Assembly (NCBI GenBank): GCA_964188305.1
Contig: OZ076898.1
Source of the DNA: Podarcis bocagei
Taxonomy: Eukaryota
Length of the DNA stretch: 64,000 nt
Reading direction: 5' to 3' (one strand)
Below, piece after piece: positions 1 to 64,000 of this stretch. Every line of letters begins with the position of its first letter. Within the stretch, counting starts at the first letter, position 1. A model generated the notes under the pieces. That model was given only the letters and a program-made list of their open reading frames with translations, had not been told where the DNA came from and searched no databases. The position numbers and the translations under genes are program-made.

Positions 1-178
1 TGCCTGGTTCCCTGTAACTTGGCTTCTTGCAGTGAGGGATCCTCCAGAAGGCCCTCGGCGCTGGACCTCAGTGTCCGGGTAGAATGATGGGGGTGGATAC
101 ACTACTTCAGATATACTGGACTGAGGCCGTTCAGGGCTTTAAAGGTCAGCACCAACACTTTGAATTGCGCTCGGAAAC
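1..178 (-). mobile_element. L2-clade LINE, 3' ORF2 fragment (continues off the window edge)
   Basis: Closely matches 58505-58663, whose minus strand encodes the L2-type C-terminus RAFSVVAPSLWNALP. Confidence 0.75.
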
Positions 179-289
179 TGTACGATGGGGTACTGCATAC
201 AGGATTAAGCACTGGACCGATTTATAAATCCCTAATACAGAAATATTTCATTATTCACTCCATGTAATAAAATTCTGCATATAAGGGCT

Positions 290-449
290 TTGGAATTGAC
301 TCAGGAAAGTTTTGCCATAATTTGACCCTTAGGGATATATACCTATTGTATGATGAACAACCTTTCCCATATATTCTGTAGGAAACAGAAATGTACTGAT
401 TCAATCTCTACCAGCAAGGAAAGAACCTAAGGGTATGACATAGGTAAGT
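290..449 (+). promoter_or_regulatory. Putative promoter and first non-coding exon of OR6-like gene 1 (HD + O/E-like motif; donor AG|GTAAGT at 444)
   Basis: TAATTTG-ACCCTTAGGGA at 318-335. The block is conserved upstream of both paralogs (about 11880-12040 and 18153-18310). Confidence 0.5.
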
Positions 450-993
450 GGATTCCTAATTTCTCTAATACTTAAATTGAAACTTTAGAAACTTTAAGGA
501 GTATGAAGTATTATTTTCCTCTCAGACCCATGCCCAATCTGCTTCAAATGTTAAAACTATTCCATGGCCCACAGAACCGAAGAACACAAAATTGACAAAT
601 TACCTATTGCTGTGAAATTGGAAATAAGTGTTTTGTTTTCATCTCTGCAGCTATCTAAACGAGGCAAGACAGAGAACACGGAGGTCGATGGGAGCATCCA
701 CATTGTTGTCATTGGTGTTGGTGTCTTTGATAAGCTGAGTTAATTTTTATTTTTTCCAAACACATCAGTGAGTATAAGAGAAAGAAAGGCATGAGGATGG
801 GAGTTAAGGGTTTCCATGAGACACTGTGGGAACGGGTTACAGAGGAAAGACCTGAGAGAGGTACACATGATTCTCTTTTCTTTCCTTTCCTACTTCCCTT
901 GTTATCTGTACTCATGTGCCATCCACTTTCTTTTTTCCTTTGTGTTGGCCTAAAATTTATTCTACTAGGGAAGGAGAGGGAATTTCCTTCTAA

Positions 994-1031
994 AATACAA
1001 TACAATACAATACAATACAATACAATACAAT
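994..1031. repeat. (TACAA)n microsatellite
   Basis: Direct reading. Confidence 0.9.
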
Positions 1032-1785
1032 TATATAAAACTATGTATACTTTGGGCTGTATCTAAAGTTGCATGCAGGGAGCTGTACTTGCAGAACTGG
1101 GCTTCCCATTCCTCTCTTATCACCTTGCGGTCTCAAAATCTGCTCTGATGGAGCCTTCCGTGCTCTGCAGCAGATGCTGGGGGGAGCACTACAGAGGAAA
1201 AGAGGGGTGCAAGCTGAAGTCTGTAATGTTAGCAGAACAGCAGCATTATAAAAAATGTTTCAACAATACAATTTCAAATGGAAGATGCTATAACTTTGGA
1301 TAAATTAAATGATAAGCAGAACTGGGTCAAATTTGAGCACTTTTGTGTGCTTTTGATTTCAAAATGGAATATTTAGGAAATTGAAAACATTTTTTCATTT
1401 GGAAATCAATGGGATATAAACATTTTAAAATTTATTTAAAGTGTTTAAGATAAGAACAAAGACCAGATTCAAGACATTGCATAATGGGGATCAATTTTTA
1501 TATTGAATTGCCATGATCTATAGTAACAAACTATAAAAAGGTTCAAATTAGCAGCCATCTTTACACCGCTCTTTTCACTTTGTCTCTGGGTTTAAACAAG
1601 CATAGCTGATGTTTCTCATGCATATTTCCATGCATTATCCCACAGGAATCACCATCCAGCATCTTTTGTGCTTAAATAACTTATGGTGTCCCTACCATTG
1701 TATCATGTAGAGATTTCAACATAGAAGAATTGTTCATCTTGCTGCTCTCCATTTATTCAAGTGACTGTATTAGTTGTACAGCATA

Positions 1786-2793
1786 ATGAGGAACCAGACA
1801 AGGACTGTAAATGAATTTATTCTCCTAGGATTCATTGGGACTAAGAGGGTTGAACCGCTACTTTTCATTTTATTCTTCATCACCTACGCTGTTGCTATGG
1901 TAGGCAACTTTATCGTTATTACCTTGGTGTGGTGTGAGAACAGCCTTCACAGCCCAATGTACATGTTCATTGCTAACCTGTCTTTTTTAGAGATTATATT
2001 CACCACCACAGTTATCCCTAAAATGCTATTCAATTTCATGAGTCAAAGAAAATCTATCGCCTTCCATAGTTGCATCCTGCAGGCTTACATATATTTCTCA
2101 ACAGGTTCCACAGAGTTCTTCCTTTTGGCTATCATGTCATTCGACCGCTATCTGGCCATTTGCAACCCTCTGAGATATGCAGCCATCATGAGCACACATG
2201 TATGTTTTCAACTTATAGCTGCCTCCTGGATGTGGGGCTTCTTTGCAGTCCTACCACCTACAATCCTGGTAGGCCAGCTGCCATTTTGTGGACCCAATTC
2301 CATCAACCATTTCTTTTGTGATGTTGACCCAGTTCTCAAGCTGGCCTGCTTTGATGTAAAGAAGATTGAGATTATTAATTTTGTCAATTCAGCCTTGCTC
2401 CTCCTAGGCTCATTACTGGTGACAAGTGTATCCTATATATTCATTATTGCAACAGTGCTGAGGATCCCCTCAGCAAAAGGACGACAGAAAGCATTCTCTA
2501 CGTGTGCCTCTCACCTAATTGTGGTGACACTGTTCTATGGGAGTTCTATTTTCATTTATGTTCAGCCACAAAAAAACCACTCATTGGACCTCAACAAGGT
2601 AGCCAGCATACTGAACACAGTGATAACTCCATTAATGAATCCCTTTATTTATAGCCTAAGAAACAAAAAAGTCAAGGAGGCCCTGGACCATTTAGTCAGA
2701 AGAAAGATTTCCCCCTTAATTAACCTCAGAGTCCTGAAAACGGAAGAAGGGTCCCAACACTGTGTAGTATTAACTGACAATGTAAGTAAATGA
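1786..2793 (+). CDS. Olfactory receptor, family 6-like (class II), 335 aa
   Basis: Single-exon 7TM ORF with GN, LHSPMY, MSFDRYLAICNPLRY, KAFSTCASHL and PLMNPFIYSLRN. The true ATG is at 1786 (the ORF track starts at TTG 1774), with an acceptor-like AG at 1772-1773. Confidence 0.95.
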   Translation: MRNQTRTVNEFILLGFIGTKRVEPLLFILFFITYAVAMVGNFIVITLVWCENSLHSPMYMFIANLSFLEIIFTTTVIPKMLFNFMSQRKSIAFHSCILQAYIYFSTGSTEFFLLAIMSFDRYLAICNPLRYAAIMSTHVCFQLIAASWMWGFFAVLPPTILVGQLPFCGPNSINHFFCDVDPVLKLACFDVKKIEIINFVNSALLLLGSLLVTSVSYIFIIATVLRIPSAKGRQKAFSTCASHLIVVTLFYGSSIFIYVQPQKNHSLDLNKVASILNTVITPLMNPFIYSLRNKKVKEALDHLVRRKISPLINLRVLKTEEGSQHCVVLTDNVSK

Positions 2794-3719
2794 AGATTAT
2801 GTAGGGGTTTACATGCATGCATTGGAATGGGAAAGAAATATGGTTCAGCTGAAAGTTCTGGAAATATTCTGTAGGTCATTCTTTTTTGGAGATATTGAAC
2901 CTTAATTACAGCTTTCAAACTAACTATTGAAATTCTGTGGTGTTTAAAACTTAAAATCCTCTTTCATGGATAACTCTCACAGTATATTCTTTGAACAGGC
3001 ACTGTCTTTCAACTCCAGATCAGTAAGTTGCTACAAAAACTATCCACTCATGACTCTTTGAGCTTGTTTGGAAACAGTAGCCTACAAATATGGTAGTTAT
3101 TAACAATTTCTATAATTGGGAATCTAAAAAAGCCCCTGAAAACTATAATATGTTATTATTGGAAGGAGAAAATTAACCATCGCTAGAAGCTGTTTTCCTA
3201 GGCTAATGCAAATAATGTAACTGTGTTTCTCAGTGGCATCAAGTTTAATGTTTCAAATTGTACTTTAATTATGATTTATAGATCTCCAACAGTATTTTTT
3301 TTTCTACAAACACGTTTAGCTCTCTAGAGGCAGCTGTGAATTCCTTGAAAGTATTCCTGATAATATTTAACTTTAGAGTTGAAGAATTAAGGAACAATTT
3401 GTGATAACACAGTTTTCTGTTGTGGATAGACTGTCATTTTTCTAACATAAGTGGGATCTGAGGCAATATATTTGGGTGTGGAATGTTCCTGTTTAGGCCT
3501 CCAGCCAATCACCCAACCATGCCCTATTCCAGGGTACTCCATTACACCCCTATTAGTTTTCTGGTTCCCAACCCCACCACCAATTTGGGCCAATGAAAGT
3601 TCTTCCCAATGCAAATAGCGCCATAGACTCATATCTGATCAAGACTACAGCATGAAGCAAATGGTTAAAGGTCAACATCCAAACATAAGGGTCTGATCTA
3701 GTTGTGGTTGGTTTGTTTG

Positions 3720-4030
3720 TTTTAAGAAAAATATTTTTTATTAATTTTCAAACTATTCCAATCAAACCAAATTATTTTAATTTAATACAATTTCTTAAAA
3801 TCAGCTTTCCCACTTCCGATGCAATCGTATGTCCAAGATATGTTATTAGAACTGTTTCGCTACTTCCTTTCTTATTTAGTCTCCAGTTGACATCCTTCAC
3901 TTGTTGTCAAGCCATTCTTCCAGCTGTCCACGTTTTCACCTTACAAACAGCAACCTTGGTTAAATCTTACGTATATATTTATAATCCATTACACGTGTGT
4001 AATCTTTCTTCTTCATTTTTGTTCTAGACC
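3720..4030 (-). mobile_element. Probable L1-like 3' end remnant
   Basis: Begins with a TTTTTTATT poly(A)-side signature like the L1 end at 33444-33470 and is AT-rich; not present in the paralogous flanks. Confidence 0.4.
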
Positions 4031-5777
4031 TGGTGTGTTGAAAGAGTTCAGTTCTTTCTCTTGTTGTTTACAGTGTTGGTATGAGTGGTACAAGGTCACA
4101 TTTAATTGCTCTTCACTGTTATCAAACTAACTTGTGAACCACAGCCATAAATAAATTGCAGAGTGAACTATCCAGACTTCGGCATTAAATTCCCGTCTGC
4201 AATTCTCTCTCAGCACACAACACACAGCAAAAAAATGATAGTGATGACAATGACAATGAATTCATGCTGTTGCTAATTGCAAGTACCATGTTATATTTAG
4301 TTTGGCACACAATCAGAGATGGAAAACAGATTCTTCAGTCTTCAGCAGTGTGCAAACGTATGTGTGACTGACGAAATGAAATGGGTTTATCCTGCCTGAC
4401 AAACACCTACAATAAAACAATAAAGAGGGTGGTGTCTCTACTGCAATAGACACAAGTTAATATCACCAAGGCAACTATCTATAAACAAACAATAAAACCC
4501 ATAAAATGGCAAAAGTAGTTTCTTTCCAAAATAGATTTTATCTTAAATAATTGCGAATGCAGTAAATAAAGAATCCATTTGTGATATATCAGTAGTTCTG
4601 TGCTCGTTTTTTGCTCTTTCCAAAATTGGTTTTATTTCAAAAAGTAATAACCAGGACACCCCAAAAGCTGTTGAGACTTTTTCTTTTTCTCAAAAACTCC
4701 AAAAAATGATGGAAGACAGCCCTACTATATGGTCTATCTCACTAAGTCTCTCTGCTCTGCTCCACTCCCCTCCCCTGCCTGATACTTAGCCTTCTTCCTT
4801 TGCCTGATTAGTTCACAGCCACCCTTCAGGGCACACACATTCTTCCCCCTTCTGCATCATAGTCTGTCAATTCAATCCCAGGATTTATGACAGCTGGATT
4901 GTGATTGGCCTTGCATATGTGATTATGCTATCCATATGTCACCCTGTTCTGTGTGGATTCCCCATCAAGGGGTTCCCAGACAAATAGAATTGTGGCTAAG
5001 CCCTGAAATTACAACACAAAACTCCTGTGATTTTCTGATTTCAGAGTTGCAAATGAATTTTTTATGGAAGCAAATAACATGGAAATGAGTGCTAAACTTC
5101 CACCAGATTCTGCTAGTTTTTCAGATGTGGCTTTTACATCGTGTGAAAGATCACATAAAACATGGAAATTATCAGGTAATAAAACATCAGGAAAATGCAG
5201 TGAAATACTGTCTGAAGCTTAAGTATGGCATCCAAAGTGCTCAACCCCTCACTGTCACCATCCCACAATCAAGTGTACACAGCATAAACACAAGGCTGGT
5301 GTCCCACCAAACACAAGGCATAAACACAAGACTTAACAAGACCCTGGTGTCCCATCAAAGATTATTTGTGCATTTTTATTTGCTTACGCCTTAATGGTTC
5401 AAAAATTGTATAGAAAAAGGGTGGGGTTTTGAAAATTTGAGCTGTTGGCAGCAAAACAAGAAGATATTTGAAGGGGGTGAAAGAGAGGAAAACTTTGTAA
5501 TTTGATGGTGGGGGCAAGAAATTGCACCTAAAATGTTAAATATCTCAAGTGGTTGAGGGTCATTTTCAAACTCCAGCCTTTACAGAAATGTCTTCCAAAC
5601 ACATGCAGCCATGCAGGGCTTTTCACAAACAGGCTGAGAGACTGGTAACACTTCATAGAATCCAGAGAATGTCACCATGTCCCATGAGGTTTTTGTAGAA
5701 AGTGCTGCTAAACAATAAGCATAAAGACCCCTCCACACCACTGCAAGTGCAAATAGGGCTTTTCTAAAGGTCAAAGA

Positions 5778-6118
5778 AGAGGGACACGGGTGGTGCTGTG
5801 GGTTAAACCACAGAGCCTAGGACATGCTGATCAGAAGGTCGGTGGTTCGAATCCCCGTGACAGGGTGAGCTCCCACTGATCGGTCCCAGCTCCTGCCAAC
5901 CGAGCAGTTCGAAAGCACATCAAACTGCAAGTAGATAAATAGGTACCGCTCCGGTGGGAAGGTAAACAGCGTTTCCGTGCGCTGCTCTGGTTCGCCAGAA
6001 GCGGCTTAGTCATGCTGGCCACATGACCTGGAAGCTGTATGCCTGCTCCCTCGGCCAATAAAGCGAGATGAGCACCGCAACCCCAGAGTCGGTCACGACT
6101 GGACCTAATGGTCAGGAG
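5778..6118 (+). mobile_element. Sauria SINE (tRNA-derived head), 13-bp TSD
   Basis: Head GGGACACGGGTGGTGCTGTGGGTTAA with B-box GGTTCGAATCC, a typical body and a Bov-B-like 3' part (CAGAGTCGGTCACGACTGG). TAAAGGTCAAAGA is duplicated at 5765-5777 and 6119-6131. Confidence 0.92.
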
Positions 6119-6589
6119 TAAAGGTCAAAGAGCAATACCTTGACTATAGCCCCATTAGATCATGCTATCCTTTGAGGCTTACAGCTGAGTAGCCTTTTGA
6201 AGGCCCACATGACCCCATGGCACTCTGCCTCTTTCATGGGGACAAATTTATGCACCACTTGGGTGTAAAAAGCAGTTTATGAAGAAAATAAAACAACAAC
6301 ATCAACATTAAAAGGGTTTAAAAACAACTATTGAAAACATTTTTTAAAAAAATCAGCAATAAACTAAAAACAGAATAAAATATGAACACTAACACTGCTA
6401 TAGTGACAGGGGGCAGATCAGTACTTTAGATGAGTACCCATGCATTAGTTCTTATACAGAACACAGTGAGTCTTTCTTGTTTTATTGCTCTCAACCCTGA
6501 AGCTGCACCTTCAGGCATTGAAAATTTCATTTTTGTTATTAGAACTACTCATTCAACTAATGTTAACTTCCTGAAATGGCCTACATTAT

Positions 6590-6666
6590 GTTTTAATGTA
6601 TTATATACTCTGATGTTAGCCGCCCTGAGCCCGGTCCTGGCCAGGGAGGGCAGGATATAAATAAAA

Positions 6667-6714
<48 letters not shown>

Positions 6715-6748
6715 GCTGCTGCTGCTGCTGCTGCTACTACTACTACTA
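6590..6748 (+). repeat. L2-type 3' end followed by compound (ATT)n(GCT)n(ACT)n microsatellite
   Basis: GCCGCCCTGAGCCC...GGGAGGGCAGGATATAAATAAA, then trinucleotide tracts at 6667-6748. Confidence 0.7.
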
Positions 6749-7234
6749 CATAAATCCAACTCATTATGTCCTTAACCATAAATATAGTTTACGGCCTGAA
6801 TATACACTGGCAGCCCTTTTGTTTCCATGCCAAATTTGAGGTGTTTAGATATTAAAAGCCTTATGTGGCCCAGGACCCCAAGCACTGACTTTCCCTATGT
6901 AAAACTACTGGGACTGTGACATCATCATGAGAAACCCTTCTCTTTGTGCCACTGTTGAGGGAGGTCCAGAAGGTGGTGACAAGAGAACAGGCCCTTTTTG
7001 TAGTCGTATCTCATTTTTAAAAAAGAATGCTTTCCGCAGAAAACCCAACTTCTCATCATTTCAGTGCCAGGTAAATGCAGTTCTCTTTTCCTGGGCATTT
7101 CTAATATTAGTTTCTGGGCAGAAACTAATAATATAATATAATATTTTTAATTTTTTGGTAATTTCATCACTAAATAAGTTTAAAGCAATATATAAGGATG
7201 CTTAAATAAGAATCGATATACATTTAAATAACAT

Positions 7235-8185
7235 TTACAGTTTTGAATCTTTCTGATAAAACCTAAGCACTTTCCTCACTAGCCTCCTTATAGCATTTTT
7301 CATCTCTGTATTTCTTAATGTGTAAATGATTGGATTCAGCACTGGGCTGATAACTGTGTAAAGAATGGAGACCACCTTATCCACTGTAAATTTCTTGAAG
7401 GGCTGGTCATAAATATAGATACATGGGATGAAGTGTAAACTCACTACTGTGATCTGGGCTGCACATGTTGAAAGAGCTTTGTGCTTCCCTTCTGAGACAT
7501 GATTTCTTATCTTGAACAAGATGATGCTGTATGAAATGAGCAAAGCAATGAAGGTTCCTGTCACAACAAGTCCATTGTTGGAGACCATGAGTAGTTCAAC
7601 AGTATAGATGTCTGTGCAGGCCAATCTGACCACCTGTGGAACATCGCAGTAGAAATTATCCAGTATGTTGGGACCACAGAATGGTAACTGCAGGATCAGT
7701 GCTACCTGGACCATGGAGTGAATGGAGCCACCTAGCCATGCACACAAAATGATCCCAAAGCAGGTTTTCTTGTTCATGATGATCATGTACTGCAATGGCT
7801 TGTGAATAGCTAGATATCGATCAACTGCCATCATTGCAAGAGAGAAAACGACTGTACCCCCAATGAAGTGAAAAAAGAAAATCTGTGTCAAACATCCATT
7901 GAAGGAGATGGTTTTGTTCTGGGAAAAGAGCACTTGCAGCAATTTAGGTGCAGTTACTGTAGATTCACTAACATCCAGAAAAGCCAAGTTGGCCAGTAAA
8001 AAATATAAGGGCATGTGGAGGTGGTGGTCTGATATTACAGTGATTATAATGGTGACATTCCCTAACCAAGTAGCTGTATAAACTGTCAGGAATAGAAAAA
8101 ATAAAAACTGTTCAAATTCTGAATTTTGTGACATTCCTACTAATACAAATTCTGTAACTCTGCTTGTGGAGTTATCCACTGCCAT
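7235..8185 (-). CDS. Olfactory receptor, family 4 (OR4D-like), 316 aa
   Basis: Motifs GN, MAVDRYLAIHKPLQY, FYCDVPQV, KALSTCAAQITVVSLHFIPCIYIY and PVLNPIIYTLRN. ATG at 8185; minus-strand acceptor TTCCTCCCTCCAG with AG at 8209-8208; candidate upstream donor CAG|GTAATA at 8620. Confidence 0.95.
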   Translation of the reverse strand: MAVDNSTSRVTEFVLVGMSQNSEFEQFLFFLFLTVYTATWLGNVTIIITVISDHHLHMPLYFLLANLAFLDVSESTVTAPKLLQVLFSQNKTISFNGCLTQIFFFHFIGGTVVFSLAMMAVDRYLAIHKPLQYMIIMNKKTCFGIILCAWLGGSIHSMVQVALILQLPFCGPNILDNFYCDVPQVVRLACTDIYTVELLMVSNNGLVVTGTFIALLISYSIILFKIRNHVSEGKHKALSTCAAQITVVSLHFIPCIYIYDQPFKKFTVDKVVSILYTVISPVLNPIIYTLRNTEMKNAIRRLVRKVLRFYQKDSKL

Positions 8186-8394
8186 TCTGAAGACTTGTGA
8201 CAAATATCTGGAGGGAGGAAATAATATTTTTTTTATTTCATTTTATCCACATTTTCATTTGGTTATCAGTTTATTTCTTCACAATGTTCAAAGCATATGG
8301 GTGATTCTATTTTTGGTCACTTTACCTCGTGAAAAATTTCAAGAACTTAAATTTTGTCTTAAAAAATCTTATCTGTCTCCTGCTTTTGGACTTC

Positions 8395-8482
8395 CTATAG
8401 GCATCTGCTTGGCTGCTGTGACTGGAAAGCAGAATACTGGGCTTGACTGGCCATGTGCCTGATTCAGCAGTGCCTTCTTATG
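8395..8482 (+). mobile_element. Old CR1-like 3' end fragment
   Basis: GGCATCTGCTTGGCTGCTGTG...AGAATACTGGGCTTGACTGGCC...TTCTTATG; similar copy at 10380-10462. Confidence 0.5.
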
Positions 8483-8871
8483 CCCTCCTGTGATCTTATG
8501 TTTATCCATCCAGTTTAATATTGTCTACTCTGAATGCCAGAAACTCTGCAGAAAGAATTTACTACCATCACGCTAAAAAGTTAAAAAAAAAAATCTCATC
8601 CATAAGAAGGCTAATATTACCTGCTGTCCAGCAACATCCATGTCAATAATAAAAACACTGAGGGAGTAAGTTGGGCTCAATAGTTTCCAACCATATGCAG
8701 ATTACATCTATCAAATGATAACTTCTATACCTTTGCTTCCATTTTAATCACACTCTGCTTTCCATGCTATTCTTCTAATCTGCACATCTATGTATCTCTC
8801 TGCACTTCCCCACCTCCCTGCTCTTCATTATTAGGAATAGGCTGAGATATAACAAAAATCCTTATTATAAT

Positions 8872-8946
8872 ATTGTTTTTACTGTTCTGCTGGGAGCCAC
8901 CCAGAGTGACTGGCAAAACCAAGCCAGATGGGTGAGGAATAAATTA
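8872..8946 (+). mobile_element. L2 3'-terminal fragment
   Basis: GGGAGCCACCCAGAGTG...GCCAGATGGG matches the reverse complement of 58320-58367. Confidence 0.6.
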
Positions 8947-9486
8947 ACCACCACCACTACCACCACAGTGTTTCTTGAGTTATCTGTGCCTGTTGTAGAA
9001 GAGACAGATGGATTCCATTTAAGGGGCTGCACAGCAGCTCTCCCACTTTGCTTTTCTGTGTTGACACTGGAGTCAGTGGGATTGTGTCCATTAAGATGTG
9101 ACTATTTAGAACAACAACAAAGAATTCAACAAAGAAGCAATTAGAAGTGGTCCAATACCTTTTAGAGAAGGATATGTACCTTCTTTGGAAGGCAATTATG
9201 TAGCAGACAAGCCTAATTTTCCCCAAAACAAAACAAAAATATATTCACCACATATGAAAATTTGCTGTTCATCCTATATGTTATGTCCCTCAATTTATTA
9301 TTTAGCAGTACAATGCATCTGTACCTAGATGCTTCAATTGGTATGTTGACCTGCCCTCATTGCTTGTGCAATCATTTTTAATGAATTATTGAATCTAAAA
9401 GCCATTGCCCAATCTCACAGGACTTTCTGTGGCTTTCACACTAAATGTGTTTAAGTAGCAAAATTAAGATGATAACTAGCTAGCTA

Positions 9487-9489
<3 letters not shown>

Positions 9490-9527
<38 letters not shown>
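9490..9527. repeat. (GA)n microsatellite
   Basis: Direct reading. Confidence 0.95.
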
Positions 9528-9529
<2 letters not shown>

Positions 9530-10319
9530 CCAGTCTGAAGGAAGCAAATTAAAGTCCCATAATGTCAATGGGAAAACCTCAAATCTGCCATTAAAATAAA
9601 ATGCTTCACTTTAGTTGCCATAACATTGTGTGAGAAACAAGCCTGAAACTCTTGAATTGATACATGTTAAATGAAATGAAATAAGTGCACCATAAATACC
9701 TGATGTGTCCAAGATCTGAGATTCTACTTCACCAAGACCTTCCAAAATCTAATGTACTTACAGCTTTGATGTGATCACTGGTATTGTAATAAGCAGGAGA
9801 GAAAATTAGCCTACTTCTGTGAGAAAACACAGTCAACTTTGGCTTCCCCATGTGGTCTCTGAAGCTGTTGCCTAAATTTAATTTAGCAAGAGACCATAAC
9901 ATCTCTTGGGTCTTCAACTGCTACTGCTTTAGCTCTTCCTAGAAATGTTTCAGAGGTATCATTATGTAAGGAAAGCTGCATCAATGGACCAGTTACATGA
10001 TTGCTTCTCCAAATTTGATTCTCATTTCATTCTTTTTCTGCTGAAAGTGTGTCAGGGTATGCATTGTGTTTGTGCTAGTTGGTCACATACAGTGTTAGGT
10101 AGCTCACAACAAGGGTGTGTGGTGACCTTTGAGGAGTTTGATGCTGCTTCTCTGTTTAGAAATCTGCCAGCTCTTGCAAAAGTGATTTGAAGAAAAAAGA
10201 AGAAGAAAATAAATGTTTCGGCTCCCTAGAGGCCATCAGAAATCCACCTGCTTTATTATGCACTAGCTGCAGCTTCTACACTATCAGTGGTCTTCACTAT
10301 CAGTGACTATATGCCTCTG

Positions 10320-10462
10320 GCTGGGAATCATAGACCAGGGAGTGCTCTGTGCTCAGTTTCTGCTTGTGAGCTTCTCATCGGCATCTGCTTGGCCACTGGG
10401 AGAACAAAATGCTAGATTAGATAGGACTTTGGCATTATCCAGCACATGCTTCATATACTCTT
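10320..10462 (+). mobile_element. Old CR1-like 3' end fragment
   Basis: Similar to 8395-8482. Confidence 0.5.
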
Positions 10463-10464
10463 AA

Positions 10465-10750
10465 GTTTAAAGGCAGTTTCGTGTATAATGCAGCTGCTGT
10501 AATCTAGCCTAGGGTTTATCAGAGCATAGACCATTGAAGTCAATTTATGTCTATCCAGAAAGCACTCCACAAAACACATGCCATTTGTGCATCTAAGGAC
10601 AGTAATAGATCCAAGTGTACCTGTAAGGAGCACAACTGCAACTTCAGGGGGAGGGTGACCCCATACAGAAAAGGATGTACCCTACCAAAACAAACTGAGG
10701 AACCCCCCTCCAAACAGTGTCTCTTTCTTTGCACTGAGCTTCAAATTCTT
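10465..10750 (-). mobile_element. Degraded L2 ORF2 fragment
   Basis: Minus-strand translation FLDRHKLTSMVYALINPRLDYS resembles the L2 motif LVHALVTSRLDYCN. Confidence 0.6.
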
Positions 10751-12104
10751 GGCCTTCATTAATTGTTACTGTTTTTTGCCTTTCCCTCATTTTTTTTTTG
10801 GTTTTTTTTTTTTTTTTTTTTTGCCTTTCCCTAAGTTAAAAAAAGGCTTAATATTGTTAGGAGTTTCTGAAGTTCTGTATAATTTGGAGGAAATGGAGTG
10901 GGCTGGATCAGCATAGAATAAGGGCCCCCATAAGGGGCCTGAGCCATGTACTAAACTCAGGTTAGAGCCTCTGCCACTCTGGAATCTCTTACTCTAGCCG
11001 CCCAGTGACACCCTGGTAGCTTGGCTTGCCCCCTCCCAGTGGTCAACACTGGGCAATCCCATAGAGGGGTGTTGGGTGCTCCCCTGACCCCAATGGAGTG
11101 TCATTGCACCTGTAGGGGCTCGGAAGAAAAAACTACACTATTCCACCACTACATTGTGGGCTGTGTAATCTCTCTTCAGGGAATCAGATTATTTGTCAGA
11201 GGTTCCAGGTTGCCCGCAAGATTGAGGGGGCCTAGCACACACTGCATGTATGTGACATCACACACGTTGTGCATGGACGCATGCAGGACATCGCAACATC
11301 TGGAGTAGGTTGGGTGTTCTGGAAACTGTGACGCAATGTGCAACACCTGTGACGTCATGCATGTGCACTGTGTCTGATCCCCTCAACATTGAGGCGCCCT
11401 TTCCAATAAAGATTGAGGGAGCTGGAGACACATTGGCCCCCTAGAGTTGGCGCATCTGTTGGTTGCAATGAAATACCTGGAGCTTTTCTCAAAGTTCCTC
11501 ACATGTTTCACCTGAGGAGAGACATCCAAATTCCACAAAAGGGGTCATATTGGAGGTTAACCAGCAAAAGGGCATCACCCAATACTACCCCACATGACAA
11601 TAGGCTTGTGGACAGGTTGTCTCTATACCGCATTGTGTTTAAGAGTGTGCCCTTGTTGATTTATATGGCTCAACAATTGTCTACACACAAGGACAGGCTC
11701 TACACTCAATAAGCAATACATGAGAATAACAGAACAAGTGCACAACTCAAATTCTTATGTTCTACACACAAATGTAATGTGAGATCAGCCTGATTTTAAG
11801 CGATGGGAGGAACATTATACTTTATGTTAGGGCATTGAATCTGAGGTCAGAGAACTCTTAAAGTTCTGCATATATGTGCTTTGGAATTGACTCAGGAAAG
11901 TGTTGCCATAGTTTGATCCTTTGGGATGCATACCTGCTGAATGATGAACAATTTTTTTCCATATATTCTGTAGGAAACAGAGTTGTACTAATTCAGTCTC
12001 TATCATTAAGAAAAGAAGAGTGGGGCATGACACAGGTTGGTGGCTACTTAATTCTTAGAATATTTAAACTGCAACTTTTTTAAAAATTAAAAGGGTATTA
12101 AGTA

Positions 12105-12346
12105 CAGTGGTACCTCTGGTTAAGAACTTAATTCGTTCCAGAGGTCCGTTCTTAACCTGAAACTGCTCTTATCCTGAAGCACCACTTTAGCTAATGGGGC
12201 CTCCTGCTGCTGCTGTGCCGCCGCTGCACGATTTCTGTTCTCATCCTGAAGCAAAGTTCTTAACCCAAGGTAATATTTCTGGGTTAGCAGGGTCTGTAAC
12301 CTGAAGCGTATGTAACCTGAAGCATATGTAACCCGAGGTACCACTG
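12105..12346. mobile_element. Non-autonomous Tc1/mariner (Tigger/pogo-like) MITE, 242 bp
   Basis: TA|CAGTGGTACCTC...GAGGTACCACTG|TA; empty site in paralog near 500-520 (GAAGTATTATTTTCC). Confidence 0.92.
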
Positions 12347-12832
12347 TATTATCCTCCTCCAATTGCTTCAAATATTAAAATGATTCCATGGCCCACAAAA
12401 CTAACAGTATGAAGGTATAAAAGAAACTTGAAAAGAAGCAATATGACCCTGAATGAACAAATTACTTATTGCTGTCAAACTGGAAATATGACTGTGAGGG
12501 GTGTGTCTCCAGTATGAATCTCTATAGCTTTCTGAATGAGGCAAGACAGATAAAAACAATGTATCTCAATGAGACCATCCATGGTAACGTGATTTAATTC
12601 TTACTTTCACAAACAAATCAAGGAAGATAAGAGGGAGCAAAGGATAATAATGGGAAGTTTATGGTTCCATGAGATACTATGGGTGCAAATTATATTTGCA
12701 AAGAGAGAGGGTTGCAGAATGGTTCTCTCTTCTCTCCTACTTCCCTTGCTCTTTCTACTAATGTGCCATCCACTTTCTGGTGCACATATTTTTTTTCTGT
12801 TTTGCTTAAAAGGTATTGCAGCAATACTACTA

Positions 12833-13057
12833 CAGTGGTACCTCGGGTTAAGAACTTAATTCGTTCTGGAGGTCTGTTCTTAACCTGAAACTGTTCTTAA
12901 CCTGAAGCACCACTTTAGCTAATGGGGCATCCTGCTGCTGCCACACTGCTGCATGCGATTTCTGTTCTCATCCTGAAGTAAAGTTCTTAACCCGAGGTAC
13001 TATTGCTGGGTTAGTGGCGTCTGTAACCTGAAGCATCTTTAACCCAAGGTACCACTG
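12833..13057. mobile_element. Same MITE family, second copy, 225 bp
   Basis: TA|CAGTGGTACCTCGG...AAGGTACCACTG|TA; empty site in paralog near 18875. Confidence 0.92.
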
Positions 13058-13883
13058 TACTGCCAAAAGAAGTAAAAAAACAACAACACCTCAAGCTGGG
13101 GAGGGTAGCCTGTTCCATAACAATATATATAAATATAGGGTTTTGAGTAATGCTTCATGTAGGGAGTTCGATTTGAACAACTGAACTTTCAACCCTGTCT
13201 TCTCTATGTATTCTTTAAATCTGCTCCAATGGGTCTTCCTCCTCTCTGGAGCAGATATTGAGGATGCAGGAGACACTATGGAGGAGAGGAGGGGAAAGTT
13301 CTGTGGCATTAGTGGAAGTCTGAAGTGCTGCCGAAGCAGCAGCATCAGATATGGTTCATTATTTATTAAAATATTTCAACAGTAACAGTTTCAAACAGTT
13401 AAATTAAATATTAAGCTTGAAGGTAAGAACTTGTGTGTACTAGTTTCAAACTTATTTAGGAGGTTGCTTATGCTTCCCCCTTTTGAAATTTGTAGGAGAT
13501 AAACGTTTTTATTGTCTATAAAGCTTTTAAAAAGTTTTTTAATGAAACTTTTCTTTATTTCATCATTTATTCAGTTTAGTACAAGAAAGGGCTTAGTTTT
13601 CAATCTATGAAAAATAGTATATCAGTCCTAATATCTTGTATTTTTTTCAATTTCTCATGGTCCATTTCTTCCCTTGATTTAAACAAAAACAGCTGATGTT
13701 TCTCATGTATAGTTCCATGCATTATCTCACAGAAACAGGCATGTGGGAAGTTTTGTCCTTCTCTGGCTCATGGTTTCTATACCTTTCTTACATAATCCAG
13801 AATTATCACAGCAGAAGAAGAATTGGTATGACCAATACCTGTACCTCCACTATCCCAAGTGACTCTTTCAGCTGCACATTACA

Positions 13884-14828
13884 ATGAGGACCCAGACAAG
13901 GAATGTGACTGAATTCATCCTATTAGGATTCGCTGGAACTAAAAGGGTTGAACTTGTACTCTTCACTTTATTCTTCATCAGCTATGTTTTTGCTTTGGTA
14001 GGCAACTTTATCATTATTGCCTTGGTGTGGTGTGAGAGGACTCTTCACAGCCCAATGTACATGTTTATTGCTAACCTGTCATTTTTAGAGACTCTGTACA
14101 CCACCGCGGTTATCCCCAAAATGCTAGTCAACTTCATGAGTCAGAGAAAATCTATCGCCTTCCATAGTTGCATTTTGCAGGTCTACATCTATTTCTCAGC
14201 AGGTTCCAGTGAGTTCTTCCTTCTGGCTGTCATGTCATTTGACCGCTATCTTGCCATTTGCAACCCACTGAGATATACAGCCATCATGACCGTGAGACTT
14301 TGCCTCCTGCTTATTGCTGCCTCCTGGATGTGGGGCTTCTTTGCAGTCCTACCACCTACAATCCTGGTAAGCCAGCTGCCATTTTGTGGACCCAATTCTA
14401 TCAACCATTTCTTTTGTGATGTTGACCCAATTCTCAAGCTGGCCTGCTCTGATGTAAGGAAAATTGAAATGATTAATTTTGTCAATTCAGCTTTGCTCCT
14501 CCTAGGCTCATTACTGTTGACGAGTGTGTCCTATATATCCATTATTGGAACAGTGCTTAGGATCCCCTCAGCAAAAGGACGACAGAAAGCATTCTCTACA
14601 TGTGCCTCTCACCTAATTGTGGTGACATTGTTCTATGGGAGTTCTATTTTCATTTATGTTCAGCCGCAAAAAAACCACTCATTGGACCTCAACAAGGTAG
14701 CCAGCATACTGAACACAGTGATAACTCCATTACTGAATCCTTTCATTTATAGTCTGAGAAACAAGAAAGTGAAAGAGGCCCTGCGACATTTAACCAGAAG
14801 AAAGATTTTCCCTTTAATTAATTGCTGA
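13884..14828 (+). CDS. Olfactory receptor, family 6-like, 314 aa (paralog 2)
   Basis: Full set of OR motifs; highly similar to 1786-2793; acceptor TTTCAG at 13866-13871. Confidence 0.95.
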   Translation: MRTQTRNVTEFILLGFAGTKRVELVLFTLFFISYVFALVGNFIIIALVWCERTLHSPMYMFIANLSFLETLYTTAVIPKMLVNFMSQRKSIAFHSCILQVYIYFSAGSSEFFLLAVMSFDRYLAICNPLRYTAIMTVRLCLLLIAASWMWGFFAVLPPTILVSQLPFCGPNSINHFFCDVDPILKLACSDVRKIEMINFVNSALLLLGSLLLTSVSYISIIGTVLRIPSAKGRQKAFSTCASHLIVVTLFYGSSIFIYVQPQKNHSLDLNKVASILNTVITPLLNPFIYSLRNKKVKEALRHLTRRKIFPLINC

Positions 14829-15986
14829 GTCCTGGAAACAGGGGAAAGTTTCCCTACACTATGTAGTGTTGATTAACAATTAAAGTAAATGGGGACTATT
14901 TGTAAAATAAAAAATAAAAATCTTTATTACAGCTTTAAAACTTTTAGTAGTGGGTGGGGTTGAGTTTGTAGTTTTTACTGAGAAGACCAGATTGAACATT
15001 CTCACCCAGGGTCACACATTCTCACAATTTTGTGGTTTCCTGAGCTCCTTTGGAAAGCAGCAGAAAACCAATATCATTGTTATTAATAATATATATTACT
15101 ACAAACCTGAAAATTATTCTGTGAGTGTTAGATGTGGAAAATAAATCCTCAAAGAAACTGTTTCACTTAGCTAATTACAATTATATAGTTGCATTTCTGA
15201 GTTTTGTTTAATGTTTTGACTGGTACTTTATATTTGAATTTATAGATCTCCAGCAGCAATATATTCCACAAATATTTTCTGGGGAATTTTTTGGTCATGC
15301 TGAAGCCAGTTGTGAAATACTTGAAGTTATTTATGATGATTTCTAATTGCAAACGTTGAAGAATTAAGCCACAATTTTCTTTTGCATAGTCAACTAGTAC
15401 TCTGTTGTAGAGAGACAGTCATTTGTCTCTATTAAATGGAATCTGCAGCAAAATATTTTGGTGTGGAATGTTTCTGTTTAAGGTGCCAGCCAGCCAGTCA
15501 GACATATCCCATTCCAGGGTACTCCATTACATCCCTTCTAGTTTTGTGGTTTCCAACCTCAACTCCCACCCCAGGATTGACCCAACAATTGAGCATTCAG
15601 TCTGGTGTGGAGGTGCCATGCTTCACAAGAAGCTTTCTTTTAGGAAAGCCATTGGCAAAGCCTCACTCAGAATCTGAAAGATTGCCCTTTCCCCTACACA
15701 GCTGTTGATCCTGGGGTGGGTGAGTGAGGAAATCCAATTTCAGAGTGTCATCTGTATCCTGCAGGATTACAGCTGTTATGCAGTGAGCAATCCTTTGCTG
15801 GGTGTGTGAGTGCTCCTCAAGTGTCCTTCCTCTCCTTGATCCACCTATTGAGGGGAGGGGGCAGTTTGGGGAGTGAGGCTCCATAACCAGCTTTTCTAAA
15901 GGAAATTTGCTTGTGAAACACTCTGCGGGACTTCAGCTGGTACAGCTTTCAGGCTTGCAAATGGATTCCAAACTTGGAAACATGGT

Positions 15987-16030
15987 TTCTTCTTCTTCTT
16001 CTTCTTCTTCTTCTTCTTCTTCTTCTTCTT

Positions 16031-16067
<37 letters not shown>
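15987..16067. repeat. Compound (TCT)n(ACT)n microsatellite
   Basis: Direct reading. Confidence 0.95.
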
Positions 16068-16070
<3 letters not shown>

Positions 16071-17164
16071 CTTGAAGCAAATAACATGGAAAGAAGCACT
16101 GCAGTTGTTCTCTTAGATTTCTAAGAAGTGGCTCTTATGTCATGTGAAAGCTTGAATATAATGCACAAATTAGCAGGGAAACATCCAGAAAATGAAATAA
16201 ACTGCTGTGTGAACACTGCCCAGGTGTACAGCAAAGAAGCAAAGGGTAAAACTTCCACACTCAACATAACAGTCTGAGCCAGATCAGAGAGCACAAACAA
16301 AAAACAACAACACTCATGCAATTGCTAAGTGTGTGTCCAATGTTGTTTCTAGTTTGGCCAGAAAGGATAAACCAATAAAACATGTGAAGTACAGTGTACA
16401 TTTTTGATAGGAATCGTTGATAACCCTTGATATTGGAAGTGGAGTCTTATCACTGCACATTATCACATTAAAAGTGATTATTCAATAAGTACACAGTTCA
16501 TCCCATAAACAGGATAATTCCTACATAAACTGATAGAATGTCCCCTAAAATGGCTGCAAGAAACAGCACTATGTCCATGTCAGCACCCAAATGCCTGAGA
16601 GAACAAAAATGACTGCTTGGTGCTGATCAGATATCAGTGGTAGCACTAGGCAAGGTTGCCCGTTAAGAACATTCTGCACATGGGTATGGATAACTGATAT
16701 GGATTAGACTGATCTGTCCATCCCTGGTACAAAGTCAAGGCATGAGGAACGTATAATACAATAGCCCTGAGATATACTGCATCTATTGCAGTATAACAAA
16801 ACAGTTAACTTCTCAAATAAGTGGTGTGGTAGAATGCACTCTAAAATTTATAATTGTGTGCTCTGTGCACAGTTGCTTGCCAAGATGTCTGTTAGTAACT
16901 TTTCCCATCACAGTTCCTCGCCTTGCATTTATTGGCCTGGAAAAAATAACGTAAGAGTTTTTAAACTTGTTAAAGTTCTTAAATGCTTTTTCAGAGGCAT
17001 TTAGAAACACTAGAATATTGTCACTTCTACGTACACTATCCCCAGTAAGGGGTGTAGCATATTAAATTTTACTGAGAGTAGACCTATTGGAATTAATGGA
17101 CATACGTTAGTCATGTCCATTGATTTTAACAGGTCATTAATTTTAATATTCTATGCATAACATT

Positions 17165-17660
17165 AGATTTGGAAGCTGCAGTTAGCGCAGAATACTGCAG
17201 CACGATTTCTGACAGAAGTGGGGACCATGTGCTCAGAGATCTGCACTGGCTGACAATTTGCTATTGGTCCAAGTTCAAGCTGTTACTATCAGTATATAAA
17301 GCCATTAATAATGTGGGACCAGTTTGCTTGTGAGATTGCCTTACCCCACATGTGCCCACTGAACCACTTTGATTGGCAAAATCAGCATTACTACAAGTGC
17401 CAGAAAAAACTTGATCATTTAGTGTAGCAGTGCCTACACTATGGAACTCCCTGCCTATTGAGATCAAGCAGCTGCTTTCACTGTACTATTTTTTGTGCCA
17501 GCTAAAAACATTTTAGTTCAGACAAGTCTACCCAGATGATTAGGAAACTGAGGCGATTTTAAACTATTTTAGTATTTTAACCTTTGCATGTTTCAAAGAA
17601 TGGCTCTAGTTTTTTTCATGATCCTATTGTTTTATCTCTTTGCTAACTGCTTTGAATAAG
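17165..17660 (+). mobile_element. Degraded L2 ORF2 3' fragment
   Basis: Translates with breaks as WKLQLAQNTAARFLT...LHWL...KFKLLLSVYKA...FSVAVPTLWNSLP. Confidence 0.7.
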
Positions 17661-19300
17661 TCTGGGAAAGTGTCCTTAAACTGCCATATTCAACCACAAA
17701 GTGTAGTTTATGTCATCTACCGCAAGAAATCTCATTAGCTGTAATGAAATACATTTTTTTGCTTTCCTCAAAATTCCTCAAATGTTTCACCTGATGAGAG
17801 ACATTCAGATTCACACAAATGTGAATCTAGAAGACATTTTGTAGATAACTCCACAAAGGTGCAACACCCAACACAAATCCAATGAAACATGCCAGATGAC
17901 AATAGGCTTGTTCACATATTACATTGAACCAAGGCACAAGTTGTCTCCCTACGGAGTTTTTGTAAATATGTATATAGACTCAACACTCATTAAACATTAC
18001 ATGTGAATAATTGTACAGGTGTACAGCTCACCTGTTATATACACAAATTCTAAACTCATTGAATTCTGTGTGTGAAGTGGAAGATTCAGTGATCAGAGAA
18101 ACAAAATATTTCATTATTCATTCTGTATTTTAAATGTCTGCAAATAAGTGCTTTGGAACTGGTTCAGGGATATATTGGTAGGCCTGATATAATTTGTTCC
18201 TTGGGGATACATACTTACCCTTTGATGAATAACTGTTTCCACATATCCTGTAGTAAACAACACTGTGTTCATTTGGTCTCTATCATGAAGAAAAGGATAA
18301 AGGACTATAATGTTCTAGGCTGCTGCCTTCTTCATTCACCTAATATTTACACTGAAACTTTTAAAACAGTATTAACTGCTCTCTCACACACCTATGTTCA
18401 GCCAGTTCTCTCCTGTGGGGGTGGTAAGAATCCAAGATAATGAAAACCTGAAAGAAGCTTGAAAAAAAACATTAATATTGCTGAGGATGGACCCATTGCT
18501 TAATTTTGGCAATTTGGAAATATATGTTTGTTTTCGATTTTATCCCTGCAGCTCTCTGAAAGAGGCAAGGCAGAAAAAATTGTAGCTTAATTAGACTATG
18601 CTTCATGAATTACCTTTTATTTTGACAAACATGTCAATGAAAATAAGAAGGGGAAACCGATAATGAAGATTGGGGTTTCACTGGCACCCTATGGGTGCAA
18701 GTTACATCTGTAGAGAAAAGAGATAAAGGCTTATTGCTGAAGACCTGAGAGAGGTGGGAATGGTTCTATTTTCTCTTCTGCTTCTCTTGCCATCACTGTT
18801 TATGTTCCATCCACTTTTTCCCTCTGCTTCCTCATTCTCTTTGTTCTGTTCTAAAATTCATTCCAGCAGTGTCACTACTGGTAGAAGAAGTGAAACATAC
18901 TGAGATAATAATATGTGTATTTATTTTATTAAAATATTCCAACGGTAAGAGTTTAAAACAGAAGCTGGGGGCATGTTGGATGAATTAAATAATAAGAGTC
19001 AGGTTATCAATTAGTGCTTTTCAGTACCATTGATTTTAAACTGGAACATTTAGGAAATTACTCACATGTCTTGCCTTTGAAATTAATGGGCGATAAACAT
19101 GTTTAACACTCTCTAAAGTGTTTTATTTTATTTATTTATGTTTAAAAATGAAATATTGGCCTTATTGCACATTTCTATTGTGTAATTTGATAGAGGGCAA
19201 ATGTTTTGCATTCATGAAACATAGAATTCCAGTTTTGGTTCTTTCAATACTTCTCTCTTCCCTACTTTCCCTTAGTTTAAGCAAGCATAATTGATTTCTC

Positions 19301-19402
19301 GCAGTGCGGGAGGCAGTGGAGGACAGAAGTGCCTGGCGTGCTCTGGTCCATGGGGTCACGAAGAGTCGGACACGACTAAACGACTAAACAACAACAACAA
19401 CA
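19301..19402 (+). mobile_element. Bov-B (RTE) LINE, 5'-truncated 3' end, 12-bp TSD
   Basis: GTCCATGGGGTCACGAAGAGTCGGACACGACTAAACGACTAAA(CAA)n; AATTGATTTCTC at 19289-19300 and 19403-19414. Confidence 0.9.
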
Positions 19403-19583
19403 AATTGATTTCTCCATGCATGGTCCGACTGGGAATGCCATATGGACTCTTCCATGCTTCTCAAACTCAGTTTTCATGCCTGTCTTATCTTATCTAAAAT
19501 TTCAGAGTGGAAAAAGAATTTGTCTGCCCAGCTGTTACCCATCTCTCCATTTCCTCAAGTGACTGTTTCAGCAGCACATCACA

Positions 19584-20585
19584 ATGAGGAACCAGACAAG
19601 GATTGTAACTGAATTCATCCTCTTAGGTTTCTCTGATACTAAGGTGGATGAACCAGTACTCTTCACTTTATTCTTCATCACCTACACTGTTGCTATGGTA
19701 GGCAACTTTATCATTATTACCTTGGTGTACTGTGAGAACAGCCTTCATAGCCCAATGTACATGTTCATTGCCAACTTGTCTATTTTGGAGGCTCTCTACA
19801 CCACCACAGTTATCCCCAAAATGCTAGTCAACTTCATGAGTCAGAGAAAATCCATCTCCGTCCATAGTTGTATCTTGCAAGCCTACATTTTCTTCTCAGC
19901 AGGTTCCAGTGAGTTTTTCCTTTTGGCTGTCATGTCGTTTGACCGCTATCTTGCCATTTGCAACCCACTGAGATATGCAGCCATCATGACCATGCGCCTT
20001 TGCCTCCAGCTTATTGCTGCCTCCTGGATGTGGGGCTTCTTTGCAGTCCTACCACCTACAATCCTGATAGGCCAGCTGCCATTTTGTGGACCCAATGTCA
20101 TTAAACATTTCTTTTGTGATGTTGACCCCTTACTCAAGCTGGCCTGTTTTGATGTAAGGAAAATTGAAATGATTGATTTTGTAAGTGCAGCTTTGCTGCT
20201 TCTGGGCTCATTACTGGTGACAAGTTTTTCCTATATCTTCATCATTGGAACAGTGCTTAGGATCCCTGCAGCCAAAGGACGACAGAAAGCATTCTCTACA
20301 TGTACTTCTCATCTGATTGTGGTGACACTCTACTATGGGAGTTGCATTTTCATGTATGTTCAGCCACAAAAAAACCACTCTTTAGACCTGAACAAGGTAG
20401 TCAGCATACTGAACATAGTGGTAACTCCATTGCTGAACCCTTTCATTTATAGTCTGAGAAACAAGAAAGTCAAGGAGGCCCTGAAACATCTTGCCAGGAG
20501 AAAGACTTCGCCCTTAATTAAGCTCAGATTTCTGAAACAGGAAAATGGACCTATGCACTGTGTAGTATTAAATAATGGAAGTTGA
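19584..20585 (+). CDS. Olfactory receptor, family 6-like, 333 aa (paralog 3)
   Basis: Full set of OR motifs; acceptor TTTCAG at 19566-19571. Confidence 0.95.
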   Translation: MRNQTRIVTEFILLGFSDTKVDEPVLFTLFFITYTVAMVGNFIIITLVYCENSLHSPMYMFIANLSILEALYTTTVIPKMLVNFMSQRKSISVHSCILQAYIFFSAGSSEFFLLAVMSFDRYLAICNPLRYAAIMTMRLCLQLIAASWMWGFFAVLPPTILIGQLPFCGPNVIKHFFCDVDPLLKLACFDVRKIEMIDFVSAALLLLGSLLVTSFSYIFIIGTVLRIPAAKGRQKAFSTCTSHLIVVTLYYGSCIFMYVQPQKNHSLDLNKVVSILNIVVTPLLNPFIYSLRNKKVKEALKHLARRKTSPLIKLRFLKQENGPMHCVVLNNGS

Positions 20586-21275
20586 TAAAGGTGGGGAGGT
20601 TGGTGGGAAGGTGTACACACATCTACAAGGGTGGAAAAATGGTTCAGCTGAATTTTCTAGATGTGTAGATCATTTTCCTGGGAAACATTTAATCTTTTTT
20701 ACTGTTCGAAATCTCTAACAAATGCGGTGTGGTGGAGCTTCTGGCTTTCAGTGAGGCGATATTCATTAAAAAATTTATTCAGTGATGAATCTCACAGGAC
20801 AGTCTTTGTACAGATACTGTCTTACAGTCTCAGCTAACTCAGAGAGTTGGTTTGAAAACAGTAACACTATAATCCACTTTTTTTTACTTTCTCAGCTCCT
20901 GTGAAAAGGGGCATATAGCTGTTATTAATAATTTTGATAATGATGAGGCTGAGAATGACCTGAAAACTCTATTGTGTGCGTCTCAGATGAAGAAAATGTA
21001 ACCTCAATATAAAATGTTTTACTTGGTTAATGACAATTATGCAATTGCATTTCTGAGAGACATCAATTTTACAATTTAAATTTGTTTGTTAACTATAATT
21101 TTCCAACAAACATTATTATCACACTGTATCCAGCTGTGAATTTCATGAAGCTAATTGTGATAAACTTTAATTGTTACGTTTGAAAACTTAAGCAACAATT
21201 CAGTTTTTGGTGGTTACACAATTCTCTGTTGTAGAGAGATTACCATCAGTCACAAATAAATGGGATTCACACACA

Positions 21276-21277
<2 letters not shown>

Positions 21278-21322
<45 letters not shown>
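21278..21322. repeat. (TG)n microsatellite
   Basis: Direct reading. Confidence 0.95.
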
Positions 21323-21326
<4 letters not shown>

Positions 21327-22876
21327 GCTTCTATTATGGTTCCAGCAAGTCATGTCCTTGCCCTATTCCAGGATATCCATTCAATCTCTTCCAGTGTTCT
21401 GGTTTTCTACTCTTCCTGCAACAGTCAGGCAGCATTTGGTACCAATTTCTCTCCCTCCCTGTCTCTTTTACAAAACTCACACACTCCCTCACAAACTACA
21501 AACCCAGGGATGCAGATATCTCCCTACTGTGCCTGTTTGGTACTATTTGGGCTATGTAAGTTTTTACACAACTGGAGAATGCCACGTATCATTATGATAT
21601 GGCTGTTTCATCGCACCTTTTTATGAAATTGAACTGGGATCATATAGAGAGGGCATGCTGACATCCTGATGCAGGGAATGGTGATGTTCTAGTATTTTGT
21701 GCAGTATGCACATGTATTAATAGAAGTAAATATACAGGCAAGTAAATGAGAAGAATTAATTTCCAAAATTCTGACTTCACAACCTGAATCTGCATTAACT
21801 ATTACTTTCAAGTTTCTGATCCTTTTGAAACACACACAATATTTCACGTATTCCCCCCTGATGAGCTTTATAGACTACCTGAGAGTCTCCAGTTCTACTG
21901 AGAATAAGTTTGGTAGTCTCTTTCCCAATGTCTTTTGCACACTTGGGACCACAGATACAATGTGTGATGCCACCTGTAGGCTGCAATGCATTTATTAACA
22001 GGCTCTGTTGGGGGAGAAGTGAGCTTCTGAGGATTTCAGTAGGGCAAATTGAACACATGGCATATCATCGGGGTTAACCTGAATGTTCCCTCAACCTGTT
22101 CAGTACCTATTCATATTTTGCAACCTCATGTCATCCAACTGAAAGGTAAAAATTAAGCAGTTCATAATTCTTGCCTTCCTTATTCCTGCCTGCACTTAAT
22201 CAATGAGTGCCTTTCGCTCTCACAATCAAAATAGTTCATGTATTTTTCTTGACATTTCTTTCCATTTCTATTAAAATAGAGGGGTGGGGGTGGGGGTGGG
22301 GCACTGAATTTTATTTCCATGTGAGGACAGGATGAATGTTGCCATTTGATTCACACAGTTCCTAGACCCTTGCCTCCTACTCCAAATATGTGATCAGAAT
22401 TGATAGCAGTTATCTGTGTCTGGGGAAGGAAAAGTAGGACCTTCTAATCTAATGTGTCCATCCCCAATCAATACTACCATGGCATGATAAACTGCTCTTC
22501 ACTGAGCACTATGTGTGTGCCATGAGATTCAAATAATTTAACTTCTATTGTAGTTCTAATGATTTGAGAGACGGGTATATTGGATAAGCTTGGTATGGGG
22601 AGAGCGGGCAGCACTATGCTGTTCTCTGGTATTAAGAGATGATGAAACTTATATCTCTCCCCCCTTAAAACTTTAAATCCATTCAGTTATTGTTAATGGG
22701 GAGGAAATAGGGGGGTGGGGGACAACACCCATGTCAAAATTATGACATTTTCTTCCCCCCAGATCAAAAGTAGCCTTTTTAAGGGGGGGCATATGAGTAA
22801 CAAAAAGAGAATTCTGCCTTACTAACTTTGGTTATGCTGCCTGTTTTTTTGTAGGGCAAAATGTATTAAGGACAAA

Positions 22877-23869
22877 ATGTCCAATGAAAGCACCATTACG
22901 GAATTCCTCCTCCTAGGTTTCTCTGAAGTTCGGGAGATACAGCTTGTATATTTTGTGATCTTTCTATTGATCTATATGGCAGCATTGCTAGGGAACATCC
23001 TCATCCTTGTGGCTGTGGTCACAGATCCCCATCTTCACAATCCCATGTACTTCTTCCTGGCAAATTTGTCTGTTATGGACCTTGGGTACATCTCAGTCAC
23101 AATACTAAAAGCCATGGCTAACTGTCTCATGAACACCAGGTTGATATCTTATTCTGAGTGCATTGCTCAAGTCTTCTTTCTCTTTTTCTTCATGGCATCA
23201 GACTTTTTCCTCCTCACAGTCATGGCATATGACCGGTATGTTGCCATTTGTGACCCATTGCATTATGAAACAGTAGTGAATAAGGAAGCCTGCATCCAAA
23301 TGGTGACTAGTACATGGATCAGTGGTCTCCTTTATGCAACGTTACACACTGGAGCAACCTTCGCTGTTCCTTTCTGTTCCAACACCATCAATCAGTTCTT
23401 CTGTGAGATACCTCAACTACTTAAGCTCTCCTGTTCTGACTTGTACCTTGTTGAAGCTGTGGCTCTGGGCTTGAGTGCATGTCTAGGACTCGGCTGCTTC
23501 AGTTTCATAGTTGTGTCCTATGTGGAGATCTTCAAAACAGTGTTCAGAATTCCTTCGGCACAGAGTAGAGACAAAGCCTTCTCTACTTGCATTCCTCATC
23601 TCAGCGTTGTCTCCTTATTTCTTTTCACTGGCATCTTTGCCAACCTAAAACCAACTTCCAACTCCCTGGCGGGTCTGGACAGTTTAGTTGCCATGGCTTA
23701 CTGTGTCCTTCCACCACTGATGAATCCAGTAATTTATAGCATGAGAAACAAGGAGATCAAAGCAGTGTTGTGGAAAATCTATGGCAGATCCTGGAAAAAA
23801 CATACCAAAGGAAAATGTGGCTGTATAGGTCTGTGGCATAATATGCAAACAGGAACATCTACTCCCTGA
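22877..23869 (+). CDS. Olfactory receptor, family 14-like, 330 aa
   Basis: Motifs [48 protein letters not shown] and PPLMNPVIYSMRN; acceptor TTTTTTTGTAG ending at 22854. Confidence 0.93.
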   Translation: MSNESTITEFLLLGFSEVREIQLVYFVIFLLIYMAALLGNILILVAVVTDPHLHNPMYFFLANLSVMDLGYISVTILKAMANCLMNTRLISYSECIAQVFFLFFFMASDFFLLTVMAYDRYVAICDPLHYETVVNKEACIQMVTSTWISGLLYATLHTGATFAVPFCSNTINQFFCEIPQLLKLSCSDLYLVEAVALGLSACLGLGCFSFIVVSYVEIFKTVFRIPSAQSRDKAFSTCIPHLSVVSLFLFTGIFANLKPTSNSLAGLDSLVAMAYCVLPPLMNPVIYSMRNKEIKAVLWKIYGRSWKKHTKGKCGCIGLWHNMQTGTSTP

Positions 23870-23920
23870 GTAGGATATGGAAGTTTCTGACTGGCACATA
23901 GTACACAAGATGATTTGAAG

Positions 23921-24191
23921 CAGGGGCGCCACATATAGGGACTGGAAGGGGCTTTGGCCCCCTCAATATTGGTGGGCAGGGGGCTGAGCCCTGCAATATT
24001 GAGGGGGCAACCATCCTCTGCCACCACCGGGTGCCCTCCGAGTGCCCCTGCCCTCACCAAGGAGCCAGGCGGGGGCTGAGATGAACAAAGGGCACAGATC
24101 ACCCTCCATGCATCCTGCCTCCTCCCAGCGCCATCATGTAATGCATCACATGAGTGGGCTCCCTCAATGTGGGGGCAAGTCAGCTCCCCTG
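23921..24191. mobile_element. Non-autonomous hAT-like MITE
   Basis: Termini CAGGGG...CCCCTG; 8-bp TSD ATTTGAAG/ATTTAAAG (7 of 8 match). Confidence 0.7.
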
Positions 24192-25585
24192 ATTTAAAGT
24201 GTACCTACCCATGTTCTTATGTCTTCATTATGACCCTGTTCTGTTCTATGTCCCATTGCTTTCTTTTTTTTTTAATAAAGTGGGTAGACACATACAATTG
24301 TGTAATGTTGACTAAACTAGACTAGATCATGGTGTTACTTGTAGGTTCTTTTGGCTTCATCTCTGCTTGTCTTTAGATGTAAGGCTAAGATAATGACATT
24401 TCAGCATGCATATGAAATGGATCCCACAGGAATGTCTGGGCTCTTTTTTATGCATTTCCTGGTTATTGCTGCTGAGGCTGTGTGTGGTGTATGAAAAGAG
24501 ATAAACAGATACAATTTCTATTGACTTGTTCCTAGAACAGATTTTTTAAACCTTTATTTCATTATATTTACTCTAAATTCAGTTGCCCTGAAGGTTATGA
24601 CTGTGGATAGAAAGTCAGAAATATTCTTATTTTATTTTTAAAAAACCTATAGTACAAATAAAAGTCTTTGGCAACTAATTTTTGATAACTATTTTGATTC
24701 ATTCATCAGAGTCATTGTTACTTGAATTCATTGACCATTACTTTGTTGGGTTAGTAACAGCAAGTTTTGCTTTAAATATGTGAGTGGGTTGCACTTCCAA
24801 TTCCAGCAATGAAAGTCAACGTACAATTTTCCATGCCAGAAATTAATGCTTCGAACATAAAAGAGACTCCTTAGCAGCTGGTGAATGAAATAAAAGCTGG
24901 TGTGAAATGCTCTTCCAAAATCTCTTATGCTGTTTGTGGGTGCTTATTTGTAACATAAATAACCTGTGATGGGAGGGAGAGAAGGGGCTGAAATTATCTA
25001 ACACGATTCTCACAAAACGATCATATGTGAAATTTATGCTCATTTAATGTTGAATAAAATTCCTGTGTTGGTAGTTCACATCAAAAGATCATTCTTCACT
25101 TCCTGTTTCCAGCGATGGAAAATGGCAGATCCCACACAATCGGACTTCAGCCGTTCCGATAATTCAGGGTTGATATGGGGGTAATTAGCCCTGGCAGCCT
25201 CCCCAGAGCAGAGGAGGACTGTCTCAATGACCCGCAGTTTGCCCCAGATTGCCGATGTGGCAGATGGCAGGGGCACTGGGTCACAGAGCTAGGGACAGCT
25301 GACACTCCTGCGACGCCACCCCATAGCCGGACGCATCTGTTTGGGAAAATATAAAGATTTGGAAAACAAACAGACATGCTCTAAATTGAAGAAGCTGGAA
25401 AAAAACCTGCAGAATGTACAGTCTCTGCTGCAAAAGATCGAACTTCAAAGAGATCCGCATCATGACGTTTGGAATGCGGAGGGGCTTGGTATGTAAAAAA
25501 AACATTCTTTTATCCTTAACATCAACAATCCATAATGCATGCCAAGTCTCATTAAGAACTTAAATTGCTCTTCAAAAAGTGAGTA

Positions 25586-26772
25586 CAGTGGTACCCCACA
25601 AGACGAATGCCTCGCAAGACGGAAAACCCGCAAGACGAAAGGGTTTTCTGTTTTGGAGGCGCTTCGCAAGACGAATTTCCCTATGGGCTTGCTTCGCAAG
25701 ACGAAAGCCCATAGGGAAATCTCCGGGGACCTGTTTTAAATTGCTGGCGGTCGGGAGCAAAGACTTTCGCCCACAGCCGGCCTTCAGAAGAGGTCCTGGA
25801 CCTCTTCTGAAGGCCGGCAGGGGGCAAAAGTCTTTGCTCCCCCCGCCTGCCTTCCCGGGACAGCGGAGACTTCTCCGCTGCCCCGGGAGATCTTAAAATG
25901 CTGGCGGGCGGGAGCGAAGCATTCGCTGCTGACGCCCAGCATTTTAAAATCTCCCCGGGACAGCAGAGAAGCAGCCCCGTGCTACCCTCTCCCGGCTGGA
26001 GAGGTGACGTGCGCCTATGGCAGGAGCCTCCATAGGCGCGGGTCACCTCTCCAGCTGGGAGAGCGCGCGGGGGGCTAAAGCAGCCCCTGCGACCCTCCCC
26101 CGGCTGGAGAGATGACGCGCGCCTATGGCAGGAGCCTCCATAGGCGCGCGTCACCTCTCCAGCTGGGAGAGCGCGCGCGGGGCTAAAGCAGCCCCCTGCG
26201 ACCCTCCCCCGGCTGGAGAGGTGACGCGCGCCTATGGCAGGAGCCTCCATAGGCGTGCGTCACCTCTCCAGCTGGGAGAGCGCGCACGGGGCTAAAGCAG
26301 CCCCCTGCGACCCTCTCCTGGCTGGAGAGGTGACGCGTGCCTATGGCAGGAGCCCGCCAGCATTTTAAAATCTCCCCGGGACAGCAGAGACTTCGCTCCC
26401 GCCCGCCAGCATTTTAAAATCGCCCCGGGACAGCAGGGGCTTTTAAAATGCTGGCGGTCGGCAGCAAAGCCCTCCTGTCCCCGGAGCTTGCGGGGCGGGA
26501 GGTGGGAAGAAGGGCTTTTCTTCCCACCACCAGCCTTCAGAACAGCCTTCTGAAGGCTGGGGGTGGGAAGAAAAGCCCTTGTCCCCCCCCCAGCCTTCAG
26601 AAGAGGTCGGGGGACAGACTGTCCCCGGACCTGGTCTGAAGGCGGTTTCCCTGGGAACGCATTAATTGATTTTCAATGCATTCCTATGGGAAACCGTGCT
26701 TCGCAAGACGAAAAACTCGCAAGAAGAAAAAACTTGCGGAACGAATTAATTTCGTCTTGTGAGGCACCACTG
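25586..26772. mobile_element. Tc1/mariner (Tigger/pogo-like) non-autonomous element, 1187 bp, with internal hairpin minisatellite
   Basis: TA|CAGTGGTACCCCACAAGACGAA...TTCGTCTTGTGAGGCACCACTG|TA, with subterminal CGCAAGACG repeats. Confidence 0.88.
25971..26354. repeat. Tandem array of 108-109-bp palindromic GC-rich units (about 3.5 copies)
   Basis: Units start at 25971, 26080, 26188 and 26297. Each folds about CCTATGG-CAGGAGCCT-CCATAGG. Confidence 0.9.
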
Positions 26773-27849
26773 TACAGATGGACTTTCATATATAATTGGG
26801 ATCTACTCGCAGCCACTTCTCTTCTAAGACCGGAAATGTCTGTTAAAGACGAAAACAAAGGACAAAGGTCTCCCACCACATCGTTACTGAATATCTGAAA
26901 TACTTCCCTGATTAAGAGAAACAGGAGCTAACGGGTGGTTGGTTATAAAGACTGGAAACAATATTACATATACAACTGTTTGCAAAAAGATGTTTTTTTG
27001 ATTACGAGCGAGAGAGAGAGAGAGGGCTAAATGGATGTCTGGCAGCCCCCCTCCAGGGCCCGGAGGGGGGACTGGGAGGATTCCAAAGGCCAGTTGCTAA
27101 CTGTCTGATATATGGCTACATTGCAAACTGTCTGCTTAAGATAAATCAACAAGGAGGGTACGCATCAAAAGATCATGGAAGCAATCGTCAAAGTAGTGAA
27201 GACTGGAAAAAGTAGGGACAAGCCCACTGATAACTTCAACAACATGACCCAATACTTAAGACTGATCCACAATTGTGTCCAACACTGGCATTTGCAATGA
27301 GGTTTCCAAATGCAAGAAGACCTCACAAAACATATTTATGTACAAAGTGGACATTTAATAGGGAAATTAATTGTAAAGAATTGAAAATGTAAAGAATAGA
27401 AAAATGTGTATTTTACAGGAGGAGTGCGTTCAGAAAGTGTAAAAAATGGATGCAATTTAAATTCAGAGATTGTTAATCATTTCAAAATGAAAGGGTTTGT
27501 GTTTCCTTTGGAATGAGGTACAGCAGAGGCTATTCCAGGAATGAAAATCCTTGCTCAGATTTTAACACTTGCCAGATCCTGTGATTTGATGGGGGGTCTA
27601 GGAATACAGATGAAACAGTAACAGTATTGTTTCTCAAACCAGCTTCACTCCAGCAAGAGTCCTTCAGCCTTTCCTAATTCATCTCCAGCTGAGGTGTGAA
27701 CACCTAACACACTGACATCCTATTTCAAAGCATAACATTTTGCTTTGGATCCTTCCCAAGTTTCTTTAACCAAATCTATTGCTCCAGTTTAAAATCATAG
27801 ACCTGTCTCAGATGGTTTGCTCTCAATATTTACTTATTGTCATTATACC

Positions 27850-28035
27850 CCCCCCTTTCCTCCAAGGAGCTGGAGGTCATCCTTCCCAAGTTTAACCTCA
27901 TGACAGTTCTGTAAGGTAGCTTAGCCTGAGAAAATTGGCGCAAGGTCACCCAGTTATCTTAATAGCTGAACAGAGATTTGAACCTGGGTTCACTAGTCCT
28001 AGTCCAACACTCCAAGCTCTACACTATACCGGCTC
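27850..28035 (-). mobile_element. MIR/CORE-like SINE
   Basis: CAAGGTCACCCAG...GAGATTTGAACCTGG...CTCTACACTATACCGGCTC is the reverse of a tRNA head plus core. Confidence 0.65.
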
Positions 28036-28309
28036 AGAATAGTCAGAATAATTTACTTATGTTAATCAGATTCAGTACTTAATTTGAGCTGCAGCATGAC
28101 ATTTAGGTCAATAAAAAAGATATAACCACCATGTAGGTTTTGAAATCGGTTTCCCATTCAGTCTGCATTCAGTCAGCACTTCACTCTTAAGCATCCCTTA
28201 CATAAGACTGAAGTTAAGGGTCAGTGGTTTAAAGATAGAGGGGAAATATTTCTAGGAAATATAGAAAATTGCATCACTTGTTTTGTAAATCAGGATTTGC
28301 AAATCCTCG

Positions 28310-28454
28310 TGGTGATGTTCTCCAAGGAGTGATTCACTACAGAAAGCAGGGAGGCTCAATTGATTCCTCTTTGTCACAAACTATAAATCATCTACTAAAG
28401 ACCACACTTCAACATTTTGACAGTTTCTTCTTCCAGACAAAGACAGAGGTGAGT
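28310..28454 (+). promoter_or_regulatory. Putative promoter and first exon of OR14 'A' gene (O/E-like TTCTCCAAGGAG, TATAAA at 28382, donor AG|GTGAGT at 28449)
   Basis: Conserved in the duplicate at 43435-43625 (donor AG|GTAAGT at 43620); matching acceptors at 29322 and 44130. Confidence 0.6.
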
Positions 28455-29411
28455 AGAATCCTATTAGTTCATCATCAGTGCAGACTAGGACTTGAAAGGT
28501 GTTCATATTTCAGTTATGAAAAGACTGTAAAAGGTTTAATACAGCAGTAGGATTAATGAAAAAACATTATTCTATGAAAAAATAGGTAGTATTTATAGGT
28601 AGGAGAAGATAATAAAGTGGTGTTTCAAAATTCTGGCGTTTCGGCTGATTATCTCATATTAAGAAAGGAGGCAAGCCCTACATACAATTGTCTGCATGTT
28701 TCAAAATTCTGGTGATTGGGCTTAAAAGCCTCATGATTTTTCATTAATGTTAAAACGTTTAATACAGTAGTAGGATTAATGAAAATATGATTATTCTATG
28801 AAAAGATAGGTAGTATTTATAGGTAAGAGAAGGTAAAACAGTGGTGTTTCCAAATACTGGTGATTTGTCTTAAACTCTGAACGCTCATCAAAGCCAAATT
28901 ATTTTTCATTAATGCTAGCTGGTATGTGGTTTGCATTTTTAAAAATAAAGTAGAAGCGTTATGGGTCACAAAAAACAAACAAAAACACCATCATTAAGAT
29001 CCTTTATGCAAACAAACAAATGAGAATCTGCTTATTTGCATCTAATAGCAAGGTTGCTCTGATAAGCTGTAGTGTGTATTTGATTCTACTTTCTCAATCT
29101 TGATTCAACATGAAACCAAGATGGGTCTTTGCAGAGATGCTCCCCATGCTCCTTTTCAACTCTCAAATTCTATTAGTACTGGGGAGAATGAATGGTGTCA
29201 GTTGAATGTCTACTGCTGGCATAACCCATTACCTCATATTGGGTTAGGGAGCAAACCCCACATACAATTGCCTGCATGTTTCCTCATCCAACAGACTTTC
29301 ATTAACTCCTTTCTAATTTTAGGTGTTACAAACACCTCTGCTGGTGCTGCTAAAACACAATAACAGAGCTACTCTTCAAGAAATTGTTTTAAGAAATACT
29401 AAAGAATTAAG

Positions 29412-30347
29412 ATGGCCAACCAATCTACAGTGACAGAATTTCTTCTGATGGGGTTTTCCAGTAATCGAGAAGAACAATTGTTTTACTTTGTGATATTTCT
29501 CTCCATTTATTTAACAGCCTTAGTGGGGAATTTCCTAATCACTATTGCTGTTGCCCTGAACCACAAACTGCACACTCCTATGTACTTCTTTCTGGTCAAC
29601 CTATCATTATCAGACATTTGCTACATCTCAGCCACTATCCCCAAATCCATAGCTGCTTCTTTGTCAGATGACAAAAGGATTTCCTTTGCTGGCTGTGTTG
29701 CACAAGTTTTCTTAGTTTTCACTTTTGCAGGTTCTGAGCTTGCCTTGCTCACTATCATGGCTTATGATCGCTATGCTGCAATCTGCCATCCTCTACAGTA
29801 TGAGCTAATCATGAACTGGGATGCCTGCATCCAAATGGCAGCTGCTTCCTGGATAAGCAGTGCAATCCATTCATCATTACATACCATTATCACTTTCAGG
29901 CTACAGTTCTGTGGGTCCAATATTATTGGGCAGTATTTCTGTGATGTCCCTCAGTTGCTTAAGATTTCTTGTACTGATACAAAGGTTAACCAAATTTTGA
30001 TCATTGCCATTGGGTTTATTGTAGATTCATTTTGTGGAGGGTTCATCTTTCTTTCCTATGGCTACATCTTCTCTGCTGTGCTGAGAATCCCTTCTGTTCA
30101 AGGCAGATATAAAGCTTTCTCTACCTGCATCCCCCACCTGACTGTCTTTTCTTTATTTATGAGCACAGCTGTGTTTTCATACATGAGACCTAAAGCACTT
30201 TCTTCTACAACAATGGATTTGCTCTCTGCTTTATTGTATAATGTTTTGCCACCACTAATGAATCCTGTTATTTATAGCTTTAGGAACAAAGACATCCAAG
30301 AGGCCGTGTTGAAAATACCGAAAAGAATTAGAAGTCTCCTGGCATGA
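29412..30347 (+). CDS. Olfactory receptor, family 14-like ('A'), 311 aa
   Basis: Motifs [34 protein letters not shown] and PPLMNPVIYSFRN. Confidence 0.95.
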   Translation: MANQSTVTEFLLMGFSSNREEQLFYFVIFLSIYLTALVGNFLITIAVALNHKLHTPMYFFLVNLSLSDICYISATIPKSIAASLSDDKRISFAGCVAQVFLVFTFAGSELALLTIMAYDRYAAICHPLQYELIMNWDACIQMAAASWISSAIHSSLHTIITFRLQFCGSNIIGQYFCDVPQLLKISCTDTKVNQILIIAIGFIVDSFCGGFIFLSYGYIFSAVLRIPSVQGRYKAFSTCIPHLTVFSLFMSTAVFSYMRPKALSSTTMDLLSALLYNVLPPLMNPVIYSFRNKDIQEAVLKIPKRIRSLLA

Positions 30348-30761
30348 TTACTTGCATTGTGTCTCATACACATCACAATCCCTGTGCATTGCATAAGAAT
30401 GCAAATGCCATTGAAAATAGCATAATAATGTATTATACTGCATAATAGTGCTTTGCAAATAGATGTGTATTGGGCAAATTTGCATATAAAATGTATATAT
30501 TAGGAAAGTTTCACACATGATGTTTCACGCATGAGTGCTAAAGTTGTGTCTCGCACATATACCAATTTTTTGTGCAAATTTCTAGTGCCCACTTTTGAGT
30601 GATGCCCCCCTCTTCCAGCCCATCTCCTGTTGTTCAGAATGTACTCAGTTAAAGACTGAATAAAAATGCATTTATTATTAAAAATAGTAATAGTGCTTCG
30701 TAAAAAGATGTGTATTGGGCCTATTGCAAAGAATAGAGCTTGGGAAAGACTTGGGAAAGTA

Positions 30762-31320
30762 CCGTATTTTTCGCCCTATAAGGCGCACCGGCCCATAGGA
30801 CACACCTAGTTTTCGGGGGAGGAAATCAAAGAAAATATATGATCTCTCCCCCCCCCCAGCTCTGGGAGCAGCGGACAGGCTGCACGCAGCCTGTGCGCTA
30901 CTCCAAGACCTTCTTCCTGCTTTTGCGGGAGGTGGCGGAATTCCCCCACCTCCCGCAAAAGCCCACAGGAGCCATGCGCGACTCCTGCGGGCTTTTCAAC
31001 CAGGAGGGAGAAGGGACTGAAACGGCCAGTCAGTCCCTTCTCCCTCCTCGGGGAAAAGCCCCCAAGAGCAGCGCGCTCTTTAAAGGCTGCACGGCTCCTG
31101 CGGGCTTTTCTACGAGGTGGGGGAATTCCCCCACCTCTTAGAAAAGCCCATAGAAGTCGCACACCCTTTAAAAATGTGTGTGCCCCCCCAACCCACAAAG
31201 GAACCCACAAACGGGCTCCGAAGTGAAGAGGGGGAAGTGGCGCGGTGCTGTGAGTTTACTGCTTTTTCTGTGGAGCAAAGCCGCATAGCCGTTGCCGGAG
31301 AGCGCTGCCTTTGGCATCTA
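30762..31320. mobile_element. Truncated Tc1/mariner (Tc2/pogo-like) element with GC-rich hairpin interior
   Basis: Left end TA|CCGTATTTTTCGCCCTATAAG; no matching right TIR seen, so the right boundary is approximate; hairpin at 30919-30962. Confidence 0.6.
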
Positions 31321-31750
31321 AAATAACCAACCGTGAGTACTGGAACAGTAAATATTTGGACTTCAGATAAGAACTGGCGAAATAAGAAGGAATCTGGACT
31401 CTATATTTATGTTTGTGTGTGTGTGTGTGTGTAGATATGTATATGTATATGCACATATTCCACGATGAGTTGATTATGGTATTTGAAAAGTCAATCAATC
31501 TCTGACTTTTGTCTTCTGGGTTTCTGGGGGTTTACTTGTTGTTATTCTGTCTCTCACAGCTACAATAAACCTACCATTAAAATTATGGACTGATCATTTC
31601 TTTGTCAGAGGGCAAACGGACAAATTTAGCAGGGGATCAAATACTATATATATATATATATATATATATGCTTTCGTAGATTTTCACGGGTACAGGAATG
31701 CAGGTTTTGGTGTCTTCGGGTATCTTCCCGTGTAAGAGTTGGGGTGTCTA

Positions 31751-31790
31751 GGCGACGTTTCGACGAGGTCTCACTCGTCATCTTCAGGCT
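31751..31790 (-). ncRNA. Minimal type-I hammerhead ribozyme motif (minus-strand copy)
   Basis: Reverse complement reads AGC-CTGAAGA-T-GACGAG-TGAGAC-CTCGTC-GAAAC-GTC-GCC. Confidence 0.7.
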
Positions 31791-31916
31791 GGTGCTTTCG
31801 GCTTCTTGTTACTAGAACAGAGCAGGATCTCAGTGTTTGAGTTCCCTCAACAGTATTTATAGGAACTCAAACACTGAGATCCTGCTCTGTTCTAGTAACA
31901 AGAAGCCGAAAGCACC

Positions 31917-31956
31917 AGCCTGAAGATGACGAGTGAGACCTCGTCGAAACGTCGCC
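31917..31956 (+). ncRNA. Minimal type-I hammerhead ribozyme motif (plus-strand copy)
   Basis: Core CTGAAGA at 31920-31926, extra U, 6-bp stem II GACGAG/CTCGTC, GAAAC, palindromic ACGT stem III, predicted GUC cleavage after 31953. Confidence 0.7.
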
Positions 31957-32072
31957 TAGACACCCCAACTCTTACACGGGAAGATACCCGAAGACACCAA
32001 AACCTGCATATATATGGAAGATACCCGAAGACACCAAAACCTGCATTCCTGTACCCGTGAAAATCTACGAAA

Positions 32073-32126
<54 letters not shown>

Positions 32127-33161
32127 TGTGGTAATCTGATGATTTGATATAAATAAAATTAATCTGATCTGGTCGCTTTTTTCTGCAATCCACATAATGT
32201 TTGCTCAAAATAAGCTTGACTGAATTCATTTTGGCTTATTGCTAGATAAATGGGATCTTCCTAACTGAGGGTCCACCTTGTACACAGGCCCAAGGCGTGT
32301 CTCTCCCCCCCCCCCACTATCCTTGATGAGGTGGGAGATTGAGCCCAGCCCACACAATGGCCCCACAATCACACCATGGCCTATTGGCCAAACAGAGATT
32401 GGTGGTGTGATCGTGGGGGAATATAAAAGGTGGTGGTACATTTCTGGGGATTCACCTGGCTTCTCTGTCTCGCTTTCAGATGGACCACTTCAGATCTTTG
32501 GCACTGGATGCACAGCAGTTGCTGGAGCCTTTTCTGGCGTACCTATGGAGCCTTGGAAGTGCATAGTTATGCAGGGAGTAGTCTCTTCCTTGGCCCCCTC
32601 CACATTTAAATCTTACAAGAAAGCCTGGCTGATTTTATAACGTTCCTTGTGCAGAATTTATCTATTGCTGTGGATCTTCTACAGATCAGGTTTTGCAATA
32701 CATAGCACACTTATATTAGCTTTGGCGTGCGGCTAAGACTCTTAAAATCCAGTCTGCTGCCATTTCTTTTTTTTTAGCAAATCCCTGTTTGCCCATGATC
32801 CGTGTGCAGCTTTTGTGCTCCGGAAGGCTCTGGAGGGCTGGCGTAGACTTCAACCATCTTCTGGTGTTGGCCTCAGGCCTGTCACCTTTGACCTATTATG
32901 TAAAATTCATGAAAAAATAATATCTGTTTGCTCATTCCGGTATGAGGCACGGTTGTTCTCTTCCAATTATTCTATCGCAATAGAATGGGTGAGGTTGTTT
33001 TTGAGGAGGTCCGTGGGGGGGGGGGGATTCCTAGGGGTCTGCACTTAGAGGACATATCTTTGGGAGAGGCAGAATTGGTGGTCCAGATTAGTCGGTCCAA
33101 AACGGACCAAAGAGGTAAGGAGGCCCTGCTTAAGTTGCCTGCAATGGTGCATGGAGGTTCC

Positions 33162-35283
33162 TTTTTTTTTTTCAACGTGACCAATGGTCGGATTTTATTT
33201 ATAAGAATACTTACATACCACTGTATCATTAAAAATATATCCCGGCGGTTTACAACAACTGTTTCCTAGTATTTTGAGAAGCTCGTATTTCTGTGCCTAC
33301 TCTCTTCAGACCACCAATAATTTTACAAACCTATTTATAGCACACACACACCCAACTTCTTGGGAGGAAATGTGCTCTGACACACATCACCGGCTGCTTT
33401 GACTTCCTCGTGCGGTGCTTCCCTCCAGCTCTGATGCGCCTTCTTTTTTTAAAAAAAAATATTTTTATTGCATTTTTTCCAGATAGATTTGAACAGCACA
33501 GAAAAACAGAGAAAACAAGAAAAGAAAAGAAAAAAGACAGATTATTAACAAAGCTTGTTTCAATCCATCATCGGACTTCCCCACATCTCCCGAACAATGC
33601 ATTCTCAAATAATGTATTTATCAGCAAATTATAACCTTGTTTCATATGTTTCTTTTGTACTTTCGATTGCATATTAAGTTTAAATTACTTATTGTCCAAA
33701 TTATTCAATAAACACATATGTTATCCTTTTTTAAAGTTTAAACATTGGTTCTTTCATTATTATTATCTAATTTCATATATATACCACTCTCATTGCTGGG
33801 GCTATCCTTCCAAATCGTACGAAATCCTATAGTTCATATAACTTATATAGTTTTTGCAAATAGTCTTTAAATTTCTTCCAGTCCTCCTCCATTGCTTCTT
33901 CTCCCAGATCTCGGATCTTGGCAGTCATCTCGGCCAACTCCATATAGTCAATCAATTGCGTTTGCCACTCTTCCAGTGTGGGTAAATCTTGAGTCTTCCA
34001 ATATTTGGCAATAAGAATTCTTGCTGCTGTGGTTGCATACATAAAAAACGTTCTGTCCTTCTTTAACACCTTTTGGCCCATAATGCCCAAGAGGAAGGCC
34101 TCCGGTTTCTTAGGAAAGGTGTATTTAAACACATTTTTTAACTCATTATAAATCATTTCCCAGAAGGCCTTCATTCTTGGACAGGTCCACCAAAGGTGAA
34201 AGAATGTTCCTTCAGCCTCCTTACACTTCCAACATTTGTTGTCAGACAAATGGTATATCTTAGCAAGCTTGACTGGGGTCATGTACCACCTGTATATCAT
34301 TTTCATAATGTTTTCTTTCAAGGCATTACATGCCGTAAATTTCATACCGGTGGTCCATAACCTTTCCCAGTCTTCAAACATGATATTGTACCCAATGTCT
34401 TGAGCCCACTTTATCATGGCTGATTTAACTGTCTCATCCTGTGTATTCCATTTAAGCAGCAAGTTATACATTCTCGATAATACCTTAGTCTTAGGTTCTA
34501 ACAACTCTGTCTCAAGTTTCGATTTTTCCACCTGGAATCCTATTTTTTTATCCAACTTAACAACCTCATTAATTTGGGCATAATGGAACCAATCTTGCAC
34601 CTTGTCCTTTAATTTTTCAAAGCTCTGCAACCTCCAATTATCTCCAATATTTTCTATTATTTCCCAATATTTCGGCCAGACGGCCTCCATATTGGGTTTT
34701 TTACGTGCCTTGGCCTCTATTGGTGATAGCCACCTCGGAGTCTTACTTTCAAGTAAGTCTTTATATTTCATCCAGACCGTAAAAATTGCTTTCCTGACAA
34801 TATGGCTTTTAAACATTCCATGTGTTTTTACCTTGCCGTACCACAAATACGCATGCCATCCTAGCGAGTTATTGAAACCTTCCAGGTCTAGGACATCTGT
34901 ATTCTCTAGTAAAAACCAATCTTTCAACCAGCAGAAGGCTGCTGCTTCGTAGTATAACCTTAAGTCTGGCAGGGCAAACCCCCCTCTTTCTTTTGCATCA
35001 GTTAGTATTTTAAACTTTATTCGGGGCTTTTTGCCCTGCCAGACAAACTTTGAAATATCCCTCTGCCACTTTCTAAAACATTCCACTCTGTCCACGACCT
35101 GCAAGGTTTGAAACAAAAACAACATTTTTGGCAAAACGTTCATCTTTACAGCAGCAATTCGGCCCAGCAAGGAAAGCTTCAATCTTGACCAGGTTTCTAA
35201 GTCTTTCTTAACTTCTGACCAACATTTTTCATAATTGTCTTTAAACAAATTCAAATTTTTAGGCGTCAAGTTTACCCCCAGGT
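33162..35283 (-). mobile_element. 5'-truncated L1-clade LINE plus 3'-transduced segment, 18-19-bp TSD
   Basis: ATGGTGCATGGAGGTTCC at 33144-33161 and 35284-35301; poly(T) at 33162-33172; L1's own A-rich end near 33444-33470. Confidence 0.9.
33827..35269 (-). CDS. L1 ORF2 C-terminal portion (post-RT region and CCHC zinc knuckle); truncated, non-functional copy
   Basis: LSLLGRIAAVKMNVLPK, GGFALPDLRLYY and CWKCKEAEGTFFHLWWTC; 480 codons open, suggesting a young insertion. Confidence 0.88.
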   Translation of the reverse strand: MTPKNLNLFKDNYEKCWSEVKKDLETWSRLKLSLLGRIAAVKMNVLPKMLFLFQTLQVVDRVECFRKWQRDISKFVWQGKKPRIKFKILTDAKERGGFALPDLRLYYEAAAFCWLKDWFLLENTDVLDLEGFNNSLGWHAYLWYGKVKTHGMFKSHIVRKAIFTVWMKYKDLLESKTPRWLSPIEAKARKKPNMEAVWPKYWEIIENIGDNWRLQSFEKLKDKVQDWFHYAQINEVVKLDKKIGFQVEKSKLETELLEPKTKVLSRMYNLLLKWNTQDETVKSAMIKWAQDIGYNIMFEDWERLWTTGMKFTACNALKENIMKMIYRWYMTPVKLAKIYHLSDNKCWKCKEAEGTFFHLWWTCPRMKAFWEMIYNELKNVFKYTFPKKPEAFLLGIMGQKVLKKDRTFFMYATTAARILIAKYWKTQDLPTLEEWQTQLIDYMELAEMTAKIRDLGEEAMEEDWKKFKDYLQKLYKLYEL

Positions 35284-35631
35284 ATGGTGCATGGAGGTTC
35301 CTGACCTGTAAAAGACACCAGGAGGTATTTACAGATTAGGCCTCCTGGGGTTTGCCCGTTCTTGATACATGAGGATAGAAACCCTTTAGCAGGCATCAAT
35401 TCACTTGGGTTACGTGGAAGGCTATTGCGGCCTGTGGCTTGCCAGCCTTGGAATTTGCTGCCCATTCTTTCTTGATTGGCATCACTATGATGGCAGTTCA
35501 TTGGGGCCTTTCAGTGGACAGGATAAAAAACTTGGGCTGGTGGAAGTCCAATGCCTATAAGGGATACATCCAGAAAAGCAAGTAGCATGTTGTCCACCTC
35601 CTAACATGTTTTGTCTTTTCCTTTTTTTCAG

Positions 35632-36479
35632 TGCTGCCAGAATTGCACATGTGGATCATGGGTCACAGCATCGTGCACTGGGCCAGTGTGCAAGCAGTGG
35701 AGACTGGCTTTGGGTGCCAACTTGGCTTACCTGCTCAAGTTAAGATTTCCTGGGTGTCCAGATGTGAGATGCACTGGAATGAAGTTTTACCACTAGTGAA
35801 GGCTCGGGTGACCACTGTTAGGATATTTCCGTTCCACCTTAAAAGGGGACAGGCTGTTGTGAGTCACAGCCTGCCTATTTCCTGTTCACAGGATGTTTCT
35901 GTTTTGTATATAGCTGTTGTTTTTCTCTCTGTGCCTTGACACGCAGGCAGGCAGTCATGTTTTTCTTTGTTCTGACCAACGCTGAATAATTGACTGATAC
36001 TGCGCTTCTACGGGAGATTGATGGATCGTCCGGAGGCGACGTGGGGGCATGATGGCCTTTGTCTCCCTGGCAGTATCCCAACAACCACTTGGGGCCCACG
36101 TTCTGCATTGGTTGTGCAGCTGGGTGAAAATGGCTTGCCACTGCTGAAGGGCATGGACTTGAGGACTTGCATTAAGAAGGACTTGGAGGAGCTGGCAGCA
36201 GTGCTCCCAGATACCACAATATTTTGGTCACAGTTCCTGGTGCGTCAGGTTTGACACAATAGTTCATGCCCAGCTGCCACCAACAGAACCAGGAAGCATG
36301 TTAACCCTGAGGTGTCAAACAAGGTGTTGGTGCTGGGTAGCAGAGTGATTTGCCACCCTGGTATTACCTTCAGTGATAGAGCCCTGTTTCGGGCTGATAG
36401 TATGCATCTTTCTGATGGCGGAAATGATGTGTGGATGGACGAGATCGTTAGAGGTTTGAAGGATTGGTTACAGGTATGA
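35632..36479 (+). pseudogene. SGNH/GDSL hydrolase pseudogene of the Ngaro-type element (split by solo LTR)
   Basis: WIMGHSIVHW (block I), VVQLGENG (block III) and LFRADSMHLS (block V); reading frame rejoins when 35816-36088 is removed. Confidence 0.75.
35816..36083. mobile_element. Solo LTR, 268 bp, 5-bp TSD
   Basis: Termini TGTTAGGATA...TATCCCAACA (9 of 10 inverted match); ACCAC at 35811-35815 and 36084-36088. Confidence 0.85.
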
Positions 36480-38109
36480 GGGTATTGGCAGCAAGTGTGG
36501 GGCTCGTGTGGCAGTTAGGCATTGGCTTATTGTGATGTGGCGGAAGGGAGGTGTGGCCATCATCATATACTGGAATACAAGTGTATTGCAGTAAGAGAAT
36601 CTGTGGGTCTAGATCTCATCCGAAATCCGCTTGAAGGGTTAGGGCCATGCCAGGACCCAGCAGGTACCCCAGAGTGAGCTTCAGTTGGTTGCCATCGATA
36701 GTGCTCCTTCCTTTGGTTGTTTACCCTTCCAGACTTCCTGCAAGGTGGGCAGGAGTCAGATATAGTTATTGCCAATGTCTAAGCGAATACCACTCACATT
36801 GCTGTAATCAATAAAGTTTTGCCCTAAAGTTTTGCCCATTAACCTTAAACTAAAGTTCTGTTTCAGTGTGTATTTATTTATCCCTGGGGATGCTCTGGGG
36901 TCTTGATGTGCTATTGGGATTAAATGGAAGCCTGAAGATAACTTCCTTTTGAGTTCCTAGCAGAACTGGCCATTACTGGATTATCCTTTGTAAGCAGCAG
37001 TGTGAGTGAGCAGAGCTCAAGTGTATGCCAGCACCCCATTACGCTATCCACTACTGGCTGATGTCTATGTTTGAGCAGGCCATGTACCTGTCAATCACCT
37101 GATCTTTTAATTTAAATTATGCTGTGAGAGTTTCCAGTAGGGAACAGACAGACACAACTAAAGAAAGCCTTTCAGGTGCAGGCTTCTTAACTCCTGCTAA
37201 GCAGCAGTGATGAAATTGAGTGGAGGTCAATTGAGAGCCACTGCACTACTATAATGTCTATTACTGCCATTGGGTGCACCCAGTTTCCCAACCTTCGTAT
37301 GTAAGCTCTAATGCACATGATGGAAGAGCATACTTCATATGAAGGGCAATCTAAGCTCCTTCAGCTGAACACTTATGGAAGCTCAAAATAGAAGTTCATG
37401 ATCAGAAAGCAGAAGTAGAAGTTCATGATCAGAAAGAATTTGCCAGTGTTGGGGGAGAGGACAATAAAAATAGTTGTGATGTTACGTATATGAAATTTAG
37501 GTATGCATGACAAGAAAAAAAATGAAAAAGTATCCTTGCATACTAGAAGTCAATTAATTTTTGGAGCCCGTTTCATCTTCTTTGTACAATATTGTGCCTC
37601 AAGGGGCATCCTTCAGCAAATATAAATTAATTCAAGTGGCACCAACATGGGGAGAGCACAAACTTCCCTGGAGCAAAGATTCTCAAGAGATTTTGCAATG
37701 ACATCTTTGTTTGCATATCTGAGAACAAGTAAATCTGGGGAATGCAGTTTGCTGATATTATACTGGTGTGTGTGTTTTGGATTTTTGTTGTCCATGAAAC
37801 ATTGCCACTTCTTTTCATTTACACATTGTGTACATTTCACTGGCAGAAATGAGTGAATGAGACAACCTTAGCATACAAGGATTGGGTGGAAATACTCTGA
37901 TGCGATATCACTATTCTCCTGTTCGTCTTGCTTTTCACATATATTGAGGAGCAACTGGGGCAGAACTGGGCTGGCTAGGTTGAGTTTTTCATCTGCTCAG
38001 CTCCCTTTGTGTCCTTCGCTTTCTGGATTGATCCAGCAGGCTCTTATATTCTTATGCATATTAAAAGAACTAGTAGGGAAATGGACAACATTTGTTTTGC
38101 ACAGCACCA

Positions 38110-38264
38110 TGGGACTGGTATGTTCTCCAAAGAGAGAACCAGAAATAGCACAGGAAAGGAGGATGACATCACCTTCTCCACCTCCTCCTGACAAGCCATG
38201 TACCTTCAAATAAATATCACATCAAGCACATTGGCACTCTAATCTGAGAGAAACAGTGGTGAGT
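38110..38264 (+). promoter_or_regulatory. Putative promoter and first exon of OR14 'B' gene (O/E-like TTCTCCAAAGAGAG, AT-rich box, donor GTGAGT at 38259)
   Basis: Conserved in the duplicate at 50120-50268 (TCTCCCAAGAGAG; donor at 50263); acceptors CTGCAG at 39821 and 51243. Confidence 0.6.
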
Positions 38265-39822
38265 ATAATCCTTATTGATCTCTTTAAAGAGAATGAAGGG
38301 ACTCAAGGATGCTCGAGCTTTCAATTCTGAAAAGATTGCAAAATGACTGATGTAGTAGTTGGTGTAAAGTGGACTTCTTATTTTTTTTTAAGTATCATTT
38401 CTTTTATATATAGGAGAAGGCAACAGAAAACTTGGAAAAACTGTGCAGAGATATATTTCACACTGGAATATGGACAACTGACATTTGACAACTGACAAGA
38501 AATATGATAATAGAGTAAGTTCAAGTGCTACCATAACTCTTTCTTGTTCACAGCAACAATGGTGGTAAGCAGATACTCCGGAATTCTTCAGTAACTATGG
38601 CATTTCCAACAATGGGAAGCTTTTAATGATTCAGGGTGCAGTCTTTATCTTGTCAGCTCATTAGATTGGCTGGTTAAACAAATTACCTACTGCATATGAC
38701 AGAAATTAATTGAGAGATGGATGCTTCTGGGTTATCTTTTCCAAAAAAATTAAATGAAATAAATTATAATATATGGTAATACGATCACTAGAATAGAAAT
38801 TACTTATCCAAATGGAATTTGTCTTGTCTTTTTTGAATAGGATAGAAATTAATATGATTCTGCCTGCACATTGAGAAGTATAGCCATTTTTGGAGTGTTT
38901 CCATGGGCCATGTTACTAGAAATAAATAAAATAAAGTTTTGGATTTTTTTCAATTCTCCTTGCAGGTTGTTGAAATCTTTGATGTTTCAGTATTCTAGCA
39001 ATCAGTCTTCATTGCTAAAACTTAATTCATTCAGGTTGATTCTTCACTGCTCTTAGGTAATATGTGAATTGCTATGCTGTTGTTCAATTGAAAAAAATGG
39101 AGAGCACCTTTCAAAACACATACACTTGGATGATAGTTTGTTGTCATATATTTTTGATGGAAAACCTCCAAATATTTGAGAACTGACAATTTTTTATTCC
39201 AATATACTTGAAGAAAGCTTCCATTTCCATGTTTTACATTACTAAAGTATTTAGCAAGAAATAGAAAAGCCTCACTGAGAATACACATAATACAATCTTT
39301 CAAAATATCCATAGTGATTTCATTTTTTTGTTTTATATGAAATTTCAGATAAACTTTCTAGAATGGTGGTTCCTTTACCCCATCTAGTTAATTCAGTGTG
39401 ATCTCGATCTCTCTCTCCCCCCCCAAAAAAAAATGTTACATGTTTCATAAAAATGGTTTATGTACATTTGATGGCAAAATGGAAGACTTCTGTAAAAACT
39501 GCACCATTTACATCATGTGGCACATGGCTTAGAAAGTATATGTATGTACCCAGTCTCTGTTGCCTTTCCCCCAGTCTTTGAGGGTGGATAAATCATATTA
39601 GCTGAAGATATGTGAGTGCACATACTATCCCCATGAGGCTTCATGTCATATCAGAATGAAAGAACACATCAGCAGTTAATAGTGTGCATACATGGTTCTT
39701 GATGTGGATAAATGTGTTGTTGTGAACTAGCGCAATATCTAAGATGATAATTTAAAAATATTAGAATGTCCAAAAATTGGTAAGCTCCACTAACGCACAA
39801 CTATTTAACTTCTATCTGCAGA

Positions 39823-40776
39823 ATGACGGAAATGAGAGAAATGGCTAACCAATCTACTCCAACAGAGTTCCATCTCATGGGGTTTTCTGAAACTCGTGAT
39901 ATGCAGATTTTGCATTCTGCAATATTTCTCTTCATTTACTTAACAGCCTTAGTAGGAAATTCTCTCATCATCACAGCTGTGGCCCTAGACTGCCACCTTC
40001 ACAGCCCGATGTACTTCTTTTTGATCAACCTGTCATTGCTTGATGTTTGCTCCATTTCCACTACTGTACCCAAATCCATCACCATTTCATTGACAAACAA
40101 CAACATGATTTCTTTTGCCGGATGTGTCACACAGGTCTTCTTAGTGGTCACATTTGTTGGTGGTGAGCTTGCTTTGCTCACTGTTATGGCTTATGACCGT
40201 TTTGTAGCCATCTGTCACCCACTACAATATACCTTAATCATGAATTGGGATGCCTGCATGCAAATGGTAGCTGCTTCCTGGATAAGCAACCTGATTCATG
40301 CAGTATTGGAAACCAGTTTTACTTTCGTGCTAAATTTCTGTGGGACCAATATCATTGGACAATATTTTTGTGACATTCCTCAATTGCAAAAGATTTCTTG
40401 CAGTGATACAAACGTGAATCAAGTTCTGATTTTTGTCCTTGGGTTTTTTATTGACTCTTTTTGTTTTGCATTTATCTTTGCTTCCTATGGCTACATCTTC
40501 TCTGCTGTGCTGAGGATCCCATCAGTCCAAGGCAGATATAAAGCTTTCTCTACCTGCACTCCTCACCTTACTGTCTTTTCTTTATTCATCACCACAGGTG
40601 TGTTTTCATACATGAGACCGAAAGCACTTTCTTCCCCCACAGTGGACTTGGTTTCTGCTGTATTATATACAGTTTTACCACCGGTTCTTAATCCCATTAT
40701 TTATAGCCTCAGGAACAAGGACATCCAGCTGGCAGTCTGGAAAATACCCAGAAAATTAAAACAGCTTGTAGCATGA
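39823..40776 (+). CDS. Olfactory receptor, family 14-like ('B'), 317 aa
   Basis: Motifs LHSPMYFFL, MAYDRFVAICHPLQY, KAFSTCTPHL and PPVLNPIIYSLRN. Confidence 0.95.
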   Translation: MTEMREMANQSTPTEFHLMGFSETRDMQILHSAIFLFIYLTALVGNSLIITAVALDCHLHSPMYFFLINLSLLDVCSISTTVPKSITISLTNNNMISFAGCVTQVFLVVTFVGGELALLTVMAYDRFVAICHPLQYTLIMNWDACMQMVAASWISNLIHAVLETSFTFVLNFCGTNIIGQYFCDIPQLQKISCSDTNVNQVLIFVLGFFIDSFCFAFIFASYGYIFSAVLRIPSVQGRYKAFSTCTPHLTVFSLFITTGVFSYMRPKALSSPTVDLVSAVLYTVLPPVLNPIIYSLRNKDIQLAVWKIPRKLKQLVA

Positions 40777-43198
40777 TTAATCAGTTCCAATTTCTTTTAA
40801 AAAAAATGTTAAACATGGAAACACTAAATGGGAATCTGAGGCCTGCCACGTAAACTTAGATATACCCCTTTATATTTTGAAATAGGACCTTCCTCAATAT
40901 TAACTATTCATCTTTTGTCATTTCCATAGATTTCGTGAGACGTTTTATATGTGTAAGTTCTATTAATTATTTATTTATGGACCACTATTACAACTTGGAG
41001 AGAATTCTAGAGCAATAACTTGCTGTTCTTTAGGTAAACTTTAGACACTTAACAGGGGTTCTGTATTTAAACAAAAAGACAAGAGTTTTTAGGAGTCTAT
41101 CCTCCCAGGAGAGCTACAAATACCATAGTTACCTGGGGAGAGGGATTGATTTTTAAACAATTCATGTATTGTCGAGGTGGGATAAGATGCAACAGAAGCA
41201 TCCCTGGTTTGCAATCCCCCCCCCCCAACCACCCACATACATGCACCATGAATTAACACTCGAACAAGGTTTATTGGAAAATGAAGAAAAATAGGTGTGA
41301 TACAGAATATTTGATTTAGCAAAACAAAATGAAAAGCTACACAGCAAAAGACAATTCGGTTTTTTAATCTCATATCAGATCTTCTTTCATCTCCAGCAGC
41401 TTTATTGGTCACCATTTACAATCAATGGAAAAATAAATTCCTCAAGTAGGACACTGGACTTCACTGGGCATCCTGTACCATAAATGAATAAAATTCAAAG
41501 GGGAAATCTATGGCTTATGGTTTAATAACTAAACCCACACAACATAACAGAAACTTCTCCAGAGCAATGATTCCCAGAAGATTTTACAAGGGGCTTTTTT
41601 TTGGGGGGGGGAGGGAGAAGAAACAAATCTCTGAACTAAAGGTGTATTCTGATGTATTATAGTGATATTTTCGTGATATGTGTGTGTTTTAGATTCTTCT
41701 TGACCATTGATAATGTGACGCCATCTTTCTCCCTTCATACAGTGTGCACCTTTGAATTGTATAAATAAATAAATGACTGAGATAACCACTAGCTTATTAA
41801 AGTTCCCAAATCAGATTAACCATTTACCCATAACTGCTTTACCTTGAGTCTTTTTTAAGAGTGTGATGGCAAATCCCCCATTTCCCTCCTTTCACATACA
41901 TTGAGGAGGAACTGGGGCAGAAGTGAGCTAGCTAGGATGAAGACCATTCATCCTCTTCCTCCTCCCATCCCATCCATCTTCCTCTGTGTGCTTTGCTTTC
42001 TGGTGACAGAATTGCATCCATACCTCACCAAGGTAATGGACAGCATGATGGATACTTTTCTCAGTATGGTTACAGAACAAAGCAAAATTGATCCATGCAA
42101 TTAAGATGGTGCTCCCGCGAAAACAAGATGGCGCTCCTGCCAAAAGACCCGGCACCCCTACAAGAAGAAGATGCAAAATGACAGTCGGGTCACTTTGTGG
42201 GGGGGCAGGTTTCCAGCCCAGAGCAATTCCCCACAGACCGTAAGCAGAATAAAAGGCAACCGCTCAAAGAGGGGACTCTCTGCACTAAAAATGAAATCAA
42301 CTTGAATTTCTAAGCCCCAATGCTGCAGCCGCAGCCAGAGAATGAGCGAAGCCATCTGGCTGAACAGAGGCAGCGGCAAGCTCAGAGCTCAAGGGGCCGA
42401 AGCCCCATGAGGCAGAAAGCCTCTCAAGGGGAAAAGGGAAAGGCAAGGCAAGGAGGGGAAAAATGAGTAAAGGAGAAACTGGGGGAAAAGGGGGGGAGAG
42501 AAACAGATTCAACAAGCAGATCATCAAAGTAGATTGTGCTCTCTCTCGGCTTGCAGCGGACACGTTGCTGGTGTTCCGATGCACGCACCAAAAGAGGAAG
42601 CTCTGGGTCATGTGTATAGGTATATATAGGTCCCTTGATCCGTTTAGCCTGTATCCCATTGGCCTGATTGAACCCTGCATCAAAGGACCTACCACTTGGG
42701 TGTTGTGCTGTCCAAACATACCCACCCACAACACAGGGTTAGGTTGCCAGGTCCCACCGCAACACATACCCTCTTTAAGGGAGGACCCGATTTACATTCC
42801 ATTGTCCTCCAGCCGAAACAGTTCTTGCCAGGAATTACACAGCAATCTGGCACAGTCCAGAACACACTCTGAGGACAGTTCAACACAGTCCAGGGACACA
42901 GTCTGGGCCCATCACCATTTTGAGCATTAAATGCCCATTTGCAAATAAAGAACTCAGTCCTTTACAGCAGAATGCAGCAGAAGCAATTGTGGTTGGAATA
43001 GTAACATCAAAGGTTTTATTTATAAAGCAAATAACGAAACAACAAGACGACTCTCACATCCATCTTCCTCAGCAGAGGAGCACAGCAGAGATAATCAACA
43101 TTCCACAGTGCAAATATACAAAATATGACATATTTTAGGCAGTAGTGTAGAAGTTATGGGTGCCCTCCCAGATGGAAAATTAATCGGAGTGTCTGGCT

Positions 43199-43342
43199 CA
43201 AATGTTAATTGCTTCCTGGATATGGAATCCAGTTTTAGTTTCATGCTAATTTTTTGGGGGATCGAAGTCATAGGACAATATTTTTGTGACCTTCCTCAGG
43301 TAAAAAAGATTTTTTGCAGTGATACATAGGTTAATCAAGTTC
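43199..43342 (+). pseudogene. Decayed OR14 'B'-type internal fragment (TM4-ECL2)
   Basis: VIGQYFCDLPQVKKIFCSDT*VNQV aligns to 40261-40426 with a deletion; TAG at 43327. Confidence 0.8.
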
Positions 43343-44220
43343 AACACTCTAACCGCCACAATATATACAATACTTTATTATAATAAAGACAATTGCACTC
43401 CTTGTTGAGTAAATCAGGACCTGCAAATCATTATGGTGAGGTTCTCCAAGGAGTGATTCTCTGAAGCACTACAGAAATTTAAATATCTTCTCCATGGACC
43501 TATTGTCTGAAACACTACAGACAGCAGAGAAGCTATTCCTCCTTCTCATAATATATATATCTTCTACTAAAGACTACACTCCAACATCTAGGCATTTCCT
43601 TCTTCCAGAGAATGATGAGGTAAGTAGCATCCGATTTGTTCAACCTCAGAGGAGACTAGGCCTTGAAAGGTGCTCATATTTCAGTTCTGAAAAGACCTCA
43701 AAATGTTTAATACAGCAGTAAGGTTAATGCAGACATGATTATTCTATGATAAAAATAGATTACATTTATAGGTAAGAGAAGATAATAATGTGGTGTTTCA
43801 AAATTCTGGAGATTGGGTTTAAACCCTCAGCTCTTATCAAAGCAACATAATATTTCATTGGTTGTTCTTATAAGCTACAGTTAACGGTTGATTCTACTTT
43901 CTCATTATTGATTCAGCATGTAACCAAGATGGGTCTTTCTTGAGATGCTCTCTATGTTCCCTTGCAACTCTAAAATTCTATGAGTACTGGGGACAATCAA
44001 TAGTATCAGTTGAATGTTTACTGCTGGCATCACCCATTACATCATATTGACATAGGAGGGAAACCCCACATACAATTGCCTGCATATTCCCTCTACCAAC
44101 AGACTTTCATTAACTCTGTTCTAATCTTAGGTGCCACAACACTTCTGCTGGTGTTGCTGAAACAAAATAACAGAGCTACTTTTCTAGAACTTTTTAAAAG
44201 AAATATTTCAAAGAATTAAG

Positions 44221-45156
44221 ATGGCCAACCAGTCTACAGTGACAGAATTTCTTCTGATGGGGTTTTCCAGTGACCCAGAAGAACAATTTTTTTACTTTGT
44301 GATATTTCTCTCCATTTATTTAATAGCCTTAGTGGGGAATTTTCTCATCATCATTGCTGTTGCCCTAAACCACAAGCTACACACTCCTATGTACTTCTTT
44401 TTGGTCAACCTATCATTATCAGACATTTGCTACATCTCTACCACAATCCCCAAATCCATAGCTGCTTCTTTGTTGGGTTACAAAAAGATTTCTTTTGCTG
44501 GCTGTGTCGCACAGGTTTTCTTAGTTTTCACTTTTGGAGGTTCTGAGCTTGCCTTGCTCACTATCATGGCTTATGATCGCTATGCTGCAATCTGCCATCC
44601 TCTACAGTATGAGCTAATCATGAACAGGGATGCCTGCATACAAATGGCAGCTGCTTCCTGGATAAGTAACCTAATTCATTCATCATTACATACCATTATC
44701 ACTTTCAGGCTACATTTCTGTGGGTCCAATATTATTGGGCAGTATTTCTGTGATATCCCTCAGTTGCTAAAGATTTCTTGTACTGACACAAAGGTTAATC
44801 AAATTTTGATTTTTGCCATAGGGATTATAGTAGCTTCATTTTGAAGAGGGTTCATATTTGTTTCCTATGGCTACATCTTTTCTGCAGTGTTGAGAATCTC
44901 TTCTGTTCAAGGTAGATATAAAGTTTTCTCTACCTGCATCCCCCACCTGACTGTCTTTTCTTTATTTATTAGCACAGATTTGTTTTCATATATGAGTCCT
45001 AAAGCACTTTCTTCTACAACGATGGATTTGCTCTCTGCTGTATTGTATACAGTTTTGCCACCACTACTGAATCCCATTATTTATAGCTTTAGGAACAAAG
45101 ACATCCAAGAGGCTGTACTGAAAATACCGAAAAGAATTAGAAGTCTCCTAGCATGA
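44221..45156 (+). pseudogene. OR14 'A'-type pseudogene with one premature stop (TGA 44842-44844)
   Basis: Same 936-nt length as 29412-30347; TGT GGA has become TGA AGA in TM5; the downstream frame is intact to the normal stop. Confidence 0.9.
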
Positions 45157-45872
45157 TTGCTCAAGTTGTGTCTCATACACATCACATTTCCTGTGCATTG
45201 TATAAGAATGCAAATGTCCATGAAAAATTGCATAAAAATGCATTATTTGCATAACATTGCAAATAGATGGGTATTGGGCAAATTTGCATATAAAATGTGC
45301 CTATTAGAATCGTTTCACACAGAACAACTTTCATTTTCATTAGGACTTTAAGGACTTTAGGAGTTTTCATTAGGACTTTAAAAAACGATGCCAATATGTA
45401 AATGTGAGGAACTGGATCTAATGCTGATCTTCCCAACCTGCTAAATTGGGTTTCTTTTTGAGTGGAGGTGTTAGAAGGGAGGAAGGGTAGAATAAGTCTT
45501 TGCAGAAGTAATGAGGTCTCTAAACCACATTTGCATCTGATACTGATACCCTCAGTTTCTCGCATAACTGTGGCCCCTCCTCCTTCACTGTTTTAGTGGT
45601 GTGTTATTCTAGCACCATACTGACTAGTCATGCATGTACAGGTGCAGGATGAATTTTACTGGTATTTCTTTTTTTAAAGAGCTATGTCAGCTCAGTTCAG
45701 TGAGACTCAGAATACTCAATGTGTTGATTATTAGTAGTATTAATTGTTGTTTTGAGTCTGTATAACACACAAACACAGAGACAAGTTTTCTTTGGTTGCT
45801 TTATGTTGGCTTGAGGTTTAGGTGCAAGTTGTGATGGTCTTTTACCTAGGATTCTTGGTACAGGATTCCTGT

Positions 45873-46138
45873 GTAGGTTCATTTTGTGGAGGGTTCATCT
45901 TTGTTTCCTATGGCTACATCTTCTCTGCTGTGCTGAGAATCCCTTCTGTTCAAGGCAGATATAAAGTTTTCTCTACCTGCATCCCCCACCTGACTGTCTT
46001 TATTTATAAGCACAGCTGTGTTTTAATACATGAGACCTAAAACGCTTTCTTCCACAACAATGGATTTGCTCTCTGCTGTATTGTAAAATGTTTTGCCACC
46101 ACTACTGAATCCCATTATTTATAGCTTTAGGAACAAAG
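45873..46138 (+). pseudogene. OR14 'A'-type 3' fragment (TM5-TM7)
   Basis: Aligns to about 30021-30291, with a 5-bp deletion near 46000 and TAA stops near 46024 and 46084. Confidence 0.85.
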
Positions 46139-46845
46139 TGTTAGATGTCAGAACACACAAATTTAGTAATAGTCACTTATTGTGTAGGTTGAAGGATTGC
46201 TGTTCTTCATTGCTTCCACACACAACAAATGGATTATATTTTATCATATTTAAAGCTACAGGTAGATATATTGCTCATTTCCAAGGAATATCTTTTAAAA
46301 TTCAATTGCTTCCTGTTTGAGAGTCACTGCTTTTAATTATAATTCCTGTAAATTCTACTGGGAATATGCTATAGTGTGGACTAAATATTCATCTAATAAA
46401 GCTAGATAGATACATAATAGATAGATGGATGGATAGATAAATAGATTATAATGAAGTTCTTGCTCAGATTATGTACTTCCCCTGGCTTCTGCAATAAAGT
46501 TTCCAAATGCAATAATGCTCACAAAAATAACATTTTGGGTGGAAATTCATGGCAAAGAATTGAAAAATGTGTATTTTACAGGAGCAAGGTGTATAGAAAG
46601 TGTACAAAATGGATAAAATTTAGATGCAAATATTTTGTTCATTTTTTTTTAAAAAAAAGGTCAGCACAAAAAGAGGATGGACTTGACTGAACGGTGTATT
46701 TAGTTTTAAAAATGAAAACTGAAATGACTGCACCCTCACTCATTTAAAGGTAAAAGTAATAATACTCAACCAAAAGTACATATTTTTCACAAGTTTTATA
46801 TTTGCTTTCATTTTTCACCTCCATTTTTATGCACTCTATCTAGAA

Positions 46846-47200
46846 TTTGGCAGCGGCGATACCAGGGTTCCCCGTTAAAGGGGTTTCTGAAGGGAGGCTT
46901 TGACCGTACGCTGAAAGGTCGTCATTGCTCTCCCCTGCGGCGGTGGCGTAATGGGGGCGGCTATCTCTGCTTGAACATATGCTCTCCAGAGCCGGCCCAT
47001 CCCCCACACAAACACTGGATAACCCTGAAGCTCCCTAGGTCCTCGGCTGGGGACTGGGGAGGGAGAACGCCCAATGCCTGAGCCAAGGTCTACCCACATT
47101 TGAAATTTAATAAAGTTGTGGCCAATTTAATCCCATAGCACGTTGTCTTGAGTAGTTATTCCACATGACGGGACCTGGAGACTCCGCCTGTCCACGCAAA
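46846..47200 (+). mobile_element. GC-rich repeat, possibly a DIRS/Ngaro-type terminal repeat
   Basis: Sharp GC-rich insert. AATAAAGTTGTGGCC resembles AATAAAGTTTTGCCC at the 3' end of the element at 36810. Confidence 0.4.
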
Positions 47201-48066
47201 GAGTGGCAACAAGAGATAAAATTCTAGGCTCTATTATCAAAGAAAATGTTAATAATAGAACGTTGTAAGGTAAATAAATCTGATTTTCACCAGATTTTGC
47301 TCTATTTTGCTTCTGAAAAGGAATTCAAGATGCAAACTAAAATTGAATTCTATTCCACAGAGAACAAATCTTTAACAGTGTTTATACTCCTATTGACTGT
47401 ACAATCACTGTGTTTCCAGTGTTAGTTTTTAATTCATTTTTTTATATATAAATTTTTATTGGTTTTACAAATTTTTTAGAACAATACAAACATATAAAAA
47501 GACATACAAACATGTATAGTTTCATGACCTTTTTTTCATAAACCTTGTTTCTCAGATTCCCCCATACCTCCCCTTTCTGCATCCCAATGTCCGTTAGTTT
47601 TTAATTCAGGTACTTAGAATGTTATCCAAAATGCATATGTATTCTGTACCTCTGAAATAAAATATGGGTGTTCAACGTATTGCTGCATGCCACCCAAATT
47701 TCTGAGTGGTGCGAGATTCCAAGGGTTCCAGTTGGTTACCCAGGGTTTTTGTTTCCTTTGGAATGAGGTACAGTAGAGACTGTGGTGTCTTTAGGATATA
47801 TGGTTTATTTACACATATATACAACCTGAGCCTACATTGTAGGGTTCACAGCACCTCAAGACACTCTTGCTTCTCTCATAGCTGCAGCTTAGAATATAAA
47901 CAGCAACTGTCTGTGTTTCCAGCTTCCCAGCCTGCTGCTTCCAGTTTTTAGCTCACATCACTCCACCTTCAACTCTTGCCATTGTATTCCTAACTACCAG
48001 AAAGTTGAAGAAGGGGCCCTACCCATTTGTTGACTGGCAGAGAGCCACTCCCTTTTTGTTACCTTA

Positions 48067-48247
48067 CTCCTAGCATGATTGCTCATGTTGTGTCTCACAT
48101 ACATCACAATATTTTGTGCAAATTTCTAGTGCCCACTCATCTCCTGCTGTTCAGAATGTGTTCTGTTAAACATTGAATAAAAATGCATCTAACATTAAAA
48201 TTAGTAATAGTGCTTCGTGAAACGATGTTTATTGGGTCTATGGCAAC
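48067..48247 (+). pseudogene. Orphan OR14 'A' stop codon and 3' flank remnant
   Basis: CTCCTAGCATGATTGCTC matches 45145-45162; the rest matches 30570-30728. Confidence 0.7.
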
Positions 48248-48586
48248 TGTAGACTGGATAGCTCAGTGGCTGGAGGAGGGTGCAGATAATGCCAAGTTTG
48301 CAGGTTCTATTCCCACAGTGGGCAGCAGCATATCCCTACATTGTAAGGGGTTCAACCAGAAGATTAGCTCATGTAGACTGGCTAGCTCAGTGGTTAGAAC
48401 AGTGTGCTGATAATGCCAAGTTTGCAGGTTCATCTCCTGCTTGGGGCAACAACATAATCCCACACTGCAGGGGGTTGGACTAGATGAACTTCATGTGGCT
48501 GGGATAGTTCAGTGGTTAGAGTGTGATGCTGATAATACCAAGGTGTGGGCTTCCTGATCCCCATATGGGACAACTCCATACTTCTG
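48248..48586 (+). mobile_element. Tandem trimer of a tRNA(Ile)-like SINE with CR1-like tail
   Basis: Units start at 48248, 48372 and 48494: TAGCTCAGTGG...GCTGATAATGCCAAGTTTGCAGGTTC...TGCAGGGGGTTGGACTAGATG. Confidence 0.75.
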
Positions 48587-48740
48587 AGTTACATGCCTTC
48601 TTACGCACACCGTGTTTGTTCCCATGGTCTGTAATCAATGATGGCCTAATGAATTATTATGCGTAACACCCATTATGAGTTGCTATGAATGATGGCATGT
48701 TTGGCCAATTGATGAATGAAGCTTTAGACCATGTTTATCG

Positions 48741-48953
48741 TTAATAACTTAATTTGTTCTGGAGGTCTGTTCTTAACCTGAAACTGTTCTTAACCTGAGG
48801 TACCACTTTAGCTAATGGGGCCTCCTGCTGCCACTGCACTGCCGCCGCTGGATTTCTGTTCTCATCCTGAGGTAAAGTACTACTTCCGGGTTAGCGGAGT
48901 GTGTAACCTGAGGTGTCTGTAACCCGAGGTGTCGGTAACCCGGGGTACCACAG
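48741..48953. mobile_element. Third copy of the 12105-type MITE, left TIR missing
   Basis: Aligns to 12120-12346; ends GGTACCACAG|TA. Confidence 0.85.
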
Positions 48954-48995
48954 TATCTCACTGGGCATCCTTTACCTAAAATAAATTAAATTCAA

Positions 48996-49230
48996 ATGAC
49001 AACACTTTTGTTTGTAATTTTATATCCAAACTCGAATTTATTTATATATGTAACAACAGCAACTAGAACTTTATATGCAGAGAAGTGGAAAGAAGAAGGA
49101 TTACCAAGGAAGGAGGATTGGCTTATGAAACTGATAGACTATGATGAAATGGTGAAATTAACTGCCAGACTAAGATGACAGAATGACGAAGTGTTTAAGG
49201 ACGAATGGAGACCAATCATGGATTATTTGT
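48996..49230 (+). mobile_element. L1 ORF2 C-terminal fragment
   Basis: LFIYVTTATRTLYAEKWK...LIDYDEMVKLTARLR parallels FFMYATTAARILIAKYWK...LIDYMELAEMTAKIR of the L1 at 33827. Confidence 0.75.
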
Positions 49231-50388
49231 CTATGCTGGTAAATGTTTTTGGATATTTTTGGACACACACACACACATGTACGTAAGCTCTAATGCACAT
49301 GATGGAAGAGCACACTTCATATGAAGGGGTACTTAAGGTCCTTCAGCTGAACACGTATGGAAGCTCAAAATAGAAGTTCATGATCAGAAATAATTTGCCT
49401 GTGATGCAAACAAATGAGGTGGGAGTGCAATTAAAAAAGTTGTGATGTTATACCAAATTTAGGTATGCACTACAATCCCTAGATACTAGAAGTCAATTTT
49501 TGGAGCCTTTTTCATCTTTCTTTTATCTCCTGCTGTTTTCTTTCCTATAGTTCAGAATCAATGGAAAAACAAAAGGGCTAAATAAATTCTTGGTGTAAAA
49601 TCTTGTGCCTCATTGTGCATCCTTCAGCAAACATGAATTAATTCAAATTGCACCAACATGGGAAAAGCACAAACTTCTCTAGAGCAAGGATTCTCAAGAG
49701 ATTTTGCAATGGTGTCTTTGTTATCATATCTGAAAACAACTAAATCCATGAACTGGGGAATGTAACATGCTGATATTATATCAATGTGCATGTTTTAGAT
49801 TTCTGTTGTCCATGAAACATTGCCACTTCTTTTACTTTACACATTGTATACATTTCAGTGGTAGAAATGAATGAATGAGATAACCTTAGCATACAAGGAT
49901 TGGGTGAAAATACTCTGATGTGATATCACTCTTCTCCTGATCATCTTCCTTTTCACATATATTGAGGAGTATCTGGGGCAGAACTGGACTGGCTAGTTGA
50001 GTCTTTCTCCTCCTCAGCTCCCTTTGTGTCCTTCACTTTCTAGACTAATCCAACAGCTGCTTATGTATGTTAAAGGAACTAGTAGGGAAATGGACAACAT
50101 TTGTTTTGCACAGCATCATGGGACTAGTATGTTCTCCCAAGAGAGATCCTGAAATAGCACAGAAAAGGAGGATGACATCACCTCCTCCTGGCAACCCATG
50201 TACCTTCAAATAAATATCCCCGTCAAGCACATTGGCACTCTAATCTTCTGAGAGAAACAGCGGTGAGTATAATCTTTATTGATCATCTTAAAGAAAGAGA
50301 AGGGATTCAAGAGAAGGGATTAAAGAAAGAGAAGGGATTCAAGTATAGCCATTTTTTGGTGTTTCCATGGGCCATGTTTCTAGAAATA

Positions 50389-50577
50389 CAGTGGTACCTC
50401 CGGTTACGAACGTGATCAATTATGGAGGCCCAGCCATATCCCAAAGATTTTGTACCCAGAGGACTGCTTCTGTGCACACACACACACCGCTGCAGAGCAC
50501 TTCTGCACACGTATGAGCGGCAAACCTACTCACAGGTTTGCTGCGTTCACAGCCCAAACATTATGTTGCCTGAAGGT
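50389..50577. mobile_element. Truncated Tigger/pogo-like MITE
   Basis: TA|CAGTGGTACCTCCGGTTACGAAC; absent from the paralog at about 38920. Confidence 0.7.
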
Positions 50578-50798
50578 CTGACAATTTTTTAATTGCCATA
50601 TACTTGAGGAAAGCTTCCATTTCCATGGTTTACATTACTAAAGTATTTAGTAAGAAATAGACAAGCCTCACTGAGAATACACATAATACAATATTTTCCA
50701 AATTTCAACTCTGATTTCATTTTTTTGTTTTATATGAAATTTCAAATCAACTTTCTGGAATGGTGGTTCCTTTACCCCGTCTAGTTATTTCAGTGTGA

Positions 50799-50799
<1 letters not shown>

Positions 50800-50850
<51 letters not shown>
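50800..50850. repeat. (TC)n microsatellite
   Basis: Direct reading. Confidence 0.95.
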
Positions 50851-50855
<5 letters not shown>

Positions 50856-51244
50856 AATGTTACATATTTCATAAAATGATTTATGTACATTTGATGGTAC
50901 ACTGGAAGATTTCTGTAAAAACTGCACTGTTTGCATCATATGACATATGGCTTATAAAGTATATGTATGCCCCCAGTCTCTGTTGCCTTTCGCCCATTCT
51001 TTGAGGGTGGATAAATCATAATAGCTGAAAACATGTGAGTGCACATACTATCCCCATTAGGCTTCATGTCATATCAGGATGAAAGAATACATCAACAATT
51101 GATAGTGTGCATACTTGGTTGTTGATGTGGCTAGATGTGTAGTTGTGAACTAGCGCAATATCTAAAATGATATTAAAAAAACACAGAATGTCGAAAAATT
51201 TGTAAGCTCCACTAACTCACAACTATTTAACTTCTATCTGCAGA

Positions 51245-52198
51245 ATGACGGAAATGAGAGAAATGGCTAACCAATCTACTCCAACAGAGTTCCTTCTGAT
51301 GGGTTTTTCCGAAACCCGTGATATGCAGATTTTGCATTCTGCAATATTTCTCTTCATTTACTTAACAGCCTTATTAGGAAATTCTCTCATCATCACAGCT
51401 GTGGCCCTAGACCACCACCTTCACAGCCCGATGTACTTCTTTTTAACCAACCTGTCATTGTTTGATGTTTGCTCCATCTCCACTACTGTGCCCAAGTCCA
51501 TCGCCATTTCATTGACAAACAACAACATGATTTCTTTTGCGGGATGTGTCACACAGGTCTTCTTAGTGGTCACATTTGTTGGTGGCGAGCTTGCCTTGCT
51601 CACTGTTATGGCTTATGACCGTTACGTAGCAATCTGCCGTCCACTGCAATATACCTTAATCATGAATCGGGATGCCTGTATCCAATTGGCAGCTACTTGC
51701 TGGATAGGCAGCCTGATCCATGCTGTACTGGAAACCAGTTTTACTTTCATACTAAATTTCTGTGGAACCAATATGATTGAGCAATATTTTTGTGACATTC
51801 CTCAATTGCAAAAGATTTCTTGCAGTGATACAAAAGTGAATCAAATTCTTATTTTTGTCTTTGGGTTTATTCCGGACTCTTTCTTTTTTACCTTCATCTT
51901 TACTTCCTATGGCTACATATTTTCTGCTGTGCTGAGGATCCCATCAGTCCAAGGCAGATATAAAGCTTTCTCTACCTGCACTCCTCACCTGACTGTCTTT
52001 TCTTTATTCATCACCACAGGTGTGTTTTCATACATGAGGCCAAAAGCACTTTCTTCCCCCACTGTGGACTTGGTTGCGGCTGTATTATATACAGTTTTGC
52101 CACCAGTTCTTAATCCCATAATTTATAGTCTCAGGAACAAGGACATCCAACTGGCGGTGTGGAAAATACCCAGAAAACTGAAACATCACATTGCATGA
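51245..52198 (+). CDS. Olfactory receptor, family 14-like ('B2'), 317 aa
   Basis: Close paralog of 39823-40776 with a full set of OR motifs. Confidence 0.95.
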   Translation: MTEMREMANQSTPTEFLLMGFSETRDMQILHSAIFLFIYLTALLGNSLIITAVALDHHLHSPMYFFLTNLSLFDVCSISTTVPKSIAISLTNNNMISFAGCVTQVFLVVTFVGGELALLTVMAYDRYVAICRPLQYTLIMNRDACIQLAATCWIGSLIHAVLETSFTFILNFCGTNMIEQYFCDIPQLQKISCSDTKVNQILIFVFGFIPDSFFFTFIFTSYGYIFSAVLRIPSVQGRYKAFSTCTPHLTVFSLFITTGVFSYMRPKALSSPTVDLVAAVLYTVLPPVLNPIIYSLRNKDIQLAVWKIPRKLKHHIA

Positions 52199-53860
52199 TT
52201 CATCATTTCCAGATATTTGAAAAACATGGAGAAACTAAATGTTCATATTAGGTATATTCCCTTCTGCTTAAAATAGGACCCGTCTCATTTTTATTTATTT
52301 ATCACACTCCTAGGCTCTTTGTCATATTAATGGATTAAGTGATAATGACTACATGAATGTTGCATTTCTTTTGTTGTATTTCAGAATTCCTTTTCTGAAA
52401 GGTTTTTGGAGAAATGTTTTGGATGTATGTTGGAGGCAAGTGATACATCTTGTTTCTGTGGTTAAAAACAGTCATGTTCATTACCATTTCCAAAAATCTG
52501 AAGGACCATCTAACTTGGCTTCTGCTTCAGGGCGTTTGTGATTTATATTAGCAAACAATCACATGGATGTCACATTCCCACTAAATATGAGTTTATTTGA
52601 CAACATTAATGATTATTTCATATGTTTCGTAGAAATTTGAATCTTGCATCCCCTGGCATTTGTACAATGGGATTCCACAGGATACTGGTCTTTCCTCAGT
52701 GCTATTTAATGCAAGCTGTTTGGTGTGGTCGTTAGGAGTTTTGAAACAAGGTGTCACCCATTCACTGATTATACACAGCTCTACTTCTCTATAACATCTG
52801 ACTCAGAAGGGACAGTGAAAGCATTGGATCAGTGTCTGGATGCTGTAATAAACATTCAGAAAGCAGTGTAACTAATACCTTCAGAATTAAAAAGCTTCAT
52901 TGCCTAATTGAACACATCAACATTCTCATAAACATTATGTTGGGAAGGACTTAATAAGTGACTGAGTTTGATATTTTTTGGGGAAACCTCATACTGAGCA
53001 AGCCCAGTCTCAGCTATTCTGGTGTAAACCACATTAGATGCAAAGTCCATTCAGAATCTGTGCTACTGCTGCTTAAGACAGGCAGAGCAAAACTTGTTTT
53101 TGTCTCACATGATCTTTTCCCCCCTACTAAACTTATATCAAATTTCCAGGTAACATGATCCAGATGACCATGGCTAGGCTCCATCCTAAGTCCTACATCT
53201 GTTGTCCAGCTATGGTCCCAGAACACCCCTTTTTGAGGCTTTATGTTGGTTTATGATTCGCCATTCTCAGCTCAGATTACCATACCTGGTCCCAGCTCAG
53301 CCAGAATGGTAGGGATAAGCCAGTATTCTTCTGGCACAGCAGGTGATGGGTAGTCATGCTGGCATGGTTTAGTTGCATAAGGAACCTCTTGTCTCAATTG
53401 CAGGTTCTAACCCTAGTCATCCAAGTGGATCTTGCTATAAGTTTGCTCATTAAACTGGCTACAATCTAGAATTTCTGGTGGGGAGATCAGTCACACAATA
53501 CTTAGGTAGCCTGTAGAATTCACTGGATGTGGTGATGGCCACCAATTTAGAAGGTCTTAAAATGGAAATGGAAATTAGAATTAATGCTGGAGAATGAGAT
53601 TATCAATGACTGTCATGCTCAATACTCATCAATGGCTATCATTATGCTACATTTAGGTTTAAAGACACTGTTCTGCTGAATTGTTTGTGTTAAATGTTTC
53701 AAATGTATTCATTGGCAATAGAGCCCAGGTTCCTTCAATAAAGAGGTTGAATTATGGTATATTTATGATAAATAATATGTTTACCTTGATTCTTGTGTCT
53801 TATTTTGCTTTAACAGTCAGGAATATTATTTCTGTATTGAATTCAAGGAAACTCAAGGAA

Positions 53861-53902
53861 ATATATTATATTATATTATATTATATTATATTATATTATA
53901 TT
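53861..53902. repeat. (ATATT)n microsatellite
   Basis: Direct reading. Confidence 0.9.
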
Positions 53903-56164
53903 AAATACAATAAAATATGTAAACATAAACACAAGCAAACAAGTCTTTTGATAAAGAGCTCCAGGCAATCCTGTTTCTTTGAAAAACCTATCATCCAGAA
54001 TTCACAATACAATATAATACAATATAAGCTATGATGATGAACTCTATTTTATAAAGCTTCAAAAGTGATCTTGACACATTGATAAATAGATGCCAATTTA
54101 TTAAGGGATCACAATCAGAATAGATATAGAGGAGTAATATACGGTACTTTTTAATAACCAGATTGGTGGGGAGTCTCAATAGGATAGGGCTATTGATTGA
54201 TGACTTGCTTTTGAATTCATCAGCTGTATTTAGTAGGGCTGTGCAACTGTTAAATTATTCTAAAAGGTCACTGGCAACATATTGGAGGATGCCAGAGTGT
54301 ATTATAATTCTAAGAATAGTCATTTGATAGTAGAGAGCAGAATATTGCTGGAAGAATACTGAAACTAATTGGACTAGTTTATTTTTTCTAGCCAATTCAT
54401 TTATTGTAAAGAACAATAAAAGGAGCAGAGCCTGAAAAATGAGAGTTTGTGTGTATTTAATTGAAAGCTGCTTTAGAAGCCAGTATTAAATAAATTGATT
54501 CATTTTAGAACAGGGTTCCTCAATTCTGTTGTGCAGACCACTAGTTGTCTGTGAGCTTCATTGAAGTACTCCAAAGTGTTTCTGAGAAGAATGCTTGTCA
54601 TCTGAATTCTATGGCACTGAAAATGCAATATAATAGAATGCAAGATAAGAAATAAAAGAAATAAAAATACAATTAAAAACATACAGCATTTACCACAGCA
54701 CATTACAATTGCTATAAGAGCATTGGGGGGGGGGGGTTGTCTACCAAGACCTACACACATTTTCAAGTGTTTTATGGAGAATAAACTTTGAGAACAACTG
54801 CTTATAATTGGAAGTACCCCTCGAAATCAGATTGGTCCAGAATACTTATTGCTTGATCAGTGGAGGAGTGGAGCAGAATCAAAATAGTTTTGGAAAAAGA
54901 GAAGAAAAGATGGTGGCAAGCCAGAAAAAGACCATACTTCCTTCCCTGGCCAAGATGGAGCCCCATGGGGAGGACACTCAATGGGTGGAGTTTTCCACTG
55001 CCTTCCAGCCAGTACCTGGCAATGAAACCAAACAACAAGCCCTTTGGGAAGGAGGTGTGAGGGCTCTGACAGGGCCCTAGAATCCACCCTCCTTTTCCCC
55101 AAACCCTAGTAAGTGCTTACTGGGCTTTGAGAAGGAGTCCTCACATCTTCTTCCCTGGTCAGGACTCTCCATGACCAAGTGAGAAGCTGTCATGGCTGAA
55201 GAGTTTTGCTGACCATCCTGGCATTTTTGTTGCACTTGGAGGCCATTGTTCAGGTTATTTGTTCAAGTTTGGTAGGAACTGTAAGTTAGCAGAAGCTTCC
55301 CTCCCCATTTGGCCGGCCAACACTAGTTATTTGCAAAAACTGTTTGAATCTGCCTCCAGGAGGAAGCATCCCTTGCCTCTATGATATACACTCCACTGAC
55401 TAGAAGGACATTTCACAGTAAGTCCAACTTGGTTTTCTCACAGCTGAGTTATTTAAGCTAAATAATTCTTAAAAATGAGAGTGAAATGGTTAAAGCTCCT
55501 AAGCATGATGTGAATGGCTTTTTAAAAAAGAAAAGATTACATCTTCTGCCTCTTTTGTTGAATTAGAGAAAGGATTGTAAATTAAGACATTGTAAATCTC
55601 CAAGGTACAACTCCATGATGCAAGTTATGGATCACCTTGGTGATTCACAACTTTATGACCACTATTGGGAGCAGAGATGAAACACTCTGCTGTTCAAAGC
55701 ACATGCTTCTGCAAATATAATTTAGTCTCAGGCATACATGCACTGCCATCTTCAAAGAGGATCAACTTCAGATTGAGGTGAGCATTTTAATAAATTATGT
55801 CCAGAATGAAATAAAGGTCTGATCAAAATTTAATGATGCTAAGAGTAGAGCCATTTAAAAAGAAATGGTTTTTGTTAGCCATGACTAATGACTGTCACAC
55901 TGATTGCAATAGATCTGCACTAAGCATGTCTAAGTCTGGTTACAACACTACAAGTTCAAGATTTCACTTCTAACAATAGTATAACATGTCTGAAACTTTA
56001 GTATTAATCTGATAATATTTCATCACTATCACGATAATGGATTTCTCAAGTTATCACCACTTTGCTGATAGGGAAAAAACGTAAAATTTGTTTGCATACT
56101 CCTGTTGAAGAATGATAACAGCACTGAATTGTATTTGTAACTTTCAGGAAAGGAAAATCACAAA

Positions 56165-56165
56165 T

Positions 56166-56192
<27 letters not shown>
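56165..56192. repeat. (AC)n microsatellite
   Basis: Direct reading. Confidence 0.9.
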
Positions 56193-56197
<5 letters not shown>

Positions 56198-57029
56198 AAG
56201 CTTTACATTTAATGTACACAATGTACGCAATTCTGATTTAGGATTTATTTTTTGCATAAGAAGCATTAAATAAATTCGCTTATAAGCATGTACCAACATT
56301 AGGCATAAATAGAGATTTTCATTGTAACATTAAAAACAATATATGGTGTGAGTGAGAACCTCTGGTCCTCTCATCACTCCAGTCAGGATGGTCGATGATC
56401 AGGGCTGATGGCACTTGCAGTTCAAAAAATTATAAATAGTCATAGCTTCTCCACCCCTGATATAGAGCACAATCCTTTGCAGGTTAACTCCTACACAAGC
56501 CTCTCTGTCTTCAATTCTGCTTACTACCAGGTAAATCTGCATAAGATTAGACCTTGGGCTGCAAACAAATGCATGTTTACTTGGGAGTAACTCCCACTGA
56601 AGTCAAAAGGATTGGGTTATATCTAAGCGCAGGTGTCGGCAAAGTTTTTGTGGCTTGGGTCGGTTCACAGTCCCACAGATGCCGCGGTGGGTCGGAGTGC
56701 AATTGTGAGAGTGCACACATGCATGCATGTGCAAACGCTATTTCCGGTGCGCCTTCTGGCATGGAGGAGGTGTGTGCAGCTTCCCATTGGCTGCAGGAGC
56801 TTCCTCAAGCCAATGGGAAGGCAGACAGCATCTCGAAAGGCGGTCCCAACTCTGCTCCGTGCCAGTTTAGCATGGCACACAGGAGCTGACTGAGCGGGCG
56901 GTCAGGGTCCATGGGCCGGTTAAATATATATTTATGTGGTGTTTGGGCCATATAGAGTTGCATCCTTCAAAAAAGGAATAAAAAGACTGCAAATAATTAC
57001 CTTTCATAAATGCAGAAAAAGACTGAGCA

Positions 57030-57165
57030 GAGATAGCCAATGTTGTGCCTTTTGGAAATTTTGGACTACAACTACCATTAGCTCTAGTCAACATGGCCTG
57101 TGGTCAGGAATGATGGGAGTTGTGGTCCAAAAAATGTCTGGGGTGGCACTATCATGGCTTCCCTG
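57030..57165. mobile_element. Short palindromic MITE-like repeat
   Basis: TTTTGGACTACAACTACCATTA...TGATGGGAGTTGTGGTCCAAAA forms an internal inverted repeat. Confidence 0.55.
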
Positions 57166-58228
57166 AGATAAGATGTGGGAGCTAAACTGCCAAAGCCCAG
57201 CTATGCCAGGAACATTCTGATGTGGCCAGAAATCTTTTTGATGTGAACCCCTTTCATTTTACTGGATGTTACTTAAATGGATGTTCTCTTAAATGAAATG
57301 CAAATCTCTTGTCCTTCTTGGCCAGCAGTATCAATTGTCCTAGTTGCTGCCCATTGGTGGCCAGGAAGAGAACAGTCTAGCTATCACTCAGCATGATACT
57401 GATCAAGTCCCTTAAGGCAACTCACTGAGCATAAAGAGCTGTTTTGAAGGATTTGATATTTAGCCAGGTTTCTTGAGGGGTCTGATTATTTCCAAGTGAA
57501 ACAGCAATAAAATATTGGACTCCCAAATTCCTATCCTTTGCTAAAGATGGAAAGACCCTGACCACCTTCAGCATCAACCCTATGTTCATTTATGAATCCG
57601 CCCAGCTTTCAACTATCAATGTCTTTTACAACAAGCCTGGCATAATAAACTTTATCTACTTGCCTCATGTAAACCATGGGAAATGAGTTTTATAAAAGTT
57701 TGTGGCTTGCACCCTAAACAATCATACCTCTTTCCCCAATAAAAGAAGCATAACATTTACAGTTAGAATGTAGCTACAGTTAGCAGTTAAGATGCTTTCT
57801 GCAGTCAATAGACAACTAAAATTTCCAAGCTTTCTGATATTACTCCATTTTATTTCTGAAGCTTTTAATTCCATTTGGTTTCATGTTTTCAACATTATTT
57901 TATGATATGTATTATGTTTCCTAGTCTATTTTTACATCACTCTGACTTTTTTTTAAAATTGTACAGCAGTTTATGCAGTATAAAGTAAACATAAAATAAA
58001 TAAATCTGGTATATCTATAAGCACCAGATTATTTATTTATTAATTTGACCAGTATGGGACAAAATAAGAATTTCCCATAAACAATGAAAACATACCAATA
58101 TTGGAGCTTGTTTCACTTCTAGAGGAAGAGAAATCCAGTTGTTTGCTCATGGCAGTAAGCCTCTTAATTCTTAACTTCAAAGTTGTTGCAGTTAAAAAAC
58201 CTTCACACAAAAAAGGGCTCATCCACAC

Positions 58229-58229
<1 letters not shown>

Positions 58230-58309
<80 letters not shown>

Positions 58310-58310
58310 T
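58230..58310. repeat. (AAT)n(ATT)n palindromic microsatellite at an L2 tail
   Basis: Direct reading. Confidence 0.95.
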
Positions 58311-58663
58311 ATTTATTTATACCCCGCCCATCTGGCTGGGTTTCCCCAGCCACTCTGGGCTGCTTCCAAAAGAATATTAAAATACTATAATACATCAAAC
58401 ATTAAAAGCTTCCCTAAACAGGGCTGCCTTCAGATGTCTTCTAAAAGTCTGGTAGTTGTTGTTCTCTTTGACATCTGGTGGGAGGGCGTTCCACAGGGAG
58501 GGCGCCACTACCGAGAAGGCCCTCTGCCTGCTTCCCTGTAACTTGGCTTCTCGCAGTGAGAGAACCGCCAGAAGGCCCTCGGTGCTGGACCTCAGTGTCC
58601 GGGTAGAACGATGGAGGTGGAGACGCACCTTCAGGTATACTGGACCGAAGCCGTTTAGGGCTT
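58266..58663 (-). mobile_element. 5'-truncated L2 LINE
   Basis: KALNGFGPVYLK...RAFSVVAPSLWNALPPDV...TFRRHLKAALFREAF, then 3' UTR ending GATGGGCGGGGTATAAATAAAT and an (AAT)n tail. Confidence 0.85.
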
Positions 58664-59256
58664 TTACCTTTGCTCCACATTTGTAAGCACAAGCCTGGGT
58701 TTTCCAGTTCCAAAACTTTCCCCGCGAAAACCCACTCTTTGACACTGAATCAGAGCAAACGACATTCCATGGAAATCCTAAATTGCTGTTTGTTCAGATA
58801 CAGTATGAAAGGGCAAGTTTTCCTGGGGAAAGCAGTGGGGCAAAAAAAAAAGGGGGGGGAGCTTGCACACAGACTCAGACACATAGAACTGTGCCAAGAA
58901 AATGTGTGGTGAAAGGAAAGTGTGGATGAACCAAAATATAGCTTTAAATGACAAGAACTTTGAAGCTTTCAACATCTGTGCTTTGATTTCTTTATGAAAA
59001 GAACTGGGCCCATTCAACAGCAATGGGTTGAGATTGCTATTTAGTGACGGAGCACAAACTGGTATTTTCAGCAAAGCATGAGAAAGATTCTCGTCTAAAT
59101 CCCTGGAGCACTGGTGCTAATCATTGCAGATGAGCTAGACAGAACCATGGTTTGAACTGTTATCGGATTTTAATTTTTCAACCCAATGCTTTCATGGGTT
59201 AAAATGCTTTCATTTGTATCCATTTTAATCCAATTGTAACATTCAAAGCTACTGAG

Positions 59257-60173
59257 TCATAGAATCATAGAATCATAGAGTTAGAAGAGACCACAAGGGC
59301 CATCGAGTCCAACCCCCTGCCAAACAGGAAACACCATCAGAGCACTCCTGACATATGGTTGTCAAGCCTCTGCTTAAAGACCTCCAAAGAAGGAGACTTC
59401 ACCACACTCCTTGGCAGCAAATTCCACTGTCGAACAGCTCTTACTGTCAGGAAGTTCTTCCTAATGTTTAGGTGGAATCTTCTTTCTTGTAGTTTGGATC
59501 CATTGCTCCGTGTCCGCTTCTCTGGAGCAGCAGAAAACAACCTTTCTCCCTCCTCTATGTGACATCCTTTTATATATTTGAACATGGCTATCATATCACC
59601 CCTTAACCTCCTCTTCTCCAGGCTAAACATGCCCAGCTCCCTTAGCCGTTCCTCATAAGGCATCGTTTCAAGGCCTTTGACCATTTTGGTTGTCCTCCTC
59701 TGGACACGTTCCAGTTTGTCAGTGTCCTTCTTGAATTGTGGTGCCCAGAACTGGACACAGTACTCCAGGTGAGGTCTGACCAGAGCAGAATACAGTGGCA
59801 CTATTACTTCCCTTGATCTAGATGCTATACTCCTATTGATGCAGCCCAGAATTGCATTGGCTTTTTTAGCTGCCGCGTCACACTGTTGGCTTATGTCAAG
59901 TTTGTGGTCAACCAAGACTCCTAGATCCTTTTCACATGTACTGCTCTCAAGCCAGGTGTCACCCATCTTGTATTTGTGCCTCTCATTTTTTTTTGCCCAA
60001 GTGCAATACTTTACATTTCTCCCTGTTAAAATTCATCTTGTTTGTTTTTGCCCAGTTCTCTAATTTGTCAAGGTCGTTTTGAAGTGTGATCCTGTCCTCT
60101 GGGGTGTTAGCCACGCCTCCCAGTTTGGTGTCATTTGCAAATTTGATCAGGATGCCCTTGAGTCCATCATCCA
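59257..60173 (-). mobile_element. 5'-truncated CR1 LINE
   Basis: [32 protein letters not shown] and LEKRRLRGD; (ATTCTATG)n tail; 1-nt frameshift in the poly-T near 59990. Confidence 0.93.
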
Positions 60174-60729
60174 CTTCAGTCTTCCATCATCCACTTGAGT
60201 CTTCCACTTCCTTCTTCTCAACCACAACATGTGAGTACTGATAAACCGTTCCAGAGGTTATAAACACTTAGTGGCTTCATTGTTAGCATAGTAGCTGATA
60301 TTTTGCTGCAGAGTGAAAAATTTGTGGCCTTCCACATAATTTCATATAATGGGGATGAGCACGGGAGTGGATGAGAGCTGCTGTCAACAATATCCAGAGT
60401 AGAGTAGGTTGCACACACTTCTATGGTCTTTTGCTGTATGATATCATACAACTTATGCTCTCTCTTAAAGTTCGTTGGGTTTTTTTCTTTTCTTTTTTTT
60501 TTGGGGGGGGGGTAGCTCAAATAATAACTTACATTCCATAATATTATGTCACCTGTTTTACTCAAAATTCTTAAATTATGCTTGATATTTCTAAGGGCAA
60601 TAAAAATGACAATTGAACTTCAATATGCACACTATGATTCTGTAATCATGAACAAATGCTTCCCCTTTGCAGAATCTCCATCTTAAACAAGCTTACTGTT
60701 CACTCCACAGAATATCAGAAAGAAATTAA

Positions 60730-61665
60730 ATGAACAACCAAACTACTGCAACAGAGTTCCTTCTTATGGCATTTTCTGATGATCGTGATGTGCAGGTTTT
60801 GCATTCTGTGGTGTTTCTCTTCATTTACTTAACAGCCTTAGTGGGGAATTTTCTCATCGTGACTACTGTGGCCTTAGACCACCACCTACACAGCCCCATG
60901 TATTTCTTTTTGACAAGCTTGTCATTTTTAGATGTTTGCTATATCTCTACTACTGTACCCAAATCCATAGCCATTTCACTGACAAACAACAAACTGATTT
61001 CTTTCGCTGGATGCGTCACACAGGTCTTCTTAGTGATCACATTTGCTGGAACTGAGATTGCCTTGCTCACAGTCATGGCTTACGACCGTTACATAGCAAT
61101 CTGCTACCCACTTCAATATAGTCTAATCATGAACTGGGAGGCCTGCATCCAAATGGCAGCTGCTTCCTGGCTGAGCAGCATGGTTAATGCATTATTGGAA
61201 ACCACGGTCACGTTTAGATTAAGCTTCTGCCACTCCAATATTATTGGGCAGTTTTTCTGTGATTTGCCTCAGTTACAAAAGATTTCTTGCAGTGATACTA
61301 AAGTTAGTGAAGTTTTGCCATTTGTCATTGGGCTCATTGTGGCCTCCTTTTGTATTGTGTTCATCTTTGTTTCTTATGGCTTCATCTTCTCAGTTGTGCT
61401 GAGGATTCCATCAGCTCAAGGCAGGTATAAAGCTTTCTCTACCTGCACTCCCCACCTGACAGTCTTTTCTTTATTTATAATAACAGCTGTGTTTTCGACC
61501 TTGAGACCTAAATCACTTTCCTCCCCTGCTGTGGACTTGGTTTCTGCTGTATTGTATACAGTGTTGCCACCGGTTCTGAATCCCATCATTTACAGCTTCA
61601 GAAACAAGGACATACAGAACGCAGTGTGGCTAATACCTAAAAAAATTAAAAGTCTCATTGCATAA
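60730..61665 (+). CDS. Olfactory receptor, family 14-like, 311 aa
   Basis: Motifs LHSPMYFFL, MAYDRYIAICYPLQY, KAFSTCTPHL and PPVLNPIIYSFRN; acceptor CCACAG ending at 60710. Confidence 0.95.
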   Translation: MNNQTTATEFLLMAFSDDRDVQVLHSVVFLFIYLTALVGNFLIVTTVALDHHLHSPMYFFLTSLSFLDVCYISTTVPKSIAISLTNNKLISFAGCVTQVFLVITFAGTEIALLTVMAYDRYIAICYPLQYSLIMNWEACIQMAAASWLSSMVNALLETTVTFRLSFCHSNIIGQFFCDLPQLQKISCSDTKVSEVLPFVIGLIVASFCIVFIFVSYGFIFSVVLRIPSAQGRYKAFSTCTPHLTVFSLFIITAVFSTLRPKSLSSPAVDLVSAVLYTVLPPVLNPIIYSFRNKDIQNAVWLIPKKIKSLIA

Positions 61666-62014
61666 CTGAACACAGGCACATTTTTGTAAAAAATACATCT
61701 GGAAAGGCCAAATGAAAAACTGAGTTTGTACTTTAAGGGGAACATCCTAAGCATAAGAAAGTGAAATAAAGCAAACCCAACATATGCTAAGTCAGCATAA
61801 AGTACATTAGATCCAAATGCTGTCCAGGAGCACATCTAATGCTGATTTAGATGACATGAGCCTAGCAGAGGGAAAATAGGCCATTAAAATAGTGTTTGAG
61901 TCACAGCATCATTTTTGCTGGCTTAGATTATGTTGGGCTGTCAGGTCATGTGACTGAGCTGACCATACTTACATTCCAACCAAAGTCCTTTATCTCTAGT
62001 CTGTAACCCCCATC

Positions 62015-62016
<2 letters not shown>

Positions 62017-62068
<52 letters not shown>

Positions 62069-62112
62069 TATTATTTATACACTGCCCATCTGGCTGGGTT
62101 TCCCCAGCCACT
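62017..62112 (-). mobile_element. L2 extreme 3' end with (AAT)n tract
   Basis: GCCCATCTGGCTGGGTTTCCCCAGCCACTC is identical to 58326-58355. Confidence 0.8.
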
Positions 62113-63148
62113 CGTTTTGGGTACTTACACCAGCTTAAGATACACAGGGCTTGGCTCAGGCTGTTAGGTTTAGCCTGATGTAATAACATAGATGCACAAA
62201 GAGCCTCCTGGCTCATCTGGAGATCTGTGGGATCCTAACCTGACTCATGCAGGTGGATGTTGCTATAAGAGTGCTACCTAAAAGGATGCAAACCAGAACT
62301 CCTTCTGGACCATACAGTATATAGTTAACCTATGGAATGAATGTACACTAAATATGGTGAAGGAAACAACTTACATTTCTTTAAAAAGTCTTAAAGGCAG
62401 TATGCCACTGTATTGGAGAAGGCAGTAGGTATTTCTATAATCCTAGCTCAAGTAGCAGAAATTCAGTTTGGATACATTTGTGGGCTTTCCCCCTCTGTTT
62501 TTCCCCCAGTCTGCAGGGATACTATGATATGCATCCTTGGTATATGTTGACCTTTCTTTAACTCAATCAACATGGCAGAAGGAAACAGAAGTCATTTATA
62601 AGCATTGGCTATTTGAATATCCAAATTATTGCAAATGATATTAATCGTTTAATGAAGAATAATGCAGCTGACATTGCAGGTGTTCATAGAAATCTCCTGA
62701 ATAACATTGAGAATATTTCCTGTACTGTGTTGACTTTGTCCTTCTCATTCATACCACTGTGTTAAATTTGTACTTTTCTGGTTCCCTGATTTTTGTTTTT
62801 TTTTCTTTCACTTATGAGAAGGCACAGCATTTTTTCTTATGAATTGTTTGTATTAAATATTGCAAATATTAAATATTCATTGGCAATGTAACCACCAGGT
62901 TTCATCAATAAATAGGCTGAATGATAACATATTTATTATTTGCAGTTTATTTAACAAGTCCCTTCTATTTTATTTTTTTGTTTGAATAGCCAGGGTCTTT
63001 TTTTTCTGTGTTGATTTGCTTTAGCAAACCTGGGTTTGTCACTCAGTGAACACTTGACATGGAGCTTGAGGCAATCTCAGCTGTGAAAAGTCTACCAACT
63101 ATTACACCAAAGAATGATTCAACATAAGGTATCATGATGACCACCATC

Positions 63149-63252
63149 TTGTTGTCGTTTAGTCATTTAGTTGTGTCTGACTCTCGTGACCCCACAGACC
63201 AGAGCACGCCAGGCACTCCTGTCTTGCCTCCCGCAGTTTGGTCAAATTCATG
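63149..63252 (-). mobile_element. Bov-B 3' end fragment
   Basis: Reverse complement resembles 19301-19402. Confidence 0.8.
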
Positions 63253-64000
63253 AGCTTCGAGAACACTATTCAGTATGGACTAAGGCTTGTATTGAGACCT
63301 ATCACTTGTCCACACTTCCACCTGTCCCGTGCCTAGCAAGCATGAGTTCAAGTGGTTTTCCACTTGTCCTTTGCTTTCTAAGCATGGGCCTGTGCAGTTT
63401 TCTGTTTGCCTTGCCACTTTCCATGTGAAAACCTGCTCCTTGACACTAAAACAGATAAAATGTCAATCTATGGAACACCCAAATAATGTTTGCTCTGATT
63501 CCGCAGTAAAGCTCAGGTTTTCCCAGGGAAAAGCAGTGGGACAAGTGAAAGACTGGGGGGGGGGAGAGGCATACATTAATAATTCTCATATAATTGAAAG
63601 GGTAGCAGTGGGAAGCAGTGGGAAGCAGTGGGAGAGCTTTCTAGCAGTGGTGTCACTCAGACCCCATCCTTTGCAGAGTTTGTGACAGGAATGAGGCAGC
63701 TCCTAGTGAAACTCCACAGCCTGCTGCAGAACAGAGAGAGTTAGATCTGCAGCAGGCTGAACAGTGCCCAGTGCAACTCCCACAGGCATTGGAATGCCGA
63801 TTGCCAAGGGAACAACGGCGCAAACAGTCAAGGAGATAGTTTGTCGGAACAGGAAGAGGTTGGAGCTAAGACAATTAGTCCAAAAAGCTGGTGAATGGGA
63901 GGGTTGTTAGACAGGAAGCAAAACAAGAGACGTGAGAGTCATAAGTTCAATATCTTCTGTAGATCTCGGAAGGACTCTTTAGAAGGGTCATCTTGAGTAA

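Follow-up and report, generated by a model that had tools for sequence, protein, structure and literature searches.

The insertion that occupies a (TA)n microsatellite in the intergenic part of a lacertid lizard olfactory receptor (OR) cluster is very probably made up of two head-to-head, 5'-truncated 3' ends of a Penelope/Poseidon-type Penelope-like element (PLE), dead on arrival. Each copy contains the last 64–80 nt of the pseudo-LTR, a type-I minimal hammerhead ribozyme motif (min-HHR) and the initial 84 or 112 nt belonging to the element's open reading frame (ORF). This identification draws on direct observations, namely homology to an element with reverse transcriptase (RT) and GIY-YIG-like domains, termini shared with a second lacertid locus, the (TA)n target and covariation within the hammerhead stems. 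The 64,000-nt stretch of DNA analysed, referred to here as the window, was described in a first-pass annotation as containing a very young, ORF-less, (TA)n-targeted PLE derivative. The PLE affiliation, the young appearance, the lack of an ORF and the (TA)n target all stand; the term derivative does not, the copies being truncated ends of an autonomous element which stop at what appear to be its RT start sites.

Two arms, at 31698–31845 and 31862–32009, form an inverted repeat of 148 nt that is 100% complementary, with 16 nt between the arms and (TA)n at both sides, in full agreement with the coordinates originally reported and without a mismatch. Those limits hold for the core only, as pairing extends out to the microsatellite. 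Since 31645–31728 is perfectly complementary to 32016–32099, the left copy spans 31670–31845 (176 nt). The right arm contains 37 nt extra at 32010–32046, composed of ATATAT and a repeat of a 31-nt stretch, and across the ~207 paired positions there are 0 differences between the arms. Such perfect identity fits a recent insertion, although gene conversion between the palindrome arms could equally maintain it.

From left to right, the structure begins with 25 nt of (TA)n target DNA (31645–31669), delimited by the sequence and by inverted-repeat pairing. The left copy follows on the minus strand (31670–31845, element positions -64 to +112 from the ORF ATG), as defined by the inverted repeat, BLAST within the window and alignment to a Podarcis muralis locus, L002, and its outer end, GCTTTCG, lies at +112, so that the so-called tail is included. 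Within this copy lie the first 37 codons of the PLE ORF (31670–31781, minus strand; MTSETSSKRR...), recognised from the ORF list and a phmmer match to the N-terminus of a protein designated P0001, and a min-HHR motif comprising core, stem II and GAAAC-GUC (31754–31787, minus strand), located by motif scan and by a covariance model, R1, at 39.5 bits. The 16 nt between the arms (31846–31861, plus strand) were initially regarded as a spacer. They are not foreign DNA but PLE sequence extending the right copy upstream, 15/16 identical to L002 8885–8900 and conserved in a related contig, L001. A TATA-like motif is indeed present there, as the first-pass annotation stated, but on the other strand: the element's own motif is TATTTATA on the plus strand, and the reported TATAAATA is its reverse complement.

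The right copy, on the plus strand, spans 31846–32009 (element -80 to +84, from the L002 alignment) and terminates with CCTGCAT at +84, a tail-less 3' end. Its min-HHR motif (31920–31953, plus strand), with predicted cleavage after C31953, was identified by motif scan, covariation, RNAalifold and R1. Beyond this copy, ATATAT, i.e. (TA)3 (32010–32015; sequence and repeat search), separates the +84 end from an extra 59-bp PLE fragment (32016–32074, plus strand, +54 to +112) whose identity with the outer portion of the left copy is 100%, and 48 nt of (TA)n target DNA, assigned from the sequence (32075–32122), form the right flank. The 59-bp fragment could stem from a second short initiation or insertion or from the resolution of the insertion, as a remnant, and the 37 extra nt from a second short initiation or from slippage between the 31-nt repeats. 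Microhomology at the junction between the copies amounts to 1–2 nt at most. The coding content is limited to the first 37 codons of the PLE ORF, with no intact RT/EN ORF of its own, and the insertion is a fragment, not an autonomous element. BLAST within the 64-kb window found no further copies of the arm.

The short ORF provides the link to a PLE. An ATG inside the hammerhead motif, formed by A9, the extra U and G10.1, begins a 37-codon frame reaching as far as the left arm's outer end. The additional U ahead of stem II had been pointed out earlier and is a published PLE feature; it is no mere bulge, however, being the middle base of the element's start codon. A phmmer search of the 37-aa peptide against 1.8 billion representatives returned one match, P0001 (E 6e-4, 68% identity), with residues 1–37 aligned to residues 1–37. 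Pfam identified no domain in P0001 itself. On the contig that contains it (L001, from SRR4426308), the next ORF has RVT_1 (2e-17) and GIY-YIG (1.5e-3, below the Pfam cut-off), and the GIY-YIG matches as a whole lie below Pfam's curated cut-off. Among proteins, the L001 ORF is closest to those from Podarcis muralis (85%) and Vipera latastei, with Anolis carolinensis more distant, and its relatives bear RVT_1, DUF8422 and HTH_animal. At the DNA level, the window and L001 share an identical stretch of 45 nt surrounding the hammerhead, with the flanks being ~80% identical, and the window arm is 97.6% identical to two inverted PLE copies in L002. The link to an element with RT and GIY-YIG domains, called for by the first-pass annotation, is thus made, through the ORF stub that leads to L001 (with GIY-YIG sub-threshold) and through the match of the arm to L002.

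PLE membership is also reflected in the arrangement of the parts. The hammerhead lies at the pseudo-LTR/ORF junction, the ORF being called 6 nt past the motif start in L001 and in two further PLE loci, L003 and L004, and the hammerhead/ORF geometry of the window is the same as in these three. In addition, 5' truncation and an inverted adjacent copy occur together in an AT-rich, microsatellite target. Two overlapping frames (119–688 and 669–2987) make up the PLE ORF in L001, indicating a frameshifted copy or an assembly error; L003 has a single continuous PLE ORF of 994 aa. None of the contigs used appeared to be of human origin, and runs of N were not encountered.

Long terminal inverted repeats and TA at both ends would also be features of a Tc1/mariner-type MITE with a TA target-site duplication, merely resembling a PLE. 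The probability of this is practically negligible, as the arms match the pseudo-LTR/ORF start of an RT-encoding PLE at 97.6% identity and end at its RT start sites, the entire unit is a palindrome of PLE sequence and not a pair of terminal repeats around a distinct core, and no second copy occurs within the 64-kb window. The MITE assignment was rejected.

The P. muralis locus (L002; OZ076968.1, 4346–9090) is a near-perfect PLE palindrome of 4.65 kb with a 5-nt loop, located in (TA)n. Its left copy meets the microsatellite with GCTTTCGTAG, 112 nt into the ORF, at L002 4394, where the +112 end is identical to that of the window, and its right copy meets it with CCTGCAT, 84 nt into the ORF, at L002 9048, the same +84 end. 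Termini at +112 and +84 are common to the window and L002, one of each per palindrome. An NCBI gene model, LOC144326219 (735 aa, span 6001–16158), begins within the L002 palindrome and is probably derived from a transposable element.

These termini help to weigh a different history, in which a simple 5'-truncated PLE insertion was followed by an inverted DNA duplication, for instance where repair by fold-back or a template switch during replication affected the fragile (TA)n. Identical arms and a small loop are in keeping with such an event, and (TA)n, being self-complementary, readily forms hairpins. A duplication of this kind would copy one terminus, so that the presence of two different ones, +112 on one side and +84 followed by (TA)3 and the +54 to +112 fragment on the other, counts against it. 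The Podarcis palindrome has the same +112/+84 asymmetry and the unique flanking DNA is not duplicated, making this history very unlikely. An assembly artefact, i.e. a fold-back chimeric read or a repeat mis-join, is scarcely credible. Tandem and inverted PLE structures are known to trouble assemblies (PMC8557442), yet the structure in the window is asymmetric, with an element-derived 16-nt loop and 37 extra nt in one arm, the unique flanks outside (TA)n are not palindromic and the same architecture is encountered both at L002, in a public P. muralis assembly, and in the literature.

For two PLE 3' ends joined head to head, PAc, a Poseidon-type PLE of Anolis carolinensis, offers an experimental comparison (Mob DNA 2024; PMC11167929). 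The ORF of PAc begins at hammerhead stem II, the cut site lies ~25–26 nt past the start codon and RT initiates internally, 111–118 nt into the ORF, with two RT start sites bounding an optional tail of ~30 nt (PMC11167929). Its endonuclease prefers AT-rich DNA, both target strands being cleaved and extended (PMC11167929). Cleavage by the PAc hammerhead requires its protein, and insertion in vitro can do without that cleavage (PMC11167929). The insertion in the window resembles PAc in having an ATG at the start of stem II, 3' ends at internal RT start sites and an AT-rich target (PMC11167929), and L004, an A. carolinensis PLE locus, shows an ATG-to-cut spacing that fits the PAc description along with the motif geometry of the window. 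By analogy with PAc, the outer ends of both copies would coincide with PLE RT start sites, the +112 and +84 ends delimiting an optional tail of 28 nt. The two systems differ in that their related proteins are ~45% identical and their stem II sequences are different, with compensatory changes; furthermore, stem I has 2 bp in the window as opposed to 3 bp in Anolis, and the window copy, unlike PAc, is a non-coding fragment. Two independent lacertid insertions ending precisely at +84 and +112 show, in vivo, termini that agree with the pair of RT start sites defined in vitro for PAc.

The canonical architecture of PLE insertions was reportedly set out by Evgen'ev and Arkhipova in 2005, and truncated inverted PLE insertions are said to have been described already in the first Penelope papers. 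PLE insertions are characteristically truncated at the 5' end and adjoined by an inverted, likewise 5'-truncated copy; a tail of 30–40 bp, often one-sided, and a bias towards microsatellites are further hallmarks (Craig et al., 2021; PMC8557442). The truncation, inverted copy, one-sided tail and microsatellite bias of the canonical insertion are all as in the insertion studied here, which departs from it in having no full-length copy, just two truncated ends that yield a compact 405-bp fold-back. In metazoan PLEs, pairs of min-HHRs on opposite strands, 100–700 bp apart, have been reported (PMC4209133). Because these hallmarks and inverted min-HHR pairs are already published, the element in the window is an ordinary instance of a known structure, and a truncated inverted PLE insertion with min-HHR is of a kind already known. 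The extra U, an ACGU stem III and inverted copies, correctly named as PLE features in the first-pass annotation, are all in print (PMC4209133; PMC8557442). Taken alone, the insertion matters little, with the min-HHR known since 2014 and the ORF-in-ribozyme layout, from the anole element, since 2024.

Animal non-LTR retrozymes are comparable to the insertion in being non-coding and in carrying PLE-related type-I hammerheads (NAR 2020, PMC7229834; bioRxiv 2026, 10.64898/2026.07.22.740005). They are composed of direct tandem repeats giving circular RNAs (PMC7229834), whereas the ribozymes of the window are inverted, with no same-sense pair. A retrozyme was rejected as a candidate, the motifs being on opposite strands with no direct repeat of the motif in the window.

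The hammerhead consists of a 34-nt motif, CTGAAGA-T-GACGAG-tgagac-CTCGTC-GAAACGTC, which occurs once per strand (31920–31953, plus; 31787–31754, minus) with 0 expected in shuffles; for a looser scan (CTGANGA, 0–1 extra nt, stem II of at least 6 bp, GAAA), 0.013 chance sites are expected per 64-kb window. One motif per arm is what had been claimed, and R1 scores both sites at 39.5 bits. The catalytic core (C3-U4-G5-A6-N7-G8-A9, G12-A13-A14 and, at the cleavage site, H17) can be read directly as CUGAAGA ... GAA-ACGU-C. Four diagnostic traits of metazoan PLE min-HHRs are available from Cervera and de la Pena (2014; PMC4209133). The corresponding columns are present in the window and invariant across an alignment of six PLE hammerheads, and the window motif shows all four traits, among them the G10.1-C11.1 pair, palindromic 15.2-16.2 and a long stem II with a short stem I. 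Metazoan PLE min-HHRs share with it the CUGANGA and GAAA cores, the G10.1-C11.1 pair and a 6-bp stem II, as well as a palindromic ACGU suited to dimers in place of a stem III hairpin (PMC4209133).

Support for the motif as a conserved structure comes from four extra PLE loci (L003–L006), whose proteins are 45–59% identical to the L001 ORF and which each contain the same hammerhead motif with an entirely different stem II sequence. Pairing in the six-sequence alignment extends to 78.8% of cells, compared with 52% when shuffled and 26–36% with slid partners, and 7 pairs of stems I and II are changed on both sides across the four distant PLEs. Stem II has 94% of its cells paired and both-side changes in 4/6 pairs, in what is a small sample of ~five lineages; such compensatory changes across distant PLEs provide the stem II covariation among copies on which the earlier proposal had been made to depend. 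RNAalifold, applied to the alignment, independently predicted both stems. When built from L003–L006 only, with the window family left out, the covariance model R1 scored 39.5 bits (rough E ~8e-8) at both sites and hit nothing else in the 64-kb window. A U3/A8 covariant of the core, described in 2014 for Schistosoma, is present in two of the four distant loci. It appears as TTGAAAA, replacing C3/G8, at L003 117 and 3028 and at L005 120, on metagenome/SRA contigs.

The Rfam hammerhead models gave no match in the whole window at the gathering threshold, nor in 31600–32150 at E up to 10, where the only matches were sub-threshold and miRNA-like, reflecting the hairpin. This blank carries little weight, because the Rfam hammerhead models likewise miss the Anolis PLE hammerhead (L004 1440–1600). 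Folded alone, the 81-nt ribozyme region was no better than shuffles (z = -0.32), which is to be expected of a hammerhead motif with its non-canonical core contacts. Stem I was rightly described as weak, with only 2 bp (GC/GC). The window, L001 and L002 all have 2 bp, as opposed to 3–5 bp, covarying, in the relatives, and the cleavage competence of the lacertid hammerhead is uncertain for this reason. Among metazoan PLE min-HHRs the window motif thereby stands at the short extreme for stem I, together with the PLE hammerhead of D. virilis, likewise with 2 bp (PMC4209133), and its activity is putative. The hammerhead is real for the PLE family, with self-cleavage, as a dimer or assisted by protein, being putative.

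The origin of inverted PLE structures is still referred to as undefined (PMC8557442). In the window, a PLE ribonucleoprotein/endonuclease would have cut the AT-rich (TA)n target, and cDNA synthesis would have started internally, from the sites at +84 and +112. The arms are nearly symmetric in element coordinates, with a loop of 16 nt here and 5 nt in L002, which suggests that one arm served as template for the other, through snap-back of the growing cDNA or a switch from one cDNA to another, with 1–2 nt of microhomology at most; such templating, as proposed, would explain both the perfect identity and the small loop. The outer ends differ (+112 and +84), pointing to separate synthesis or resolution of the two ends. 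The near-symmetry, the different outer ends and the 37 extra nt are not accommodated together by any one simple model of formation. One defined route is put forward tentatively and with rather low confidence, whereby the first cDNA folds back with a loop of 0–16 nt and is copied, after which the endonuclease resolves the product at the tail to leave one +112 and one +84 end. The one-tailed, small-loop pattern fits both the window and the Podarcis locus, although two cases prove nothing. Small loops and one-tailed asymmetry constrain models of how PLE inverted repeats originate.

With regards to function, the predicted fold for RNA of the entire unit is a single perfect hairpin (-361 kcal/mol, z = -45). 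The first-pass annotation had proposed a ribozyme switch or a dsRNA source, neither of which finds support because the transcript would fold into this single hairpin and bury the ribozyme; no second same-sense ribozyme that could form the dimer is present in cis in the window. As judged from the predicted fold and from a unit without coding capacity, the hammerheads here appear to be passengers. Of the upstream pseudo-LTR, the region in which PLE promoters reportedly reside, just the 16 nt with the TATA-like motif remain. Rearranged copies of Penelope that have long inverted repeats coincide, in Drosophila, with regions producing siRNAs (PMC3681739), so the idea of Penelope dsRNA or siRNA is not new. 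If PLE hairpins are transcribed, they could also give rise to small RNAs that target the element's own 5' region, to which RT binds.

A more ambitious role would see the palindrome as a working RNA device driven from the TATA-like motif, functioning either as a hammerhead switch that masks itself or as a source of dsRNA and small RNAs directed against the PLE family or affecting neighbouring OR genes. The TATTTATA motif kept in the loop, the very stable predicted hairpin and the overlap of Drosophila Penelope inverted repeats with siRNA-producing regions (PMC3681739) are compatible with such a device, which is nonetheless very improbable. Upstream of the TATA-like motif the rest of the pseudo-LTR is missing, the predicted hairpin sequesters the ribozyme while the second sense copy required for a dimer is absent in cis, and in PAc the hammerhead needs its protein to cleave, with cleavage being dispensable for insertion in vitro (PMC11167929). 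Moreover, the structure is fully accounted for as a by-product of insertion.

The neighbouring ORFs of the window are olfactory receptors, with matches to 7tm_4, and the OR-cluster setting given in the first-pass annotation is thereby confirmed. A (GT)n microsatellite (31413–31433) lies upstream of the PLE insertion and a poly-C run (32303–32313) just downstream. Three GC-rich units of ~47 nt are arranged as back-to-back inverted repeats, 75–83% complementary, at 31038–31172, and may belong to a repeat of SINE- or MITE-like type. Beyond this locus, the Rfam hammerhead models are shown to miss the whole PLE min-HHR class; the Rfam 15 hammerhead models do so even at E up to 10, a gap with respect to a very abundant metazoan motif.
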